Virus record (IMG/VR): IMGVR_UViG_2795386114_000001
Coordinates: 28,783-92,782 of that record
Length of the DNA stretch: 64,000 bases
Reading direction: 5' to 3' (one strand)
From: a virus
Taxonomy: Duplodnaviria; Caudoviricetes
Part shown: positions 1 to 64,000 of the stretch, in pieces
Numbering within the stretch: the stretch's first letter is position 1
Layout: every line of letters begins with the position of its first letter
Notes under the pieces: model-generated
Told to the model about the DNA's origin: nothing
Database searches by the model: none
The model's input: the letters and a program-made list of their open reading frames with translations, nothing else
Position numbers and translations under genes: made by a program

Positions 1-150
1 TCCCTCAACGCCGAACTCCGGGACCGCATCATTGAGAACCACGAACTCCGCCGGGAAGCGGCCCGCGCTCTCCGATTCATCGAACGCGGCGACCTAGACT
101 CCGCGACGACCCTTCTGCGGCGTCTGTCCCTCAGCGTTGCCGAGAAGTAA
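1..150 (+). CDS. hypothetical protein, 3' end only (runs in from window edge)
   Basis: Frame 1 is open from base 1 (SLNAELRDRIIENHEL...) to TAA at 148-150, followed by the RBS of the next gene. Confidence 0.5.
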   Translation, partial: SLNAELRDRIIENHELRREAARALRFIERGDLDSATTLLRRLSLSVAEK

Positions 151-161
151 GGACCCCCACC

Positions 162-566
162 ATGGCCCGAACGAAGCCCGTTCCCATCTTCACCCCTTGG
201 GATGGACAGGCCATGACCATCCGCCATCACGAACACCACGAGCGCATCGCAAAGATCAGCTACGCGGAGACCGATCCGGCAGAGCCAGAATGTCTCACCG
301 GGTGGGTTCTCTGCTGGGCATGGAACCGTCTTCCGGTAACCATCCACGACACTGCTCTTGAGGCTGTCGCCCATGCCCGGGATGCGTATCCCGAGTATTT
401 GAAGGCCGAGAACGAGGCCACGCGGGGGTTCCGTGAGCGGGAAAAATATGAGGAGCGCTTCGTTCGCCGTCGTGCCAATTCCGTGGCGCGCGCCCTGCGA
501 GTACCGACCGGCGGTCAAAAAGGGTGGCAGAACCGTCGACCGTCAGCTCCTGACGCCGAACAGTGA
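162..566 (+). CDS. hypothetical protein (134 aa)
   Basis: ORF with AAGGA upstream; no recognisable motif. Confidence 0.6.
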   Translation: MARTKPVPIFTPWDGQAMTIRHHEHHERIAKISYAETDPAEPECLTGWVLCWAWNRLPVTIHDTALEAVAHARDAYPEYLKAENEATRGFREREKYEERFVRRRANSVARALRVPTGGQKGWQNRRPSAPDAEQ

Positions 567-900
567 CGACAGCGCCCCGTCTGAGGAAAGCAGGCGGAGG
601 CACCGTCATGCAGGCTACCGGCCGGCGGCGAGATTCGGACAACACGCGAAGTCGCAGGTCATTGACACCTACCGGGTACTAACGGTTCCTGGCGTTACAT
701 TGCCGAGTCACTGCGGGTGCCTTTGAGCTCCCGTGACTTCACCTGCACCCAGGTGCCCTGTGGCTGCGAATTGCAGCCCCCCAACACGCGAACCTACCGA
801 TGTGTTCTACCGTTCCCGCATCCGTCCATCGAGGTGGCTCAGGAAGGGAGGACACTGCCATGCCCGGAAGATGTGGCGACTTTCACACTGCGACAGAGGA

Positions 901-956
901 GCGTGGCGGTCCGGTGGCGTTCCGTGGTGCTGTGTGGCCATGTGTGGTCATGTGTA
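901..956. repeat. phased direct repeats with a GTGG core, about 10-bp period
   Basis: GTGG at 903, 914, 924, 934 and 944; last units TGTGTGGCCA/TGTGTGGTCA; in a long intergenic region. Confidence 0.5.
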
Positions 957-1160
957 CGCACCAGCGCGTGACGGGCCGTCACATCACATGCGCGCAGGGC
1001 GTCTCGCCCAGACGCGGACGCACGGTTGTCTACCCCCGCCGATACACTCGGCACGCAGAAGGAGCCCACCCCCGACGCGAGTTTCTCAGGCCAGTGTCGG
1101 GAGGGCTCCCTATGCGATGTCCCATTCGCCAAGTCACTGAAAGGCAGTGAAAGGAACAAC

Positions 1161-1346
1161 ATGAAGCAGGGTAACAAGGAGCCCGGTCCCGTGGACAGGT
1201 GGCTCGCCCGAGTGGCCCGCTACCTGCGGGAATGGCCCCGTCGGCACGCGCGGACTGTCCACGACCAGATCCTCAACGGGGTCGCGTACGGGGTCGGGAG
1301 CGGCGCGGTCAGCCTGCTGGTCCTCTGGTATGAAACCCGCCTCTGA
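1161..1346 (+). CDS. small membrane protein (61 aa)
   Basis: AAAGGA RBS before ATG 1161; C-terminal hydrophobic segment ILNGVAYGVGSGAVSLLVLWY; possible -10 TACACT at 1043. Confidence 0.65.
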   Translation: MKQGNKEPGPVDRWLARVARYLREWPRRHARTVHDQILNGVAYGVGSGAVSLLVLWYETRL

Positions 1347-1362
1347 CGGCGAACAGATCCAT

Positions 1363-1390
1363 GATGGCCCCCGCTACGGTGGGGGCCATC
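1363..1390. terminator. hairpin between convergent transcription units
   Basis: GATGGCCCCC...GGGGGCCATC perfect 10-bp stem. Confidence 0.7.
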
Positions 1391-1441
1391 CTCATGCCCG
1401 ACGCCTTTGGCTGCCCGCCTGGCTGCACTCGCTGATGTTCT

Positions 1442-1633
1442 TCATCGACGAGCCGACACCTGCGCCCGCCACTCCTCCAGCTCCCGGGTGCACAGCACGC
1501 ACAGAGGGTTCCCGCCCAACCCGTACCTGTGTGTCGGATGCTGGCACTTCGTGCACGGGCCCACCTGCGCGGGGGCGCACACGGGGGCCGGCGGGACGGG
1601 TCTGGCGGAGGTCGGGGTGCTCATGACGGCCAT
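1442..1633 (-). CDS. small Cys-rich protein, possible zinc finger
   Basis: CTKC...CVLC pairs; last gene of the minus-strand late block. Confidence 0.5.
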   Translation of the reverse strand: MAVMSTPTSARPVPPAPVCAPAQVGPCTKCQHPTHRYGLGGNPLCVLCTRELEEWRAQVSARR

Positions 1634-1673
1634 CGTACGAGCGTGCGGGCGTGGCAGTGCGGCCCGTCCTCGC

Positions 1674-2330
1674 TCACGCGCCGACTGCCGCCCACGGCCC
1701 GGCGAAGTCCGTTCCCGTGTTCGACCCCGGCGTGATTGACGACGGCAGTGCCGTCCGGCCGGTGCCGTTCTTCGCGAACCGGTAGGCCGATGCGGTCAGG
1801 CCCAGGTTCGAGGCCGTGTCGACGCCCGTCCAGCCGGAGCCGCGCGTCAACGTCGGAGGGGACGACGCGTTGAACACCATCCCTACCCAGTAGAACGCGC
1901 CGGCCGTCAGCGACTGGCTACTGATGGTGGTGGCCTTCAGCGTGGCCGACGAGATCGCCGAGTCGACGTTCGCGGACGCCAGCAACGTGCCGCTCGAGTT
2001 GTACAGGCCGACCTCGTTCTGGCCTGCGACGGGCCCGAATCCCTCGCCTCCGACCCACCAGTAGATTTTGGTGACGTTCACGTTGGCGGCGATGTTGATG
2101 CGGGTCAGGTACAGAACGCCGCCGGACAGCTGCGTGGAGTTGACCGCCAGGGCCGGGTCGTAGCACCAGGCGGCGATCCCGTGGGCGGACGGAGTGGCCT
2201 GCCCCAGCGCGTTGCCGGTGACGGCGAGTGTGCCGTCCACGGCCAGGTTTCCGGTGACCGCGGTGTTCCCGGCGAGCTGCCACGCGGTGCGCAGGCGGGA
2301 CCAGGCAAGAGGGATGCCCTGGAGAGTCAT
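1674..2330 (-). CDS. beta-rich virion accessory / fibre-associated protein
   Basis: Start MTLQGIP at 2330 with GGAG RBS; Thr/Gly/Ala-rich, VTGNLAVDGTLAVTGN fibre-like repeat; follows the collagen fibre gene. Confidence 0.6.
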   Translation of the reverse strand: MTLQGIPLAWSRLRTAWQLAGNTAVTGNLAVDGTLAVTGNALGQATPSAHGIAAWCYDPALAVNSTQLSGGVLYLTRINIAANVNVTKIYWWVGGEGFGPVAGQNEVGLYNSSGTLLASANVDSAISSATLKATTISSQSLTAGAFYWVGMVFNASSPPTLTRGSGWTGVDTASNLGLTASAYRFAKNGTGRTALPSSITPGSNTGTDFAGPWAAVGA

Positions 2331-2340
2331 GGCCGTCTCC

Positions 2341-4752
2341 TCAGTTGTACAGCCGGAGGACGTCGCCCACCGGGAGGACAGGGATGCCACGCGAGTTGAT
2401 GGCGTCCATGATCAGATTGAAATCTGTCTGGCTGCATTGGTTCGACGTGGTCACCGAGCCGGTGACGATCTCGTGGAAGGTGAGGATCAGCCAGTCACCT
2501 TGGAGTTGGCAGCGGTCCAGGGATCCGCCCGCGCCGGTCAGGTTCGAGGGGAGGCCTCTGGCGGAGGCGCCGGCGAGGGAGCCGATGCCGGTGATCGAGC
2601 GCATGCGGTACGGGGCCGGGGGCGGAAAGATCTCAAGGTTGTCGGCGCTGCTGATGCCTCGCCCGGATGAGAAGTAGCGGCAGGCGAGGGACTCGATGGA
2701 CACGTTGTCGCTGGTCTTGGAGAACCAGCCGCCGGGGTAGGCGAAGGAGGCGGACGGGAAGCCGTTGGAGGCCATCCACATGCGGGTATTGCGGATATCG
2801 TCCTCCACCACGGCCGCGGTGAGGGTGTTGTATTTCGCGTTGTGGTTGGTCACCGAGTAGGCGTGGCCGGCGACTTCCCACCCGGAGTTGTTCTGGACGG
2901 ACTGGAGTTGCGCCGTGGTGAGGTAGCCGCCGGTGCCGATGACGTCGCAGATCGTGTAGAGGGTGCCGCGGAAGCCGAGGCTGTCCATCTTGGGGCGGGC
3001 GCCGGTGTACTGGGTAGCGTAGGAGTCGTCGAACGTGACGCTGACGACGCCATTCGGGAACGTCTCGGTGGTGTCGTTGATGACCTCGATGGCCTGGAGG
3101 TTGACGGTGAGCGGATTGCCGGTGTTGTCATCGACGACCTGGAACAGCAGGTCGGTGAACCCCGACGTCGTCGAGGGGACGCCCGTGGACGAGATCGAGT
3201 AGGTGCCCGTTGCGGATCGGACGTCCGCCCACGACAGCGTCATCACCGCCCACTCCCCGCTGAGGACCTGGTTCTCCGCGGTGGAGGCGTGGGTGTGGAG
3301 CCGCCAGGAGAACGTGTTGGCGATCGTAGATGTGCCGACCTGCACGTTGATCTGGTTCAGGTGCGTCACGTCACTGACCCGGAACACCAGCCGGAGCGCC
3401 TTGCCCGTCAGGTCGGGCAGGGCGCTGCCCAGGCGACGAATGTTCGCGACCGCGCCCGTACCGGTCGTGACGACCTGAAAGGACTGCGTACCGCGGCAAA
3501 ACGTGTCGGTGTCGTTGACGTTCGACGAAGCGACACCGGATCCGGACGCCGTCCAACCGTGCCCGGACTGGAACTGCTGCGACCAACTGGCGGGCCGCCA
3601 GGCAGGCCTCGGGCTGGACGGCAGCATCAGCGGCAGGGTGACACCCGCTGTGCTGAGTCGGCCGCCAACGATCAGATTGTCGTCGGTGGCGAGGGTGTCG
3701 GCACCGGCCCGGTACAGGTTGGTGTCCCGGGCTGCGTTTCCGGGACCCCATTCTTGTCGTCCAGCGGCGTCGCGCCGGTACCGGTCGAAAGTGTCCCCGG
3801 AGGCCAGGGACGCCTGCGCGACGGTTGTTGAGCTGGTCAGGGTGGCGTTGAGGGTGCCGGTCATGGAGCCACCGGCGAGCGCAAGAAGGCCGCCGAGCGC
3901 GGTGGTCAGGCCAGTCACTTGGGATTGGGCGACGGTGACGGGGTCGGTGCCGCCGGACGCGTGGCTGCTGGAGTGCGCAGTTGGGGTGCGGGCGTTGGTG
4001 GTGGTGGGGTCGGTCGACTTCAAGGCGATCGTGTCGCCTGCGCCGGCCGCCCCGAGCGGGGGCTGCGGGCCTTGCGGCCCGGTGTCGCCGGTGTCGCCCT
4101 TCGGGCCCTGCGCTCCGGTGGCTCCTGCGGGCCCCTGATCGCCCGTGTCGCCCTTGGGGCCCTGCACACCCTGGACCCCCTGCGGGCCGGTCTCGCCGGT
4201 GTCACCCTTCGGGCCCTGCGGCCCGGTCGCGCCCGCCGGGCCGGGGTCGCCTTGCGGCCCCTGCGGTCCGACGAGGCTAGCCAGCCATTCCTCCTCTGTG
4301 GTGCCTGAGAAGCCGTTCAGTTGGGCTAGCTCGTAGGCGGACAGGCCTGCCTCGCCCGTGTCTCCCTTGTCGCCCTTCTGCCCGGCCAGGTAGACAACCG
4401 TGCCGTCCCCGGTCTGTGTGTCGGACAGGTCAGCGCGGATGGAGCCCACCCAGTGCTCGCCCGTCGCGGGGACGGCGATGAACGTGCGCATCGGGGTGCC
4501 GTCCAGGGCGCGGCCTTCGGTGATCGCCCACAGGGTGTCGCCCGCGTCGGAGACGATCTCACTGTTCGGGGTGAGGTCGACGGTCCAGACGCCGTCGCTG
4601 TTGGGGGTGATGCGCTGCGACTGGACGACTTCCCCGGGGACGCTGGCGACGTAGCCGACCGCTGGCTTCCCGGTCACGTCGACGAGGGTGGCGGTCATCT
4701 CCACCCGCTGCGGGTTGGGGGCCCCGATCAGTTTCCCGTTCACCGTGGTCAT
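2341..4752 (-). CDS. collagen-like fibre protein with C-terminal polysaccharide deacetylase (NodB/CE4) domain
   Basis: Gly-X-Y run ([25 protein letters not shown]...); CE4 motifs [29 protein letters not shown]. Confidence 0.8.
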
Positions 4753-4769
4753 GGCTGCTGTACTCCAGG

Positions 4770-5120
4770 TCAGGCGGTCGGCGGGCCGGGATCATCAGAC
4801 TCGTGCTGGGTGTCGTGCAGGGCGCCCTGATGCTGGGCTTTGAGGACCATGAGGGTGCGCTGCATCACCAGCGCGGCAATCAGCAGCAGGATCAGCGTGC
4901 GCACGAACCGCATGGCCGAGGCCGGTGCACCTTCCTGCCAGATCGTGATCAGCACGGTGTACGCGCCGAGCGCCCCTATAGCGAGCGTGAACATCATCAA
5001 GTGGCGGCCCACCGCAGTGGACCGCCATGGCGCGTGCCGGTGGTAGACGACGGCGAACACGGCGCAGCACAGGGTGACCAGGCCCGATGCGGCTGTGTTG
5101 GCGAGCTGTGCGCAGTCCAT
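4770..5120 (-). CDS. putative holin-like membrane protein (3 TM)
   Basis: 116 aa, three hydrophobic helices, in lysis cassette. Confidence 0.6.
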
Positions 5121-5365
5121 CAGTGACGGCCTCCCTCCAAAGCGGCGCGGAACATTTCCGCGAAATGGTTGCGTTGCCGCTCCCGTGCCAGGCGGGCGGC
5201 GACTTCAGCGACGGCCGGCCGGTGCGCTTCAACTTCCCGGCGCGCCCGTTGTGCGCGGGTCAGAGCCGACTCGGCGGCCTTCTGCCCCGCTGTCTGTCGG
5301 GGTGTCTCCGAGTCCTGGGGGGTGGGCTTAGGACGGCGGCGCAGCAACCGGCTTATCCATCGCAT
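5120..5365 (-). CDS. small basic lysis-cassette protein
   Basis: MRWISRLLRRR...RNHFAEMFRAAL; typical of actinophage lysis regions; coupled to the next gene. Confidence 0.6.
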   Translation of the reverse strand: MRWISRLLRRRPKPTPQDSETPRQTAGQKAAESALTRAQRARREVEAHRPAVAEVAARLARERQRNHFAEMFRAALEGGRH

Positions 5366-5660
5366 CCCCTGGCACCTCCCCCCTGATCGCGCGCAGCACG
5401 TGGTCGGCGGTGCGGGACAACTCCAGCAGTTCACCGACCTGTGCCTGCGACTCCACGCGTGCGGCCTCGCTCTCCCGGTAGGCGTCACGCCAGGCGTCTC
5501 GTTCCGCGACGAGAGCCTGGATACGGTCGTTGCGGTCCTGGCGGACGTCCTCGACCACGGAGCGGGGGACGAGGTTGCCGCGCAGGATGAGCAGCACGAT
5601 GAGGGTGACGAGGGCGATGGCTCCGCCTTGGGCGATGTTGATGCCCATCAGCTCGTTCAC
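5328..5660 (-). CDS. membrane-anchored coiled-coil lysis accessory protein
   Basis: N-terminal TM (GGAIALVTLIVLLILRG) then coiled coil. Confidence 0.65.
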   Translation of the reverse strand: MNELMGINIAQGGAIALVTLIVLLILRGNLVPRSVVEDVRQDRNDRIQALVAERDAWRDAYRESEAARVESQAQVGELLELSRTADHVLRAIRGEVPGDAMDKPVAAPPS

Positions 5661-5734
5661 CGGTGCCGCTCCCTAGTGGTGGGGCACGCCCGCACTGCTG
5701 CCAGACGGTGCCGCGCGTGCCAGGTGGTCATCGG

Positions 5735-6121
5735 TCAGACCGCGGTCGGCTTGGGCGCCCGCTCCAGCGGGCTGGACTGCTCGAGCCGGACCTCGGGCAC
5801 CGGGGCGGTCACCTCGCGCCGCAGGAAGATGGCAACCGCGCTCTCGACGATCAGCATCCACAGGGCCTGCTGCTCGGCGCTCATCTCCAGGCCGAAGCCG
5901 AGGAACAGGGCCAGGCTGGCTTGGGCGAGGTTCACGATGGCGGCCGCGGCCGCGCCGGTGCGCAGCACGATCGCCTCGATGAGGGCGACGGCGCAGGACA
6001 GGACGGCCATGATGACGGCCTGCTGGTCGGCGCTGACGTCGAGGCCGTAGGCGGATGCCAGCTTGAGGGCGACGGCGATGAAGCCCAGGATGTAGACGGG
6101 CTCTCTTCCGAGGATCTTCAC
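5735..6121 (-). CDS. holin
   Basis: MKILGREPV start, four hydrophobic segments, directly downstream of the endolysin. Confidence 0.7.
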   Translation of the reverse strand: MKILGREPVYILGFIAVALKLASAYGLDVSADQQAVIMAVLSCAVALIEAIVLRTGAAAAAIVNLAQASLALFLGFGLEMSAEQQALWMLIVESAVAIFLRREVTAPVPEVRLEQSSPLERAPKPTAV

Positions 6122-6155
6122 GGGTTTCTCCAGGTGGGAGGGTGGTGGGGGGTGG

Positions 6156-7496
6156 TCAGACGTTGGGGACCTTGAGCCGGTCCCAGGAGGTCTTGCCGGG
6201 GATCCCGTCGGCGTCCGCGCCGGCGTAGCCGAGCTTCTTCTGCCAGCGCCTGTAGGACTCCCTGTCGGCGTTGGTCCAGTTCGGGCCCGGCCCGTTGCGG
6301 TAGACCGCGCAGCCTTCCTGAACGAGGCGCCTCCCCATCGCGGTGATGACCGGGGAGTGGCGGCCGCCGTGGAAGAACTCGGCGCCCGGGAACGGCTCGT
6401 ACTGCGGCGCGGCCGGCTTGGTCGCGGGCAGCTTCAGCTTCTGCCCCACCGTCAGGTCGTCGGGGTCCCGCAGCGCGTTCAGCGACACCAGCTTGGCAAC
6501 AGTCGTACCGTGTGCCTTGGCGATGCTGGTGAGGGTGTCGCCCGGCTTCACCGTGTATGTCGACGCGCTGGGCGCAGGGGTGTCGTTGCCGCCGGACTCG
6601 TTGACGACGGCCTTGCCGGGAACGACCGAGGTGTCGATGGCGCCCGGATCCCAGTGGCTGTTGCCGGGCACGTGCATGTGCCCGAAGTGGCCGCCCTTGG
6701 TCTGCCACGTGGTCCGGTTGCGTGTCGTCTTGGCGACGGCGGTAGCGGTGGCCAGTGGGGCGCCGGCGGGCCATACGTCGGGGATGCCGTGCGCTCGCAT
6801 CGCAGCGAGCAGCTTGCGGAAGTTGGGCTTCTTGGCGGGGTCGAAGCCCTTCGTCCACGGGGAGCTGGCGCGCCCGAGGACCTCCACCTGGATGTTGACC
6901 TTGCCTTCGCGGTTGGTGCGGCGGGTGCCGTCGTTCTGGAGCGCGCGGGCGGACTGGGTGAGCGGCCCGAACTGGCCGAGCTTGTCGCTGTCGGGGTCGT
7001 AGATGACCTGCGGTTCCGAGGCGACCCGGATCAGGTAGGCGGCGATGGAGGTGAAGTAGCCGCCGCCTGCTGGGGACTCGGTGGTGTGCCAGGTCGCGCG
7101 GGGCGGGTTCTCCGGGTGGTCCATGGCGCCGCCGATGGACTGATCCCCGAAGCGGACAGCGACGTCAATGTAGGCGGGGCCGGACGCGCCGCGCGGCAGG
7201 TCGATGCCCTCAATCTGGGTCTTCGGGTCCGGGTCCGGGTCGTACACCCGGTACTCGAGGGCGCCCACGGGCACGTACACGTCCAGGTCACCGTCGTTGC
7301 GGAGCACCATGAAGGCGCCGTCGATGTGCGGGTGCTGGCGGACGAAACGCGGGGAGGTCTTCAGGGCGGCGATGGCGCGTACTTCGTCGACGTGGGCCTG
7401 GTCGACGACGCCGAGGTAGGTGGTTTCCACCTGCTGCCCGTCGGTGTCCGGATCCGGTGAGGCGAGGTGGTCGATGGCGACGTGGTACTCGGTCAT
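6156..7496 (-). CDS. endolysin: N-acetylmuramoyl-L-alanine amidase + LysM + peptidoglycan-binding domain
   Basis: Amidase motifs WHTTE, IQVEV, GHMHVPGNSHWDPG; LysM YTVKPGDTLTSIAKAHGTTVAKLVSLN; PG-binding WQKKLGY..ADGIPGKTSW. Confidence 0.88.
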   Translation of the reverse strand: MTEYHVAIDHLASPDPDTDGQQVETTYLGVVDQAHVDEVRAIAALKTSPRFVRQHPHIDGAFMVLRNDGDLDVYVPVGALEYRVYDPDPDPKTQIEGIDLPRGASGPAYIDVAVRFGDQSIGGAMDHPENPPRATWHTTESPAGGGYFTSIAAYLIRVASEPQVIYDPDSDKLGQFGPLTQSARALQNDGTRRTNREGKVNIQVEVLGRASSPWTKGFDPAKKPNFRKLLAAMRAHGIPDVWPAGAPLATATAVAKTTRNRTTWQTKGGHFGHMHVPGNSHWDPGAIDTSVVPGKAVVNESGGNDTPAPSASTYTVKPGDTLTSIAKAHGTTVAKLVSLNALRDPDDLTVGQKLKLPATKPAAPQYEPFPGAEFFHGGRHSPVITAMGRRLVQEGCAVYRNGPGPNWTNADRESYRRWQKKLGYAGADADGIPGKTSWDRLKVPNV

Positions 7497-8320
7497 CGCG
7501 AGTTGTCCAATCGGGGCTGGATCAGGTCGATTTCGTTGCGGAGCTCCTGGTAGAGAGCGAGGGTCATGCGGAAGCTGCCGGAGTCGCCCCAGGACTGTGA
7601 CCAGGAATTTTGCACGCGCAGGATGGTGTGGTCGTAGAAGATCCGGTTGGTGGATTCGTCCACTGCCACGGCTTCCAGGGCGGTGATGCAGACTTCGTGT
7701 CCGCCGACTACAGGCGAGTTCTGCCAGTTCGGGATCTCGTCCAGGAGGGCCAGGTCTCCGGTCGGGGAGCTGAATGCGTCATGCCAGGGCATTCCCATCA
7801 ACACGGGGCCGGTCTGGAGGAGGGTGCAGAGTTCCTCTGCCGTGGTGGCGTGCCCGTACTGGTCGATGAGGCCGCGGGTGCGCAAGGCCTTGGCGACGCC
7901 GAGGCCGGAGGAGCCACAGTCGGTCGTGGGCCACGTGTAGTCGTTCCACTGGTCGCGGTGGGTGGCGTCGGAGTACAGGCCGATCGCCCACGCCTCGGCG
8001 GCCGCCGGATCGGTGACGTCGAGTCCGGCCTGGGCGAGCTCACCGGCGGTGTGGAGGGCGGAGATGAGGGCGGTGGCGGCGTTGCCCGTGCACGAGCCGA
8101 GAGCGTCGACGTCGTCGGCGCCCTCGAAGAGTTGGCTGGTGTGGATGTTCTGGGCGAGGAGGTTCTGCTGGTCCAGGACCGGGATCTTGGGCGCCCATTC
8201 CACGGGGTGGAGGGGGCTGCCGCTGTAGGGGCGCCGGTAGGCGAGGCTGCGCGGGTCCAGCACGAGGTGCCGGCCGAGGCCCGGCCGTACGTCGTACTTT
8301 TTGATGGTGAGGTCGGGCAC
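7493..8320 (-). CDS. papain-like (C1) cysteine peptidase
   Basis: VLDQ...GSCTGNA, GGHEV and QNSWSQSWGDSG give the Q/C/H/N set; stop overlaps the endolysin start. Confidence 0.8.
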   Translation of the reverse strand: MPDLTIKKYDVRPGLGRHLVLDPRSLAYRRPYSGSPLHPVEWAPKIPVLDQQNLLAQNIHTSQLFEGADDVDALGSCTGNAATALISALHTAGELAQAGLDVTDPAAAEAWAIGLYSDATHRDQWNDYTWPTTDCGSSGLGVAKALRTRGLIDQYGHATTAEELCTLLQTGPVLMGMPWHDAFSSPTGDLALLDEIPNWQNSPVVGGHEVCITALEAVAVDESTNRIFYDHTILRVQNSWSQSWGDSGSFRMTLALYQELRNEIDLIQPRLDNSR

Positions 8321-8481
8321 TCGCCCGTGCTCCTGCACTCCCCGCGCCCAGAGCTGGTGATTCGTGCGGGCCACTGTTGTGTGGCCGTCCCTCAGGCGGT
8401 GATGCAGGGGCGCGGGCGGAGGGTCGCCCGGCTGATCTCAGGCTAAGGCCTGCCGGGAACGGTGTTCCCCCTGTGGTGTGG

Positions 8482-8703
8482 TTACTGGGGTGCGGGCGGG
8501 AGGGGCGTGACGGGGAACAGCTGCTCGTGGCGTTCGGCGTTGGTGGAGGTGACGTAGTCGACGTTGTCGAGGAGCCACTGCTCGATGTGGTGGGCGAGGG
8601 CGGTCTCGTCGACCTGCGTGTATTCGGACTGCACGTTGACGTACACGCGGACTGGGTCGGCTTCGCCGTTGCCGTTGATGAGGGTGTAGGGGTACTCGGC
8701 CAT
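8482..8703 (-). CDS. small acidic protein, possible fibre chaperone
   Basis: MAEYPYTLING... 73 aa, immediately after the tail fibre gene. Confidence 0.55.
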   Translation of the reverse strand: MAEYPYTLINGNGEADPVRVYVNVQSEYTQVDETALAHHIEQWLLDNVDYVTSTNAERHEQLFPVTPLPPAPQ

Positions 8704-8705
8704 GG

Positions 8706-11357
8706 TCACGCTACTTTCGTCAGGCGGATACGGGAGTCGGTGTAGAGGGTGGTGGCGGTGGCGTTGGCGCCGCCTTGGGCCCAGCGCAGAGCGAACGTTC
8801 CGCCGGTGCTGCTCACGCGGAGGGTGCCGCGGACGATGACGCCGTAGGCGTTGGTGGAGACACCGCCGTAGACGCGGGTGGCGGCGATGTCTGTCGTTTC
8901 GGTGCGCACCGTGTAGCCCCAGGGGCTGGTGACGTCCTGCTGGGTGCCGTTGGAGGCGGTTCCGGAGACGACGGTGGTTCCGTTGCCGAGGCCCATCCAC
9001 TCGCCGGCCGCGCCGGAGGGGGTGCTCCAGCCCATCTGGAAGTCACCGGGACCGCTGTACTTCAGCCAGCCGTCGATCTCGTAGATGGCGTTGGCGTCGA
9101 CAGTGAAGGTGATCTGGGTGTCGTTGGTGGGGGTGGTGGTGTTGGTGCGGGTGTCGTCGGTGCTGCGCCGCTTGCTCTGGAATCCTCCGGTGCCGGCGAC
9201 AGTGAGGTTGCCGTCCTTGTCGACGGAGAACTTGGAGACGCTGTTGACCAGCAGGTTCAGCAGGGTTCCGGTGTGTCCGGTGGCGGTGTTGACGTAGAGG
9301 GCGGCGTTGGAGGAGGCGGGCGGGTACACCTCGAGGCGCCCGTTGGTGAGCTGACCGCGGCCTGCTTCCACGATGAAGATGTTGTTCTGGCTGGAGTTGT
9401 CGGCGTTGATGTAGCTGACTGATCCGTATCCGGAGCGCAGGTCGATGCGGCCGCCGATGGGCAGGCCGGTACTGGAACGGATGCGCTCGATGACAGCGAA
9501 GTCGTTACCCATGAAGGTGCGCCACTTCATGTCCGTGTAACCGGATCCGGTGAAGGTGCCGCTGTTCATGCCAAGGTCGGCTGCGCCTGCGGTGTTCTCG
9601 GAGACGTTGATGACGGCGCTGTTGGTCTGCGCGGCGTTAGTCATCCGCAGGTTGGGGTAGGTGGCGTCGGGGTCCAGCCACAGGACTGCTCCGGTGGTGC
9701 CCTGGACGAGCAGGCCGCGCTCGGAGAGTTCACCGATGGCGGTGGAGATGACCCCGTCGTAGACGAGGACTTTGTTCGCGGCGGACTCGTTGATCGTGAT
9801 GCGGGCGCCCGAGGCGGCGGTCTGGAGGAGGGAGCCGGTGATGGTGCCGCCGGTGATGGTTTTGCCGGTAATAGCGTCCGCTGCCAGTGCGGTCGCGTCG
9901 ACTGCGCCCGCTGAGATTTTGGCGGCGGTGATGGCGCCGTCGGCGATGTTCACCGCGTTGACGACGCCGGTGGGGACGGTCTCCAGGGTGACCTGGTCGA
10001 CCTGCATGGTGCCGCCGGAGGTGGAGCCGATGAGGAGGCGTACCAGGGGGCGGATGTAGCGGACGCTGGTGTGGAGCTGTCCGGGGGCTTTGGGGTCGGG
10101 GCACGCGGTGATTGTGCCGGTCGCGGCGGTGCCCTTGGCGTAGCCGGTGACGGTGGTCCACGTGGTGCCGACCGAGACGGTGAGGTTGGCGGCGGCGATG
10201 TAGTGCTGGTTTGCGATGAGGTTGGCGCCGGTCTGGTTGACGCGGGTGGTGCCGTCGGCGGCGATGCCGGTGAGGCCGATGTACACGGTCGGTGTGCCGC
10301 TGACGGGGGTGACGGTGGTGCGGATGCGGGCGGTGACCTTGTACAGGGCGTCGGGGTCGAAGGGGGTGTTGGTGGTGCGTTCCAGGGTGGTGCGGCCGGT
10401 GGCCTGAATGACGGTGCTGCCCGCGCCGGCGTCGGTGACCCCGGTGACGACAGCCCAGGCGCCGGTGTCGGTGGGCTGCGTCCACAAGGTGGCGTCGCCC
10501 ATCGCGTCGGTGATCTTCTGGGAGATGGAGTCGGCGATACCGACGGTGAGCTGGTTGGTGCTGATGGCCCCGGCTGCGACCTTCCCCGCGATGACCGAGT
10601 TGGCCGCGAGCTTGTCGGAAGTCACGGCGAGCGCGTCCAGCTTGGCGGTGGTGACCGCACCTGCGGCAATCTTCGACGCGTTGACGGCGTCGGTGTCGAT
10701 CTGCGCTGCCTGCACGGCTGCGGCCACGATCTTCGGGGTGGTGATGGCGTTGTCGCTGATCTCCGTGGTTCCGATCGCCCCGACGGCGACCTTCGCCTGG
10801 GTGACCGCGTCGTCGGCGAGCTTGACGGTCGTGATGATGCCGTCCACGACATCGTCCGCGACAACCGGTGTCGGCTCCGTCGGCCCGACGATCCTTGACG
10901 GGGTGGAGGCCGTCCCGGAGGTGTTGCGGGCCACCAGCAGCACGTAGACGGGTTCATCGCACGCGACGACGGCGGTGGCGCCCTGCGCGGTTTCGATCGT
11001 CGCCTTCAGCGTGTCCGCGCCCGGCGTGTACGACGCGAGCGGGGAGACGTGGACTTCCGTGCGCTGCCAGTCCAGCGGCACCACTGCCCCGTCGGCGAAC
11101 TGGCCGTCCCAGGACACGGTGACCCCGTTGATCATGCCGGTCACGATCGGGTCGGACGGCTGCGGCGGGGGCGGCCCGTTGACGATGTTCACCGCGGTCG
11201 TGCCGTCGGCCTGGACACCGAGGAGGCCGCGCAGGCTTCCGTCGCCGTCGCGGACTTGTACGGCGGTGTTGTCGATGCTGGCGTGGGAGAGGCGAGCGGA
11301 GTTCTCCAGACGCTCGAGGCGCGCCCGCATGGACGCGAGTTCACGGCCGATGTCCAT
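8706..11357 (-). CDS. tail fibre / minor tail protein
   Basis: MDIGRELASMRARLERLE coiled coil, FN3-like PPPPQPSDP segment, (A/G)VT-x-AK(I/L)A repeats, carbohydrate-binding-like insert. Confidence 0.78.
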   Translation of the reverse strand: MDIGRELASMRARLERLENSARLSHASIDNTAVQVRDGDGSLRGLLGVQADGTTAVNIVNGPPPPQPSDPIVTGMINGVTVSWDGQFADGAVVPLDWQRTEVHVSPLASYTPGADTLKATIETAQGATAVVACDEPVYVLLVARNTSGTASTPSRIVGPTEPTPVVADDVVDGIITTVKLADDAVTQAKVAVGAIGTTEISDNAITTPKIVAAAVQAAQIDTDAVNASKIAAGAVTTAKLDALAVTSDKLAANSVIAGKVAAGAISTNQLTVGIADSISQKITDAMGDATLWTQPTDTGAWAVVTGVTDAGAGSTVIQATGRTTLERTTNTPFDPDALYKVTARIRTTVTPVSGTPTVYIGLTGIAADGTTRVNQTGANLIANQHYIAAANLTVSVGTTWTTVTGYAKGTAATGTITACPDPKAPGQLHTSVRYIRPLVRLLIGSTSGGTMQVDQVTLETVPTGVVNAVNIADGAITAAKISAGAVDATALAADAITGKTITGGTITGSLLQTAASGARITINESAANKVLVYDGVISTAIGELSERGLLVQGTTGAVLWLDPDATYPNLRMTNAAQTNSAVINVSENTAGAADLGMNSGTFTGSGYTDMKWRTFMGNDFAVIERIRSSTGLPIGGRIDLRSGYGSVSYINADNSSQNNIFIVEAGRGQLTNGRLEVYPPASSNAALYVNTATGHTGTLLNLLVNSVSKFSVDKDGNLTVAGTGGFQSKRRSTDDTRTNTTTPTNDTQITFTVDANAIYEIDGWLKYSGPGDFQMGWSTPSGAAGEWMGLGNGTTVVSGTASNGTQQDVTSPWGYTVRTETTDIAATRVYGGVSTNAYGVIVRGTLRVSSTGGTFALRWAQGGANATATTLYTDSRIRLTKVA

Positions 11358-12460
11358 CACAGGCTCCCGTAGTGGTACATCGAGGCGGGCTTGAGGCTGA
11401 CGACGGCCTGCGGGCCGCCCCGGGCGGTTGGCTTGATCGTCCATCCGGTGACGCGGCACCAGCCGGTGTAGGACGTCCACGCGTTGTGGATGCGGGTGTA
11501 GATGTCGTCGCCGACCTGCCACGCCCCGAACGGTGCGGCGTCGGTGTCGCGCAGAACGACCTGTTCGACGCTGCCGAGGGTCTGCCGCCTGGCCCGCTCC
11601 CATGCGACGCGGTCTTTGAGGACGTCGTTGCCGTTGATCTCCGGGTACTGCACGGCGGCCTCGAGGCGGAGGCGGCCGTTGCGGACAGCGGAGATCTGCC
11701 TCAGTTTCGCGCTGCCGTCACCGGCACCCGTCCCGATCACGACCTGCGCGTAGTCGTCACCGGAGAGGATCTCTTCGGGTTCTTCGATGATGTTGACGCC
11801 GGAAGAGAACGTGATGTCGGTGCGGCGGGTTCCCAGGCGTGGCCAGCCCAGCTGGATGCGTTTGATGACGTCGGTCTTACCCGTGTTCCAGGCGGTGGTG
11901 CACGTGTACTCGGGGGTGGCGTTGTCGGAAACGAGTTCGTCGACCTGGTCGCCGAGGCTCTTCGTGTCGTACCAGTAGGAGTGGTACTCGTCGCCAGGCA
12001 CGCCGACCTTGGAGGTGCTGGTGGTGGTGTCGACGATGACGCCGAGGTCACCGTCGGGAACAGATTGGGCGTACTCCCAGATGTTGCGGATGACCTCGCA
12101 GCGGTCCGTGTACACGTAGGGGCCGCGGCCGCCGTGCTCGCCGTCCAGGTCGAAGCGGCGTTGCAGGTACGACGACCAGGAGGCGGCCTCGAGGCTGTAG
12201 TCGTTGCCGGAGGATCGGACGTCCCAGATGAGGCCTCCCCACTGGATCTGCCCCTCGGATTCGACGTAGATGGCGGTGGTGCCGGGGTCGACGGTGGCTG
12301 GCTGGGAGGCGATCAGGCGCGGCGACAGCTTCCCCGTCAGACTGCCGGGCCCGGACAGTTCCGGCCCGTACTCCAGTTCCGTGACCGGGAGCGCGGTCGC
12401 CAGCCAGTCCCCGGTGAGGAGGTTCTGGGTGAGGACCCGGTCCGGGATGGGCTGGGTCAC
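11357..12460 (-). CDS. minor tail protein (baseplate hub / Gp37-like)
   Basis: ELSGPGSLTG, IQWGGLIW, VIGTGAGDG motifs; position after Dit. Confidence 0.72.
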   Translation of the reverse strand: MTQPIPDRVLTQNLLTGDWLATALPVTELEYGPELSGPGSLTGKLSPRLIASQPATVDPGTTAIYVESEGQIQWGGLIWDVRSSGNDYSLEAASWSSYLQRRFDLDGEHGGRGPYVYTDRCEVIRNIWEYAQSVPDGDLGVIVDTTTSTSKVGVPGDEYHSYWYDTKSLGDQVDELVSDNATPEYTCTTAWNTGKTDVIKRIQLGWPRLGTRRTDITFSSGVNIIEEPEEILSGDDYAQVVIGTGAGDGSAKLRQISAVRNGRLRLEAAVQYPEINGNDVLKDRVAWERARRQTLGSVEQVVLRDTDAAPFGAWQVGDDIYTRIHNAWTSYTGWCRVTGWTIKPTARGGPQAVVSLKPASMYHYGSL

Positions 12461-13392
12461 CGGGGTGCCTCTTCGAACTGCACGTCGGCGACGAGGGTGG
12501 TGCCGGAGTCGACGTAGATCCGTCCGGCCTGTCCGGAGGCGAGGCCGGCGGCGCGCACGCGCAGAAGCTGGGTGGTGTTGCGGTAGGCGGAAGGCAGGGT
12601 GAGGGTGTCGGCCATGATGGCGGCGATACGGCGGGCGCCGCTGCCCTGGTTGTCGTCGAGGGTGGTGGGCTGCACGGACAGGCTGGCGCCGAACGTGGCG
12701 CTGATCTGGCCGTAGAAGTTGCCGAGGTCGTAGCGCAGGGGGCTGACGTCGATCTTGATGATGGCTTTGGTGGCCCAGTCGGGGATGGCGATGTTCCACC
12801 CGGCCGCCGTGCTGAAGTAGGAGTAGCTGGTGCTGCTGCCGATGCCGCTGCTGATGCTGGACGGTGACTGGGTGACCAGGGTGCGGGAGCGGCGCGGATT
12901 GGCGCACTTCCGCAGGTCGGTGATCATCGCGTTAGTGATGGTCCCTGTGGAGGCTGGGATGTCGATGCGCGCCAAGGGGATACCGGTGCCGGTCGGAACC
13001 GTAGTCGCCGAAGATGAGACGTTCGATAGGACATCAATGAAAACGATCTCGTCGGTTGCCGGGTTGTGGCTGTATCCGTACTCGGGATCCTCAACGCGGA
13101 CGATGACCATGTCCGAGCGCGGTGTGGCCCCAGTGGCCGCAATGTCAACGTTGATGGACCCGACGTTGCATGCGGCGTAGTGGCCTTGGAAGGTGTTGTC
13201 GCGCCCTTTGATGACACCCGAGCCATCGCCCACGGTTACTCCACCGCCAGGCGTCGATCGCTGCGTAACTTTCAGATCGTCGCCCTGAGTAATGCCCTCC
13301 GCCCCGTTGGCGAGGTCGCGGACCAGCATGCGGAACTGCTGCGCGGAGTGGGTGGCCCCGTTGGTGAGGATGGGCGCCGGGAAAAAGGCCAT
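12457..13392 (-). CDS. minor tail protein
   Basis: DLKVTQRSTPGGGVTVGDG and PRSDMVIVRVEDP, typical of actinophage minor tail proteins. Confidence 0.72.
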   Translation of the reverse strand: MAFFPAPILTNGATHSAQQFRMLVRDLANGAEGITQGDDLKVTQRSTPGGGVTVGDGSGVIKGRDNTFQGHYAACNVGSINVDIAATGATPRSDMVIVRVEDPEYGYSHNPATDEIVFIDVLSNVSSSATTVPTGTGIPLARIDIPASTGTITNAMITDLRKCANPRRSRTLVTQSPSSISSGIGSSTSYSYFSTAAGWNIAIPDWATKAIIKIDVSPLRYDLGNFYGQISATFGASLSVQPTTLDDNQGSGARRIAAIMADTLTLPSAYRNTTQLLRVRAAGLASGQAGRIYVDSGTTLVADVQFEEAPR

Positions 13393-13404
13393 TGCGGCTC
13401 TCCT

Positions 13405-14307
13405 TCAGAGGGCTATGTAGGCGTCGCGCCAGGTGACGCGCAGGCGGGACGAGTTGGTGTTGTCGAACGCCGTCCACCGCATCTCCGATGTGCCGGGCAG
13501 CAGGCTGAACAGGTCGAGGCGGCTGCCTGGGGAGAGGTAGGTGGTGGCGTTGCCACCGTTGTCCCAGGTGACGGTGCGATAGCCGGGCCGGGTGTCGATC
13601 TGCACCCACCGGCCTGCCGTCAGGTTGAGGGTGGGCAGGGCGAGGGCGCGGCCGGTGGCGACGTTGGTGATGGTGACGTTGGCGCACGGCCCGGTGATCC
13701 GCAGGATCGGCCAGGCGGGCGCATCCCCTTCGTTGGTGACCCAGCCGGGCCGGTCCGCGGCGACGGTGCCGTCCTGGACGTAGATCGGCGCCACGACTGG
13801 GGCGGCGAAGCCGCCGCCGGTCAGCCAGCCGAGAGGCAGCTCGGTGACGGACTCCTCGTCCGCGTAGAACGTGGGGTCGTGGGCGAGGAACTCCATGTCC
13901 AACGGCACGTAGCCGTGGATGACCTGCCGGTACTCCGGCTCGAGCTTCCGCGCCCGTACCGTGAGCCGCTTGACCGGCCGTCCGGGGCGCTTGAGGCGGA
14001 GCGCCATGCCCTGACCTCCCAGCAGGCGTACGGCGGCCGGGTCGGTGGCGGCCTGGAGAGCGGCGACCATGTCGTGGCAGGCGTCCGGCTCGCCGGGGAT
14101 GCGGATGGCGGCATCGATCTGGATCTGCCTGCCTGCCCAGTAGTCGGGTCCGGCAAACTGGCCGTCCATGGACGGCTGGTCGACATCGGAGTCCCTGACC
14201 GGTGGACGGCCGAGCCCGGTGGTCTCGATCACCTGCACGTTGGTGCCGGCGCCGATGAGGACGCCTCCGACGTCGTACTGCCAGTCATCGAGCTCAAGCA
14301 ACGGCAC
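13405..14307 (-). CDS. distal tail protein (Dit)
   Basis: Immediately after the tape measure; FLAHDPTFY, VTNEGDAPAWP, LLPGTSE motifs. Confidence 0.78.
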   Translation of the reverse strand: MPLLELDDWQYDVGGVLIGAGTNVQVIETTGLGRPPVRDSDVDQPSMDGQFAGPDYWAGRQIQIDAAIRIPGEPDACHDMVAALQAATDPAAVRLLGGQGMALRLKRPGRPVKRLTVRARKLEPEYRQVIHGYVPLDMEFLAHDPTFYADEESVTELPLGWLTGGGFAAPVVAPIYVQDGTVAADRPGWVTNEGDAPAWPILRITGPCANVTITNVATGRALALPTLNLTAGRWVQIDTRPGYRTVTWDNGGNATTYLSPGSRLDLFSLLPGTSEMRWTAFDNTNSSRLRVTWRDAYIAL

Positions 14308-17300
14308 GAGCGTCCACTCCTCCCCTGCGGGCCCGGCGCACACTGCGGCCGACCTGGAATCCGATGTCGGATGCGCTCGCCCCGGTCCGGACGGGGGTCA
14401 CGGTGACCTGGGTGGTGTCGCCGGAGCGGACGATGACGATGGGCCTGCCGGCTTGCGCGTCGGTGAGGCCGACTCCGAAGCGGCTGGCGACGTCCCGCAG
14501 GACGGGCAGCGCGGTGCGCCGCTTGCTGGGGCTGAGCGGCAGGTACGCCTCTCCGCCGGTGGAGGGCTCCGCGAAGCGGATGATCCCGGCCCGGGTCGCG
14601 TACATTCCGGCGCGGATGCCGCCGTCCGCGTACGCCATGTGCCGGTTGGCTTTCGTCAGGTCGGCGAGGAAGCGGTCGGAGCGCGGTCCAAGACTGGACT
14701 GGATCTGCCTCTTTGCCTTGTTGGCGACGTCGATGATGACGTCCTCGCCGAGCCCGGTCTTCGCGGCGACGTCGTGGATGCCGGTCTTGCTGGTGGAGAT
14801 CGCGGCGATGATCTGCACCAGGTCGGCGACCTGCTCGGAGGTGAGGGCCTTGTTCGCGGTCTTGGCTTGCGTGTTCGCCGCTCGGGCCTTCTTCTTGTCC
14901 TTCACGGCGGCCGCGGCGAGTTGCTGGGCGGCTTCGTCGTTCTGGCTGGCGAGCTGGGCTGCGAGGTCGCCGTAGCCCTGCGCGGCGAGCTTGGCGAGGT
15001 TGTCGGAGAACGTTTTGTTGACCTTGTTGGCGCTGGTCAGCTGCCGCGTGTAGTCCGTCAACGATGCCTTGGCGGTGGCCTGGAGGTTCCTGAGGGCCTT
15101 GGACATGTCGTTGATGTACTTCGTGGAGCCGGTGGCCATCTTGTGGGCGAGTTTCATGCCGTCCTCGCCCATCGCCGCCAGCGCTTGTGCAACGTCGCCG
15201 CCGACGCGGTCGGCGACCTTCTCCAGGTCCTTGTTCCAGGCTTGGGTGGCTTTCGAGGCGCTCTTCAGCTTCTTCTCGACGGCGCCGAGGTCGAAGTACT
15301 CGACTTCCTTGGTCGTGGTCTTCTTCCCCTTGACCTTGACCTTCACTTTCTTGGTCTTGTGGCCGGCCTGCCCGGCATCGGAGGCGCTGTAGAGGGAGCC
15401 GGTGCTGGGGTCGTAGCGCCAGTCGGTGACGTTGCCGTCGGCGTTCCACTGGATCCCGCGCGGATCGCCGCCCAGACGGCGCACGATCTCCTCGGTGATG
15501 GCGCGGGAGCGGGGCCGCGCAGACATGCGGAAAGGCACGTATCCCTCGCCCTGGGTCTCCCGCTCCCCCCAAACCCGGTAGGAGCCCGCCTGGGTGATCT
15601 GCGCGATGTGCTGGTTTGGCCTGTCGCCCCGCTCCATGCCTCCCCCGGCATAGGCGCGGATGCCGCCGCGGGCGTAGAAGTCCAGGACGTTGCCGCGGGA
15701 GTTGGGCGTCACGCCCGGGTACTTCTTCCCGTCCACCGCGCCGGTGCGCACCGTGTTCAGGTATTCGGTCTTGTAGATGCCGATGCCGATGGTCTTGCCG
15801 TGCATCCCGTTGATGGCGCCCTGGATGGCGCTGACCGCGGAGGTGGGCGGACCGGTCGGGATGGTGATGGTGACGTTCTTCGATCCCGGCACGTCCCGGA
15901 TCTTGAAGCCGAGGGCTTCCAGCTGCTTGCGGGCCTCCGCGGTCGGCGCCCGCATGGTGATGGTCTTGCCGTTGGTGGATCGGATCTTTCCCTGAACGGC
16001 TTCCAGGTCCTTGATGGCCGCGGCGGTCTTGGCATCGACCTTCACCGCCTTCCCGCCCGGCGTCTGGGACAGCTTCGTGATGAGAAGGTCCAGCTGGTCA
16101 CGGGCGGCCTGCGTCGGCGCTGTGATCTTGTATTCGCGGGTGCCGGGAATCAGCTGAATCTTGTAGCCAAGGTCCTCGAGTTCCCTCTTCGCCTGCTCGC
16201 CGAGCGCATCAACGGTAATGGTCTTCTTGTCGGGGAACTGCTCGAACTCCGCCTGCACGGCCAGCAGCTCGGCCAGGGTCGCGTCGACACCTTCCGTGGA
16301 CAGCAGAATCGACACCTGGCCGGGGATCAGACCCAGGGAGTCGGCTACCTTCCCGGCCTGCTTCTCCGTCATGCCGTAACCGGTCATCAGGTCGATGGCC
16401 GCGTCCCGGCTCTTCTTCATCTCCCCGCGGGCGGCGGCCAGCGACTCGGGCAGGGTCTTGCCCTGAGACTGAGCGAAGTCGTAGGAGGCGATCGCGGCCT
16501 GCGCGGACCCGTCGGAGATCGTGTTCAGGGTGTTGAAAAGCTGCTGCCCGTTCTTGGTGGTGGTGTTCAGGGTGCCGTTGGTGTTCAGCAGGGCCTTGCC
16601 CCAGCCGTCCGCGTGGTCGATGCCTTCCTTCAGCGCCTCGTTGGCGTTGGTGATGGCCTCGTTGACGCGGGCCTGCGCGGCCTGCAAGGACACCGAGCCG
16701 CCGGAGAGGAGATCCAGGGCGTCGCGCAGGGCGCGGGTGCGGGAGTCGGCGTCCGCGGTCTTGTCGGCGAGCGCGGCGACGGCGTCCTTCAACCGGCTGT
16801 AGGCGGACACTCCGTCGCCGGTGCCCTTGGTGGCCGAGTCGAGGTCCTTGGCGTTCTTGGCGGCCGTCTTGGCGTCGCCGGACATGCTGCGCAGGGCCTT
16901 GGCGGCGCCGGCGTAGGCGTTGGCCTTGTCGAGGATCGCCTTGCGGTCCTTGTCGCCGCGACCGGTCTCGTTGAAGGCCTGCGCCTGCTCCTTGGCCAGG
17001 GCTTCCATCTTGTCGGCGAGCTTGTCGACGCTGTCGCCCTGGCCGAGGTAGGAGTCGGTGAGGTCGGACAGGGAGTAGCCCTGCTTGGCCATCACGTCGG
17101 CGAGGGTCTGGCCCGTGTTGGCGAGCTTGGTGTTCTGGATGGTCTGGGCGGCTTGCTGGCGTACGTTTTCGTCGATGGCGCCGTTGGACTGGCGCATGGC
17201 CTGCGTAAGTCCGTCGATGTTCGCTTTGTGCTCTGCGGCGCGGGTGGCTGCCTGCTGCTGGGAGGTGGCCAGCAGGCCGAGGCCGACGGTCAGGCCGGTC

Positions 17301-19570
17301 AGGGCGAGGCCCCAGGGGCCGCCCATGGCTCCCATTAGTCCGCCCATGGCGCCGCGCAGCCCGGCGCCGGCGGCGGCGGTGATGCCGCTGATGGCGCCGG
17401 CGAGGCGGCCGCCCTGCCCGGAGGCGGTACGGAAGGCGTCGCCCATGCGGCCGATGACCGGGACCCTGGTCTGGAGGACTGCCATGGCGGCGCCGTAGCG
17501 GGACAGGGACTGTCCGGCGTTGGTGGCCAGGGTCCGCTGGAGGGTCATCTGGTCGTTGAGGGAGCGGAATGCGGTGGTGACGCGGCCGGAGACGGTGCCG
17601 GCGAGGGTGGCCATGCGGGGCTGGATCCGGCCGACGAGGAGCGCGGCAAGGACGAACTGCTGGATCGGGCCGGGCAGGCCGGCGAATGCGGATACCAGGC
17701 CGCCGACGATGTGCCCGATGGGCACGAGAACGGCGGAGAGCGCACCTGCGGCGGTAGCGGCCAGGTCGAGGACGGTGACGACGAGGTCGAGGGTGGAGGC
17801 GACGGTGCCGCTTTCGCCGGAGAGGTCGCTGAGCGCGGAGACGACCGGTTCGGCGCCGCTGGCGAGGTTCTGGAGGACTTCAACGACGAGCTGGCCGACG
17901 GTGAGCAGCAGGTGCAGTCCGTCGGTGAGGGCTTTCCCGGCGAGGTCTTTGAAGGGTTCGGCCAGGCCGGAGGCGGCGTCGGCGATGCTGGAGAACTGCT
18001 CGCGTGCGGCGGCCGCAATGTCTGGGCCGAACAGGGTGGCGGCGTCGTTCAGATAGCCGAAGAAGGACTTGATGTGCGGGGTGGCCCTGGACAGTCCGCT
18101 GGTGATGCCGCGGACGAGGAACTCAAGTCCGGGCGCCATGCCCTGGTAGATCGTCAGCCCGGTCTGCTTGGCCTGGGTTTTCAGCTGGAGCATCGCGCCG
18201 GCGAGGCCCTTGCCCTTGGCTGCGGCGATGTCGGAGGCGGCGCCGGTGTCGGACACGGCTTGCATCAGCGCGTCGAAGGAGTCGACGCCCTGGTGGGCCA
18301 GGGCGATCGCGCCGGACATGGCGGGCTTGCCCATGGCCTTCTTCACGGCGGCCGCGAAGTCCTGCTGGCTCATCTCGTGCTGGGCGTGGGAGAGGCCTTC
18401 GATGACGTAGCGCAGGCCCTTGAAGTTTCCTTGCGCGTCCCAGGCTTGGATGCCCATGGCCTCGAGGCCTTCGGTCATCTGCTTGGTGGGGGCGGCGAGG
18501 TTGGCGAACATGCCGCGCAGGGTGGTTCCGGCGGTCTGTCCGAGGATGCCCGCCTTGCCGAGCATGCCGACCGCGGCTGCGGTTTCCTGCATGCTGACGC
18601 CGAGCCCGTTGGCGACGGGACCGGCGTACTTCATGGCGTAGTAGATGTCGATGATGTCGCCGCTTGCTGCGTTCGCGGTCGCGGCGAGGGTGTCGGCGGC
18701 TTGGGATGCCTGGTCGGCGCCCATGCCGAACTGGTCCATCATGTCGCCGAGGTACTTGGCCGAGTCGGCGGCGTCGACCTGTGCGGCGGAGGCAAGGACG
18801 AGGCTGGCGCGGGTGGATGAGATGGCCTGGTCGGTTCGGAAGCCGGCCTTGGCGAGTTCCACCATGGACTCGGCTGCGTCGGTGGCGGTCGCCCCGGGCA
18901 GGCTGAGGTCGTTGCCGAGCTGGTCGGCGGTGGCCGCGGCGCGCTGCATCTGCATGGAGGTGGCGCCGGTGACGGCGCCGAACGTGTTCATGGCCTGCTG
19001 GTATTCGCCGCCCATTTTCAGCAGCTCCGCGCCGCCGATGGCGAACGCTCCCCCGGTGAGGAGGGTGGCGAGGTGGGCCATTTCACGGCGGGCGCGGCCG
19101 GTCTCGTCGGCGTAGCGGCGCATGCCGTTGGTGCGGCCGCCGACGCTGTTGAGGCGGGAGTCGGCGCGGCGTGCTGCGTCGGCCAGGCGCAGCAGGTCAC
19201 GGACGGCGGTGTCGATCTGACCGGACATGCGGGCCAGCTGCCGACCGGTGGTGCGGGAGTTGTCGCCGAGGCTGTTGACCTGGCGGTTGGCTCGCTGTGC
19301 GGCGTCGCCGTACTGGCCGAGGCGGCGGGCTGCGGTGCGGGCGCCGTCGCCGAGGCTGTTCAGGCGGCGTGCGCTCGTGCGTGCTTCGCTGCCCAGGCTG
19401 CGCAGGTGGCGGGCTGCGCTGTCGGCGGCCTGACCGAGCTCGCGTACTTCCTTCTTCGCTTCCCGGGCAGCGGTGGCCAGGGAGCGGGCGTGTTTCGCGG
19501 ACGACTTCAGGGACTGGGCGAGGTCGTTTCCGTGGCCGCGGATGTCGACCGACAGGTTCCAGTTGGCCAC
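14294..19570 (-). CDS. tape measure protein
   Basis: 1758 aa, Ala-rich helical; TP901-type TMP core (ELAKAG...MKYAGPVA...GTTLRGM), TM region, follows the tail chaperones. Confidence 0.93.
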   Translation of the reverse strand: MANWNLSVDIRGHGNDLAQSLKSSAKHARSLATAAREAKKEVRELGQAADSAARHLRSLGSEARTSARRLNSLGDGARTAARRLGQYGDAAQRANRQVNSLGDNSRTTGRQLARMSGQIDTAVRDLLRLADAARRADSRLNSVGGRTNGMRRYADETGRARREMAHLATLLTGGAFAIGGAELLKMGGEYQQAMNTFGAVTGATSMQMQRAAATADQLGNDLSLPGATATDAAESMVELAKAGFRTDQAISSTRASLVLASAAQVDAADSAKYLGDMMDQFGMGADQASQAADTLAATANAASGDIIDIYYAMKYAGPVANGLGVSMQETAAAVGMLGKAGILGQTAGTTLRGMFANLAAPTKQMTEGLEAMGIQAWDAQGNFKGLRYVIEGLSHAQHEMSQQDFAAAVKKAMGKPAMSGAIALAHQGVDSFDALMQAVSDTGAASDIAAAKGKGLAGAMLQLKTQAKQTGLTIYQGMAPGLEFLVRGITSGLSRATPHIKSFFGYLNDAATLFGPDIAAAAREQFSSIADAASGLAEPFKDLAGKALTDGLHLLLTVGQLVVEVLQNLASGAEPVVSALSDLSGESGTVASTLDLVVTVLDLAATAAGALSAVLVPIGHIVGGLVSAFAGLPGPIQQFVLAALLVGRIQPRMATLAGTVSGRVTTAFRSLNDQMTLQRTLATNAGQSLSRYGAAMAVLQTRVPVIGRMGDAFRTASGQGGRLAGAISGITAAAGAGLRGAMGGLMGAMGGPWGLALTGLTVGLGLLATSQQQAATRAAEHKANIDGLTQAMRQSNGAIDENVRQQAAQTIQNTKLANTGQTLADVMAKQGYSLSDLTDSYLGQGDSVDKLADKMEALAKEQAQAFNETGRGDKDRKAILDKANAYAGAAKALRSMSGDAKTAAKNAKDLDSATKGTGDGVSAYSRLKDAVAALADKTADADSRTRALRDALDLLSGGSVSLQAAQARVNEAITNANEALKEGIDHADGWGKALLNTNGTLNTTTKNGQQLFNTLNTISDGSAQAAIASYDFAQSQGKTLPESLAAARGEMKKSRDAAIDLMTGYGMTEKQAGKVADSLGLIPGQVSILLSTEGVDATLAELLAVQAEFEQFPDKKTITVDALGEQAKRELEDLGYKIQLIPGTREYKITAPTQAARDQLDLLITKLSQTPGGKAVKVDAKTAAAIKDLEAVQGKIRSTNGKTITMRAPTAEARKQLEALGFKIRDVPGSKNVTITIPTGPPTSAVSAIQGAINGMHGKTIGIGIYKTEYLNTVRTGAVDGKKYPGVTPNSRGNVLDFYARGGIRAYAGGGMERGDRPNQHIAQITQAGSYRVWGERETQGEGYVPFRMSARPRSRAITEEIVRRLGGDPRGIQWNADGNVTDWRYDPSTGSLYSASDAGQAGHKTKKVKVKVKGKKTTTKEVEYFDLGAVEKKLKSASKATQAWNKDLEKVADRVGGDVAQALAAMGEDGMKLAHKMATGSTKYINDMSKALRNLQATAKASLTDYTRQLTSANKVNKTFSDNLAKLAAQGYGDLAAQLASQNDEAAQQLAAAAVKDKKKARAANTQAKTANKALTSEQVADLVQIIAAISTSKTGIHDVAAKTGLGEDVIIDVANKAKRQIQSSLGPRSDRFLADLTKANRHMAYADGGIRAGMYATRAGIIRFAEPSTGGEAYLPLSPSKRRTALPVLRDVASRFGVGLTDAQAGRPIVIVRSGDTTQVTVTPVRTGASASDIGFQVGRSVRRARRGGVDARAVA

Positions 19571-19603
19571 CGGCCTGCCCCTCCCTTCCTTGTGTGGTGT
19601 CGG

Positions 19604-19984
19604 CTATCGGTTGGTGAGTTCGTCGGCGATCTGCTGTGCGGCGTAGATGTGGGCGGGCATCAGCAGGACCTTCATGCCGTCTCCGGCTTTGCCTTCGGGG
19701 ATCTCACGCTGCTTCATGGCGATCTCCTCGCAGCCCATACACTTGTGGGAGACGGCGATGTAGGCGTCGACGTAGGCGCCGTGGTCGTCGGCCCATTCCG
19801 ATTCGCGGGTGCCGCACTGCGGGCACACGCTGCGCTGGTAGACGGCGTAGGCGAGGGCCTTGTCCCGGTCCAGGGCGGTCCAGGTGCCGTCACCGGTTCC
19901 GCGGAACAGGCTGTGGGGGATGCCCCACTGGTGGCACAGGGCCAGCTCGGACCGGAACCGTTCATCGTCGATCAGCCTTTTCCC
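19604..19984 (-). CDS. tail assembly chaperone, -1 frameshift extension (gpGT-like)
   Basis: Frame opens at the slippery GGGAAAA (plus-strand TTTTCCC 19978-19984); ELALCHQWGIPHS...CPQCG...CMGC. Confidence 0.75.
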   Translation of the reverse strand, partial: GKRLIDDERFRSELALCHQWGIPHSLFRGTGDGTWTALDRDKALAYAVYQRSVCPQCGTRESEWADDHGAYVDAYIAVSHKCMGCEEIAMKQREIPEGKAGDGMKVLLMPAHIYAAQQIADELTNR

Positions 19985-20520
19985 AGGTCGGCCCGGGTGG
20001 TGTTCTGCACGCTGAACGCTGCGTTGAACATCGCCCGCGCCTCGGACAGGGACCAGGAGTCGAGGAGTTCCTGCGCTTCGGGTTCGGTCATGCCGTCCAC
20101 GGAGGCCGCCGCGATGAGGGCCGCGTAGAAGGTGTCGGCCCACTCCTGGCCCTCGTCGGCGTCGGCTTCCGAGGGCTGGTGCTGCTTGGTCAGCGCCTCG
20201 AACGCTTTCCTGGGCAGGGCCCGGAAACGCAGCGGAATGGCGACCTGGTCGTAGGCGCTCTTCGCCTCGTCGAACTCCACCGACGCCTTCACTGCTTCGG
20301 CGGCGGCATCGGTGTCGTCGGGGTGTTCCTTGACGTAGGCCTGGGACAGTTCGTGGGCGCGCTGGGCGCGCTGGAACCGTGTCCGCACGTCGGGGTCGTC
20401 GCAGATCACGAACGTGGTCTCGGCGAGCTGCCGGTCCCGCAGGCGGGCCATCTTCTGCGCCCAGTGGGCGTCGGCGGCAACCGCCTGGGCGGGCGGCTCG
20501 GGCTTCCTGGTGGTGGTCAT
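19972..20520 (-). CDS. tail assembly chaperone (gpG-like)
   Basis: Between the major tail and TMP genes; ends DLGKG* over the slippery heptamer. Confidence 0.8.
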   Translation of the reverse strand: MTTTRKPEPPAQAVAADAHWAQKMARLRDRQLAETTFVICDDPDVRTRFQRAQRAHELSQAYVKEHPDDTDAAAEAVKASVEFDEAKSAYDQVAIPLRFRALPRKAFEALTKQHQPSEADADEGQEWADTFYAALIAAASVDGMTEPEAQELLDSWSLSEARAMFNAAFSVQNTTRADLGKG

Positions 20521-20548
20521 GTGGGGTGTCCTTGGTCAGGGGGGCGGA

Positions 20549-20597
20549 CCTGGCCGGGCGGCAAACGCCCTTCCCGAAGCGTGTACGCCCGGCCAGG
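20549..20597 (-). terminator. hairpin downstream of the major tail gene
   Basis: CCTGGCCGGGCG...CGCCCGGCCAGG 12-bp stem. Confidence 0.6.
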
Positions 20598-20619
20598 AAC
20601 TGAGGGGACGGTGGGCGGG

Positions 20620-21420
20620 TCAGCCGCCCGGCGTGGTGGTGGTGACGGTGACGGCCGGGCTGGTGCCGCCCGTCAGGCCCGCTGCGGAGGCCGTCATCTG
20701 CGGGACGTCCTCGCCGTCGTAGGCGCCGCCACCGAAGTTCACGGTGACCGGCGTGCCGGGCAGGGCACCGCCGGCGCAGGTGACGTCGCCGACGGCGATG
20801 TTCGACAGCGCCTCCAGTGCGGACTGCACCGCGGACGCGGCCGCGTTGTAGGCGATCCCGGACGTTGTCTGGCCGGAGAAAGTGAGCGTGAACGTGCCGC
20901 CCGTCGGGGATCCGGTGATGGTGACCGTCTGAACCTCGTCGGTGCCCGCCGCGGGGACCGGGGCACCCTGAAGGGGGCGGGAGGTGATGGAGCACGTGGC
21001 CATGAACTTGGCGGCCTCGTTGTCGGCGGTGTACTGCGGCGACAGCGACGCCACCCGGATCGGGAAGACGTCCATGCTGTTGTTGGCGGGGACGTCGCCC
21101 TTGCGGAGGATGACCACGTAGCCCGTGGTGCCCTTGGCGAACGTCTGCTCCAGGGTGGCGGTCTCCTCGTCCTCGTAGAACGTGAACGAGGAGGAGTCGG
21201 CCTTGTCGGAGCCGGGGATGGTGGAGTCGTAGGTGTCCGCCATGTTCGGCGTTTCGATCTCCTGGTTGGTGACCGTCCAACCGTCCATCGCGGCGATGTA
21301 CTCGGAGAACTCCGTGCCGGCGTTCAGCTCGGAACGGGTGGGGATCATGTTTTCGGCGGCGATCGTCGGCACGAAGTAGAACTTCGACGTGCCGCGCCGC
21401 ATGTACTTCTTGACCGGCAT
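20620..21420 (-). CDS. major tail (tube) protein with C-terminal accessory domain
   Basis: MPVKKYMRRGTSKFYFVPTIA...PTRSELNAG; C-terminal EVQTVTITGSPTGGTFTLTF domain. Confidence 0.85.
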   Translation of the reverse strand: MPVKKYMRRGTSKFYFVPTIAAENMIPTRSELNAGTEFSEYIAAMDGWTVTNQEIETPNMADTYDSTIPGSDKADSSSFTFYEDEETATLEQTFAKGTTGYVVILRKGDVPANNSMDVFPIRVASLSPQYTADNEAAKFMATCSITSRPLQGAPVPAAGTDEVQTVTITGSPTGGTFTLTFSGQTTSGIAYNAAASAVQSALEALSNIAVGDVTCAGGALPGTPVTVNFGGGAYDGEDVPQMTASAAGLTGGTSPAVTVTTTTPGG

Positions 21421-21558
21421 TCGTGGGCCCCTTGGTCCCGGGGCCTCCCGTCTGGTGCGGGCCCGGCCCCTTACACGGTGGTGTATGGGTTCGGCCACCT
21501 GTTGTGGTGGCGTCCGCGGAGGGGTCCCGCCGCGGTGCGGTTGTTCGCCTGACGCGGG

Positions 21559-22008
21559 TCAGGCGCTGTTCACTTGGAAAGCGAACCTGCTGGCACTGCT
21601 CATGATTCCATCGGTTGGGTCGGGTGTTCCCCCCACCTCGATGTCGGGCCGTCTGGCGATGACCCTGATGCCCGGCGGGTTTAGTTCGTGGAGCCATCTG
21701 CGGGTGGCCGGGTCACGGCCGAGGATGACCTCGCGGGCCTTGTCCTCCAGCCACTCCAGCTGGTCCTGGGTGCCGTAGGAGTCGGGGTCGCTGGGGTCGG
21801 GCCCGGATACGGCGGTGACCTGGTAGACGAGGGTGGCGTCTTCGTTGAGGTCGGTGTAGGGAGCGCCGTCGGTGTTCCGGTCGACCCGCCACAGGATGTA
21901 GTAGCTGGCGGGGTTGCCGTCGGGGCGGCGCCCTTTGCCGACGGGTTTTCCGCTGCCCGCGGCGAGCATGGCGGCCAGCGCGTTCGTGAACACCCGTGTT
22001 TTGATCAC
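21559..22008 (-). CDS. tail terminator-like protein
   Basis: Size and position before the major tail; YQVTAVS motif. Confidence 0.6.
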   Translation of the reverse strand: MIKTRVFTNALAAMLAAGSGKPVGKGRRPDGNPASYYILWRVDRNTDGAPYTDLNEDATLVYQVTAVSGPDPSDPDSYGTQDQLEWLEDKAREVILGRDPATRRWLHELNPPGIRVIARRPDIEVGGTPDPTDGIMSSASRFAFQVNSA

Positions 22009-22391
22009 GCGAGGACCTCCGCGACCGCGAGCCGCATGCTGGCCATCAGCGTCGTCTCGATGAACGGCAGGGCGGGCTGCACGTGGGGGAAGGGCGGCTG
22101 GTTGTAGTGGCGGCCCAGGCTGTCAACGCCTACGAACCCGAACTCGAGGCGGCGCCCTTGGGGGGCGTCGGTGGCCAGGGTGCATATCGCGCCGTAGGGG
22201 ATGCGGCGGGTGTGGGTTTGCCAGGAGTTGCGGTAGGCGCCGGTGATGACGTTGGGTCCGGGCCGTCCGGAGGCGTTGCCGCGGATGCGGGCCTGGCCGA
22301 GGGTTCCGGCGTGTTCCACGCCGCGGGCGATGGCCGGGCCGATGCGGGTGGCTGCGTGCTCGAGCTTGTCGGCGAGTTCGTCGGGGGTCAT
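22005..22391 (-). CDS. HK97 gp10-like tail completion protein
   Basis: TGAYRNSW...RLEFG...PFPHVQPA. Confidence 0.72.
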   Translation of the reverse strand: MTPDELADKLEHAATRIGPAIARGVEHAGTLGQARIRGNASGRPGPNVITGAYRNSWQTHTRRIPYGAICTLATDAPQGRRLEFGFVGVDSLGRHYNQPPFPHVQPALPFIETTLMASMRLAVAEVLA

Positions 22392-22837
22392 GGTGTGCTC
22401 CCGCGGGCCTGGTTCTGGTCCAGGGGGGTGATGCGGACGGCTTCGATGGTGGCGGCCCGGCCGGGGTCCTGGCAGATCCACGACCGGCCGATCAGGGCGG
22501 TGTTGGCCGGGTTGTGGACCTGCACGACGGTGACGATGGCGTCCTTGGGTGCGAGGGGCGCGGTGAGGGGGGTCAGGAGCCGGAAGCGGGACTTGGTCTC
22601 CTGGATCCACGGCTGGAGGGCGTTGGGGGTGGCTGAGATTTCCGACTGTGCGGTGCCGCCCTGCACGGCCCCTGGCCCTTCGTACAAGACGTCGCCCTGT
22701 GGCCGGGTCAGCTCGCCGGTGTCCTCGTTGAGGATGGGATCGCCGGTGGCGGGCAGTTCGATGCGCACGGTGTCCAGGAGGATGTTCTTGCCGATCCACG
22801 CGGCCACCGAGGCGAGCACAGCGTCGAGGCCGGCCAT
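22388..22837 (-). CDS. head closure protein (DUF6093-like)
   Basis: LLDTVRIE...DTGE...VLYEGPGAVQ. Confidence 0.65.
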   Translation of the reverse strand: MAGLDAVLASVAAWIGKNILLDTVRIELPATGDPILNEDTGELTRPQGDVLYEGPGAVQGGTAQSEISATPNALQPWIQETKSRFRLLTPLTAPLAPKDAIVTVVQVHNPANTALIGRSWICQDPGRAATIEAVRITPLDQNQARGSTP

Positions 22838-23217
22838 CAGGTCCTCCCCTGGGCCCAGTCGGCGATCTGCTTCAGGACCGCTTCGGTGATCTCATGCTTC
22901 TCGCCGGACAGGTCCGTACGGTCGAGGGCGGCGCGCTGCACGGCGGCCGGGTCCAGTCCGAGAACGAAGTCAGCGACCGCCTGCCCCGGATCCTGCGGTG
23001 CGGCGACCGCGACGCGTGCGAGACCTTCCCAGATGACGCCTTCGGGCTGCCGCGTGTGCAGGACCAGCATGGGCAGAGCGTCGGCAATCGAGTGCTCCAG
23101 CTGGTAGCCAACGACCTGACCCGCAGGAAGGTGGGCGCCGTCGATGCTGATGGCGGCGTGGCCGGGCTGGGCTTCGATGCGGACACCGTGGGCAGTCGGC
23201 TCGCTGGGAGTGCTCAT
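22837..23217 (-). CDS. hypothetical phage protein
   Basis: Coupled ORF within the neck operon. Confidence 0.6.
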   Translation of the reverse strand: MSTPSEPTAHGVRIEAQPGHAAISIDGAHLPAGQVVGYQLEHSIADALPMLVLHTRQPEGVIWEGLARVAVAAPQDPGQAVADFVLGLDPAAVQRAALDRTDLSGEKHEITEAVLKQIADWAQGRT

Positions 23218-24059
23218 ATGGGGTCTCCGGATACGAGGCCGCGTCGGTTATTGAGGTCGGGGCGGGGGATCCACTGGCGTATGCAGCCGTGGTGAGCGAC
23301 GGGGTAGGCGGCTGCGTCGTCGGCTGAGCGGATGGTGCCGCTGGCGTGGTCGGTGTCCTGATGGGAGACGAATCCGCACTCCGGGCCGTCCACGCACTCA
23401 AACCAGGCGGCCTGAAGGTCCAGCGTGCCGGTGTTGATGGCGCCGTGGTTGGCGGTGACGACGCCCTGGTAGGTGAGCGCGGAGCGCGCCCAGTCCTTCA
23501 CCGGATGCCGCGCGTTGTTGCGGTAGACGATCGTGGACAGCGGATGGTCGGCCGCCAGGCGTGCGGAGTCGATGCCAGCATGGTTGCGGCCCAGGGTGAC
23601 GTCGCGGGCCGCGCTCTGCGCTGTCCGGGCGAAGGCCTGCGCTCGGCGTACGGTCTCCTGGATGCGGCCGATGAGGTCGGTGTAGAAGGTGGCGGTCAGG
23701 GCGGTGATGGCTGCCTGATGGTCGGTGGTCCACCGGAAGAGGCTGATGTCGGCTCCGGCCTGCCGGAGGGCGCGCTGGGCGCCGTCGCGGTAGGCGACGG
23801 GCAGGTCCTGGGCGGCCCATCGTTCGGCCAGGGCGCGGGCGAGGCGGTCGAACTCGCCGACCTGCTGGTTGAAGCTGGCGATGATGAGCCGGATGCGGGT
23901 GGTGGCGCCGAATCCGGGGCGCAGGCGTTCGAGAAGGCGCAGCAGGTTGTCCTGGGCGGTGGCCAGGCGCTGCCAGTGGCGTACGAGTTCCGCGGTCATC
24001 ACGGCGATGAGGGCGGTGAGTTCGGCGCGGCCGTTGTCCTGCTGGACGGGGGTGGTCAT
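23214..24059 (-). CDS. minor capsid / MuF-like head morphogenesis protein
   Basis: C-terminal ECVDGPECG...HHGCIRQWIP; IVYRNNARHPVKDWARSA. Confidence 0.6.
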   Translation of the reverse strand: MTTPVQQDNGRAELTALIAVMTAELVRHWQRLATAQDNLLRLLERLRPGFGATTRIRLIIASFNQQVGEFDRLARALAERWAAQDLPVAYRDGAQRALRQAGADISLFRWTTDHQAAITALTATFYTDLIGRIQETVRRAQAFARTAQSAARDVTLGRNHAGIDSARLAADHPLSTIVYRNNARHPVKDWARSALTYQGVVTANHGAINTGTLDLQAAWFECVDGPECGFVSHQDTDHASGTIRSADDAAAYPVAHHGCIRQWIPRPDLNNRRGLVSGDPI

Positions 24060-24394
24060 CGGCGGGGCCGTTCAACGAGGTAGAACACGCCGAGCTGGGG
24101 GTCGCTGCTTGTGGTGTCGGCGGGGTCGTCGGGGGCGGGTGAGGCTCCGGCTTCCAGGAGGGCGATCTGCCGTTCGTAGGCCTTGATGTTCTCGACGTAG
24201 GACACCGAGACGACGCTGGAGACGTTGATGGTGGAGGCCTGTGCGCGCAGGTCTGCCAGTCGCTGGTTGAGGACTTCGAGGGCGACGGCGCGTGCGGTGC
24301 CGAGGCGGCTGTAGCGGGCTTCCAGGTCGGCGGTGTTGGTGTCGGTGCCGAGCTGGCCGGTCAGCCAGGCTTGTACTGCCGTGTCCAGGGCCAC
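24056..24394 (-). CDS. head-tail adaptor
   Basis: 112 aa helical protein downstream of the capsid block. Confidence 0.55.
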   Translation of the reverse strand: MALDTAVQAWLTGQLGTDTNTADLEARYSRLGTARAVALEVLNQRLADLRAQASTINVSSVVSVSYVENIKAYERQIALLEAGASPAPDDPADTTSSDPQLGVFYLVERPRR

Positions 24395-24438
24395 GACGTC
24401 CTCCCGGGGGCAGGTGGGTGGGGTGGGAAGAGTGTGCG

Positions 24439-24488
24439 GGGTGCGGGCCCGCCTGTTGGCGCCCCCACCATGGGGCGGGCCCGCACCC
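24439..24488 (-). terminator. hairpin downstream of the capsid block
   Basis: GGGTGCGGGCCCGCC...GGCGGGCCCGCACCC 15-bp perfect stem. Confidence 0.7.
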
Positions 24489-24490
24489 TG

Positions 24491-24859
24491 CTATTCGCCG
24501 CTGGTGCCCTCGCCGGCGGCGTCCCGGCCCCGAGACCGGCTGGTGGCCGCAGTGGTCTTGCGTGCGGCGGTCTTCTTGGCCGCCGGGGCGGCCGTGTCGG
24601 AGTCCCCGGACGGGGGCTGGTCAGCGTCGCTGGACGAGTCGTCGCCAGAGGCGTCGTCCTGGTCGTCGCCGGTAGGGCCCTGGGCGCTGTCGTTGTCCTG
24701 CTTCTTCGGCAGGCGGGGCAGCTTCCCGTCGACCCAGGCGGCCGGGTTCGTCACCAGTGCCGCCAGGCGCGGCTCGGGGAGCGTCCCTTGCGCCAGTTCG
24801 ACCGTTTGGTGGGTCTTCGGATCTCTCACGTACACCGTCGCTGCGAGTTGGGCGCCCAT
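24491..24859 (-). CDS. small capsid-associated protein with acidic/basic tail
   Basis: Directly after the major capsid gene; LVTNPAAW; AAKKTAARK tail. Confidence 0.65.
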   Translation of the reverse strand: MGAQLAATVYVRDPKTHQTVELAQGTLPEPRLAALVTNPAAWVDGKLPRLPKKQDNDSAQGPTGDDQDDASGDDSSSDADQPPSGDSDTAAPAAKKTAARKTTAATSRSRGRDAAGEGTSGE

Positions 24860-24862
24860 GGC

Positions 24863-25927
24863 TTACCACACCGTCGCTGCGATGTGGATGTCCGGCACGT
24901 ACATGACCGGCAGCGCGGCCGCCGAGCCCTTCGTCCACACCTGCGGCGGGTCGTCCTGGTAGCCGCGGGTGACGACGATGCCGGGGGCTTCCTCCCGCTC
25001 GATGGCGGGGTTGCCGCCGGAGGAGAGGATGAGGCCGTCGGCGGTCAGGCCGTACTGGGTCTCGGCCCACTGGGTGGGGTTGGGCGGCAGGAGGAAGAAC
25101 ATGTTCTCCGGCAGCGCGCGGACGTCCGTGCCGTTGTCCAGCTCGATCTTCACGTCGTACGTGGTGATCGGCGGAAGGTTGTAGCGGGACCGGACGACGT
25201 TGACTTCGTTGGGAGCGAGCACCGCGGTGGGGATCGTCGACGCGGAGTTCACCGAGCCGTAGTAGGCGGCGCGGTAGGAGTCGTTGCCCATCATCAGCGC
25301 TGCCGTCTTGTACGACGTCAGAGCGCGGCCGGGAGCCGGGGCACCGGAGGCGCGCAGGACCTCGATCCAGCGCATCTCGTCGCCGAGGATGTCGGCGGTC
25401 GGGTCGGTCCAGTTCGTCGGCGCGGTCGGCCGGTTCGCCGACGGAACCGAGTAGTCGGCCTCCAGGGTCAGGCCGTTCTCGCCGACGAGGGAGAACTTGC
25501 CGTCGACGAGGAGGTCACCGACGGCCAGCTCGAGGCGCTTCTTGATGGACAGGACGTGCGCGCCGACGTCGTCGTAGACGGCGTTGACGAGGTCGCGGCT
25601 GTCCATGCCGCGGTCGAGGCTTTCGAGGATGGTCTCGAACTCGCCGACGATGTACTTCTGGCCGAGCGGGAGGAGCTTGCCGGAGGTCGCGAACTGCGTG
25701 ATCTCACGCGTGGCGACCTTGGTCTGGGCGTCCCATGCGCGGTAGGAGGCGGCGGCGATCCGGCGGCGGGTGCCGCGGGTCTCCCACTTGACGGAGTTGA
25801 TGGTCCGCTCGGGCATGACCGTGCGGGTGAGTTCGTAGTCGGCCGGCGTCTGGACTTCGCGGGCGAAGGCCTGGATTTCGGTCGGGCTGAGGTCGCGGAG
25901 CAGGAGCTCCAGCATGTCGTTCGGCAT
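24863..25927 (-). CDS. major capsid protein (capsid E-like)
   Basis: 354 aa after scaffold and decoration genes; ASYRAWDA, LLPLGQK, WTDPTADILGD, SAAALPV. Confidence 0.85.
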   Translation of the reverse strand: MPNDMLELLLRDLSPTEIQAFAREVQTPADYELTRTVMPERTINSVKWETRGTRRRIAAASYRAWDAQTKVATREITQFATSGKLLPLGQKYIVGEFETILESLDRGMDSRDLVNAVYDDVGAHVLSIKKRLELAVGDLLVDGKFSLVGENGLTLEADYSVPSANRPTAPTNWTDPTADILGDEMRWIEVLRASGAPAPGRALTSYKTAALMMGNDSYRAAYYGSVNSASTIPTAVLAPNEVNVVRSRYNLPPITTYDVKIELDNGTDVRALPENMFFLLPPNPTQWAETQYGLTADGLILSSGGNPAIEREEAPGIVVTRGYQDDPPQVWTKGSAAALPVMYVPDIHIAATVW

Positions 25928-25942
25928 GTCGGTGTCTCCTGA

Positions 25943-26677
25943 TCAGGCCTTGTAGACGAACTGGGTGTTGGATCCGGCCGGGATGTCGGCCGGGTCGAAT
26001 GCGACGGGCAGCTTGGATGCGTCGATCTGTCCGTGGACCATGAGCGGGGCTGCGACCTTGGTGGCTCCCGGGTGGAAGGCGACCTCGGTGAAGAGGAATC
26101 CGCGGAAGGTCTGGGTGCCGTCGGATGCGGTGGCGGTGCCACCGGCGGTGGTGGTGGCCATGGTGACGCCGGGGCTGGTGCCGCCGGTGAGGGAGGCGGT
26201 GGCGGTGATGGAGGCGACGTTGTCGCCGAGGTACTGGCCGCCGAAGGTGAGCGTGTAGGGTCCGCCCGCGTTGCCGGTGACGGTGATGTCGCCGGGGTTG
26301 ACGTTCGACAGGGCCTCCAGCGCGGTCTGCACAGCCGCCGCGGTGGCGTTGTACGCGATCGCGCTGGTGGTCTGACCGGAGAAGGTGAGGGTGAACGTGC
26401 CGCCGGTCGGGCCGCCGGTGATGGTGGCGGTCTGGACCTCGTTGGTGACCGCGGCGTACGGCTCGTACAGCCCGGTTGACGTGTTCTTGCCGAGCGGGAT
26501 GCCGGACTTCAGCTTGCGGTCGGGCTGGTAGGCGGAGGCCTCCGTCCAGTGGAGGTTCTCGTCGAAGGCGGTGAGGTCGAGGGTGACGCTGACGTTGGCT
26601 TCGATGCCGAGCATGCTCATGAGCCACGGGCGGCCGACAGCGAGCGTCTCGGTGCTGGTGTACGGCTGGATGTCCAC
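25943..26677 (-). CDS. head decoration protein with inserted accessory domain
   Basis: LKSGIPLGKNTSTGLYEPY...FRGFLFT...GQIDASKLP interrupted by an EVQTATITGGPTGGTFTLTF domain. Confidence 0.75.
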   Translation of the reverse strand: MDIQPYTSTETLAVGRPWLMSMLGIEANVSVTLDLTAFDENLHWTEASAYQPDRKLKSGIPLGKNTSTGLYEPYAAVTNEVQTATITGGPTGGTFTLTFSGQTTSAIAYNATAAAVQTALEALSNVNPGDITVTGNAGGPYTLTFGGQYLGDNVASITATASLTGGTSPGVTMATTTAGGTATASDGTQTFRGFLFTEVAFHPGATKVAAPLMVHGQIDASKLPVAFDPADIPAGSNTQFVYKA

Positions 26678-26783
26678 GCCGTAGCCCCTTTCGCGATGTA
26701 CGCGGGTGTGTGGTGAGGGCACCTGTTGTGGTGCCGTCCACGTGGGGTAGGGCGTGGTTCCCTTGGCTGTGCTGGTCTAGGGG

Positions 26784-27623
26784 TCAGGCTGCGTCGTCGG
26801 TGCGCAGGCCCATCCGTTGTGCCCTTTCGCGGGCGGCCTTGTGGATGGCGTCTTTGGTGCTGGCGGGCTGTCGGGGTGCGTTGCCTCCGGCGGGGCCACC
26901 GGACGGGGCCGGCGGGAGGGTCTGCGGCGCTGGGGTGGTGCCGAACATCTCGGCGCGGCGGCCCTTGAGCTCCTCAGCGGCCTTGGTGATGTCGTCGTCC
27001 GTGGCGTCGTCCGCAATGCGCATGAGGGCGGCGGCGTCTTCGAGGTCGGCACCCGTGGCGCCGAGGGTGACGAGGGCCTGCCGGATACGGATCTCGCGGT
27101 CGCGGTCGGCGGCGGCCTTCTCCTTCGCAGCGAGTTCCGCCTGCCGGGCTTCGAGGGCCTGCTCGCGCCTGGCGAGCTCTTCGGTGCGGCGCTGCTCTTC
27201 GGTGAGCTGCTGCTGGCGGGCCGTCTCGGCTTCCTTCAGCAGCTGCCCGAACAGCTTGGGGTCGAACGTGGCCGGGTCGTAGTCGAGGCCGGCGGCTTCG
27301 GCCATCTCCCGGAACGCGCTGTGACGGGACTTGTCGTACTGGCGGGTCATGATCTGGGAGAAGCGGCCCTGGGTCATGGGCTGCCCGGTGTCCTTGTCGA
27401 GGAGGACCTGGGTGTCGTCCGTGCCGCGGGGTGCGGGGGGTGCTGCCGTGGGGGCGGGCGGCTGCGGGGTGCGGGCGGCGAGGTCGGCGGGGCTCGGCGC
27501 CGGGGCGGGCGGCGTGGCCGGGTCGCCGTTGTAGAACACGGCCAGCGACTGCATGCCGGTGTAGGGGCGGGTCCAGCCGGGGGCGGCCGGGCCGGGGCGG
27601 TGGTGCTGCGCGGGGCGACGCAT
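26784..27623 (-). CDS. capsid scaffolding protein
   Basis: Pro-rich N-terminus, long coiled coil, position between portal and capsid genes. Confidence 0.7.
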   Translation of the reverse strand: MRRPAQHHRPGPAAPGWTRPYTGMQSLAVFYNGDPATPPAPAPSPADLAARTPQPPAPTAAPPAPRGTDDTQVLLDKDTGQPMTQGRFSQIMTRQYDKSRHSAFREMAEAAGLDYDPATFDPKLFGQLLKEAETARQQQLTEEQRRTEELARREQALEARQAELAAKEKAAADRDREIRIRQALVTLGATGADLEDAAALMRIADDATDDDITKAAEELKGRRAEMFGTTPAPQTLPPAPSGGPAGGNAPRQPASTKDAIHKAARERAQRMGLRTDDAA

Positions 27624-27688
27624 CGAAACAAGTCCTCCCAGACTCGTCGTTCCAGGCCCCGCGCCTAGATCCAAGTGGAGCACAGATT

Positions 27689-29587
27689 TCAAGAGGTGTT
27701 CCCCCTACTCCCCTGCGCCCCAGCGGCCGTGCCCGAATCGTCGTCCTCCAGGTCGTCGAGGTGGTCCCCGACGGCGGGCAGGACGACGGCCGGGGTCTCG
27801 GGCTCGTCGGGTGCCTGCCGGCCGAGGAACGCGGCAACCTCGTCCGGGTTTCCGAGGGCGTCAGCAAGGTCTCGGGCTTCCGTGAAGGAGCGGGCGTCAA
27901 TCCGCTTGATCTCCTCTTCGGCGTCCTCGATGGGCCAGCCGATCTCCTGCAACCTGCGGATCGCGGTCTCCAGGGAGATGAGGCCGGCCTTGCGGGCGGT
28001 GGCGACTTCCTCGAGGACCGCTGTCTTGTCCGTCGGGGTGTAGGCGCCGCGGGTCAGCTTCGCGGGGAGGACGGGGAGGCCGATCCAGTCGGGGTGCTGT
28101 CCGGCCTGGAAGAGGCGTTGCACGAACTTGGGGAGGAGCCGGTCGGCGTGGTCGCGGGCGAGGCGCATGCCGGAGATCAGGGAATCGAGCGGGCCGAGGG
28201 CGAGCTCGAGCTGGTAGCCGGAGGTGAACTGGGCGGGGTCGGCGGTGCCGAGGGCGACGGCGGGGAGCCGGGCGGTGCTGGCGGCCCGGTCCTTCAGATC
28301 GTGGACTTGGTTGCGGAGTTCGGCGAGGTTGGCGCTGGTATCGACGGTTCCGATGGAGCCGCCTTCGCCGAGGGTGAAGACGATGCCGGGGCCGGCGGTG
28401 TACTGAGACTGTGGGGTGAGGGCCTTGCCCGCGATGCCGATCATCGGGGAGCCGGTGGTGGCGGAGGCGCGGGCGGAGTCGGTGTCGGAGCCGGACAGCT
28501 CGTCGAACACCTGCAACACCTTCGCCAGGCTGCTCTGCCCCCAGTGTTCGCCGGGCTCGGGGACGGTGTTGGGGACGTGGATGACCGGCACGAAGTCCTG
28601 ATACAGGTCGAGCTGGTCGAGGACCTCGCCCTGGCCGTTGGTCGCGAAGTGCGCCTTGTCCATGGGCAGGGAGTCGATGTCGACGGGGCCTTTGAGGTCG
28701 CCGAGCTCCCAGGTGGCGTCGGTGAGGTAGACGGTCTTGTAGGAGGGCTGCTCGGACCACGGGTACAGGCGGGTGATGGCGCCCTGCCGGTCGAGGGTGT
28801 CACCGCGGGCGAGGAGAGGCTGGGCGGGCTGGTCGTCGGTCGCCTCGGACATGACCGAGGCGCGCACGGGGCGGCCGGTGCGGTCGACGCCGTTGGCGGT
28901 CTGGGGGCGGATCCAGTCGAGGTGGTAGGTGATGCGGCGCAGCCTGGCGGGGAGGTGGCGGGCCTTGTCTTCGGGGAGTTCCCACGCGAAGTGGACGCGG
29001 TCGGGGAAGTCGGAGCCGTCGGAGTCCTCGTCGATGACGGGGAAATAGAAGCCCGGGTCGTAGGTGCGGACCCGTACGCGCTGTTTGTCGGCATCCCAGT
29101 GCAGCAGGTACACCCCGTCGCCGAGGGAAACGGCCTTGCGTTCCGTCTGGAGCAGGCGCATGGGGAGAAGTTCCTCGTCGGCCCACTCGCGCAGCAGGGT
29201 CTGCACCTTCTCCGCGGTCTCCGCATCGGTGGTGGTCTGGTCTCCGCCGGCCTGCTCGGCGCCGGGCACGGTGATGGTCTGCTCGTCGCCGAGGACGTGG
29301 CTGGTGACCGTGTCGACGAACATGGACGGGTCGCCGAACTCGCGACGGTCGCGGGCGGCGTCTCCGTCACGGAACGCGGTGAGCTCGGCAACCTGGTTGT
29401 TGTCGTAGGCGGTGAGCATCTTGTACGCGGCGAGGCGGCGTTCATCGGCGGCCGGCACCCAGGTGGCGTGGGCTTCGGGGAAGGCGCGCCGGTTGGGCAT
29501 GCCGAGGTTGTCGCTGTACAGGGGCTTGTAGTTCAGCCACGACCAGGCGTCGATGACGGCTGACTTGACGCCGGAGAAGAGGCCCAC
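27689..29587 (-). CDS. portal protein
   Basis: About 630 aa after the terminase; AVSLGDGVY, VIHVPN...WGQS, SGYQLELALGPL. Confidence 0.75.
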   Translation of the reverse strand: MGLFSGVKSAVIDAWSWLNYKPLYSDNLGMPNRRAFPEAHATWVPAADERRLAAYKMLTAYDNNQVAELTAFRDGDAARDRREFGDPSMFVDTVTSHVLGDEQTITVPGAEQAGGDQTTTDAETAEKVQTLLREWADEELLPMRLLQTERKAVSLGDGVYLLHWDADKQRVRVRTYDPGFYFPVIDEDSDGSDFPDRVHFAWELPEDKARHLPARLRRITYHLDWIRPQTANGVDRTGRPVRASVMSEATDDQPAQPLLARGDTLDRQGAITRLYPWSEQPSYKTVYLTDATWELGDLKGPVDIDSLPMDKAHFATNGQGEVLDQLDLYQDFVPVIHVPNTVPEPGEHWGQSSLAKVLQVFDELSGSDTDSARASATTGSPMIGIAGKALTPQSQYTAGPGIVFTLGEGGSIGTVDTSANLAELRNQVHDLKDRAASTARLPAVALGTADPAQFTSGYQLELALGPLDSLISGMRLARDHADRLLPKFVQRLFQAGQHPDWIGLPVLPAKLTRGAYTPTDKTAVLEEVATARKAGLISLETAIRRLQEIGWPIEDAEEEIKRIDARSFTEARDLADALGNPDEVAAFLGRQAPDEPETPAVVLPAVGDHLDDLEDDDSGTAAGAQGSRGNTS

Positions 29588-29891
29588 AGCTGTCCTTCCC
29601 GCTGTTCCAGGCCCCGCGCCTGTGATCAGGGTACGGGCAAATGTGGGATGAGTTCCCCGCGGCCCAGGTGGGGCGCACGTTCCGGAACGTGCGCCCTCTA
29701 AGCGCATTAAGGCGGTATTTGCACGATATGGAATGTGCTCCGTATCGCACTTCACACCAAGTTTCGGAGCATCGGGCTTAGTTGGGCTCCGCGAGTTCTA
29801 GAGTGGTCCACACGGTTCTGCGGGACCCCGTCCACCTTCCGGATCTAGATCGGGGGGAGGTCTTCCGATCATGTGAAGAAGGGGCGTGCAG

Positions 29892-29999
29892 GTGTTCGGA
29901 AACGACAAGCCGTCAGACCTGGAGATCCTGATCCTGGTAGTCGCAGTGATCCAGTTGCAGCTGGATCTGACTCAGTGGATCAGTTCCCTCCCTGTCTGA
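29892..29999 (+). CDS. 35-aa hydrophobic peptide (moron; below the ORF-track cut-off)
   Basis: GTG start after AAGAAGGGG; MFGNDKPSDLEILILVVAVIQLQLDLTQWISSLPV*; -10-like TAGAGT at 29799; hairpin 30015-30045. Confidence 0.5.
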   Translation: MFGNDKPSDLEILILVVAVIQLQLDLTQWISSLPV

Positions 30000-30238
30000 C
30001 GGCTACCGTCACCCCCGGCGGTCGGCCATCCAGGTCGGCCGCCGGACTCGTTTCCGGTGCTCCCTCGCAAGGGAGCAACCCGTACGGACACTGTAGGCAT
30101 GTTGCTAGTACAGCGCTGCTGTTTCAGTGTAGAGAAATCACTTCGCGGGAAATGAAATCCCCATCTTGCTGGGCGTTCCTGGCACCAACGTAACTGATTT
30201 CACAGATCCCACATGCCATCAGATTGTTGCTGTGCAGG

Positions 30239-31798
30239 TCATCGGCGTCCGCGCAGTCGCTGATCGCTGTAGTGCTGGGTGCCAAGTCCTTCACCTGCCG
30301 GGTCGGCGAGCGAGGTGAGGGCGTGCACGGCGGCGTCCATGCGGTCCGGCGAGTCCATGCCAGGAAGCCACGTCACCATCTGGCCCTCTAGCTCGGTGAA
30401 TTCACCAACGTGGTGCACTTTCCCTTGTTTGTACAATTGAGCGATTGGTTCGGCACGTAGGCGTTTGCCCTGTTTTGCGTGGACTTCGATAATTGAGGGC
30501 ATCAGCATGCCGCTGGTCTCACCAGCGCGTACCAGTTCGGCCCAGGCCTGGCGTACGACCTGGGAGGCCATGTCGCCCCCGAAGTTGTTCTCCACGATGA
30601 TCGCGTCGGCCTGGCGGTCGATGGCCAGCTTGCAGACCTCGGTACCCCAGGTGTCGGCGCCCATGGTGCGGGAGCGGTCGTCCAGGACGTACAGGTCGCC
30701 GTCGGCGTCTCTGGCGGCGCAGATGAGGCCGACTTCGTCGTTGCGGAGGGAGTCGCCGCCGGCGTGGTCGACGGCGACGACGATGCGGGTTGGGGTGATG
30801 CCGGGCCAGGCTTCGGGCCTGGTGCGGTTGCTGGTGATCCATGCCCACTTCCACACGCCGCCCTCGAGCGGGCGGGGCTTTTGCTGGTAGAGGGCGTACC
30901 AGACGCGTTCGCCGACGCTTTCGCGGATGTCTGCGAGTTCGTTGGCGTCGTACTGGTCGGGCCAGAGGGGGTCGCCGATCGCACGGTGGAGGGGGTCGTT
31001 GGGGCTGTCGGCGATGGCGGGGAGGTCGATCTGGAGCCAGCGGTGGGGTTCGTGTTGGAGGAGGCGGCCGGAGAGGTCGTCTTCGTGCCAGCGCGTGTTG
31101 ATCAGGATCAAAGAGGCGCCGGGGGCGCGGCGGGTGAAGAACACGGAGCGGTACCACTCCCAGACTCGTTCGCGCTGGGCTGGGCTGGCGGCGTCGTCGT
31201 GGCCTTTGAACGGGTCGTCGATGATGCCGAGGTTGAAGCCCTTGCCGGTGAGGCCGCCGCCGACGCCTGCGGTGACCATGCCGCCGCGGACGCTTGAGCC
31301 GCGTTTCTGCTCGAGGTCGAAGCGGTTGGCGGCGTGGGAGGCGGCGTGGAGGCGGACACCGAGGACGCCGGAGTACTCGCGCAGCTGGTCGCGCACCCAG
31401 CGGCCGTGGTCGTCGGCAAGGTCGGCACCGTACGAGGCGATCATTACCCGGTGTTCGGGGTGTCGGCGCAGGTACCAGAGCGGGCCCCAGCGTGAGGCGC
31501 GCTGGCTCTTCCCGTGACGGGGCGGGCACGTCAGCATCACTTGCAAGCGTTCCCCCGCGGCGATCCGCCGGAAAGCGCTGTCAATCATGTCCAGGTGGGG
31601 GGCCTGCTTCTCCCGACGCTCGGTGAGGACCGCGGCGAGCGCGCCCGGGGAGCGGTCCATCGCCATCTCGCGTTCGATGCGCGCGAGCTTGATGCGGGTC
31701 TCCGGGCGTGCCCTGGCCACGACGCGGCGCCGCTGGGCGGGCGGAAGCGTCCGGTACTTCTCCTCAAGGGACGCCTGCCGTTCAGGCGCTGTCGTCAT
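30239..31798 (-). CDS. terL: terminase large subunit
   Basis: Walker A CPPRHGKS, Walker B LGIIDDP, NTRWHEDDLSG, nuclease VAVDH...SPDRMDA. Confidence 0.93.
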   Translation of the reverse strand: MTTAPERQASLEEKYRTLPPAQRRRVVARARPETRIKLARIEREMAMDRSPGALAAVLTERREKQAPHLDMIDSAFRRIAAGERLQVMLTCPPRHGKSQRASRWGPLWYLRRHPEHRVMIASYGADLADDHGRWVRDQLREYSGVLGVRLHAASHAANRFDLEQKRGSSVRGGMVTAGVGGGLTGKGFNLGIIDDPFKGHDDAASPAQRERVWEWYRSVFFTRRAPGASLILINTRWHEDDLSGRLLQHEPHRWLQIDLPAIADSPNDPLHRAIGDPLWPDQYDANELADIRESVGERVWYALYQQKPRPLEGGVWKWAWITSNRTRPEAWPGITPTRIVVAVDHAGGDSLRNDEVGLICAARDADGDLYVLDDRSRTMGADTWGTEVCKLAIDRQADAIIVENNFGGDMASQVVRQAWAELVRAGETSGMLMPSIIEVHAKQGKRLRAEPIAQLYKQGKVHHVGEFTELEGQMVTWLPGMDSPDRMDAAVHALTSLADPAGEGLGTQHYSDQRLRGRR

Positions 31799-32321
31799 CC
31801 TCGTCCTCTTCGGCGTCCTCCAGCGCTTGGTCTTCGTCGTCCAGGTCGGCGTCGGGGTCGATGACCGGGATCTCGGCGTGTTCCTGGTCGGAGATGTCGA
31901 TGAGTGCCATGAGCTCGGCTGCCTCGCCGGAGGAGAACGGGATGGCACCGCCGTCGGGGCCGGAGATCTCGGTGCGGACGGGGACCTTGAGGCCGAACAG
32001 GTCGGTGATGTCGGCGATGTACTTGCGGGCCTGCTCGCCTGCCTTCAGGTCGGCTTCTCCGGTTTCGCCGACTGCGGCCGGCCAGACGGCGCGCAGGAGT
32101 TCCTCCAAGCGGGCGCCTTGGACGAAGCGGTACAGCTCGGCGTCGTGGACCTCGAGCTCCTTGGCCTTCTTGATGGCGCGGGAGAGGTCGGAGCGTGCGG
32201 TTGCGCGGGAGATGTTGAAGTGTTCGGCGATCTGGGCGGCGGTGCGGCCCTGGATCTTCATGATGAGCATCTCGCTGCGCCGCTGGGCAACGACGGCCTG
32301 CTTGGCCTTTGAGGGTGGCAT
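31782..32321 (-). CDS. terS: terminase small subunit (HTH)
   Basis: HTH GRTAAQIAEHFNISRATARSDL; EISGPDGGAI; overlaps the terL start. Confidence 0.8.
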   Translation of the reverse strand: MPPSKAKQAVVAQRRSEMLIMKIQGRTAAQIAEHFNISRATARSDLSRAIKKAKELEVHDAELYRFVQGARLEELLRAVWPAAVGETGEADLKAGEQARKYIADITDLFGLKVPVRTEISGPDGGAIPFSSGEAAELMALIDISDQEHAEIPVIDPDADLDDEDQALEDAEEDEDDDSA

Positions 32322-32435
32322 GGCGGTGGGGCTCCCGCTCGTGTGTGGTTGTCGGGCCCCGCGCCTGCAACGAATGATCGCCGATTTCCTCGTTTGTGTT
32401 CCCCCTGACGGGGTGTGAGGGGGATGCTGCCCGGC

Positions 32436-33137
32436 ATGAACGTGATGCGTAGGGGGTGGGCTCCCGTGGTTGCCGGGGCGGCCGTGGTGGTGTTGGCGGG
32501 CTGCGGGGGCGGCTCGGACGAAGGGGGGAAGCCGGAGACGTCGCTGTCGGCGAGCGTGGAGACGGCGCCTTCGGATGATGGTCTGTCTGGTGATGACCTG
32601 ACGGAGGAGGAGCCGGCGGATGAGTATCCGGATACGGATGCGTCGCTGGCGTTCGATGAGAAGGCCGCCGGGGAGGGGTGGGAGGTGGACGGGTACGTGC
32701 AGCCGTCGGAGTACGTGCTGATGATGTGCGAGTCGATGGATGCGTGGGAGCCGGGTGCCGCTCAGACCCTCGCTCAGAATCATGTGCCGGACATGACCGA
32801 TGTGGAGAAGTCGGTGCTGAAGGCGGGGGCGAAGCCGTTGTGCCCAAAGCATGCTTCGGAGGTGGCGGAGGCTTTGGGCGGGGATGTGTCGGTGCGGACG
32901 ATGTCGTCGGGCACGTACGAGATCGTCAAGGGTGCCGGGCTGGGGGAGGGTGTGGCGCCGCCGGGGACGTACAGGACGTCGGGGGATCTCGAGGGCTGCT
33001 ACTGGGAGCGGACGACGAAGGCCGGGGGCATTGTCGACAACCAGTTCGCTACGGCTGCGCGTGAGATCAAGGTGACGGTGAGGGCGGGTGAGTTGTTCAC
33101 GTCTCGGAAGTGCGGGACGTGGACGTTGGTGAAGTAG
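32436..33137 (+). CDS. lipoprotein
   Basis: Lipobox VVVLAGC; C-terminal PGTYRT...CYWER domain; opposite strand to both neighbours; start uncertain (32415/32436/32445). Confidence 0.78.
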   Translation: MNVMRRGWAPVVAGAAVVVLAGCGGGSDEGGKPETSLSASVETAPSDDGLSGDDLTEEEPADEYPDTDASLAFDEKAAGEGWEVDGYVQPSEYVLMMCESMDAWEPGAAQTLAQNHVPDMTDVEKSVLKAGAKPLCPKHASEVAEALGGDVSVRTMSSGTYEIVKGAGLGEGVAPPGTYRTSGDLEGCYWERTTKAGGIVDNQFATAAREIKVTVRAGELFTSRKCGTWTLVK

Positions 33138-33155
33138 CCGGCCCGGAGACGTCAG

Positions 33156-33305
33156 ACGGCCCCGTGCGCCAGCCAGGGGGATTGGGTGGCTTACGGGGCC
33201 GTTGTGCTCGGGTGCCGGGTGGGGTGGGCGGTCCCGAGCGGTCTGGGGGTGTGCACGGCCCGGGGGTCCTTGGCGCGGGGACACTAAGGGTCCGGGCCGT
33301 GCACA
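33156..33305. terminator. two hairpins between convergent genes
   Basis: ACGGCCCCGT/ACGGGGCCGT (33156-33202) and TGTGCACGGCCCGG/CCGGGCCGTGCACA (33250-33305). Confidence 0.65.
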
Positions 33306-33362
33306 ACTGATGGTGGCGTACGGATCGCGGTTTGTCTGAGGTGCCTTCCCCCCCCCAGGGGG

Positions 33363-35693
33363 TCAGGCGTTGTCGTCCGGGACGCGGCCGAGGCCGACAC
33401 GGACGTTCTTGCCCTCAGTGACACGGTGGATCTTCCCTGCGGCTTCCAGCTTCTTCAGGGTGTTGGCGAAGGTCGACTCCTTCAGGCCGGTGGCTGCGAG
33501 GAGTTCGGGCCGCTCCACGTAGAGGATGTCGAAGTCCCCGGGCTGGATGTCGTCGGATCCGTCGAGGTATTCGAGGTGGAGGGGGTCGGCGTCGCCGCGG
33601 AGCGCGTCGAGGACTTTGTCCTCGGCGGTGAGCTCCCTGCGCGCGGGCAGGTCGATTCCGGATGCGATGACTGGTCCGCTGTCGTCGTCTGCGTCGCTGG
33701 AACCGCTCTTCTCGAACCCTGCGATCGGCGTGTTCGCCAGTTCCTCCAGGTAGGCGTCCGACCAGTCGGGGAAGTCTTCGGGGAGAGCGACCTGGTCGGG
33801 CTGGATGTGGGGGGTTGCGTCTTCGAGGGTGTCGATGCGCATCATGCCGGGGTCGCCGCCGGGGGTGGCGAGGTAGCCGAGTCCGAAGGTTCGTGACGGG
33901 TCGTCCTCGGGGATCTCGGGATCGTAGATGAGGGATTCGTCTGCCGTGTTCCACACGGCGGGGATCATCGCCGGGTCGATGCCTTCGAAGCCTGGGGGGA
34001 GGTCGCCGAGGTTGGTCTGGCCGGAGTCGGTGCGCAGGATCAGCCAGGCGCCGCCCTGGATGAGGTTGGCGCGGATGGCCTGTTCTCCGCCGAGCTGGTC
34101 CAGGTTGACGGTCTGGTTGATCAGGGCCCAGGGCATGCCAAGGGAGCGTCCGAGGGAGGCGCCGGCCTTGGTAATGAAGACGGCTTCCTTCCGGTCGGGT
34201 GCGCCGGGGCCGAGGACTTGGGCGGCTTCGTCGAGGACGGTGGGCGCCCAGGGCCGCATCTTGGAGGCGGTGAAGTTCTTCAGCTCGTACTTGGCGGCTT
34301 CGTTCTTGCGGTGCATGAGGAGGGCGTAGGAGATGCGGAGGGTGCCGAGGGCGCCGTACTGGGAGAGGCCGGAGTAGGCGGCCATCTTGGGGATGGAGGG
34401 GTTGCTGGCGCCCTTGGGGTCGGCGTAGAGGATGGCGGCGCCGTTGGCGTGGTAGCCAAGGCAGATGAGCTGTGCGGCGCCGCCCTTGCCGGAGCCGGTG
34501 GTGCCCGCGATGACGATGTGGAGGGCGCCCAGCTTGGGGTCGTACATCTGGAACATGGCCGGCTTGCCGGAGACGGCGCCGCCGATACGGAAGCGCCCGC
34601 CGGCGGTTGCCTTCAGGGAGTCGAGGCCGCGGAAGGTGTAGCCCTTCTCGAGGGGGTTCTCCTTCATCATGCGGATCTTGGCTTTGCGGGGGTTGTTCGC
34701 GATCGGTTCGTACGACACGAGGAGGGGGGAGGTGCGCAGCGCCCCGGCGAGTTCCATGCGGTTGGGGGCGCGCAGGACGTCGAGGTCGTCGTCGGCGACG
34801 ATGTAGGCGGCCTGGCCGCCGGTGTGGGGGTCGTCGGTGATGTTCTCCAGGTGGGTTTTCTCCATGAGGCCGCCGCGGCGGGCGACGTACTTCTTCCAGG
34901 CCCCGGCGAGGGTGGTGGGGTCGAGTTCGGCGGGCTTCTTGAGGGCGACGGTGATGCGGGCTTCGCCTGCGTGGTCGCCGTGGTTGATGTGGATCCAGGC
35001 GGGGTCGGTGCGGTAGACGCTGGAGACGGCTTCTTTGGTGACGGTGACGGAGGCGCCGGCGGGGGCGATGATCCGGCCGGTCCAGCGGTCGGCGTAGACG
35101 AGGACGTCGGTGAGGACCTGGTGGCGGTGGAAGCCGGTGTCGGGGTGGGAGATGTGGCGTTCCCAGGCGGCGAGGATCTGGTCGGCGAGGGTGATGGGGG
35201 CGGCGGGAGCGTGATTGACCGTGCTGGTGTCTTGAGTGGGTGCGGCTTTGAGCTTGGTGCGGGCGAGGATGCGTCGGAGTTTGAACGGGACGAGGGCGAC
35301 GGCGCCCCACCAGCCGAGGGAGAGGATGCCGGGGATGGGCTGGTGGGCGATGCCGAACCAGCCGGCCATGAGGAGGTCGGTGGCTTCGGGGCCACCGAGA
35401 GTGCCGAGGCCGAGGGCCATGCCGGTGGTGAGGGTGGAGATGCCGAGGGTGTCGCGGTGGGCGCGGGCGATGTCGATGCCGGGCAGGTCGTCGGCCCATC
35501 GGCCGAGCCGGTTGGTGAAGTTGGCGGCGACGAATGCGGCGCCGGCGAGGTAGGCGCCTGCGGTGATGGCGGTGGCGGAGGGGTCGAGGAGTGGTGCGAG
35601 GGCGCCGGTGCCGATGGGGAGGAGGGACTGGGTGATGGCGGCGGCCCGCTCCGCGGTGTCGGTGCGGGGCGCGGAGTGGGTGCTGGTGGACAC
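33363..35693 (-). CDS. traB: TraB-like FtsK/SpoIIIE conjugative DNA translocase
   Basis: N-terminal TM segments, Walker A AGTTGSGKG, Walker B TVLDEAA, GRSLG..Q motif, C-terminal wHTH (ELLAATGLKESTFANTLKKLEAAGKI). Confidence 0.82.
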   Translation of the reverse strand: MSTSTHSAPRTDTAERAAAITQSLLPIGTGALAPLLDPSATAITAGAYLAGAAFVAANFTNRLGRWADDLPGIDIARAHRDTLGISTLTTGMALGLGTLGGPEATDLLMAGWFGIAHQPIPGILSLGWWGAVALVPFKLRRILARTKLKAAPTQDTSTVNHAPAAPITLADQILAAWERHISHPDTGFHRHQVLTDVLVYADRWTGRIIAPAGASVTVTKEAVSSVYRTDPAWIHINHGDHAGEARITVALKKPAELDPTTLAGAWKKYVARRGGLMEKTHLENITDDPHTGGQAAYIVADDDLDVLRAPNRMELAGALRTSPLLVSYEPIANNPRKAKIRMMKENPLEKGYTFRGLDSLKATAGGRFRIGGAVSGKPAMFQMYDPKLGALHIVIAGTTGSGKGGAAQLICLGYHANGAAILYADPKGASNPSIPKMAAYSGLSQYGALGTLRISYALLMHRKNEAAKYELKNFTASKMRPWAPTVLDEAAQVLGPGAPDRKEAVFITKAGASLGRSLGMPWALINQTVNLDQLGGEQAIRANLIQGGAWLILRTDSGQTNLGDLPPGFEGIDPAMIPAVWNTADESLIYDPEIPEDDPSRTFGLGYLATPGGDPGMMRIDTLEDATPHIQPDQVALPEDFPDWSDAYLEELANTPIAGFEKSGSSDADDDSGPVIASGIDLPARRELTAEDKVLDALRGDADPLHLEYLDGSDDIQPGDFDILYVERPELLAATGLKESTFANTLKKLEAAGKIHRVTEGKNVRVGLGRVPDDNA

Positions 35694-35766
35694 CGGGGCT
35701 CCTTGATTCGTTGGGGGCCGGCCCGGGGGTCCGGGCCGGCGCGGTCGGGGTGGGTGTCGGGGGGGG

Positions 35767-36150
35767 TTACTGCTGTTCGAGCCAGTCGCGGTCGACGTTC
35801 TCCAGGCCGTCGACGGTGGAGCGGTCGAACTGCTCCTGGAAGCCGCCGTGGGTGGTGCGGGCCTGGTCGGAGACGGCCTTGGCCTGCCGTGCGGTGTCCT
35901 GGCCCTTCGCGGCGTAGGAGAGGACACCGTCGGACAGGCCCTTGATGACCTTGGCGAGTTCGGTGGAGTCGGCGACGGAGTCCTTGTCGACGGACTTGGC
36001 GGCCATCTGGTCGGCTTCCCGCCTGGTCTCGCGGGCTTCTTCGTCGATGACTTTCGCAGCTTGCTGGATCTCGTCCGCGTTGCGGGCGAGCATCTCCTCG
36101 AGGGCGCTGACCTTGCTCTGAAGGGCCTTGTACGTGAGATCGCTTCCCAT
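35767..36150 (-). CDS. helical transfer-associated protein
   Basis: MGSDLTYKALQSKV... 127-aa coiled coil immediately upstream of the traB-like gene. Confidence 0.65.
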   Translation of the reverse strand: MGSDLTYKALQSKVSALEEMLARNADEIQQAAKVIDEEARETRREADQMAAKSVDKDSVADSTELAKVIKGLSDGVLSYAAKGQDTARQAKAVSDQARTTHGGFQEQFDRSTVDGLENVDRDWLEQQ

Positions 36151-36170
36151 TGTTGGGGTCCTTTCAGGGG

Positions 36171-37988
36171 TCAGGCGGCGAGGACGGTGTGGGAGGGGTA
36201 GACGCCGCGGTCGGCGTAGAACTTCAGCTCGGCGGGCTTGGTCTCGTCGGAGTCGACGACGGCCTGGTACAGCGGCTCGTACCTGGTGTGGACGTTGGAC
36301 AGGACGGCCTTGGCGAAGTCGTGGGCCTTCGCGGCCCGCTTGTGGACTTCGTCGGCCTCGTCGGCTTGGGCCTGGGCCTGTTCGGCGAGCCTCTGGAGCT
36401 GTCCGACCAGCTTCTCCCCGCCCTTGACGCCTTTGGCTTCGTCGGCGAGGGACTGGCATTCGGCGGCCTGTTCGCGTGCCTGGGCGGCGAGTTCCTTGGT
36501 GGCGTCGGCGACTTTGGCGAGGCCGTCGATGCGTGCCTCGAGTCGGCCTTCGTACTGCTTGAAGACGCGGAGTTCGCCGCGGGTGACGGACGGCTTGAGG
36601 AAGCTGTCCCCCAAGGTGATCTTGCTGGCGTCGATGCCTTTCGCCTGGATCGGCGTTGCCTTCGACATGAACGGGTCCTCCATCGGCTCGTTGTCCGTCA
36701 CGAACACCCGGCACTGCGGGCTGTCTGGGGTTTTGGTCTTGTGATCGGTGTGGGCCTGGTCGAGGCGGGCGTGTTCCTTGGCGTTCTTGGTCTTCTGGTC
36801 GTCCCAGCCGTCTTTGGCGCCTTTGGCGTAGGCCTTGACGTGGTCGACGGCGTTGCGGGCTGCGGAGCCGTCGCCGTGGCCGGTCTCGCGGGACTTCTCG
36901 AGCGGGCTGCGCGTGTCCGTTCCGGTGCTGGTGTGCTGGTTGCTGCCGTCGCGGTTCTTGCCGGTGTTGCTCTTGCTCTGCTTGTTGCCGTCCTGGCTGC
37001 TCGAGCCGGAGCCACCGCCGGACCCTGAGCCTGAGCCGGATGCGCCTGCCGGCCCGTTCTTTCCTGCGGAGCCTTGCCTGCCGGGCGTGCCCTGCTTGCC
37101 CGCCCCACCACCAGAACCAGAGGAACCTGAGGAGCCGGATGAGCCGGAGCCCTTGGAGCCCTTCGAGCCCTCACCGCTTGAGGTCTGGCCGCTCCCGGTG
37201 TTCCCGCTCTTGCCCGAGCTGGTGCCGGAGTCCTTACCAGTACCGCCGGACCCGCGGCCCGATGTGCCCGTCCCACTCGTACCGGAGTTCTTCGCGGGAC
37301 CGGACGCCGGCCCCTTCGAGTCCTTCGAGGTCTGGCCGCCGGCGCCCTTACCGCCGCCTGCACCGGACCCGCCAGCCGGGCCGCGGCCACCGCTCCCGGA
37401 GCTCCCGGAACCCCCGCCACTGCCCCGACCGGCGCTTCCGGACGAATTCACCGGGCCTTTCCCAGAAGAATTCGATCCCGATTTCCCGGAATCGCCCTTT
37501 GCTCCGGCCCCGGAGCTGCCGGTGTTCCGAACGGGAAGCCCTGCGGACCTGGTCACGGTAACCGTGCGGTTTTCCTTCACCTGGCGGGCCTGCGCCTGCG
37601 CCTTCCTCATATCCAGGCGCTTGTTCGCAGTGCCTCCGCCCTTTGCCCAGCGCTGCGCCCCGGCCAGCCACCACGCTTTCCAGATGGAGCCCTGCGCTTT
37701 CCGCTTCTCCCCGGCGGGGTCCTTTGCTGCGGCCTCGTCTGCGTCACGGAATGACGCCGAGGAAACGCCGGGTGCGGAGCGGTCCAGGACGCCGTCCGCG
37801 TCGCCTGCCTGGGTGTCGCTGCCGCGGGTGGGGGCGAGGTCGAAGCTGGGGCGTGCGGGTTCCACGGCGGACACCACCGACGCCAGGAATCCCCGTGTGG
37901 GGGCCTGGCCGGAGGCTGCTGGGGTGGCGGGGTTGTGTGGCGGGTCAGGCGGTCCGGGTACCGCTGCGGGGACCGTGTCGGTCGCCAT
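36171..37988 (-). CDS. Gly/Ser-rich transfer-associated protein with C-terminal coiled coil
   Basis: WKAWWLAGAQRW, long low-complexity G/S/K linker, helical C-terminus ending PAELKFYAD. Confidence 0.65.
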   Translation of the reverse strand: MATDTVPAAVPGPPDPPHNPATPAASGQAPTRGFLASVVSAVEPARPSFDLAPTRGSDTQAGDADGVLDRSAPGVSSASFRDADEAAAKDPAGEKRKAQGSIWKAWWLAGAQRWAKGGGTANKRLDMRKAQAQARQVKENRTVTVTRSAGLPVRNTGSSGAGAKGDSGKSGSNSSGKGPVNSSGSAGRGSGGGSGSSGSGGRGPAGGSGAGGGKGAGGQTSKDSKGPASGPAKNSGTSGTGTSGRGSGGTGKDSGTSSGKSGNTGSGQTSSGEGSKGSKGSGSSGSSGSSGSGGGAGKQGTPGRQGSAGKNGPAGASGSGSGSGGGSGSSSQDGNKQSKSNTGKNRDGSNQHTSTGTDTRSPLEKSRETGHGDGSAARNAVDHVKAYAKGAKDGWDDQKTKNAKEHARLDQAHTDHKTKTPDSPQCRVFVTDNEPMEDPFMSKATPIQAKGIDASKITLGDSFLKPSVTRGELRVFKQYEGRLEARIDGLAKVADATKELAAQAREQAAECQSLADEAKGVKGGEKLVGQLQRLAEQAQAQADEADEVHKRAAKAHDFAKAVLSNVHTRYEPLYQAVVDSDETKPAELKFYADRGVYPSHTVLAA

Positions 37989-38019
37989 CTGTCACTCCTC
38001 GTATGTGACTTAACGTGAT

Positions 38020-38123
38020 TACTTACTCCCGGTTGTGGCCGGGGAATAGCGCCCTGAGTGGTCCCGCGGGATCTTTCAGGGCGCGTTTTGGCTGGTCCAG
38101 CGGTCGGGAGTAAGGAGTAAGTA
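38020..38123. repeat. nested inverted repeats with GGAGTAAG copies (candidate transfer or regulatory locus)
   Basis: CTTACTCCCG (38022-38031) vs CGGGAGTAAG (38105-38114), second GGAGTAAG in tandem; inner GCGCCCTGA/TCAGGGCGC. Confidence 0.5.
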
Positions 38124-38134
38124 GCCCGGCCGGG

Positions 38135-38725
38135 TCACTGTGCGTGAGGTCGCCTGCCGCGGTTCGCGGCTACCGCGACGAGCAGACCGGCGCCGGCCGC
38201 GATGCCCAGAAGGGTGCCGGAGTTGATGCCGTCGGCTCCCCCGCTGGTGTCGCTGACGGATCCGGCTGCGGCCATGTCGGTGCCGTCCACGCCGCCCTCG
38301 TTGCCCTGGTACTGGGCCTGGCAGTCGGCTACTACCGACCTGTACGTGACGCCCATCTGCTTGCCGACCAGGCCCTTGTCGGCGTCCACGCAGGAGTCGA
38401 CGAACTTCTGCCGGGCGGCGTCCTCGGTGGCCTTCTCCTTCTTCTGGGCCGTGGTCGCCTTGTTGATTTCCTTCAGTTCCTGGATCCGCAGTTCCTGCTG
38501 CTTGAGGGCGAGTTCCTGCGCCTTAAGGCCGTTTTCCTCGGCCTGCGCGGAGTAGTGCTGCCAGGCCATCATGCTGCCCCCGGCGAGAACGGTGGCGCCG
38601 ATGGCGAGGGCGACCTTTCCCCGCTTGGTCAGGCCGGGCTTTACAGGCTGCATGGCAGACCCGTAGGCGGTGGTCTGCTCGGTGAATTCGGGGCCGAATT
38701 CCTGGGCGAACTGCTCGGGTGTCAC
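38135..38725 (-). CDS. membrane protein with coiled coil (spread/transfer accessory)
   Basis: N- and C-terminal hydrophobic segments, KPGLTKRGK, coiled coil. Confidence 0.65.
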   Translation of the reverse strand: MTPEQFAQEFGPEFTEQTTAYGSAMQPVKPGLTKRGKVALAIGATVLAGGSMMAWQHYSAQAEENGLKAQELALKQQELRIQELKEINKATTAQKKEKATEDAARQKFVDSCVDADKGLVGKQMGVTYRSVVADCQAQYQGNEGGVDGTDMAAAGSVSDTSGGADGINSGTLLGIAAGAGLLVAVAANRGRRPHAQ

Positions 38726-38728
38726 TGC

Positions 38729-39280
38729 TCATTCTCCGTTCGATCGTGCCGCGCGGGCGGAGTGGGTGATCAGGTTCTTGACGTGGGGAAACGTGCGTTC
38801 GGTGTGGTCGTTCCAGGCGAAGAACGGCTGGTGGTAGCCGTGCTCTTGGAGGGTTTGCTGCATGTAGTCGACGGCCCGGGCCCGGCTGGTGGGGGTGACG
38901 TGTCCGGTGCGTTCGAGGAGGGTCTGCGCGCCGCGGATGCACATGCGTCCGGTGGGGCTGAAGTCGAGACTGCGGGCCCAGCCGTAGCGTTCGAGGACGG
39001 CAAGTGTCTGGGTGAGGTGGTCGGACGGGATGAGGGGGACGGGGTTCTGCCACAGGCCGAGGGCCTCGAGCTGGTTGCGGACGCGGCCCGGGATGAGGAG
39101 GTGCCAGCGGGTGGGCCAGTCGGGTGCGGCGGTCGGTACCGGGAGGGGGGCCGGGGCCGGCCGCCGCGGCGCGAGGGGAGCGCGGCCGGGTGCCGCGGGC
39201 GGGGGTGCCGTCCGCGGCTTCGGCTGTGACCGGGTCTGGTGCACGTGCTCCTCCACTTCTGGCGACGGGTTGGCAGTCAC
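38729..39280 (-). CDS. DUF6197-like protein
   Basis: LERYGWAR...GRMCIRGA...AWND..RT. Confidence 0.6.
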   Translation of the reverse strand: MTANPSPEVEEHVHQTRSQPKPRTAPPPAAPGRAPLAPRRPAPAPLPVPTAAPDWPTRWHLLIPGRVRNQLEALGLWQNPVPLIPSDHLTQTLAVLERYGWARSLDFSPTGRMCIRGAQTLLERTGHVTPTSRARAVDYMQQTLQEHGYHQPFFAWNDHTERTFPHVKNLITHSARAARSNGE

Positions 39281-40359
39281 GCGTTGTTACCGGTGACCTT
39301 GGTGTGGATGTCCTTGTAGAGGGCGCGGATGTCGTCGGTGCTGAGCCCGTATCCGGCGTTGCGCCATGCCTTCTCGAAGGCGTTCTGGGAGGGGGCCTGG
39401 CCGGTGCCGCGAAGGTCGAAGTAGAGGTCGAAGGCGAGCCTGCGCCGGTCGGTGTCGCCCGTGTCGGGCCTCTTGCTCGCCTGCGCCTCGCCCGGGTTCG
39501 CCTCGGGCGCGCCCGCCTCGGGCCCTGTGGTGCGCCCTGGTGCGCCCTCGCTGGTCAGAGCGCTTATGTCGTCGGGCGCGGCCTCCAGTGCGCCCTGAGG
39601 CGCCGTGGCGGGGCGCAGGGGCTTCAGGGAGCGGAGGGTGTAGTCCTCGGCCCGGTTCGGGAGGGACTTGAAGGCACCCATGCGGTCGATCCGGGTGGTG
39701 ATACTCATCTCCGTGCCGAGCTGGTCGAGAGTGTCGTCCAGGCCGTGGAAGGCGGCGTCGCCGGCCCGCATGAGGGCCTTCTCGTAGGTCCGCTTGCTCA
39801 TGTACCAGGGCTTACCAAGAGTGGCGAGGGCGATGACCTGGTCCTGTGCGTTGCGGCGGCTGATGGCCTGCGCGTCCGCGCCACGGGATCCGATGCCCAG
39901 CTTGCTTTCGAGGCGCTTGAGGCGGTCGCGCCACCAGCGGGCGAGGAGTCCGTCGGACTTGATCTGAATCTTGCCGAGCTTGGCCTCGAGGCCGAGAAGC
40001 TTGTGGAGGCCGTAGGCGAGCAGGACTGGGCCGACGATCCGGACGAGGGCGACGCCCAGGTCTTCGTTCTCTTGCCGGACCACCTCGAGCGCGCCGACCG
40101 CCTGGGCCAGGACGAGGAGATAGGCGGCGCGCGCGGTGCCCTTGTCCTCGAACGCCCACGAGTACAAGGTCAGGCCGAGGACGATGCCTTCGAGGGCGAG
40201 GCCGACGGTCAGGGTCCACGGTTCGACCATGTGGAGGCGCTTCTCGGCGAAGCGGATCGAGGTGTTCGCGGAGAGGCCGAAGCCGAGGAGGACGACGACG
40301 CCCATGCCGAGGAAGCCGGTGGCGGTGCGGCGCTTCGTGGGGGCCGGGGTGGTGGTCAC
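39277..40359 (-). CDS. SpdB/DUF2637-like multi-TM plasmid spread protein
   Basis: Four N-terminal TM helices, Pro/Ala linker, C-terminal helical domain; within the transfer operon. Confidence 0.6.
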   Translation of the reverse strand: MTTTPAPTKRRTATGFLGMGVVVLLGFGLSANTSIRFAEKRLHMVEPWTLTVGLALEGIVLGLTLYSWAFEDKGTARAAYLLVLAQAVGALEVVRQENEDLGVALVRIVGPVLLAYGLHKLLGLEAKLGKIQIKSDGLLARWWRDRLKRLESKLGIGSRGADAQAISRRNAQDQVIALATLGKPWYMSKRTYEKALMRAGDAAFHGLDDTLDQLGTEMSITTRIDRMGAFKSLPNRAEDYTLRSLKPLRPATAPQGALEAAPDDISALTSEGAPGRTTGPEAGAPEANPGEAQASKRPDTGDTDRRRLAFDLYFDLRGTGQAPSQNAFEKAWRNAGYGLSTDDIRALYKDIHTKVTGNNA

Positions 40360-40385
40360 GGGGATCGGTGTCCTCTCAGGGGTGG

Positions 40386-41036
40386 TCAGGCGGTGGGGGT
40401 GCCGGTGCAGCCGGTTGCGTGGGGGCCGTTAGGGATTCGGGCGAGGTGGGCGATCTCGTCGCCGGTGAGGTGGAGGCGGTTGGTGAGGGTGTCGGCGACG
40501 GTGAGGATGGCGTGCCAGTGGCGGGTGACGAGCTGGTCGGCGAGGTCGTGGACCGCGGCGTAGTCGTTGTGGCCGGTGCCGAAGCCGATGTGGGGGTTGA
40601 GGGTGCGGCAGCGTTCGCGGTCGCGGAGGGCGCCGAGTTCGATGCCGGCGGATCGGGTGGGGGTCCACAGGCCGGCTTGGTGGAGGTAGTGGTTTTCGGC
40701 TCGTTCTCCGGCGCCGTAGAAGGTGGCGACGGCGCGGCCGTCGATGAGGTTGCAGCCGCTGACGTCGCCTCCGGAGACGGCGCCGGTGGAGGCGGCGAGT
40801 TGGGCGGTGGGGGTGATGCGGGCGTAGTGGATGTGGCCGTTGGCGGAGATGGCAGCGATGGCGTGGGCGGCTTCGTGGAGGGCGCGGAGGTATTGGCGGG
40901 TGTGGGTGGGGAGGTCGCCGAGGTAGGCGTCGCTGGTGTCGCCGTAGTTGGGGGCGGGGTGGCGGGTGGGGTAGGGCTGGCCGTTGATGTTCAGGTCGTG
41001 GTGCCAGGTGTGGGTGGGCTGGTCGACGGTCATCAC
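40386..41036 (-). CDS. zincin metallopeptidase-like protein (M41/M50-like)
   Basis: ALHEAAHAIA, AGERAE, WHAILTVADTL...LTGDEI. Confidence 0.68.
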   Translation of the reverse strand: MMTVDQPTHTWHHDLNINGQPYPTRHPAPNYGDTSDAYLGDLPTHTRQYLRALHEAAHAIAAISANGHIHYARITPTAQLAASTGAVSGGDVSGCNLIDGRAVATFYGAGERAENHYLHQAGLWTPTRSAGIELGALRDRERCRTLNPHIGFGTGHNDYAAVHDLADQLVTRHWHAILTVADTLTNRLHLTGDEIAHLARIPNGPHATGCTGTPTA

Positions 41037-41060
41037 GGTCAGCGGTCCTCTCTGGGTGGG

Positions 41061-41228
41061 TTAGGCGGCGGGGGTGAGGTCGGTGGGCTGCTGGGTCTTG
41101 GGCGGGTGGACGATGAGGTAGGCGGGCTGGTAGTCCGCCATGGCGAGGTTCAACACGGTGTCGAAGTCGGCGGGGGTCCAGGTGCTGGAGTCGTTGCCGT
41201 GGGCTTCGGCGAACTCGGGTCCGGTCAT
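41061..41228 (-). CDS. hypothetical protein
   Basis: Short coupled ORF MTGPEFAEAHG. Confidence 0.5.
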   Translation of the reverse strand: MTGPEFAEAHGNDSSTWTPADFDTVLNLAMADYQPAYLIVHPPKTQQPTDLTPAA

Positions 41229-41404
41229 CGGCTGGTCCTTCCGGTCTGGTCGGGGCGGGTGGCGAGGGCGTTGACGAGCCAGGGGGTGATGTCGCTGACC
41301 CACTGCATGGCGGCGGTGGTCTTGCCGGGCTGGGCGTAGTAGGCGTCGAGGCCGGCGTCCTGGTCGGGGACGGTGTCGGTCGGGGTGTCGTGGGTGGTGG
41401 TCAC
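41225..41404 (-). CDS. hypothetical protein
   Basis: GTG start with GGGAG RBS; coupled to the next gene. Confidence 0.5.
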   Translation of the reverse strand: MTTTHDTPTDTVPDQDAGLDAYYAQPGKTTAAMQWVSDITPWLVNALATRPDQTGRTSR

Positions 41405-41466
41405 GCGGTGCTCCCTGCCGGAGGGGTGGGGCCCGGTCCGTGCTGGCTGCCGAGCCCCGGTGGTGG

Positions 41467-41712
41467 TCAGAGCTGGTTGGGGGCGAGGGAGAAGAACTGG
41501 ACGGTGAAGCTCTCTGTGCCGATCCACTGCTCCATGGACTTGAGGACGGCGAGGTAGGTCGACTCGTGGGTGTGCAGGCCAGGGGTGACGTTGATAGCGC
41601 CGTTGTTGGTGCCCTGGCGGCCGTCGGAGGTCTGGACGGTCATGATCCAGTGGTGCTTGACCGGGTCCGGGTACGTGGGAGCCGTGGTGTTCTCGGCATC
41701 GGTCGTGGTCAT
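41467..41712 (-). CDS. hypothetical protein
   Basis: AAAGGA RBS; HWIMTVQ...VQFFSLAPNQL. Confidence 0.65.
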   Translation of the reverse strand: MTTTDAENTTAPTYPDPVKHHWIMTVQTSDGRQGTNNGAINVTPGLHTHESTYLAVLKSMEQWIGTESFTVQFFSLAPNQL

Positions 41713-41731
41713 CGGGGTGGGTGTCCTTTCG

Positions 41732-42133
41732 TCAGTCGGTGTGAATTGCGCCGGAGGCGTTGGCGGCGTGCTGGTGGAGTGCGGGGTCGGAGATGGCGAA
41801 GGTGAGGCATTCGCCCGCGCGTTGGGTGTTCTTCTGGGCGTCGAAGTCGAGGGTGCGGAGGGAGGGGTTGGTGTCGGGGTTGAGGATCCGGGCGACGGTC
41901 AGGGCGAGCATCGTGATGACGTCGGTGCCGTCCGGGGATCCGGCGATAGATACGGCGAGGAGTTGGGTCTGCTCGGTGGTGAGCCGGTCCAGGGCGATCA
42001 GGCGTGCCCCTTCGCGGATGAGGTCGATGCCGGCGTGGATGCCGTCCAGGTCCTCCAGGACGTCGCCCAGCTCGGTGCCGTCCACCGGCGGGACTGCGTT
42101 GCCCTCGGTGTGCACGTGGTGCGGGCCGGTCAT
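41732..42133 (-). CDS. hypothetical protein
   Basis: High-GC3 ORF coupled to the upstream gene. Confidence 0.6.
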   Translation of the reverse strand: MTGPHHVHTEGNAVPPVDGTELGDVLEDLDGIHAGIDLIREGARLIALDRLTTEQTQLLAVSIAGSPDGTDVITMLALTVARILNPDTNPSLRTLDFDAQKNTQRAGECLTFAISDPALHQHAANASGAIHTD

Positions 42134-42537
42134 CAGAGCTCGCCGCCGTCCCACTGGCTGGTGATCTCGTCGAACGCGGCGACCGCGCTGTTCGGGTCCT
42201 CGGAGGCGATGTCCATGAGGAAGTCGGTGTCAAGGCCGATGCAGTACTCCTCAAGGTCGGCCTCAAGGCGGGGGTCGAGCGGAGCGTCGCCCGGGAGCGT
42301 GAGGTCCTGGGTGGCTTCCGTGAGGGCCTTCGCCGCGGCGAGTGCCTTGATGGCGATCTGCATGTCGCGGGTGGACAGGGAAGCGTCGCCGACGAAGGCG
42401 CCGGTCGGGCTGAGGAGCATGAGCCGTCCGGCGTTCTCGGTGTCGTCGGACAGGCCGAGGAACGCGGCGAGGAGGTCGAGGATGAGCGGCTTGGGCTCGT
42501 TGGCGGGGCGGTCGCCCTCGGGGGTCGGGTTCTCCAT
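42133..42537 (-). CDS. hypothetical acidic protein
   Basis: TGATG coupling on both sides. Confidence 0.6.
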   Translation of the reverse strand: MENPTPEGDRPANEPKPLILDLLAAFLGLSDDTENAGRLMLLSPTGAFVGDASLSTRDMQIAIKALAAAKALTEATQDLTLPGDAPLDPRLEADLEEYCIGLDTDFLMDIASEDPNSAVAAFDEITSQWDGGEL

Positions 42538-42782
42538 CACGCCACCGCCCTGATGACACGGTCGCTGCCGGTCCACACGGCGCCGGTGGGGTAGCGGTCA
42601 CCGGTGTGCAAGTCGATGACCTCGACGGCGAACTGAGCGGCGCGCCGCTTGAGGATGCGCTGAGACTCGGACGGGTCAGTGATGACGGACTCGACGCGGA
42701 CGAGGCGCGGGCCGTCGTAGTAGACGACACCCTCGACACGCGGGCCGATCTGCTCGGCGATGGTCATGGTCTCGGCGGCCAT
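42537..42782 (-). CDS. hypothetical protein
   Basis: TGATG coupling, 81 aa. Confidence 0.6.
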   Translation of the reverse strand: MAAETMTIAEQIGPRVEGVVYYDGPRLVRVESVITDPSESQRILKRRAAQFAVEVIDLHTGDRYPTGAVWTGSDRVIRAVA

Positions 42783-43249
42783 CAGACATTCACCGCCAGG
42801 AGAATCCGCGTGTCGTCGGCGAGCTGCTTGGCCGGCACCCGGAGGTTCAGCGCGTCCAGCGTGTCTGCCGGAAGACCGGTCAGCGCGGTGAACAGCGTGT
42901 CGACGTCCCGCAGGATCGCCGAGTAGGCGTCATCGACGGCCTTGGCCGCGTCACGCGCGGCCTGCTTGCGGTCCTCGAAGTGGAGTCCGCCGTCCCACGC
43001 GGCGGCCTTGGCGGCCTGCTCGGCCTTGGCGTGCAGCTCGGTGAGGTTGTACACCGGCCGGGCCAGAAGCCGCATGACCTGAAGGAGCCGGACGCCCTCG
43101 ATCGTGACGTTGTCACGGATCGGGTTGGACACCCAGCGCTCGAACACGGCGGCCAACTGGTCGATGGGAGACGAAGCGGTGTCGGACACCGGGTGGACGT
43201 TGTCGCTGGGGTGCGATGCCATAGAGATGGTCCGTGTGGGATCCTGCAT
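42782..43249 (-). CDS. hypothetical protein, first gene of the transfer operon
   Basis: AGGAGGAG RBS before MQDPTR. Confidence 0.62.
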   Translation of the reverse strand: MQDPTRTISMASHPSDNVHPVSDTASSPIDQLAAVFERWVSNPIRDNVTIEGVRLLQVMRLLARPVYNLTELHAKAEQAAKAAAWDGGLHFEDRKQAARDAAKAVDDAYSAILRDVDTLFTALTGLPADTLDALNLRVPAKQLADDTRILLAVNV

Positions 43250-43376
43250 GGCGGGATCTCCTCCTGTTGTGGCAGGTAGGGCGGTTCCAAGTCCTTCGTG
43301 GTGCTCCAACACCGCTCCGGACGCGCGACCCCGGTCCGGCTCTTGCTGGCCGGGGTCGTTTCGTTGTGCTGATACG

Positions 43377-43415
43377 AGAGTCCCGCACCCCGTGGACTTT
43401 GTCAACAAGGTGCGG
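43377..43415 (-). promoter_or_regulatory. sigma70-type promoter of the transfer operon with overlapping inverted repeat
   Basis: Minus strand TTGACA-N17-GACTCT; CCGCACC (43383)/GGTGCGG (43409) inverted pair. Confidence 0.6.
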
Positions 43416-43433
43416 CATGATGAAGGAGACGGA

Positions 43434-43691
43434 TTGCCCGACAAGGAGAAGGAGGAGCCCCGCTTGATGACCATCCCGGAGATCGCAGCGGACCGCGGCG
43501 TCAGTCGCCAGCTGGTCCACCGAATCGCGCAGTCCGATCCGGCGTTCCCTCCTCCGGTGATTACGCCAGGAAGTACGCGGGCGAAGTACCCGGCCGACAA
43601 GGTGGCCGAGTTCTTCGACAAGCGAGTGATCCGGCCGGGCCGGCGTACGGACTTGGAGGCCAAGCGGCAGGGGCGGGAGGCGGATGAGTAG
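43434..43691 (+). CDS. small HTH DNA-binding protein (AlpA/excisionase-like)
   Basis: MTIPEIAADRGVSRQLVHRIAQSDPAFPPP; start TTG 43434 or ATG 43467. Confidence 0.75.
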   Translation: MPDKEKEEPRLMTIPEIAADRGVSRQLVHRIAQSDPAFPPPVITPGSTRAKYPADKVAEFFDKRVIRPGRRTDLEAKRQGREADE

Positions 43692-43750
43692 TCCCGGCGC
43701 CAGTCGACCACGCTGCCCCCTGCTTGCACGTAGCCCAGCGGGTCGCCCCC

Positions 43751-43785
43751 GCCAGATAGATGACTCTAGTATTGCTCTATCTGGC
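43751..43785. promoter_or_regulatory. inverted-repeat operator upstream of the GntR gene
   Basis: GCCAGATAGA-N15-TCTATCTGGC perfect 10-bp IR; CTCTA repeated three times. Confidence 0.6.
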
Positions 43786-43826
43786 ACTCTACCTTCAAGT
43801 CTTACGAGACAGAAAGGGGTGAGATC

Positions 43827-44558
43827 ATGAGCGGAAACACCGGGTATGCGGAGATCGCTACGTTTTTTCGGCAGAAGATCACAGACGGCACTCTCGCTCC
43901 CGGCGACAAGATGCCGACCCACAAGCAGGTGCGTGAGCAGTTCGGTGCGTCGATCGCGACCGTCAACCGGGCCTTCCAGATGTTGAAGGCAGAAGGTCTG
44001 ACGGCTGCTCGGGTCGGGCAGGGCACGACAGTCGCTGAGCGGCCCCGGGTAGCCGCGACGGCTACGGCCCGCCTGAGGCGGATCTCCCGAACCGGCCAGC
44101 CGTACGGGCCGAAGGAAAGGTCCGTTGACCACGACGCTCGGTTGCTGTCATGCGCCGATCCAGAGATCGCCGACGAACTGGGCGTCGAGCTTCATGACGA
44201 AATCCTGGTTCGCCGCCGCGTGTTCATGAACGGCAACGTTCGGACCATTGCCTCGTTCTCGTTCATCCAGCCGCGCGGATGGGCCGCTGTTCCGGAGATT
44301 TTGAGCCCGGAGCCGCTGGGGAGGTTCTGGCAGAAGGACTACACCGAGCGGACGGGACGCACCCCGGTCAAGCTCCCCGAACGGCAAAGTGCTCGTCTGG
44401 CGTACCCGTACGAGCTGGCGATGCTCGGCGTGGACTCGCCTCCCAACGCGGCTGTCCCAGTTCTCGTCCTGGCGAACGTCTTCCACGACGAAGATGGGCC
44501 GCTGGAGTGCTGGCGGGACGTCTATGCGCCCGGCTTGTGGCGAGTGGATGAGCAGTAA
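43827..44558 (+). CDS. GntR/HutC family repressor (KorA/TraR-like)
   Basis: GYAEIATFFRQKITDGTLAPGDKMPT...ATVNRAFQMLKAEGL..GQGT plus UTRA domain; divergent from the transfer operon. Confidence 0.88.
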   Translation: MSGNTGYAEIATFFRQKITDGTLAPGDKMPTHKQVREQFGASIATVNRAFQMLKAEGLTAARVGQGTTVAERPRVAATATARLRRISRTGQPYGPKERSVDHDARLLSCADPEIADELGVELHDEILVRRRVFMNGNVRTIASFSFIQPRGWAAVPEILSPEPLGRFWQKDYTERTGRTPVKLPERQSARLAYPYELAMLGVDSPPNAAVPVLVLANVFHDEDGPLECWRDVYAPGLWRVDEQ

Positions 44559-44802
44559 CCAGGGGTCCTAAGGAACGTTCCCCCAGTGTCGGGAGAGGAG
44601 TACGGACCTATGAGGAGCCCGCCGTGAAAGGCGGGAGGCCGGCGGTCACCACAACCAGCCGACCTCCCTGTTTGGGCCGCTGTCCTGCGAAGACATAGCG
44701 CGGCCCGCGCAACAGATCACCCATCAAAGGATTGGACCTGCGCATGTGCAGCCTAGCGAGAATCTCGCGCCGGGCCGAAGTTTCTAGCGTCGGTGAAAGC
44801 CG

Positions 44803-45063
44803 ATGACAGATGACCTGCCCCCATTCGTCACCTTCACGACCGGCGCGCCGCTCCTGGTGGAGCTCGGCCTGGTCGACAGCATCACGCCCGACGGACTCCG
44901 ATACCACGCCCGGCAGAACCCGGACTGGTGGAGATTCGGCAACCGACCCGATCAGATCCCGTACGGCATGGTCGGCCCCGTCCGAACGATGGAGACCAAG
45001 GTGTTCATCAACATGTTCAAGGACGGGCCTCGCCGCGGTGGACGCGGCCGGAAGAAGTCCTGA
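44803..45063 (+). CDS. small DNA-binding protein
   Basis: LPPFVTFTTGA...ITPDGLRYHA..PDWW; basic RGGRGRKK tail. Confidence 0.65.
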   Translation: MTDDLPPFVTFTTGAPLLVELGLVDSITPDGLRYHARQNPDWWRFGNRPDQIPYGMVGPVRTMETKVFINMFKDGPRRGGRGRKKS

Positions 45064-45292
45064 TGGTCACCGGGCCCGAGATCGCAGCCTCGGAGCCCCG
45101 GAACGCGGAACGGCCAGCCCATGAGGAGTTCGCAGCTTCTCCAGGCCGGCCGTCCAGGCAGTACCAGCGGGTGTCAGACCGCTGGCGAAATGAGTCCCAC
45201 CTCTCGAAAGAGGTTCTCGCAATGAGGGTACCCTCGCCGAACCGGGTTACCGCAAGTAGCCTCCGCACGATCCTCCCCGCGGAGGGGGTGCG

Positions 45293-46249
45293 GTGAGCTA
45301 CGGATGGATCGAGCGCGGCCCAATGGCCGCTGACAACTTTACGCAGATCAGCAATGGTCTGTTCCGTGATCCTCGCCTGTCGGCGAAGGCCAAGGGCATC
45401 TTCGGATTCATCTCGACACACAGAAACGGCTGGGGTCTTACCCCGGAGTCGATCGCGGCCGCGATGAAGGACGGGGTGTCGGCTATCAAGGCCGGCCTGC
45501 GGGAGCTGGAGGCGTGCGGCTACCTGGTTCGGACGCAGCGGCGGAAGCCTGACGGAACGATGGGCCCGGTCGTGTACAGGATCACAGATATGCCCAGGTC
45601 GGCACCGGTGGATGGAAACCGTCCAGCGGGCGTGACCTGCGAAGATTCTGCATCGTCGCAGGTCGGGGAGGAAAGCCGCAGGTCGGAACCGGTGGATGAA
45701 AATCCGCCAGCGGATGATCCGCCAGCGGAGAATCGGCCGCATAAGAAGACCAATTCCAATGACACCAACGAGAAGAACACCACCTCCCCCTCCCGCCCCC
45801 CGCTGGAGCTGGTGCCGTCGGTGGCTGAGGACCAGGGAGGAGGGGGAGGGGATGCTCCGCAGCAACAGGAACAGCAAGACTCCGTGGCGGCCTCGTTCGT
45901 GGACCGCTTGCCCTACGGGGCGCGCCTTCCTGGGCCTCGCCAGCGGGCGCACCTGATTGAGCGTGTGAGTGCTGCGCTGGCGGCCGGCTGGACGGAGTGG
46001 GCGTTGCGGGTGCAGCTGACGGAGGAGACGGAGTCGGCGAAGTCCCTGGCAGCCGTGTACCGGCACCGCTTGGACCCGGACAACCTCCCAGCCGCACCAC
46101 CGCTACCGAGGCCGCGTACAGGCGAGGACGAGGCTCCCCAGCCCAGTGGAATGTACGTGAGGTGCAAGGGGTCTGCCTGCGGACACCGGAAAATGCTTCC
46201 GACGGCCGATGGCCTGTGCCGCGACTGCCGAGAGGACGTAACCGCATGA
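45293..46249 (+). CDS. HTH replication-initiator-like protein
   Basis: FTQISNGLFRDPRLSAKAKG...AIKAGLRELEACGYL wHTH; linker with direct repeats; C-terminal CKGSAC...CRDC. Confidence 0.75.
   Translation: MSYGWIERGPMAADNFTQISNGLFRDPRLSAKAKGIFGFISTHRNGWGLTPESIAAAMKDGVSAIKAGLRELEACGYLVRTQRRKPDGTMGPVVYRITDMPRSAPVDGNRPAGVTCEDSASSQVGEESRRSEPVDENPPADDPPAENRPHKKTNSNDTNEKNTTSPSRPPLELVPSVAEDQGGGGGDAPQQQEQQDSVAASFVDRLPYGARLPGPRQRAHLIERVSAALAAGWTEWALRVQLTEETESAKSLAAVYRHRLDPDNLPAAPPLPRPRTGEDEAPQPSGMYVRCKGSACGHRKMLPTADGLCRDCREDVTA
45595..45729 (+). repeat. iteron-like direct repeats inside the initiator gene
   Basis: CAGGTCGG(C/A)ACCGGTGGATG(G/A)AAA..CCAGCGG at 45595 and 45679; ATCCGCCAGCGGA twice in tandem. 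Confidence 0.6.
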
Positions 46250-47223
46250 GCGAGTTCTCCCCTCGAAAGGAACGTCTCGCAAACATCCCTACGGCGGTGT
46301 ACCGCTTCTACGATGCGGCCGGCGAACTGCTGTACCTAGGGATGACGCACGACGTTGACGGGCGATGGGCAACGCATGAACGGACCCAGCCTTGGTGGCT
46401 GGATGTTGCCCGCCGCGAGTTCACCTGGTGCGGCACTCGCGCTGAGGCTGAGCAGATCGAATCAACTGCAACGGCACTTGAGAAGCCTCGGTACGACCGA
46501 AGCGGTCAGCGCACCATCGGCGGCGAGGTGGATCAGCGGCTGGACGCTGAGACGGCACGAGCCATGCAGGTCGTTTCCGAAGACATCGACAACGGGACGT
46601 ATCCGCTCTGGAGCGTGCTGCCGTCGTACGGTGTGCTCTCGGCAAGGTACGGGATACCGATCATCGGCATCACAAGGGGCATGGCCAAGCTGGCAAACCT
46701 TGACCACCATCTGGTGTACCACCGGGATCAGTTCGCCGTATCACTTCCTGGGCGTCGGCCCAGCATGGACGCCAAGCGCGTTGGTTTGCTGTTCTTCCTG
46801 GCCAGCAACGCCTTTGGCGAATCAACCTTTACGCGCGCTGACCTGGCTGAGGTGACAGGCGTATCGGAGGGAACAGCTCACCAGCACCTCAAGCGCTGGC
46901 AGCAGAAGGACCGCGCGGAGCGACTACCAAAGGTTGCAGGAGCCCGATCGTACATCTACCGCATCATTCGGCATCCTGAGCCTGACCCGCCCGGCTTCCT
47001 GTTCTCTTGGGGGGAGAAGGACCTCCGAGCCCTGGCTCAGTGGCTTCTCAATGAGATCACCGAGGACCCACAGGCGGACGATCGCGACCTCGCAATCGTT
47101 CAGGCTTGCCTGCCTGTCGAGTACGAGGTGGGCGCATCCAACGTTGGCGTCCGGGTCCTCAAGGTGGTGGCCCAGAAGTACGCCAACCGCCCTGGTTGCC
47201 TCCCCGAGTGGGGTATCGCCTGA
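46246..47223 (+). CDS. GIY-YIG nuclease fused to winged-helix domains
   Basis: TAVYRFYDAAGELLYLGMT..RWATH...E..PRYD; GntR-like IDNGTYP..LPS; second wHTH FTRADLAEVTGVSEGTAHQHL. Confidence 0.72.
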   Translation: MSEFSPRKERLANIPTAVYRFYDAAGELLYLGMTHDVDGRWATHERTQPWWLDVARREFTWCGTRAEAEQIESTATALEKPRYDRSGQRTIGGEVDQRLDAETARAMQVVSEDIDNGTYPLWSVLPSYGVLSARYGIPIIGITRGMAKLANLDHHLVYHRDQFAVSLPGRRPSMDAKRVGLLFFLASNAFGESTFTRADLAEVTGVSEGTAHQHLKRWQQKDRAERLPKVAGARSYIYRIIRHPEPDPPGFLFSWGEKDLRALAQWLLNEITEDPQADDRDLAIVQACLPVEYEVGASNVGVRVLKVVAQKYANRPGCLPEWGIA

Positions 47224-47318
47224 CCGACCACGCGGCGCCCTCGGGCCTTCGGGTCTGGGGGCGTTCGTCAGTCGGCGGGTGTCCAGGGCGGGTTGGGGTG
47301 CCGGGCGCCACCGATACC

Positions 47319-47360
47319 CTCTAGGCATTGCCTTGCAATGCCCATACGGCTAGTGTGGAG
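47319..47360 (+). promoter_or_regulatory. promoter/operator copy 1
   Basis: TTGCCT-N17-TAGTGT with palindrome GCATTGC-N3-GCAATGC over the -35. Confidence 0.75.
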
Positions 47361-47471
47361 CTCGTTGGCCCGCCGAGACCGCGAATCTCGGCGGGCACCC
47401 GCGTTACAACGGGCCCCAGAACGTGGCTGGGCAGCGACATCATCCCGTTCCCAACAGAAAGCCAACAGCCT

Positions 47472-47630
47472 GTGTTCAGCCACGTCTCCGGCCGCATCTA
47501 CGCCCTGTCCATCGCACCCCTGACCGCCGTCTTCTACTACCAGCCCGCTCTCGCCGGCGCCGTATCCGCAGCGATCGGCACCGTGACCGTGGTGCAGGAG
47601 TACCGCCGTCGGCGAAAGCCCCGCACGTGA
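47472..47630 (+). CDS. small membrane protein (52 aa)
   Basis: GTG start; two short hydrophobic segments and basic tail RRRRKPRT; downstream of promoter copy 1. Confidence 0.5.
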   Translation: MFSHVSGRIYALSIAPLTAVFYYQPALAGAVSAAIGTVTVVQEYRRRRKPRT

Positions 47631-47729
47631 CAACCCCGCATCGACGGGAAGGAGGTGAACAGCACCACCGAGGCCCGGCCGCGTCCCCCATGGCGGCCGG
47701 GCCTTCCGCTAATCCGGGACCCTGGTGCG

Positions 47730-48125
47730 TCAAATGGGGTCTGTGCCAGCCAGTGCCAGCGCACGAGCCTGCGCCACGCGTGCCAGCGCTTCCTCATGCT
47801 GGGCGCGGCGTTCCCTGCGGGCCTGGAAACGAGCAACGAGATCTTTGCCGTCCTGAACCAAAGCGTTCAGCTCGTCCATGTCGGTGTCGTCGGTGACAGC
47901 TGCGCGGCGCCGCTGGAAGTCGGCCCACACCGCTTGGTCAGCCTTCGCTTCGGCTGCGTCCTGACTGGCCTGCCGGCTGATGGCATCCAAGTCGATGCCG
48001 AGCGCGTCCACCGCTTCCTCCTCCGCCTCGAGGACCCCGAGTTCCGCGTCTGCGACGGCGATCTGGGCGGCGGCGACGGCTAGGAGGTCAGCGATTTGGT
48101 TGTGGGGCTGTGGTGTGTCTGTCAC
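47730..48125 (-). CDS. hypothetical coiled-coil protein
   Basis: AGAGGA RBS; Ala/Asp-rich helical. Confidence 0.6.
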   Translation of the reverse strand: MTDTPQPHNQIADLLAVAAAQIAVADAELGVLEAEEEAVDALGIDLDAISRQASQDAAEAKADQAVWADFQRRRAAVTDDTDMDELNALVQDGKDLVARFQARRERRAQHEEALARVAQARALALAGTDPI

Positions 48126-48169
48126 GCGTCCTCTAACGCTCCGCCCGGGTGAGGGTCACAGCGGTTTCG

Positions 48170-48366
48170 TTACGCCGCGGTCCCGGGCCCGGCCTCCCAC
48201 GGCTCCCCCAACGGCTGTGTCAGCCCGTCATCCGTCACCAGCCGGCGCTCCGGATTCGTCGCGTCCAGCTCCCAGTAGTACAAGCACTCCTCGCACCGGA
48301 CGCCGTCGACGAGTACCTCGTCCTCCCCGTTCGCACAGTCCGTGCCGTCCCCGCGCCCCACTGGAG
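48170..48366 (-). pseudogene. probable 3' fragment of a gene cut by the TnpB element
   Basis: Coding-like frame PVGRGDGTDCANGEDEVLVDGVRCEECLYYWELD running into the element left end with no clear start of its own. Confidence 0.35.
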
Positions 48367-48387
48367 AACCGGAGGGTGCTCCGGCCT

Positions 48388-48594
48388 TTAGGCCGGGGGT
48401 GAATCCGGCTTCCCGCGTAGCGGGGCAGGGGTAGCCGGATCGCCGCCAGGGCGATCCGGCGTCCCGGAGGACTCGGCCGCGCTTCGCACTACGGAGATCA
48501 GCCATGAGTTCAGAGAGCGGTCGTCGGCCGCAGCGGCATCCACGGCGAGTGCATGCACATCGTCGGGCAAGCGGAGGTTCACGTGTTTGGTCAT
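48388..48594 (-). CDS. ribbon-helix-helix (Arc/HicB-like) DNA-binding protein
   Basis: KHVNLRLPDDVHALAVDAAAADDRSLNSWL. Confidence 0.78.
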   Translation of the reverse strand: MTKHVNLRLPDDVHALAVDAAAADDRSLNSWLISVVRSAAESSGTPDRPGGDPATPAPLRGKPDSPPA

Positions 48595-48639
48595 GGTCCC
48601 ATTCTGGCACTGGTCCCAGCATGATGCTAAAATGGGACC

Positions 48640-49797
48640 ATGCAGCTCAGGTACAACTTCCGCGTCTACCCGACGCCCGGCCAGCGCACGGCGCTCGCCC
48701 GGACGTTCGGCTGCGCACGGGTGGTGTACAACGACGCACTCCGCATCCGGCAGGACGCACACAAGCAGGACCTGCCGTTCCCGAAGACCGGCGACCTGTC
48801 CAAGACGCTGATCACGCAGGCCAAGCGCACCCCCGAACGGGCGTGGCTGTCCAACGCCCCGGTCGGTGTCATGCAGCAAGCCCTGCGCGACCTCGACACT
48901 GCGTACCGGAACTTCTTCGACTCCCTCTCCGGGAAAAGGAAGGGGCCGAAGATCGGTGCGCCCCGGTTCAAGTCAAAGCGGGACAACCGGCAGGTCGCCC
49001 GCTACACCAAGTCGGACTCCTTTCGTGTCCTGCCGAACGGGAAGCTGCGCCTGCCCAAGGTCGGCGAGATCTCCGTCCGCTGGTCCCGCAAGCTGCCGTC
49101 GGATCCGTCGTCGGTGACGGTCATCAAGGACGCAGCGGGACGGTACTTCGCGAGCTTCGTCGTGACGACCGACCCGTCCGAGGCGCTGCCCGAGACGACT
49201 GGCGAGGTGGGCATAGACCTCGGCCTCACCCACTTCGCCGTCATGTCCGACGGCCGCAAGATCTCCTCGCCAAAGTTCTTGCGCCGTGCCGAACGCAAGC
49301 TACGCAAAGCGCAGCAAGCCCTCTCCCGCAAGGCGAAGGGCAGCAACAACCGCAAGAAGGCCGTTGCCCGCGTGGCGCGGCTGCACGCCCAAGTGGCCGA
49401 CACCCGGCGGGACCACCACCACAAGCTCTCCACCACGTTGATCCGCGAGAACCAAGCGGTGTACGTCGAGGACCTGTCGGTGAAGGGTCTCGCCCGCACG
49501 CGGCTCGCGAAATCCGTGCACGACGCCGGATGGGCTCAGTTCACGACCATGTTGGAGTACAAGGCGACCCGGTACGGGCGGACCTTCGGGAAGATCGACC
49601 GCTGGCTTCCGTCGTCTCAGACCTGCCACGTCTGCATGGTCATCGACGGGCCCAAGCCCCTCAACGTCCGCGAGTGGACGTGCGGGGCATGCCAGGCCAC
49701 CCACGACCGGGACGTCAACGCGGCCCGCATCGTCTTGGCCGCCGGACGGGCGGACAAGGAAAACGCCTGCGGAGGGACCGTAAGCCCTCCCGTCTGA
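48640..49797 (+). CDS. tnpB: RNA-guided endonuclease TnpB
   Basis: RYNFRVYPT..FGCARVVYN HTH; RuvC GIDLG / VEDL / HDRDVNAA; zinc finger CHVC...CGAC. Confidence 0.93.
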   Translation: MQLRYNFRVYPTPGQRTALARTFGCARVVYNDALRIRQDAHKQDLPFPKTGDLSKTLITQAKRTPERAWLSNAPVGVMQQALRDLDTAYRNFFDSLSGKRKGPKIGAPRFKSKRDNRQVARYTKSDSFRVLPNGKLRLPKVGEISVRWSRKLPSDPSSVTVIKDAAGRYFASFVVTTDPSEALPETTGEVGIDLGLTHFAVMSDGRKISSPKFLRRAERKLRKAQQALSRKAKGSNNRKKAVARVARLHAQVADTRRDHHHKLSTTLIRENQAVYVEDLSVKGLARTRLAKSVHDAGWAQFTTMLEYKATRYGRTFGKIDRWLPSSQTCHVCMVIDGPKPLNVREWTCGACQATHDRDVNAARIVLAAGRADKENACGGTVSPPV

Positions 49798-49916
49798 CGG
49801 AAGGCAGGACCCGATGAAACAGGAACCCATCTCAAGGCCAGCCGCTACGGCGGACGCCAGGGAGGGAATCCCCGACTCTTCAGGGCGGGGAGGACGTCAA
49901 GCACCTGGTATCCCCC
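49740..49916 (+). ncRNA. putative omega/reRNA of TnpB (scaffold ends at TCAA 49900, guide follows)
   Basis: Position overlapping the tnpB 3' end and right-end hairpin; 5' boundary is a guess. Confidence 0.5.
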
Positions 49917-50218
49917 ATGGGTTCGACGGTGCGGCGTGCCGGCCACCCATGGCAGGGAGCCTGCGGGGGCGCACGGGCGCTCGAGGCCGACATGCCGAAA
50001 GGGCTCCCCCACCAGCCACGCAGGGAACGGGCGGCTGTACGGCTGACAGACTGGGAGGCGTCCCGAGGCTTTGGGGACGACTCCATACAAGCGCCCCCAT
50101 GACCCGCTCCCGGCGGTGAGGGGAAGTGCTGGCGAGGCCTCCGGTGACGCGCTGGGGGCTTCTTCGCGTTCCGGGTGTGGGCGTGCGTCCAGCGGCGAGA
50201 CCGGCTCGGCCCGTAACC

Positions 50219-50265
50219 CTCTAGGCATTGCATTGCATGGCAATGCCCTTACGGGTACTGTGGAG
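50219..50265 (+). promoter_or_regulatory. promoter/operator copy 2
   Basis: TTGCAT-N17-TACTGT with the GCATTGC-N3-GCAATGC palindrome and a 5-bp duplication. Confidence 0.78.
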
Positions 50266-50289
50266 TCACACCCCACCGGAAGGACCGCC

Positions 50290-50571
50290 ATGACGGACAT
50301 TCAGCGCGCCACAAGCCAGCACACACAGCAGCTGGCAGGGCCGACCGTGTGGATCCTCTCCAAGGGGGAGATGCATGAAGGGGGCAACATCCTCGGCGTC
50401 TACGCCACCAAGGACCTCGCCAAGGGCCCGTTCCTCCAGGCCGCCACGAACATCCCGTTCGACATCGACAAGGCCTGGCAGGACACCGACGGCGCCGTAC
50501 ACGTCGAGGGCGGCTGCGACTGGGTCTCCCTCGAACCGCACTCGCTGATTACGGCGCAGCAGCTCACCTGA
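50290..50571 (+). CDS. hypothetical phage protein
   Basis: GGAAGGA RBS; VWILSKGE..EGGNILGVYATKDLA. Confidence 0.68.
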   Translation: MTDIQRATSQHTQQLAGPTVWILSKGEMHEGGNILGVYATKDLAKGPFLQAATNIPFDIDKAWQDTDGAVHVEGGCDWVSLEPHSLITAQQLT

Positions 50572-50663
50572 ACACCCCCCATCCCCCGCGCCCACGGCCG
50601 GGGGAACGTCACGCCGAAACCACGGCAAGCTACCCACCACGCCCCAACACCGGGAGCCGCCCC

Positions 50664-51251
50664 ATGCCCACCATCCAGGCGACCGTCACCGAGACCGAGC
50701 TCCACCAGTGGCTGACCGACAACATCGGCGAGCAGATCACCAACGACTACGACACGGCCACCCAGCTCCTCACCGTGTTCGACTTCGCCGCCAAGGACAG
50801 CCCCAGCCTGAACAGCCGGCACCAGATCGCCTCCGTCCTCGCCCCGGCCCCCGCCATCACCAGCCAGCCGTTCACTCCATACGTCCCGCTCACCGCCGGC
50901 GCGGCCGCGCAGCACCTCCTCGAGACGTTCCGCGTCACCCGCAAACCCGCCAACTACCAGCGCCTCCTCGTCGACCTGCCCGCCCCGGTGGTCGTGTCCC
51001 GGCACCAGTGCCCGTTCTGCCGCCGCTACACCCGCGCTGACTTCCGCCAGGTTCAGGACCATATGACGCGCTGCTGGCAGAACCCCGCCCTGCGCTGCTG
51101 CAAGGCCTGCGTTCACCACCAGGACGCATCCGGAACCCCCGGCGAGCCCGATGAGTGGGTGGAGTCCTGTACCAGCCCGGACGGCCCCGAGTACGAGGAC
51201 TACGCGTTCCCCGTCCTGCACTGCCCCCTGTGGCAGCCGAAGGAGGCCTGA
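50664..51251 (+). CDS. Cys-rich hypothetical protein (zinc-binding)
   Basis: CPFC..H..RCWQNPALRCCKACVH. Confidence 0.68.
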   Translation: MPTIQATVTETELHQWLTDNIGEQITNDYDTATQLLTVFDFAAKDSPSLNSRHQIASVLAPAPAITSQPFTPYVPLTAGAAAQHLLETFRVTRKPANYQRLLVDLPAPVVVSRHQCPFCRRYTRADFRQVQDHMTRCWQNPALRCCKACVHHQDASGTPGEPDEWVESCTSPDGPEYEDYAFPVLHCPLWQPKEA

Positions 51252-51253
51252 CC

Positions 51254-51634
51254 ATGCCCGACAAGCCCTGCTGCAAGAACGAGACGTGCATGTACTGCCA
51301 GGCCGCGAAGCAGTGGCTGCGCTGGCACCAGGACGGCGACCAGGCCCACCGCCAGCCCTGGGAGACCGAAGGCGTCCCCGTCGCCCGCGTCAACGGCATC
51401 CACTACGTCGTCAAGCCGTACGACCACGCCGGCCCCGACCGCTTCCTCGGCTTCGGCGGCCGCGTGTTCACGTTCCGCTTCCACGACGGCCGCGAACTCA
51501 CCTCCAACGACGTCATGTGCCAGGGCGAGATCCCCGCCTGGTTCCGCGACCGACTCCCCGACAACGCCGTCATCGTCCCCCAGCAGCAGCCCGCCCCGAC
51601 CAGGGCGCCGTTCGGGCCGTTCGAGGGCGTGTGA
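51254..51634 (+). CDS. hypothetical phage protein
   Basis: AGGAGG RBS; GFGGRVFTFRFHDG...CQGEIPAWFRDRLPDNA. Confidence 0.7.
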   Translation: MPDKPCCKNETCMYCQAAKQWLRWHQDGDQAHRQPWETEGVPVARVNGIHYVVKPYDHAGPDRFLGFGGRVFTFRFHDGRELTSNDVMCQGEIPAWFRDRLPDNAVIVPQQQPAPTRAPFGPFEGV

Positions 51635-51918
51635 TGCTGATGCCCAGCCAGCGGCCGAAGCGGGGGCAAATCGCCCTGGACATCCCGCTGCTCACACCAG
51701 ACCCGGCCCCGGAAACGTACTGGGAGAACCGCGGCCCCCGCGACTGGCAGCCAGTCCTCGTCGTCTGCCGCTACGGCAACACCAGCGGCCTACCGCAGCC
51801 AGTGTTCCCGCTCGTGACGACGAAGCCACTGGGGCCCCGCAACGTGCAGATCCGGCGACGAGACGGGAGCGAGCTGGTGATGCCAGTACGCAACCTCCGC
51901 CGCCGGAAGCCAGCCTGA
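51634..51918 (+). CDS. hypothetical protein
   Basis: TGATG coupling; GPRNVQIRRRDGS..PVRNLRR. Confidence 0.62.
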   Translation: MLMPSQRPKRGQIALDIPLLTPDPAPETYWENRGPRDWQPVLVVCRYGNTSGLPQPVFPLVTTKPLGPRNVQIRRRDGSELVMPVRNLRRRKPA

Positions 51919-51926
51919 CCACTGGA

Positions 51927-52265
51927 GTGACCGTGACCACCGAGACGCGCACGCACTGCCTCCTCTGCTACCACCCCCTCACCTCCCACCCCGAAGACGC
52001 CGACGGCAACCGGCCCTGCCGATCCATCGGCCACCCGTCCGGGGTTCCCTGCCTCGACTGCCAGGCCATGCTCACCCCCGACTACCGCGGCCGCGTCGCC
52101 GACGAACGCGACAGCCAGCACTTCGAGCAGGCCTGGGCCGCCTACCTCGTCACCCTCGCCGACGTGCAGAACGCGTTCGGGGACGCAGCGCCCGCGTACT
52201 TCACCGACGTTCACCAGTCCGCCCTCGCCTCCGCCCTCATCGCCCACCGGGAGGCCAGCGCATGA
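51927..52265 (+). CDS. hypothetical protein
   Basis: CLLCYH...C..CLDC. Confidence 0.6.
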   Translation: MTVTTETRTHCLLCYHPLTSHPEDADGNRPCRSIGHPSGVPCLDCQAMLTPDYRGRVADERDSQHFEQAWAAYLVTLADVQNAFGDAAPAYFTDVHQSALASALIAHREASA

Positions 52266-52567
52266 GCAGTGAGAAGCCCCCGCTCCCCGCCCGCACCTTC
52301 GACCCCTGGCCCCGCCTCCCCATCGACACCAGCCAAGACAGCGACTTCCACCGCCTCGACCGCATCGCCGGACGCGCCGCCACCCACTGGGCCCTCAGCC
52401 CCCAAGGCGCCTACGCGAAGAACCTCACCCTCGCCGAAGTCGTCGACGGCGCCGTACGCGAAGCACTTCTCCACCTCCTCGAGCTCGGCCTCATCGACAT
52501 CGACAGCCAGCGCATGCACGCCGCGCCCGGATGGCCCACGAACCGCGAAAGGAAGCCTGCGACGTGA
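52262..52567 (+). CDS. hypothetical protein
   Basis: ATGA coupling, high GC3. Confidence 0.6.
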   Translation: MSSEKPPLPARTFDPWPRLPIDTSQDSDFHRLDRIAGRAATHWALSPQGAYAKNLTLAEVVDGAVREALLHLLELGLIDIDSQRMHAAPGWPTNRERKPAT

Positions 52568-52794
52568 CGCCCGACCCGGCTGCCCAGGAGATTGCCGCTC
52601 TAGAGGAAGCGTTCGAGCGGCCCGCCTACTGGCGGTGCGCCCACTGCAAGCAGCCCATCACCGGCCACGGCTACACCTGGACTGGACCTCTACGCCAGCC
52701 CGGTGAGTCCATTTGGGACCAGAAGCGCTACCACCTCAGCAGCCCTGAATGCCAACGCGCCTGCGACGCCGCTTGCAAGGGGGACAACGCGTGA
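52564..52794 (+). CDS. small Cys-rich protein
   Basis: GTGA coupling; CAHCKQPI...HL..PEC. Confidence 0.58.
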   Translation: MTPDPAAQEIAALEEAFERPAYWRCAHCKQPITGHGYTWTGPLRQPGESIWDQKRYHLSSPECQRACDAACKGDNA

Positions 52795-53111
52795 CCGTCA
52801 CCGCCGCGGCCGCGGCCCTGGCCCTGGTCGCCGCCGGCTACACCCTCGGCCGTCTGCGGCCCGCACGGCGCGCCTCCGACTGGGCGAACTGGCAGAAGTA
52901 CGACCAGACCATGCCCCGCCACAGCACCCGCTGGTGGGCCGTATTCGTCGTCCTGTCCACGGAGAACCTGGCCTGGCTGATCGCCCACCCACGGCAGGGC
53001 TGGCAGGCGTGGAAGCACCGCAACGACCCGCCCCCGCCCCGCAGTCCCGCACCCCGCTTCGACCCCGACTGGGCCGCCAAACGACGCGCAGCCGTTGAGG
53101 GCGGCGAGTGA
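52791..53111 (+). CDS. small membrane protein
   Basis: N-terminal hydrophobic segment then GRLRP; Trp-rich. Confidence 0.6.
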   Translation: MTVTAAAAALALVAAGYTLGRLRPARRASDWANWQKYDQTMPRHSTRWWAVFVVLSTENLAWLIAHPRQGWQAWKHRNDPPPPRSPAPRFDPDWAAKRRAAVEGGE

Positions 53112-53292
53112 GCCGGTCTGTGCGGGAGGTTCAGCGTCGCTGGGAAGCCCTCGAGGCCGCGCTCTCCCGCCCCACACCGCCCCCGTTACCCGGCCAGGAG
53201 ACCATCGACCTCACCCCACGCTACGAACAGCCCACCCTCGACGAGGACGAACCCCAGTGACCAGCGCCACCGGGCAGCGCCAGTCGTGACGC

Positions 53293-54429
53293 TCAGGCCG
53301 CGGACTCCTCCGGAGCCTCCGCAGCTAACGGCCCACCATCACCCTCGTCGATCAGCCGGTCCGGCGACAACGCCCACTTGTACGTCAGGCCCTGCACCGA
53401 CGACGCCCCCAACAGGGCCTTCAGCTCGTTGATCTCCACACCCACCGTGCGCAGACTGATCCCCATCCGGGCCGCGATCGCCTTCTGATCCCGCTCCGCA
53501 GCCAGCTCCCGCATGATCTCCCGCTGCCGGGGAGTCATCCGGGCTGCGCCGCCCGGACCGGTCACCGTGTCCACCCACTGCCGCGGCTTCCGCCCGGGCG
53601 CTTCACCGAACCACGGATCCGCCCTGCCCCACTTCGATTCGAACTCCGCCCCGATGTAGGCGACCATCGCCCGGTCCGTGATCTGCCACGCCGCGAACTC
53701 GGGTGCATTCGGCACCAGATGGTTGGAGATGAACGCGACCCGGCGGTCGACGACGATGCACCGCTCGAACGCTCCGGGCATAGTCCGGTACTCGGCGGCT
53801 TTGCCGACCTGACGGTGCGACATCGTCCGGGCGTATTCCGCCGTCACCGGGTTGTCCCGCACGGTCGCCAGATACAGGGTGCGCATCGTGACCCCGCGGT
53901 CCAGGGCGGCAGTGTCCCGGCGGACCGTTTCTGCGAGCTGGTCGGGCCGGCGCGGGCCCCCTGGGTGTGCGGCGAGGATTTCCCACTGGGCGGAGCCCAC
54001 CACGTCCTCCAGGCGGGCCAGCACGGTGGGCTGGTCGCCGAGGTACTCGGCGCCGCCTCCGGACAGCAACTGGGCGCGCTGGTACAGCTCGGCGAGTTCG
54101 TCCGCGTCCGTGTGCAGAGTGCGCAAGCGGGCGGCACGCACCTCGACTTCGAGGAGCTCGGCCTCGAGGACGCGGCGCGCCACGGTCTCCGGATTCAGCA
54201 CGAGCGGTCTGTTTTCGTGGTCCGGGTCCCGCTTCACGAACCGGGCCTCGACGAGTTCGTCAACGAATACCTGATCCGCGTCGCACAGGGTTTGACCGGT
54301 CGTCAACAGGCCAAACACGCGTATCGCGTCGGGGGACAGGCCGCTGCACTCGCGTCCCGTGTTTCCTATGGCCAAAGGTCTGAGTCCTCGTCGAAAAGGG
54401 GTACCGGGCTGCACGTGTGCGCATTGCAC
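53293..54429 (-). CDS. TrmB/PLD-like sensor domain + LuxR HTH transcriptional regulator
   Basis: N-terminal wHTH-like and coiled-coil regions; EILAAHPGGPR, ALDRGVTMRTLY, CIVVDRRVAFI; C-terminal MTPRQREIMRELA..QKAIAARMGISLRTV; true start may be TTG near 54375; TTA codon at 53326-53328. Confidence 0.85.
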   Translation of the reverse strand: MQCAHVQPGTPFRRGLRPLAIGNTGRECSGLSPDAIRVFGLLTTGQTLCDADQVFVDELVEARFVKRDPDHENRPLVLNPETVARRVLEAELLEVEVRAARLRTLHTDADELAELYQRAQLLSGGGAEYLGDQPTVLARLEDVVGSAQWEILAAHPGGPRRPDQLAETVRRDTAALDRGVTMRTLYLATVRDNPVTAEYARTMSHRQVGKAAEYRTMPGAFERCIVVDRRVAFISNHLVPNAPEFAAWQITDRAMVAYIGAEFESKWGRADPWFGEAPGRKPRQWVDTVTGPGGAARMTPRQREIMRELAAERDQKAIAARMGISLRTVGVEINELKALLGASSVQGLTYKWALSPDRLIDEGDGGPLAAEAPEESAA

Positions 54430-54448
54430 AAGTGAGCATTCGGCAACA

Positions 54449-54636
54449 GTTGAGAATGAAATGAGCGTACGGCAAGTTGGTCATGGGGCGTCCCCCGGCG
54501 CTCGTACTCGCCATCCTCCTCCCGCACCAAAAGCGTCTAACTGCCAGGAACGACGTGAACCGGACGGAAGGATTCGCAGCAGGATGTAGAGGACGGGAAA
54601 CCGGGGAGGACGCCCCGTTATTGTTTCATTCTCAAC
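54449..54636. promoter_or_regulatory. divergent promoter region with TTTCATTCTCAAC ahead of each gene
   Basis: GTTGAGAATGAAA at 54449-54461 is the exact reverse complement of TTTCATTCTCAAC at 54624-54636. Confidence 0.65.
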
Positions 54637-54657
54637 AACTGAAAGGGCTCACCGCCA

Positions 54658-54855
54658 ATGCCCACACGCATCCGCAAGCTTCTTGCCGCCCTGACCATCG
54701 CAGTTGCGGCCACCACCGGCCTCACCCTCGCCACCACGCCGGCCGCAGCCGACGAAATCACCGTCAACACCCCCGTCACCACCCTCGACACCCACTGGGG
54801 ACTCACGCCCGTCGACGTCACGACGGTCACTACCCTCGACACCCACTGGGGCTGA
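54658..54855 (+). CDS. secreted pre-peptide with two VTTLDTHWG repeats
   Basis: GAAAGGG RBS; Sec signal (RIRK, hydrophobic core, PAAA cleavage); mature part DEITVNTPVTTLDTHWG-LTPVDVTTVTTLDTHWG; 26-bp DNA repeat at 54775 and 54826. Confidence 0.8.
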   Translation: MPTRIRKLLAALTIAVAATTGLTLATTPAAADEITVNTPVTTLDTHWGLTPVDVTTVTTLDTHWG

Positions 54856-55155
54856 CACCGCCCCACCCACAAGCCGGCCCGGCAGCAAGCCCCCAGCGCG
54901 CTGCCGGGCCACCCGCCTGTCAGTGCCCCGTGGCACGCTGAACTGGCGCACCGGCTCGCTCCAGTCGGCGGGAGCGAGCCTTGCCACGCCAGGGGCCGTT
55001 GTCAGCGCCGCGTGCCACACTGAAAACGACCGCTCTGCCCCGCCACCCCCGTCGGGTCAGGGCGGTCACGCGTTTCGCTGCGGGCCGCCGACGTGCTGTG
55101 CCACGCTTCCTGTCGCAGCGCCCGCCCATTCCGGAGTAGTGGGCGGTCGCTGCCG

Positions 55156-56037
55156 CTACCGGCGCCACACGTTGACCTTCTCCGTCGACAGCAGCGGCGC
55201 CCCATCCGGGCCCTTCACATGCGACGGGATCCAATGCTTCGACGCGCGAGTCTCCTCGCTGTACCGCTCCGACTTGTACGTCCGCCAATGCCCGGACACC
55301 ACCCACCTGTACCGGTAATGCCGCCCGCCTTCACCGCCGTCAGGGTCCTGATCGCCCGGCGTGTACTGACGCCGCAAGTCCACAACCGTCACTTCCGGGG
55401 CGGGAAGACCATCACGGACATAGGCACGAGCGGTCGGCTTGTCCGCTCGCTCCCGCGTGCGGTCGACGAGAAGAGGCTGCTGCATCAGCAGCCAAGCCGA
55501 CGCCAGCGCCGACACCACCGAGGCAGGGAGCTCGCTGTCGAGCTCGGCCATGGGCAACGGGTCCGCCGTAATGGGGATCGTGGACCCGAACACCGGCACC
55601 AGAGGCGGAATCTCGTCGGTGAGGAGAGTGAACTGGCGGTTGCCGTCAACGACGGAGGCTAGCCGGTCGCGGGACATCAGCAGCCACAGCATCATCTCCC
55701 CGCCGTGAGGCCCCCACGCGCAGGCCTCCACCGGGATCTCCACGCCGTAGCCGTCCATGTGGCCAATGCCGCCCTGCCAGAACAGCAGTCCGCACGGAGA
55801 CGGCCTGTCGGACGTGCTCCAGCGGGCCGCAGCCAGTTGCTCGCCGGCGTGCACTGCCAGGGCGGCCATGTCCTCCCGCGCCCAGTACAGGTCGGCTGCT
55901 TCCAGGTTCACAGCGAGGGCGTCCAGCCCGGGCGCGAGTTCCGGGCTGGCGTTGGAGCGGATGGCCGACGACGGATCGTTCAGGAAGCGCAGGGTCTGCC
56001 GTCGGATCTTCGGCAGAGACGAGGGGCGCAGCGTCAC
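55156..56037 (-). CDS. conserved actinophage hypothetical protein
   Basis: PSPCGLLFW; C-terminal YRYRWVVSGHWR...WIPSHVKGPDGAP. Confidence 0.7.
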   Translation of the reverse strand: MTLRPSSLPKIRRQTLRFLNDPSSAIRSNASPELAPGLDALAVNLEAADLYWAREDMAALAVHAGEQLAAARWSTSDRPSPCGLLFWQGGIGHMDGYGVEIPVEACAWGPHGGEMMLWLLMSRDRLASVVDGNRQFTLLTDEIPPLVPVFGSTIPITADPLPMAELDSELPASVVSALASAWLLMQQPLLVDRTRERADKPTARAYVRDGLPAPEVTVVDLRRQYTPGDQDPDGGEGGRHYRYRWVVSGHWRTYKSERYSEETRASKHWIPSHVKGPDGAPLLSTEKVNVWRR

Positions 56038-56339
56038 TCGGCACCTGCCGGAGCGGTGCGGCGCACGCCACGGAAACTACGCACCCACGCTCCGAGGCGC
56101 CGTTTCGTGTCGTCACCTCCGCCGCCGTTCCACCACTGCCATGCCAACAGCCCGGCCGCAGCGGCTGAGATCGATGCTGCGGTGGTGTACCCCTGTAAGA
56201 AGCCGGCAGCGCAAGTCAGCACCTGGGAGACGGCCATGACGCCGTAGGCGCGGTGAGTGGCGATCCGGCCCAGGGCCAGGGCCACCATGCCAGCAGCGAT
56301 GAGGGCGACCGCTGACGCGTACAAGAAGACGGGAAGCAC
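56034..56339 (-). CDS. small membrane protein (3 TM)
   Basis: AAAGGA RBS; hydrophobic helices; WWNGGGGDDTKRR. Confidence 0.68.
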   Translation of the reverse strand: MLPVFLYASAVALIAAGMVALALGRIATHRAYGVMAVSQVLTCAAGFLQGYTTAASISAAAAGLLAWQWWNGGGGDDTKRRLGAWVRSFRGVRRTAPAGAE

Positions 56340-56357
56340 TGGAATCCTTTCCCGCGG

Positions 56358-56924
56358 TCAGGCGGTCGCCAGGTCGGTGCGCTTACCGCGGCCCGGTCGG
56401 TTGGCGATGGCCTTGCGGACGTCGCCGGCCAGGTACAGGGCCTGGGGGCGCTTCGACTCGGGATGCGGCCGGTACGCGAACGGCTTCAGCCCGAGCTTGG
56501 ACATCACACCGGACGCGGTCTTCGCCGGGTTCGCGGCCGTCGAGTTCAGCTCGTCCCGGCCGATGTCTTCCAGCGTCAGCGGCTCGTTGCGGTCGATGAT
56601 CTCCGCCAGGTCGATGTCCTCCACCATGGCCGCGAAGTCCAGGGCGCCGTCCTCGTCGACCGGGTAGCCGTCGAACTCGCCCTCGTCGGGCTGCCATGGG
56701 CCGATGAACTCATCACCGCACAGCGACACGTCGTCGGGCAGGGCCGCGTTGATGGCGTCCCGGTACTCGGCCTGGATGCGGGCGAGCGCGCCGCTCTCTT
56801 CGAGAAGGGTGCGCCAGTCGTCGTCTCCGCCGTTGATGTAGTCGAGGACGTCGGCGTCGGGGCTGGTGGAGTAGGTGTTGACGCGGTTGCACCAGGTGCC
56901 GTAGCTGGTGGTGGTGGTGGTCAT
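56358..56924 (-). CDS. acidic N-domain + C-terminal HTH-like DNA-binding protein
   Basis: GAGGGG RBS; LTLEDIG...KTASGVMSKLG...LYLAGDVR..RPGRGKRTDL. Confidence 0.68.
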   Translation of the reverse strand: MTTTTTSYGTWCNRVNTYSTSPDADVLDYINGGDDDWRTLLEESGALARIQAEYRDAINAALPDDVSLCGDEFIGPWQPDEGEFDGYPVDEDGALDFAAMVEDIDLAEIIDRNEPLTLEDIGRDELNSTAANPAKTASGVMSKLGLKPFAYRPHPESKRPQALYLAGDVRKAIANRPGRGKRTDLATA

Positions 56925-56966
56925 GGCGGTGTCCCCCTCAGGTGGGTGGTTCCCTGTCCTGAAATA

Positions 56967-56995
56967 ACTATGACGTACGTACGTCGAAGTTGCAA
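56967..56995 (-). promoter_or_regulatory. promoter with palindromic operator
   Basis: Minus strand TTGCAA-N17-CATAGT; perfect palindrome GACGTACGTACGTC at 56972-56985. Confidence 0.7.
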
Positions 56996-57090
56996 CAGGG
57001 TTCACCCATCCGAGTGACAACCCCCCTCCTCCCCCTCGAAAAACCCCAGCTCAGCACACTGCCAGCAACCTGCCTGCGCCCGCGGAGCGC

Positions 57091-57426
57091 CTAGCCCCGC
57101 AGCCCGTTCTCCGGGTTGCACACCCCGCACATCTCCACCGTCAGCGCATCATCCTCCAACGCCAGCAGCACCTCACCACGCTCCAGGAATCCCGTCTCGC
57201 CCTTCCAGATCCCGCACCCGCCCCGGTGCAGGACCGTCCGACCGTCCCGGGCCGGCTCCAGCTTCCACCGCGCCTCCGCCCACGCCCGCTGCGCCTGCCG
57301 GTGCTCCCGCTCCGCCTCAGCCTCGAGCGTGCGGATCTTCTGCCGCGTGCTGTTGAGCTGCCAGTCCAGCCACTCTTCGAGGGCACGGAGCTTGGCGAGG
57401 CGTTCCGCAGGGGGCATGTCGTTCAC
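57091..57426 (-). CDS. DUF6233-like protein
   Basis: LRALEEWLDWQL..., WKLEP..VLHRGGC...CGVCNPE; leaderless GTG start. Confidence 0.7.
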   Translation of the reverse strand: MNDMPPAERLAKLRALEEWLDWQLNSTRQKIRTLEAEAEREHRQAQRAWAEARWKLEPARDGRTVLHRGGCGIWKGETGFLERGEVLLALEDDALTVEMCGVCNPENGLRG

Positions 57427-57439
57427 GTGTTCGATCCTA
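57419..57439 (-). promoter_or_regulatory. LexA (SOS) box overlapping the -10 and start codon
   Basis: Minus strand TAGGAT then TCGAAC-ACGT-GAACGA, fitting the actinobacterial TCGAAC-N4-GNNCGA pattern. Confidence 0.6.
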
Positions 57440-57639
57440 TGGGCATGAAAAAAGGGCCCGCTACCTGGCGTGATGCCAGACAGCGGACCCGACCCGCAAC
57501 AGGGCGCCCCCCTCGGTGACGGTGACAGCACCGTACGCCCCGCCCCACGCAAAAAGGAACGGCCCGTCGCCCCTTTCCCAGAGACGACGAGCCGTCCAGC
57601 AGCCGTTCGCAGCTCGCTGCGTACCGGCACCGTACCCGC

Positions 57640-58290
57640 CTACCCGCCCGCCCCGTAAGGCCGCAGCACCGCATCCACCCCGGCCGCCACCTCCCGCGAC
57701 CGAGACCACGACCAGCCAGCCGGCGCAGCACGCAACACCCGCCGCACCTGATCGGCCCCGACGACCTGCACCATCCCGGCCGCCGTCGCCGCCTGAAGGT
57801 GACCGCCCCGCACTGTGGAGCCGTGGACCACCAGCAGCGGCCACACCGCCACACCGGGCATGCCGAGCGCCTGGCCGACCAGCAGCGCGTACCGGGCCAC
57901 CTTCTCCGCTTCACCGTGCCGGTCCTCCACCCCACAGCACAGCCGGCCACCATCGGCGTGCGTATCCCGCCCGGCATGCCAGCGCTTCGTGTCCGCAACC
58001 ACCACCGCGGTACCGCACGGGGAGACGAGCACGTGGTCGAGGTTGAAGCGGCGGCCCGCCAACCGCCGGTCGTGGCGGATCCGCCAGCCCCGTAATCGCA
58101 GCGGCCAAACGATCCGGGCCGTCTTCCTCTCGTACCGGCCACCGAGCTCCCACAAGGCCGCCTGGGCGTCCGCACGCCCCGCCTCCGGGTTCAGGCCCAC
58201 CCACGCCGTCACGCGCCGCCACGGGCCCCGTCGGGCGTGCGCACGAAGTCGCGCAGCCTCACGCTCCGCCGAGTTCCGAAACGCGGTCAC
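57640..58290 (-). CDS. NERD nuclease-related domain protein
   Basis: GGRYERKTA, WRIRHD, NLDHVLVSP, VADTKRW; TTA codon at 58093-58095. Confidence 0.8.
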   Translation of the reverse strand: MTAFRNSAEREAARLRAHARRGPWRRVTAWVGLNPEAGRADAQAALWELGGRYERKTARIVWPLRLRGWRIRHDRRLAGRRFNLDHVLVSPCGTAVVVADTKRWHAGRDTHADGGRLCCGVEDRHGEAEKVARYALLVGQALGMPGVAVWPLLVVHGSTVRGGHLQAATAAGMVQVVGADQVRRVLRAAPAGWSWSRSREVAAGVDAVLRPYGAGG

Positions 58291-58715
58291 GCCTGACGCC
58301 CCGAGCTGATCGTGACGTCCAGGCGCATGTCCTGCCCGTGCTCCGCGACCACCAGATCCCGGATGGTCTCAGCCCAATGGGCGGCGTTCTCGTCGGTCGG
58401 GGCCTGCACCACGATCCGTACCTCCCGCACCCCTGGTGGCGCCTGCGCCTCCTTTGCCCGGCCCTTGTGATACGCGCGCCACTCCTGGTAGTACGCCCAG
58501 CCCAACAGATCCGCCGTACCGCCCTTCACCTGGCCACCCAGCAGGACACCGAGAGCGACCCGCAGACCGACCAGTTCGCCCCGCACGTGCTCTAGGACGG
58601 CCACCGGCGTATTCGGGTCCTTCTTCAGGTCCTCGAGCCGCTGGTAGCGGCGGTGCCATTCCGCGGCCAGCCTGTCGCGGAGCTCAGTCGCTTCAGTCGC
58701 TGTCTGATCGGTCAT
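58287..58715 (-). CDS. hypothetical protein
   Basis: GAGGAAG RBS, coupled ORF. Confidence 0.6.
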   Translation of the reverse strand: MTDQTATEATELRDRLAAEWHRRYQRLEDLKKDPNTPVAVLEHVRGELVGLRVALGVLLGGQVKGGTADLLGWAYYQEWRAYHKGRAKEAQAPPGVREVRIVVQAPTDENAAHWAETIRDLVVAEHGQDMRLDVTISSGRQA

Positions 58716-58906
58716 GCTGCTTCCTCTCGGGGGTTCCAGGTGTCGGGGCCGGGGATGGTCTGTACGCGGCGTCCCTTGTGCCGTGCGGGCCAGATCCGGC
58801 CCACCGTGCGGCGTGGGCATCGAGGGCTGCCGTGCCGGTACAGCAGGCCTCGCCGGGTCATCGCGACCGGGCGGTGGCAGTCAGGACAGGTGGTGCGGGT
58901 GGTCAC
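58712..58906 (-). CDS. small Cys/His protein
   Basis: CPDC...RH..RC; overlapping start/stop at both ends. Confidence 0.5.
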   Translation of the reverse strand: MTTRTTCPDCHRPVAMTRRGLLYRHGSPRCPRRTVGRIWPARHKGRRVQTIPGPDTWNPREEAA

Positions 58907-59148
58907 GCTGACCTCCGGGGCTTCGAAGGGGCGGGTTGGGCGTGTGCGCGGCGGGGCCGGCCGTGGCGTATTCGGCGGACGCCGTGCTCTACGACCAGCG
59001 CCAGGGCGACGGACACGGCCGTGCAGACGAGGACAGCGCCCGGGCTGAGCACGCGAGCGTGGATCAGGGTGAGCCAGGTCCAGGCGACGGCACAGGCTAT
59101 GCCGCCGACGAGCAGGCACTGAGCGAGGAGTGGTGGGATGCGGTGCAC
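58903..59148 (-). CDS. small membrane protein (2 TM)
   Basis: GGAGG RBS; two hydrophobic helices. Confidence 0.6.
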   Translation of the reverse strand: MHRIPPLLAQCLLVGGIACAVAWTWLTLIHARVLSPGAVLVCTAVSVALALVVEHGVRRIRHGRPRRAHAQPAPSKPRRSA

Positions 59149-59252
59149 GGGGCCCTCCGGGCGGATGTGACAGCGAGTTACGGGAAGCGGAGACTTACTG
59201 GCGGGTACGGGTCCCGGCCCCGCGGATCGGGCATAGTTCGATCAAAGTCCGG

Positions 59253-59669
59253 TCACGCTGAGTTTCGTTGGGCGTCCTTCCGAGCGGCCCTACGCTCCCG
59301 CCGGTACGCGCGCTCCCCGTCCCAGCACGCCTCACACGGCTCCTCACCGCGGTACTTGTGAGCGGCGAAACCTGCGTGGTCACCGTGACGCCGGCCCGGA
59401 TCGAGGATCCCGGCGCGGCAGGCCAGGAGGACGGCGTTCGGCATGTTCACTGCGCCGAGCTTCCGGAAGACCTCGGTCATCAGCTTGCCAACGCTCTTCT
59501 CGTCGATCCCCAGGCCGCGGGCGATCTGCTTGTGGGTCTGGCCTGCCGCCGCCCGGGTGAGCGCGTCCAACTGCCTCGGGGTGAGGGGCCTGTCGCTCGG
59601 GCCGCGACGTGAAGACGGGACGGGCCCGCCACCCTGCGGTGACGGGCCCACCAGCACCGGGGCGCTCAC
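59253..59669 (-). CDS. LuxR-type HTH protein with C-terminal zinc-binding motif
   Basis: PLTPRQLDALTRAAAGQTHKQIARGLGI...KLGA; HGDHAG..H...CEAC. Confidence 0.78.
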   Translation of the reverse strand: MSAPVLVGPSPQGGGPVPSSRRGPSDRPLTPRQLDALTRAAAGQTHKQIARGLGIDEKSVGKLMTEVFRKLGAVNMPNAVLLACRAGILDPGRRHGDHAGFAAHKYRGEEPCEACWDGERAYRRERRAARKDAQRNSA

Positions 59670-60238
59670 GCTGCCACCCCATACCGCTCGAGGACCGTCT
59701 CCTTCGGCAGGTACAGCGGATGCCGCGGATGACCCGCGGACGTCGTCCCCAGACACGACAGCGCCACGCCACGCCCCCGCAGCACCCCCACCACCTCACG
59801 GCCTCGCTGCACAGCCATCGGGAACGCGCCCCACGCCACCACCACACCGTCCCCGATCGCGGCGGCACGCCGAATGAACGCATCCCCCAACGGGCCGACC
59901 GGATCCGGATGCCGCACCAGATCCTGCGGGTCCGGCGAGCACAGGGAGAACAGGTTCACCACCACCACACCCCCGGCCTTCTCTCGGCGCGCGAACCCGG
60001 TCGGGCCGGCCAGCCTCCGAATCGTCGGATCGTCCTGCAACGCGTTCGCGGTGGACGGGTTCAGCATCAGCACCACGAGCGGCTTCACCGTGGGATCCCA
60101 GATCCGGGTGAGCAGGTAGCGGTAGGTGCGGGCCCGGCTGTCGAACACCGCGGACGCGACACCACCAGCGAGGTCGCGGCTCTGTTCGACGTGGACGTCG
60201 AGCTCGGTGTCCGTGGGCGTCATCGTCAGAACCGTCAT
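59666..60238 (-). CDS. DUF1643 family protein
   Basis: YRYLLTRIWD, MLNPSTA, DDPTIRR, VVVAWG, PRHPLYL. Confidence 0.88.
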   Translation of the reverse strand: MTVLTMTPTDTELDVHVEQSRDLAGGVASAVFDSRARTYRYLLTRIWDPTVKPLVVLMLNPSTANALQDDPTIRRLAGPTGFARREKAGGVVVVNLFSLCSPDPQDLVRHPDPVGPLGDAFIRRAAAIGDGVVVAWGAFPMAVQRGREVVGVLRGRGVALSCLGTTSAGHPRHPLYLPKETVLERYGVAA

Positions 60239-60720
60239 ACGGTGCGCTCCTCGGTCCACTCGCCGCCCGCGACATCACGGCGCAGCAGCCCGGCAGGCTC
60301 CCGCCAGCCCTTCCCCACGTTTTCCAGCAGGTACGCCGCATGACGGTCCCGGTCGGCCTCCGTGTCGCAGGTGATGACGTAGCCGTCCGTGCAGCGGATC
60401 CCGAACAGGTGGGCATCCTCACGACGCTGGCGTTCCTCGTCGACGTGCGCGTTGTGCAGATCGCACGCCCGATCCGGCCCGACCTGCTCGTACCAGGCGT
60501 CCACCTTGGGCTCGTGCTTCAGGTAGAAGACGCGCAGCGCACCCAGGTCGTTGGCGACCGCCTGAAGCTCGGTGTCCTCGAACCGTGGCGGGTAGTTCTC
60601 GGCGGCGTAGGTGAAGCCCTCAAAGCCGACCTTGGAGACGAAGCACTCGAACTCGAGGAAGTCGTAGTCGGACCAGGTGGTGGGGTTGTGGATGCTGGCG
60701 GTCTCGGGGTTGGTGGTCAT
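60235..60720 (-). CDS. hypothetical protein
   Basis: AAGGAG RBS; high GC3. Confidence 0.62.
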   Translation of the reverse strand: MTTNPETASIHNPTTWSDYDFLEFECFVSKVGFEGFTYAAENYPPRFEDTELQAVANDLGALRVFYLKHEPKVDAWYEQVGPDRACDLHNAHVDEERQRREDAHLFGIRCTDGYVITCDTEADRDRHAAYLLENVGKGWREPAGLLRRDVAGGEWTEERTV

Positions 60721-61163
60721 GCTGCGGGGGTCTCCTTCGGGGTCGTGGAACGTCGGGTGTAGGTCAGCCGGTCGGACGGGCTCAGCGCCTGCCTCGGAAG
60801 GCCACGTGACGGCGTAGCGGGCGCCGGGACCGGCTCGGGAATGTCGACTTGGTTGTCGAAGTGCCACACCTTCAGCCACACCCCGTCGGCCTGCCACACA
60901 CACGCGACACAGCCCGGCTCGTCGTAGTCCAGGCGCGGCCGCAGGTCGCTGATGCTGTCCGCGAACTTCGTCAGCATCTCCGCCTGATCCGGGCCGTGAA
61001 CCTGCATCGACCACACCGGCACAGGCCCGCTGGCGTCGAAGCCCCAGGCGCCGGCGGTGACATCGAGGTGGCCCTGATAGTTGCGGGAGGTCTTCCACTT
61101 GTGGTCGGCGGCCATCCGGACCGCTATCTGCTCGCCGACGGGTTCGGGTGTGGATGTGCTCAT
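60717..61163 (-). CDS. hypothetical protein
   Basis: AGGAAG RBS; ATGA coupling. Confidence 0.62.
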   Translation of the reverse strand: MSTSTPEPVGEQIAVRMAADHKWKTSRNYQGHLDVTAGAWGFDASGPVPVWSMQVHGPDQAEMLTKFADSISDLRPRLDYDEPGCVACVWQADGVWLKVWHFDNQVDIPEPVPAPATPSRGLPRQALSPSDRLTYTRRSTTPKETPAA

Positions 61164-61212
61164 GAGCGCTTCCTGATGAGGAGTGAGAGAGACAGGGAGA
61201 CAAGGGCGGGTG

Positions 61213-61773
61213 TTACCAGAGCTTGGGAAGACCGGCGGGCGACACGTACGGCACCGGCACCGAACCCACACCGGGCGACTCCCACCACGTCACAGCGACC
61301 GCGCCCGGGCTGTCTTCCGCAACCGGGGTGACCGTCCAGCCGCCGTCGGTGCGGCGCGCGAACACCGCATGCCCGCTGTTCAGGTAGTAGTAGGCGTCCA
61401 CCAGGTTCCGGTTTGCGTCGTCCAGCAGGTTCGGCTGCCCGCACACCTCCCGGTAGTAGGTGTCCAACGCCTCAAGGGCCCGCGCCTTGATACCGGTGAC
61501 GGCGATGGCGTCACCGTCCTCACCGAGGGAAGCGACGAGGACGCCGGCGAACTCGCCTTCCATGTCGTCGACGCTCGGCGTGAACACCTGGCCGACCTGC
61601 GGGTGGATGTGGCGGTCGGTGTCGGGGAGCGGCGTCTGGCAGAAGTGGCAGGTGTCGTAGGTGCCGGGGTTGAGCTCGCCGCACCGGCACTTCTTGAACG
61701 TGCCGGCCTGCTGGTATGCGGCTAGTTCGTTCCAGTAGCTGGCGGGGTTGTTGGGGTCTTCGTCGAGGGCCAT
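61213..61773 (-). CDS. hypothetical protein with zinc ribbon
   Basis: CRCGELN...CHFCQTPL. Confidence 0.65.
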   Translation of the reverse strand: MALDEDPNNPASYWNELAAYQQAGTFKKCRCGELNPGTYDTCHFCQTPLPDTDRHIHPQVGQVFTPSVDDMEGEFAGVLVASLGEDGDAIAVTGIKARALEALDTYYREVCGQPNLLDDANRNLVDAYYYLNSGHAVFARRTDGGWTVTPVAEDSPGAVAVTWWESPGVGSVPVPYVSPAGLPKLW

Positions 61774-61898
61774 CGGAGTCTCCGGTAGGGCTGGGTAGGG
61801 GTCTGCCCCACCCCGCTGGGGGGTGCGGGGCGGGGCAGGTGCCGCGCAAGGGGGATGCGCGGCCGGGCGGTCCCCCGAGGGGGCGAGGGGACCGCGGT

Positions 61899-62012
61899 CT
61901 ACTGGCCGTAGTGCTCGGACGGGTCGTCCGTCTGGCCTTCGCTGGTGGAGCAGCCGGGGTGGTGAATGCCGCGCGCGATCTCTTCGGGGCGGGCCCCGCA
62001 GTCGCAGGACAT
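61899..62012 (-). CDS. very small Cys/His protein (37 aa)
   Basis: TGATG coupling; MSCDCGA...HHPGC. Confidence 0.45.
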   Translation of the reverse strand: MSCDCGARPEEIARGIHHPGCSTSEGQTDDPSEHYGQ

Positions 62013-62326
62013 CAGGCCGCGAGCCGGAACGGTGCGGCCGTCTGGCGCAGGAGGTCCGCGTACTCGGCGACGGTCCCGGTGACCGGGGGCAGCGCCTTGC
62101 GGGCGGCGGCGCGGGCCTGGTCGCGGAGTCGGCCGTTGGGGATGTGGTCGACCGCGCCGGCGGCGGTCCACATGGTCACGTCGAGGCGTCCCTGGGTCAT
62201 GCAGCGGGGGATCTCGTGGCCGGTGAGGGGGTGGGTGAGGGTCGCGGACTCGTCGAGGGTGCTGGCGGCGAGGGTGAGGATGAGGGCGGCCAGCTGCTCG
62301 GGGGTGGTGTGGTGGGTGTACGGCAT
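62012..62326 (-). CDS. hypothetical protein
   Basis: AAGGGGGA RBS; first gene after promoter copy 3. Confidence 0.62.
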   Translation of the reverse strand: MPYTHHTTPEQLAALILTLAASTLDESATLTHPLTGHEIPRCMTQGRLDVTMWTAAGAVDHIPNGRLRDQARAAARKALPPVTGTVAEYADLLRQTAAPFRLAA

Positions 62327-62361
62327 GGGGTCCCCCTTGGGCGGTGGGTTGCTGTCGATAC

Positions 62362-62403
62362 GTCCACAGTACCTGTATGAGCATTGCCATGCAATGCCTA
62401 GAG
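62362..62403 (-). promoter_or_regulatory. promoter/operator copy 3
   Basis: Minus strand CTCTAGGCATTGCATGGCAATGCTCATACAGGTACTGTGGA = TTGCAT-N17-TACTGT with the palindrome. Confidence 0.78.
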
Positions 62404-62468
62404 CGATACCGACACCCGGCCATACAGAAGGGGCCCGACCCGAAGGCCAGACCCCTCCCACGCACATC

Positions 62469-63278
62469 TCAAGCCGCAGTCCCAACCGGATGCCGTTTCA
62501 CCGCCAACTGCGAACCCTCCGCGTGCCCGCACATGAAGTCCCGCGACGCCCGCACACCCTTCGCGTTCCGCGCCTCACGAATCGGACCACCGAAGTGCGC
62601 ATACCGGCGCCCCCGGCAGATCGCAGCGACCGTCTCCCGCTTGCAGTCGAACGCCAACGCAATCTCCAAGTCCGTTGCGCCGCCCGCCGACCGATTCCGA
62701 ATATCCACGACGTCCTCCTCCGTGAACTCGCGGGCCGTCGACGGCGCCAAGCTCGGGAAGTCCCGGCCCGCACGCTGGGCCCGCTTCTTCAGCCGGTTCA
62801 CCCAGGTCTCCGCAGTCTTCGCCGGCCACCTGCGCAACCGGTCCACATCCCCCAACGTCATTCCGTCCGCCACGCACTGCTGCACTGCTGCCAGAAAGTC
62901 CGCGTCCGTTACCTCCACGCGGAACCCCTTCACAAACTTCTCCACCGCAGCCCAGTCGATGAACGTTTCGTCCAAGGCCTCCGCCGTGTCCGGGGCGTGC
63001 TCGTGAAGCGGCTTCTGCTCCAGCCACGCCGGCATCGGAAGCGCGTTGTTCTTCGTGACGGCCGTCCAGGACAAGCCCTTGCCCACCGGCTGCTCCGGGT
63101 CGACCATGGCCGCGAGGACCACGATGAGGGCGTTCTTCTCCGTGTCGCCCAGGTTGGACAGGGCTGCGGCAATGTCTTCGGGGCCCCCGTCGCCGTGGAC
63201 GAGGACGGCAAGGTGAGCCGCGATGGGAAGCATCTGCTCGGCGAGGTTGCCGCGCTGCTTCGACGTCAGAGCGCTCAT
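62469..63278 (-). CDS. multi-HTH DNA-binding protein
   Basis: LIVVLAAMVDP; IDWAAVE..V.G; FTEEDVVDIR..GATDLEIALAFDCKRETVAAICRG. Confidence 0.68.
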   Translation of the reverse strand: MSALTSKQRGNLAEQMLPIAAHLAVLVHGDGGPEDIAAALSNLGDTEKNALIVVLAAMVDPEQPVGKGLSWTAVTKNNALPMPAWLEQKPLHEHAPDTAEALDETFIDWAAVEKFVKGFRVEVTDADFLAAVQQCVADGMTLGDVDRLRRWPAKTAETWVNRLKKRAQRAGRDFPSLAPSTAREFTEEDVVDIRNRSAGGATDLEIALAFDCKRETVAAICRGRRYAHFGGPIREARNAKGVRASRDFMCGHAEGSQLAVKRHPVGTAA

Positions 63279-63763
63279 GCCGCCGCCACCTCTTCCGCAG
63301 TCGCCTCTGCCAGGGCCTGGCGCACGTTGTGCACCGTCTGCACGTTCGTGCCCAGCGCCCGCGCGATCTGCGCGACCTCCAACCCCTGCGCCTCCAGCTC
63401 CCGGTACTCGCCCAGCCGCACTTGCAGGATGTGGTCCACCGCGCTCAGGGAGCCCCGGTCGTAGCTGCGGCGCTTCCTGTGGTGAATACGGCGCCGGTCC
63501 TGCTCCGACAGGCCACCCCACACTCCGACGTCCTGCCGGGTTTCCAGCGCCCACTGCAAACAGCGGTCGACCACCAGGCAGGCTCGGCAGACAGCCTTGG
63601 CTTCCTCCGCCTGCTCAAGGGCAGCGGCGCTCTCACCGACGGGGAAGAACAGTTCGGCGTCTTCGATGCGGCAGGCTCCGAGGGTCTGCCAGACGGGGGT
63701 GTGGGCGATAAGGGACGTGATGGGCGTGGCCGGTGTCGTGGGGCGGCGGGTGGTGGCGGTCAT
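63275..63763 (-). CDS. whiB: WhiB-family transcriptional regulator with C-terminal HTH
   Basis: GAC..LFFP..AKAVCRAC.V..RCLQWAL..GVWGGLSE (four Cys); extra HTH VAQIARALGTNVQTV. Confidence 0.88.
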   Translation of the reverse strand: MTATTRRPTTPATPITSLIAHTPVWQTLGACRIEDAELFFPVGESAAALEQAEEAKAVCRACLVVDRCLQWALETRQDVGVWGGLSEQDRRRIHHRKRRSYDRGSLSAVDHILQVRLGEYRELEAQGLEVAQIARALGTNVQTVHNVRQALAEATAEEVAAA

Positions 63764-64000
63764 CGGGTGGCTCCGGGAAGGGTGTCGATGTCGCTGTTCA
63801 GGTCCTCGTCGTCTCCGTTGGTGAGGGAGTCGGAAAGCCACTCGGCGAGGTTGTCGGCCTGGTCTTCGCCGACGTTGCGGGCGACCCACTGGATTGCGGC
63901 GGCGAGGTTGTAGGCGTAGCCGGAGCCGAGGACGCAGGCGATGCGCATCGCCGGGTCTGCGTTGGCGCCTGCTGCTCCTGTGGCGGGGAAGTAGTCGCGG
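63760..64000 (-). CDS. hypothetical protein, 3' part (5' end beyond the window)
   Basis: Open frame from the window end, ATGA-coupled to the WhiB gene. Confidence 0.5.
   Translation of the reverse strand, partial: RDYFPATGAAGANADPAMRIACVLGSGYAYNLAAAIQWVARNVGEDQADNLAEWLSDSLTNGDDEDLNSDIDTLPGATR

Follow-up and report, generated by a model that had tools for sequence, protein, structure and literature searches.

A regulator, a structured RNA and a repeat pro-peptide form a candidate peptide communication module in temperate elements of Streptomyces

Overview of the module

Analysis of a 64,000-nt stretch of the viral record IMGVR_UViG_2795386114_000001 (hereafter the window) led to a module carried by temperate elements of Streptomyces. 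It has three parts, namely a regulator, a structured RNA and a pro-peptide predicted to be secreted (Table 1). We rate the chances as about even that the module is a peptide communication system like arbitrium and the RRNPP systems, with an unrelated, non-TPR receptor. It looks like a type of peptide communication not yet described in the group of bacteria to which Streptomyces belongs. Our literature search found no published description of such a regulator-RNA-peptide module, in line with the first-pass annotation of this DNA, which knew of no characterised system of the type.

The host element is a 92.8-kb pZL12-like phage-plasmid of Streptomyces. Its gene content (terminase, portal, tape measure and ParAB) bears out the phage context assumed earlier. 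Pfam searches around the regulator and the peptide ORF detected no enzyme or transporter domains in the adjoining genes, and the earlier statement that neither a modifying enzyme nor a transporter is adjacent thus holds. Several neighbours of the module have no assigned function, and the downstream neighbours vary from locus to locus. PADLOC anti-phage defence models, searched with the regulator, the peptide and five neighbours, returned 0 families.

Table 1. Features of the module, numbered from the first letter of the window
Feature	Position	Strand	Basis
Regulator, 360 aa from TTG start	53293..54375	-	ORF; database form 360 aa; AF2 mean pLDDT 83.4
LuxR/GerE-type HTH, residues 282-341	53353..53532	-	Pfam GerE; PDB profile matches; AF2
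PLD-like alpha/beta domain, residues 109-251, candidate sensor	53623..54051	-	Pfam DUF7436/TrmB below cutoff; Foldseek
Long helix, residues 62-104, likely dimerising coiled coil	54064..54192	-	AF2; TrmBL2/TrmB alignments span the helix
N-terminal winged HTH, residues 15-59	54199..54333	-	AF2 secondary structure; Foldseek TrmBL2/TrmB
Tandem palindrome TGC-N8-GCA-N-TGC-N8-GCA, candidate operator	54410..54438	.	Conservation; uniqueness
Putative promoter TTGAGA, 17 nt, CAAGTT	54450..54478	+	Conserved GTTGA and CAnnnT blocks; stops 6 nt short of the RNA
Rod-shaped structured RNA (leader or sRNA), ~130 nt	54485..54616	+	Conservation; compensatory changes
U-rich tail GUUAUUGUUUCAUU, possible weak terminator	54617..54630	+	Terminator-like site; partly conserved; function inferred
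Pro-peptide ORF, 65 aa	54658-54855	+	ORF translation
Signal peptide, residues 1-31, predicted cleavage between AAA and D	54658..54750	+	Read by eye
Repeat unit 1, 17 aa, final DTHWG at 54787-54801	54751..54801	+	Sequence
Repeat unit 2, 17 aa, DTHWG at 54838-54852, then stop codon	54802..54855	+	Sequence

The pro-peptide

Translation of the ORF agrees with the product that had been described, and its mature part is made up of DEITVNTPVTTLDTHWG and LTPVDVTTVTTLDTHWG, both closing with VTTLDTHWG and the second lying flush against the stop codon. Between the two 51-nt units 34 of 51 bases are identical, while their last 27 nt, read from the printed units, hold two synonymous differences. Since Tandem Repeats Finder did not report the 51-nt period, it is in the protein, and not as a DNA tandem array, that the repeat shows clearly. 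The signal peptide and its cleavage site were assigned by sequence reading, on the basis of a basic N-region, a hydrophobic core and the AAA-D junction. This agrees with the signal peptide proposed before; the Sec route proposed with it is less settled, because RR occurs within the N-region of many homologues and export by Tat is possible beside Sec. The ORF has a GC3 of 0.85. An antisense ORF (54618-54872) is likewise open, and across homologues the signal peptide, the motif and the stop position are preserved by the + frame only. Membership in the AfsS family was rejected (NCBIfam NF053616, 16.2 bits vs a cutoff of 60).

The regulator

The regulator gene is divergent from the pro-peptide ORF, head to head as first proposed. 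Its start is likely the TTG at 54375, with GAGGA 10 nt upstream as read from the sequence; a GTG at 54429, giving 378 aa, is the less likely alternative. According to the AF2 model, the regulator is a soluble protein in which two HTH domains flank a TrmB-type PLD-like domain. Pfam GerE, AF2 and Foldseek together confirm the proposed succession of a wHTH-like region, a PLD-like domain without HKD and a LuxR HTH. Concerning the fold, Foldseek placed TrmBL2 at the top (5bpi, E-value = 2e-11), together with TrmB (3qph, E-value = 2.5e-7), and the PLD-like domain matched Nuc (1byr) and TrmB (2f5t). The TrmB family architecture of winged HTH, coiled coil and PLD-like domain is therefore present by fold, while the Pfam matches of DUF7436 and TrmB were both below their cutoffs (16.9 vs 22.2 bits for TrmB). 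By analogy with TrmB, the regulator likely dimerises through its long helix.

The C-terminal HTH belongs to the GerE/LuxR family (PF00196, 30 bits vs a gathering cutoff of 23.5, E-value = 3.9e-7), has PDB profile matches to NarL, RhlR and GerE, and is preceded by a disordered linker (residues 262-276). TrmB takes its sugar effector through its PLD-like domain, and its structure has a C-terminal sugar-binding subdomain. No such subdomain is found in the regulator, where Pfam and AF2 assign residues 262-360 to the linker and the LuxR HTH. We know of no ligand of the PLD-like domain of TrmBL2 and, TrmBL2 being the top fold match, a sensor role of this domain in the regulator is not guaranteed. 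The catalytic motif of PLD-superfamily enzymes is HxK(x)4D. Its H-x-K is absent among 34 regulators, in which F203-E204-R205-x-I207-x-V209-D210 is invariant; in our regulator F-E-R-C-I-V-V-D occupies the place of the HKD motif, a correspondence made by reading and not by superposition. No Pfam TPR family was detected in the regulator, for which AF2 and Foldseek give TrmB/PLD-like and LuxR folds.

The intergenic region

A tandem palindrome and a structured RNA, both overlooked by the first-pass annotation, lie between the regulator and the peptide ORF. The palindrome pattern has one exact match in the whole window and the GC pairs of its half-sites are invariant in 21/21 aligned loci; it is a candidate site of protein binding, as an operator would be. 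Two further matches in the window, at one mismatch, are no more than shuffled sequences give, and no regulon can thus be named. As for the promoter of Table 1, a consensus scan gave no sigma-70-type site, so that it is proposed as putative only. A 13-nt inverted repeat (GTTGAGAATGAAA / TTTCATTCTCAAC) was considered as a pair of operators and rejected, having no comparable exact counterpart in the 30 other intergenic regions scanned; we took it as specific to the window.

The structured RNA was found in the window and in 26 other loci, and at the DNA level it is more conserved than the regulator or the peptide gene. Its conserved unpaired segments are CUAACUGCCAGGAAC and AUUCGCAGCA, and its folding z-score is -3.5. 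The stems carry compensatory base changes, with pairs counted from single-sequence folds anchored on the conserved motifs, a count and not a formal covariation test; this way of counting was used because RNAalifold on MAFFT alignments recovered the closing helix and not the variable stems. Both strands of the region fold about equally well, and the + strand was assigned because U-G pairs occur nine times at a single position of the closing helix, with a few more in other places. Between 54300 and 54900, no covariance model of Rfam 15 matched at E values of up to 10. A search for sites complementary to the unpaired loops found no exact target other than the RNA's own complement, along with many 2-mismatch matches. 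A site with one mismatch (57058-57068), close to a G-rich segment (57022-57033), is a lead only. An RNA-based replication origin, an idea taken from a part of PMC7157519, was set aside on comparison with the type phage ZL12, which has no regulator match and no module at its partial RNA match (a 2-mismatch match only, when searched with the first 17 bases of the RNA).

Conservation and linkage

A signal-peptide ORF with one to four D-[TSP]-x-W(-G) copies, the last one C-terminal, adjoins regulator homologues down to 32% identity. The carriers are phage-plasmids, other plasmids, chromosomes and the integrase-bearing phage Chymera, in which the peptide has DPGWG twice and the module adjoins the integrase. 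Among loci retrieved by regulator homology, a divergent signal-peptide ORF ending D[TS]xWG was present in 8/10 plasmid loci, and such a peptide ORF in 10/12 genome loci, in 7/7 viral loci (two of them duplicating genome loci), in 6/6 metagenome loci with upstream DNA and a full-length match, and in 4/6 more distant plasmid loci (32-37% identity). Retrieval by the RNA motif gave the peptide ORF in 13/13 viral contigs and the regulator in 11/11 viral contigs with upstream DNA. The check on homologues that had been suggested, namely whether such an ORF with D-x-x-W(-G) repeats is consistently adjacent, thus came out positive at plasmid, genome, viral and metagenome loci. Exceptions were also met. 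At L008/L009 the only ORF ends RRDSAWGC and shows no evident signal peptide, the peptide C-terminus is altered in L015, L056 is ambiguous, and no peptide ORF was found at the regulator loci L016 and L054. The peptide is also kept without a recognisable RNA in the DSVW group, the DSAWG group and Chymera.

Genome contigs scanned with a single regulator sequence gave nothing, and the regulator alignment A1 gave the 12 loci. A tblastn search of the peptide against plasmids found no match, for which the low-complexity filter is probably responsible, and the peptide ORFs were located by reading the loci directly. L023/L024 were treated as duplicates of L011/L012, L045 was excluded from the counts as its match is confined to the LuxR part, L005 (frameshifted regulator) was excluded from the trees, and the metagenome count excludes nine loci without upstream DNA.

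The peptide family comprises 134 matches, of which 121 were examined. Among these, 116 end in D[TS]xW (109 with the final G, six without it and one with GA), and precursors with one, two, three and four motif copies number 3, 52, 64 and 2, respectively. Apart from the start Met, only the D and W of the motif are invariant in 16 aligned precursors, which keep the signal peptide in form and let the spacers vary freely. Sequence comparison shows the motif to be under selection at the protein level: Gly is written with four codons and Thr/Ser with several, and Trp is kept in 74/74 copies. No residue is conserved ahead of the motif in internal copies, and for this reason the cleavage site cannot be named.

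Co-variation of motif and regulator

Motif variants follow regulator clades, and residues 146/149/150 of the PLD-like domain co-vary with the peptide. Specifically, R149-S150 occurs in 15/15 regulators paired with Thr at motif position x, and other residues occur in 13/13 regulators paired with A, G, H, W or C. Residues 149/150 therefore switch with the variable motif residue in 28/28 pairs, which amount to only three independent changes, both traits shifting at the same three places of the tree. Well-supported branches carry one of these three co-changes; three are too few for a test, and kinship alone yields clade-wise tracking. Within these bounds, the proposed check for co-variation was positive.

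Proposed mechanism and alternative explanations

Homologue linkage, co-variation, phage context and architecture speak for the peptide-receptor pair proposed in the first-pass annotation; export, cleavage, uptake, binding, operator and output are the steps that we infer beyond them. The pro-peptide would be exported through its signal peptide and cut by extracellular proteases into short peptides with a D-T-H-W(-G) core. Each precursor would yield one to four peptides, the C-terminal copy without need of a downstream cut. The peptide would build up with the density of element-carrying cells, be imported by a host oligopeptide permease and bind the PLD-like domain of the dimeric regulator. Binding would alter the occupancy by the regulator of the tandem palindrome, which would sit between the regulator gene and the promoter from which RNA and peptide are transcribed together, and a feedback loop may result. 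Via the RNA or other targets, the balance of lytic growth against plasmid carriage or lysogeny could then shift. Regulator homologues without an intact peptide and the lack of a regulator match in ZL12 count against this peptide-receptor reading.

A rather unlikely alternative is that the secreted repeat peptide acts extracellularly or via another sensor. It could bind a host membrane kinase, manipulate host development or block the phage receptor and so exclude superinfection, while the regulator only controls expression and senses something else. A secreted product under regulation would equally lead one to expect a signal-peptide ORF beside a regulator, TrmBL2 as the top fold match does not sense a ligand, and no permease is encoded nearby. 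However, the mature region conserves only a unit of 4-5 residues, in one to four copies with free spacers, and a released short peptide therefore fits better than a folded effector. Moreover, the switching of residues 149/150 with the motif in all 28 pairs is unexpected for a regulator that has no contact with the peptide, although only three independent changes lie behind it.

Structured RNA and regulator could also form the functional unit, as an sRNA or leader for immunity or copy number, with the ORF as a minor or dispensable passenger. The conservation of the RNA beyond either gene at the DNA level, its compensatory changes and the regulators without an intact peptide agree with this, but the peptide is retained without a recognisable RNA in the DSVW and DSAWG groups and in Chymera, and its motif is under selection as protein, so that we find the explanation improbable. 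Alternatively, the ORF might encode the precursor of a modified peptide (RiPP-like, e.g., Trp-modified) or an antimicrobial, with enzymes encoded elsewhere. Some RiPP precursors do have multi-copy core peptides and an invariant Trp, as here, and neighbours without assigned function could be thought of in this respect. Against this, the precursor bears a secretion signal peptide and not a RiPP leader, no modifying enzyme is adjacent and downstream neighbours differ between loci, which makes a modified peptide very improbable.

Significance

Returning to peptide communication, we tentatively, and with odds somewhat short of even, put forward its fullest form. The module would be the first peptide communication system of actinobacterial phages and plasmids, independent of RRNPP, with D-x-x-W(-G) pheromones from multi-copy secreted precursors, a TrmB/PLD-like-LuxR receptor in which helix 144-159 sets the pherotype, and a new structured RNA deciding between carriage and lytic growth. 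In Streptomyces it would occur on phage-plasmids and large plasmids, in integrating phages and in chromosomal islands. To our knowledge, the peptide signalling between phages described so far comes from Bacillus and related bacteria and uses TPR receptors. The main text of a 2026 review on communication between phages names no actinomycete, and quorum sensing of Streptomyces is regarded as small-molecule based in the part of PMC10075063 that deals with it. If the proposal is true, peptide sensing inside the cell would gain a second receptor fold, unrelated to the first; a new structured RNA and a route to study the choice between carriage and lysis in phage-plasmids of antibiotic producers would be further gains. 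Two test systems are ready: S. ambofaciens ATCC 23877 with pSAM1, whose precursor (locus L010) has three DTAWG copies, and S. venezuelae with phage Chymera. Additionally, the natural pherotypes (x = T, A, G, H, W, C, V) suggest peptide-receptor pairs that could become orthogonal switches for Streptomyces engineering.

Comparison with known systems

Single parts of the module resemble known proteins. AfsS of Streptomyces is likewise a small protein with short T-x-x-D-x-H-type repeats (weak NCBIfam match), but it is not known to have a signal peptide, and the pro-peptide scores far below the AfsS cutoff. The C-terminal HTH of the regulator is a member of the LuxR/GerE family (NarL, RhlR, GerE), yet the regulator has neither a receiver nor an autoinducer-binding domain and its candidate sensor part is of another fold. 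The archaeal TrmB and TrmBL2 share the wHTH, the long helix and the PLD-like domain by fold (5bpi, 3qph, 2f5t). The regulator differs from them by the LuxR HTH in place of the TrmB C-terminal subdomain, by its bacterial host and phage-borne gene, by a candidate ligand that is a peptide and not a sugar, and by a Pfam TrmB score below the cutoff.

As a whole, the module resembles arbitrium (AimR-AimP-AimX) of Bacillus phages in form. Both are phage-borne and have a small ORF with a signal peptide and, at its extreme C-terminus, the functional unit (here a putative one), an adjacent gene for a cytoplasmic DNA-binding receptor (here a candidate one), peptide variants that track receptor lineages and a non-coding RNA; in Chymera the module also adjoins the integrase. 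However, AimR is a TPR protein, while the candidate receptor of Streptomyces is TrmB/PLD-like with a LuxR HTH; the genes are divergent and not in tandem as in arbitrium, the peptide ORF has the RNA on its upstream side and carries the motif in repeats, and the host is an actinomycete. Rap-Phr, PlcR-PapR and the other RRNPP systems of Firmicutes are two-gene cassettes of pro-peptide and intracellular receptor as well. Passages of PMC10075063 describe RRNPP systems as regulating behaviour by density and occurring on mobile elements, and the signals of Actinomycetota as typically small molecules. The Streptomyces module differs from RRNPP systems in that it belongs to Actinomycetota and its candidate receptor has no TPR repeats and no relationship to theirs in sequence or fold. 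In form it follows both RRNPP and arbitrium systems, with an adjacent ORF that has a predicted signal peptide and, conserved across loci, a C-terminal motif just before the stop as the candidate source of a mature peptide.

Linkage of the Regulator and the Peptide Gene

The regulator, a structured RNA and a divergent pro-peptide gene make up a three-part module that is real and widely conserved. Loci were collected by regulator homology and the DNA upstream of each was read, a positive being a divergent signal-peptide ORF with D-[TS]-x-W-G or a close variant as its last residues. The peptide ORF was present at 8 of 10 plasmid loci, 10 of 12 genome contigs and 7 of 7 viral contigs (two being duplicates of genome loci), as well as at all six metagenome contigs that had DNA upstream and matched over the full length; nine metagenome loci without upstream DNA were left out of the score. 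More distant plasmid regulators (32-37% identity) had it in four cases out of six, with DSAWG x2 or with DTNWG together with DSDWG, and the variants at genome loci include DTCWC, DSVWG and DSVW (no final G). In the isolated temperate phage Chymera (34.7 kb) the pair adjoins the integrase and the motif is DPGWG, twice. The first-pass annotation had proposed a peptide-receptor communication pair, with a peptide neighbour beside regulator homologues as its first check, and this was positive across plasmid, genome, viral and metagenome loci.

Concerning the remaining loci, no peptide ORF lies beside the regulator in L016 or in L054, where a transposase is adjacent; L015 has an altered peptide C-terminus with two internal motif copies, and L056 was ambiguous. 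Just an ORF ending RRDSAWGC, with no evident signal peptide, was found upstream of the regulator (43% identity) of the linear plasmids L008 and L009 (220 and 92 kb), whose neighbours include a downstream DUF4344 metallopeptidase gene and a divergent HTH gene. On three plasmids of ~130 kb (L052, L053, L055) the DSAWG-type module adjoins a sigma-70-family sigma factor gene and a conserved ~70-aa ORF. Judged by record title, the only module outside Streptomyces is on a 2,125-bp contig labelled Leifsonia sp. (DSVWG x2, regulator 36% identical), too short to exclude a mislabel or contaminant.

Features of the module and its surroundings (window coordinates, or regulator residues in the AlphaFold2 model)
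Feature	Position	Strand	Description
GntR-family regulator	43827-44558	+	weak UTRA match
IS605-family OrfB/TnpB gene	48640-49797	+	OrfB_IS605, Cas12f1-like TNB domain, HTH
Regulator	53293-54375	-	divergent from peptide ORF
Winged HTH	residues 15-59
Helix	residues 62-104		43 residues
Alpha/beta (PLD-like) domain	residues 109-251
Disordered linker	residues 262-276
Four-helix HTH	residues 282-341
Tandem palindrome	54410-54438		TGC-N8-GCA-N-TGC-N8-GCA, just upstream of putative -35
Inverted repeat	54449-54461 / 54624-54636		perfect, 13 nt, AT-rich
Rod-shaped RNA, ~130 nt	54485-54616	+	U-rich tail to 54630
Peptide ORF	54658-54855	+	basic N-region, hydrophobic core, AAA/D site, two 17-aa units
220-aa ORF	56358-57020
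Stretch upstream of 220-aa ORF	57022-57068	-	complement to RNA apical loop
DUF6233 and NERD nuclease-related genes	57091-58290	-	near module

The Peptide and Its Family

The 65-aa protein described in the first-pass annotation is indeed encoded. Each of its 17-aa units ends in VTTLDTHWG, with the stop codon directly after the second. The two 51-base units are identical at 34 of 51 bases, and their last 27 bases, read from the printed units, differ at two, both synonymous. No 51-nt period was reported by Tandem Repeats Finder, which makes the repeat a feature of the protein. The ORF has a GC3 of 0.85 and the antisense frame is also open, as is usual in DNA of such high G+C; among homologues, signal peptide, motif and stop position are kept by the + frame only.

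A profile search built from 16 precursors led to 134 proteins, 121 of which were examined. Most end in DTTWG (84) or DTAWG (17), followed by DTTW (6) and DTGWG (4), with DSTWG, DSGWG, DTAWGA, DTHWG and DTYWG found once each and an unrelated ending once. In four, R replaces W; P0190, P0206, P0229 and P0243 have this in the last motif copy only (ending xTRG), with upstream copies intact; either natural "mute" variants or sequencing errors could account for them. The motif occurs once in 3 precursors, twice in 52, three times in 64 and four times in 2. Besides the start Met, only its D and W are invariant in the alignment; spacers vary freely in length and sequence, and the signal peptide is retained in form. 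Since codons vary (four for Gly, several for Thr and Ser) while Trp is kept in all 74 motif copies of 33 precursors, selection acts on the protein. Precursors of released signalling peptides have just this form, being exported and carrying a short unit whose copy number varies and which always occupies the extreme C-terminus.

The Regulator

The gene is best read as starting at a TTG codon with GAGGA 10 nt upstream, giving 360 aa, the same form as in the protein database. The GerE/LuxR HTH scored above its Pfam cutoff; DUF7436 and TrmB fell short of theirs. With 34 homologues as input, AlphaFold2 gave a model (mean pLDDT 83.4) whose best Foldseek matches were TrmBL2 (E-value 2e-11), TrmB, the PLD nuclease Nuc and the TrmB sugar-binding domain. 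Pfam, model and Foldseek thus agree with the domains first described (wHTH, PLD-like, LuxR HTH), and the protein is a TrmB-type N-terminal part fused to a LuxR HTH. A segment F-E-R-x-I-V-V-D, unchanged across the 34 regulators, lies where we expect PLD enzymes to carry HxK(x)4D, so the PLD-like domain is very probably non-catalytic.

Intergenic DNA and Structured RNA

The intergenic region (~280 nt) is far better conserved as DNA than the flanking genes and holds, toward the peptide, the tandem palindrome, promoter-like blocks, a folded RNA and a U-rich tail. The first-pass annotation was right about the genes but missed the conserved RNA and palindrome between them. The half-site GC pairs of the palindrome, a candidate operator, are invariant at 21 of 21 aligned loci, and it has no second exact match in the window. 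The conserved blocks TTGAGA, 17 nt, CAAGTT form a putative promoter, at which a consensus promoter scan made no call. Six nucleotides further the RNA begins, folding as one long irregular hairpin in the window and 26 loci, with the peptide start codon ~40 nt beyond its tail; it had no Rfam match. Anchored pair counts revealed compensatory change: one closing-helix pair is U-A 17, U-G 9 and C-G 1 times, a third-helix pair U-A 17, C-G 8 and U-G 2, and the helix formed by CAUCCUCCC is A-U 11, G-C 6, U-A 2, C-G 2 and G-U 1. Below the conserved apical loop (containing CUGCCAG) the stems vary freely in sequence with complementarity kept. Folding is equally good on both strands; the U-G pairs favour the peptide-sense strand. 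A query of just the RNA's opening 22 bases led to 13 viral contigs, all 13 with the peptide ORF downstream; the regulator was present in all 11 that had upstream DNA. For the DSVW, DSAWG and Chymera groups, motif searches found neither this RNA nor the tandem palindrome; other palindromes were seen by eye at the corresponding place in the DSVW group and Chymera.

Additionally, the arms of the inverted repeat, 162 nt apart, lie 74 nt upstream of the regulator start and 21 nt upstream of the peptide start; the repeat is not conserved at other loci. One site upstream of the 220-aa ORF is complementary to the apical loop of the RNA (1 mismatch in 11), as is a G-rich ribosome-binding site there to the RNA's C-rich strand, which makes the stretch a possible target, as a lead only.

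The Element

The virus record of which the window is part (92,782 bp, 95-bp terminal repeats, rated complete) encodes terminase, portal, tape measure and tail fibres together with ParA, ParB, WhiB-like, DciA, Rad52, WYL and cytosine-methylase genes. Its terminase and the one of Streptomyces phage ZL12 (plasmid-phage pZL12) share 69% identity, and the element belongs with the pZL12-like phage-plasmids. Regulator homologues recur on contigs or plasmids of 85-95 kb. In ZL12 itself (GQ919031.1, loci L050/L051), the type plasmid-phage, the regulator was not matched and the start of the RNA had one 2-mismatch match, with no module around that site. The element also bears an OrfB/TnpB gene and, as a second candidate control gene, the GntR-family regulator. 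The DUF6233 and NERD genes recur beside the module in several plasmid loci and gave no PADLOC match.

Co-variation, Proposed Mechanism and Comparison With Known Systems

Motif classes track clades in a tree of 32 regulators (support 100/100 for DSVW(G), 99/95 for DTAWG, 100/99 for DTWWG), in which the window's regulator is the longest end branch within the DTTWG group. A screen for columns conserved among DTTWG-type regulators and changed in others singled out residues 149 and 150, which lie within the PLD-like domain on helix 144-159. Where the variable position of the peptide is Thr, the two residues are R-S (15 of 15 regulators, among them the DSTWG case and a pair of sequences with just ~43% identity to the regulator of the window); all 13 paired with A, G, H, W or C peptides are non-R-S. 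Motif residue and 149/150 each change three times on the tree, at the same places; well-supported branches carry just one of these pairs, and with three, significance is out of reach.

Such co-variation is the pattern expected of a receptor-ligand pair, suggestive and not proof, and we consider the chances roughly balanced that the D-x-x-W(-G) peptide is the regulator's ligand. Alternatively, the secreted product might work outside the cell, with the regulator controlling its expression only, or the ORF might encode the precursor of a modified peptide. The module could also be centred on the RNA, the ORF being dispensable. The peptide-receptor interpretation has survived its own first test, the conserved neighbour, its function being putative. 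If the peptide is the ligand, the pro-peptide would be exported and cut into D-x-x-W(-G) peptides, which would build up with carrier density, be imported by a host oligopeptide permease and bind the PLD-like domain near helix 144-159. Binding would alter how far the tandem palindrome is occupied, a site that separates the regulator gene from the promoter of the RNA/peptide transcript. The RNA could be either a leader gating peptide synthesis or an effector of the decision, the part that aimX plays in arbitrium. Laboratory systems are ready for testing the module's function.

In the literature, four pentapeptide motif strings matched only papers titled on unrelated subjects (titles only). Titles and abstracts on Streptomyces, arbitrium, phage communication, TrmB and LuxR contained no such system, the pZL12 paper and all supplements being outside this scope, and the main text of a 2026 review has no word beginning Streptomyces, Actinobacteri or Actinomyc (PMC13389391). 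Part of another source describes actinomycete signals as typically small molecules (PMC10075063). In outline the module, its function proposed from sequence, is like arbitrium and other RRNPP systems. Their receptors, however, consist of TPR repeats, whereas by Pfam and Foldseek this regulator has none, and judged by its receptor the module is not a member of that group.
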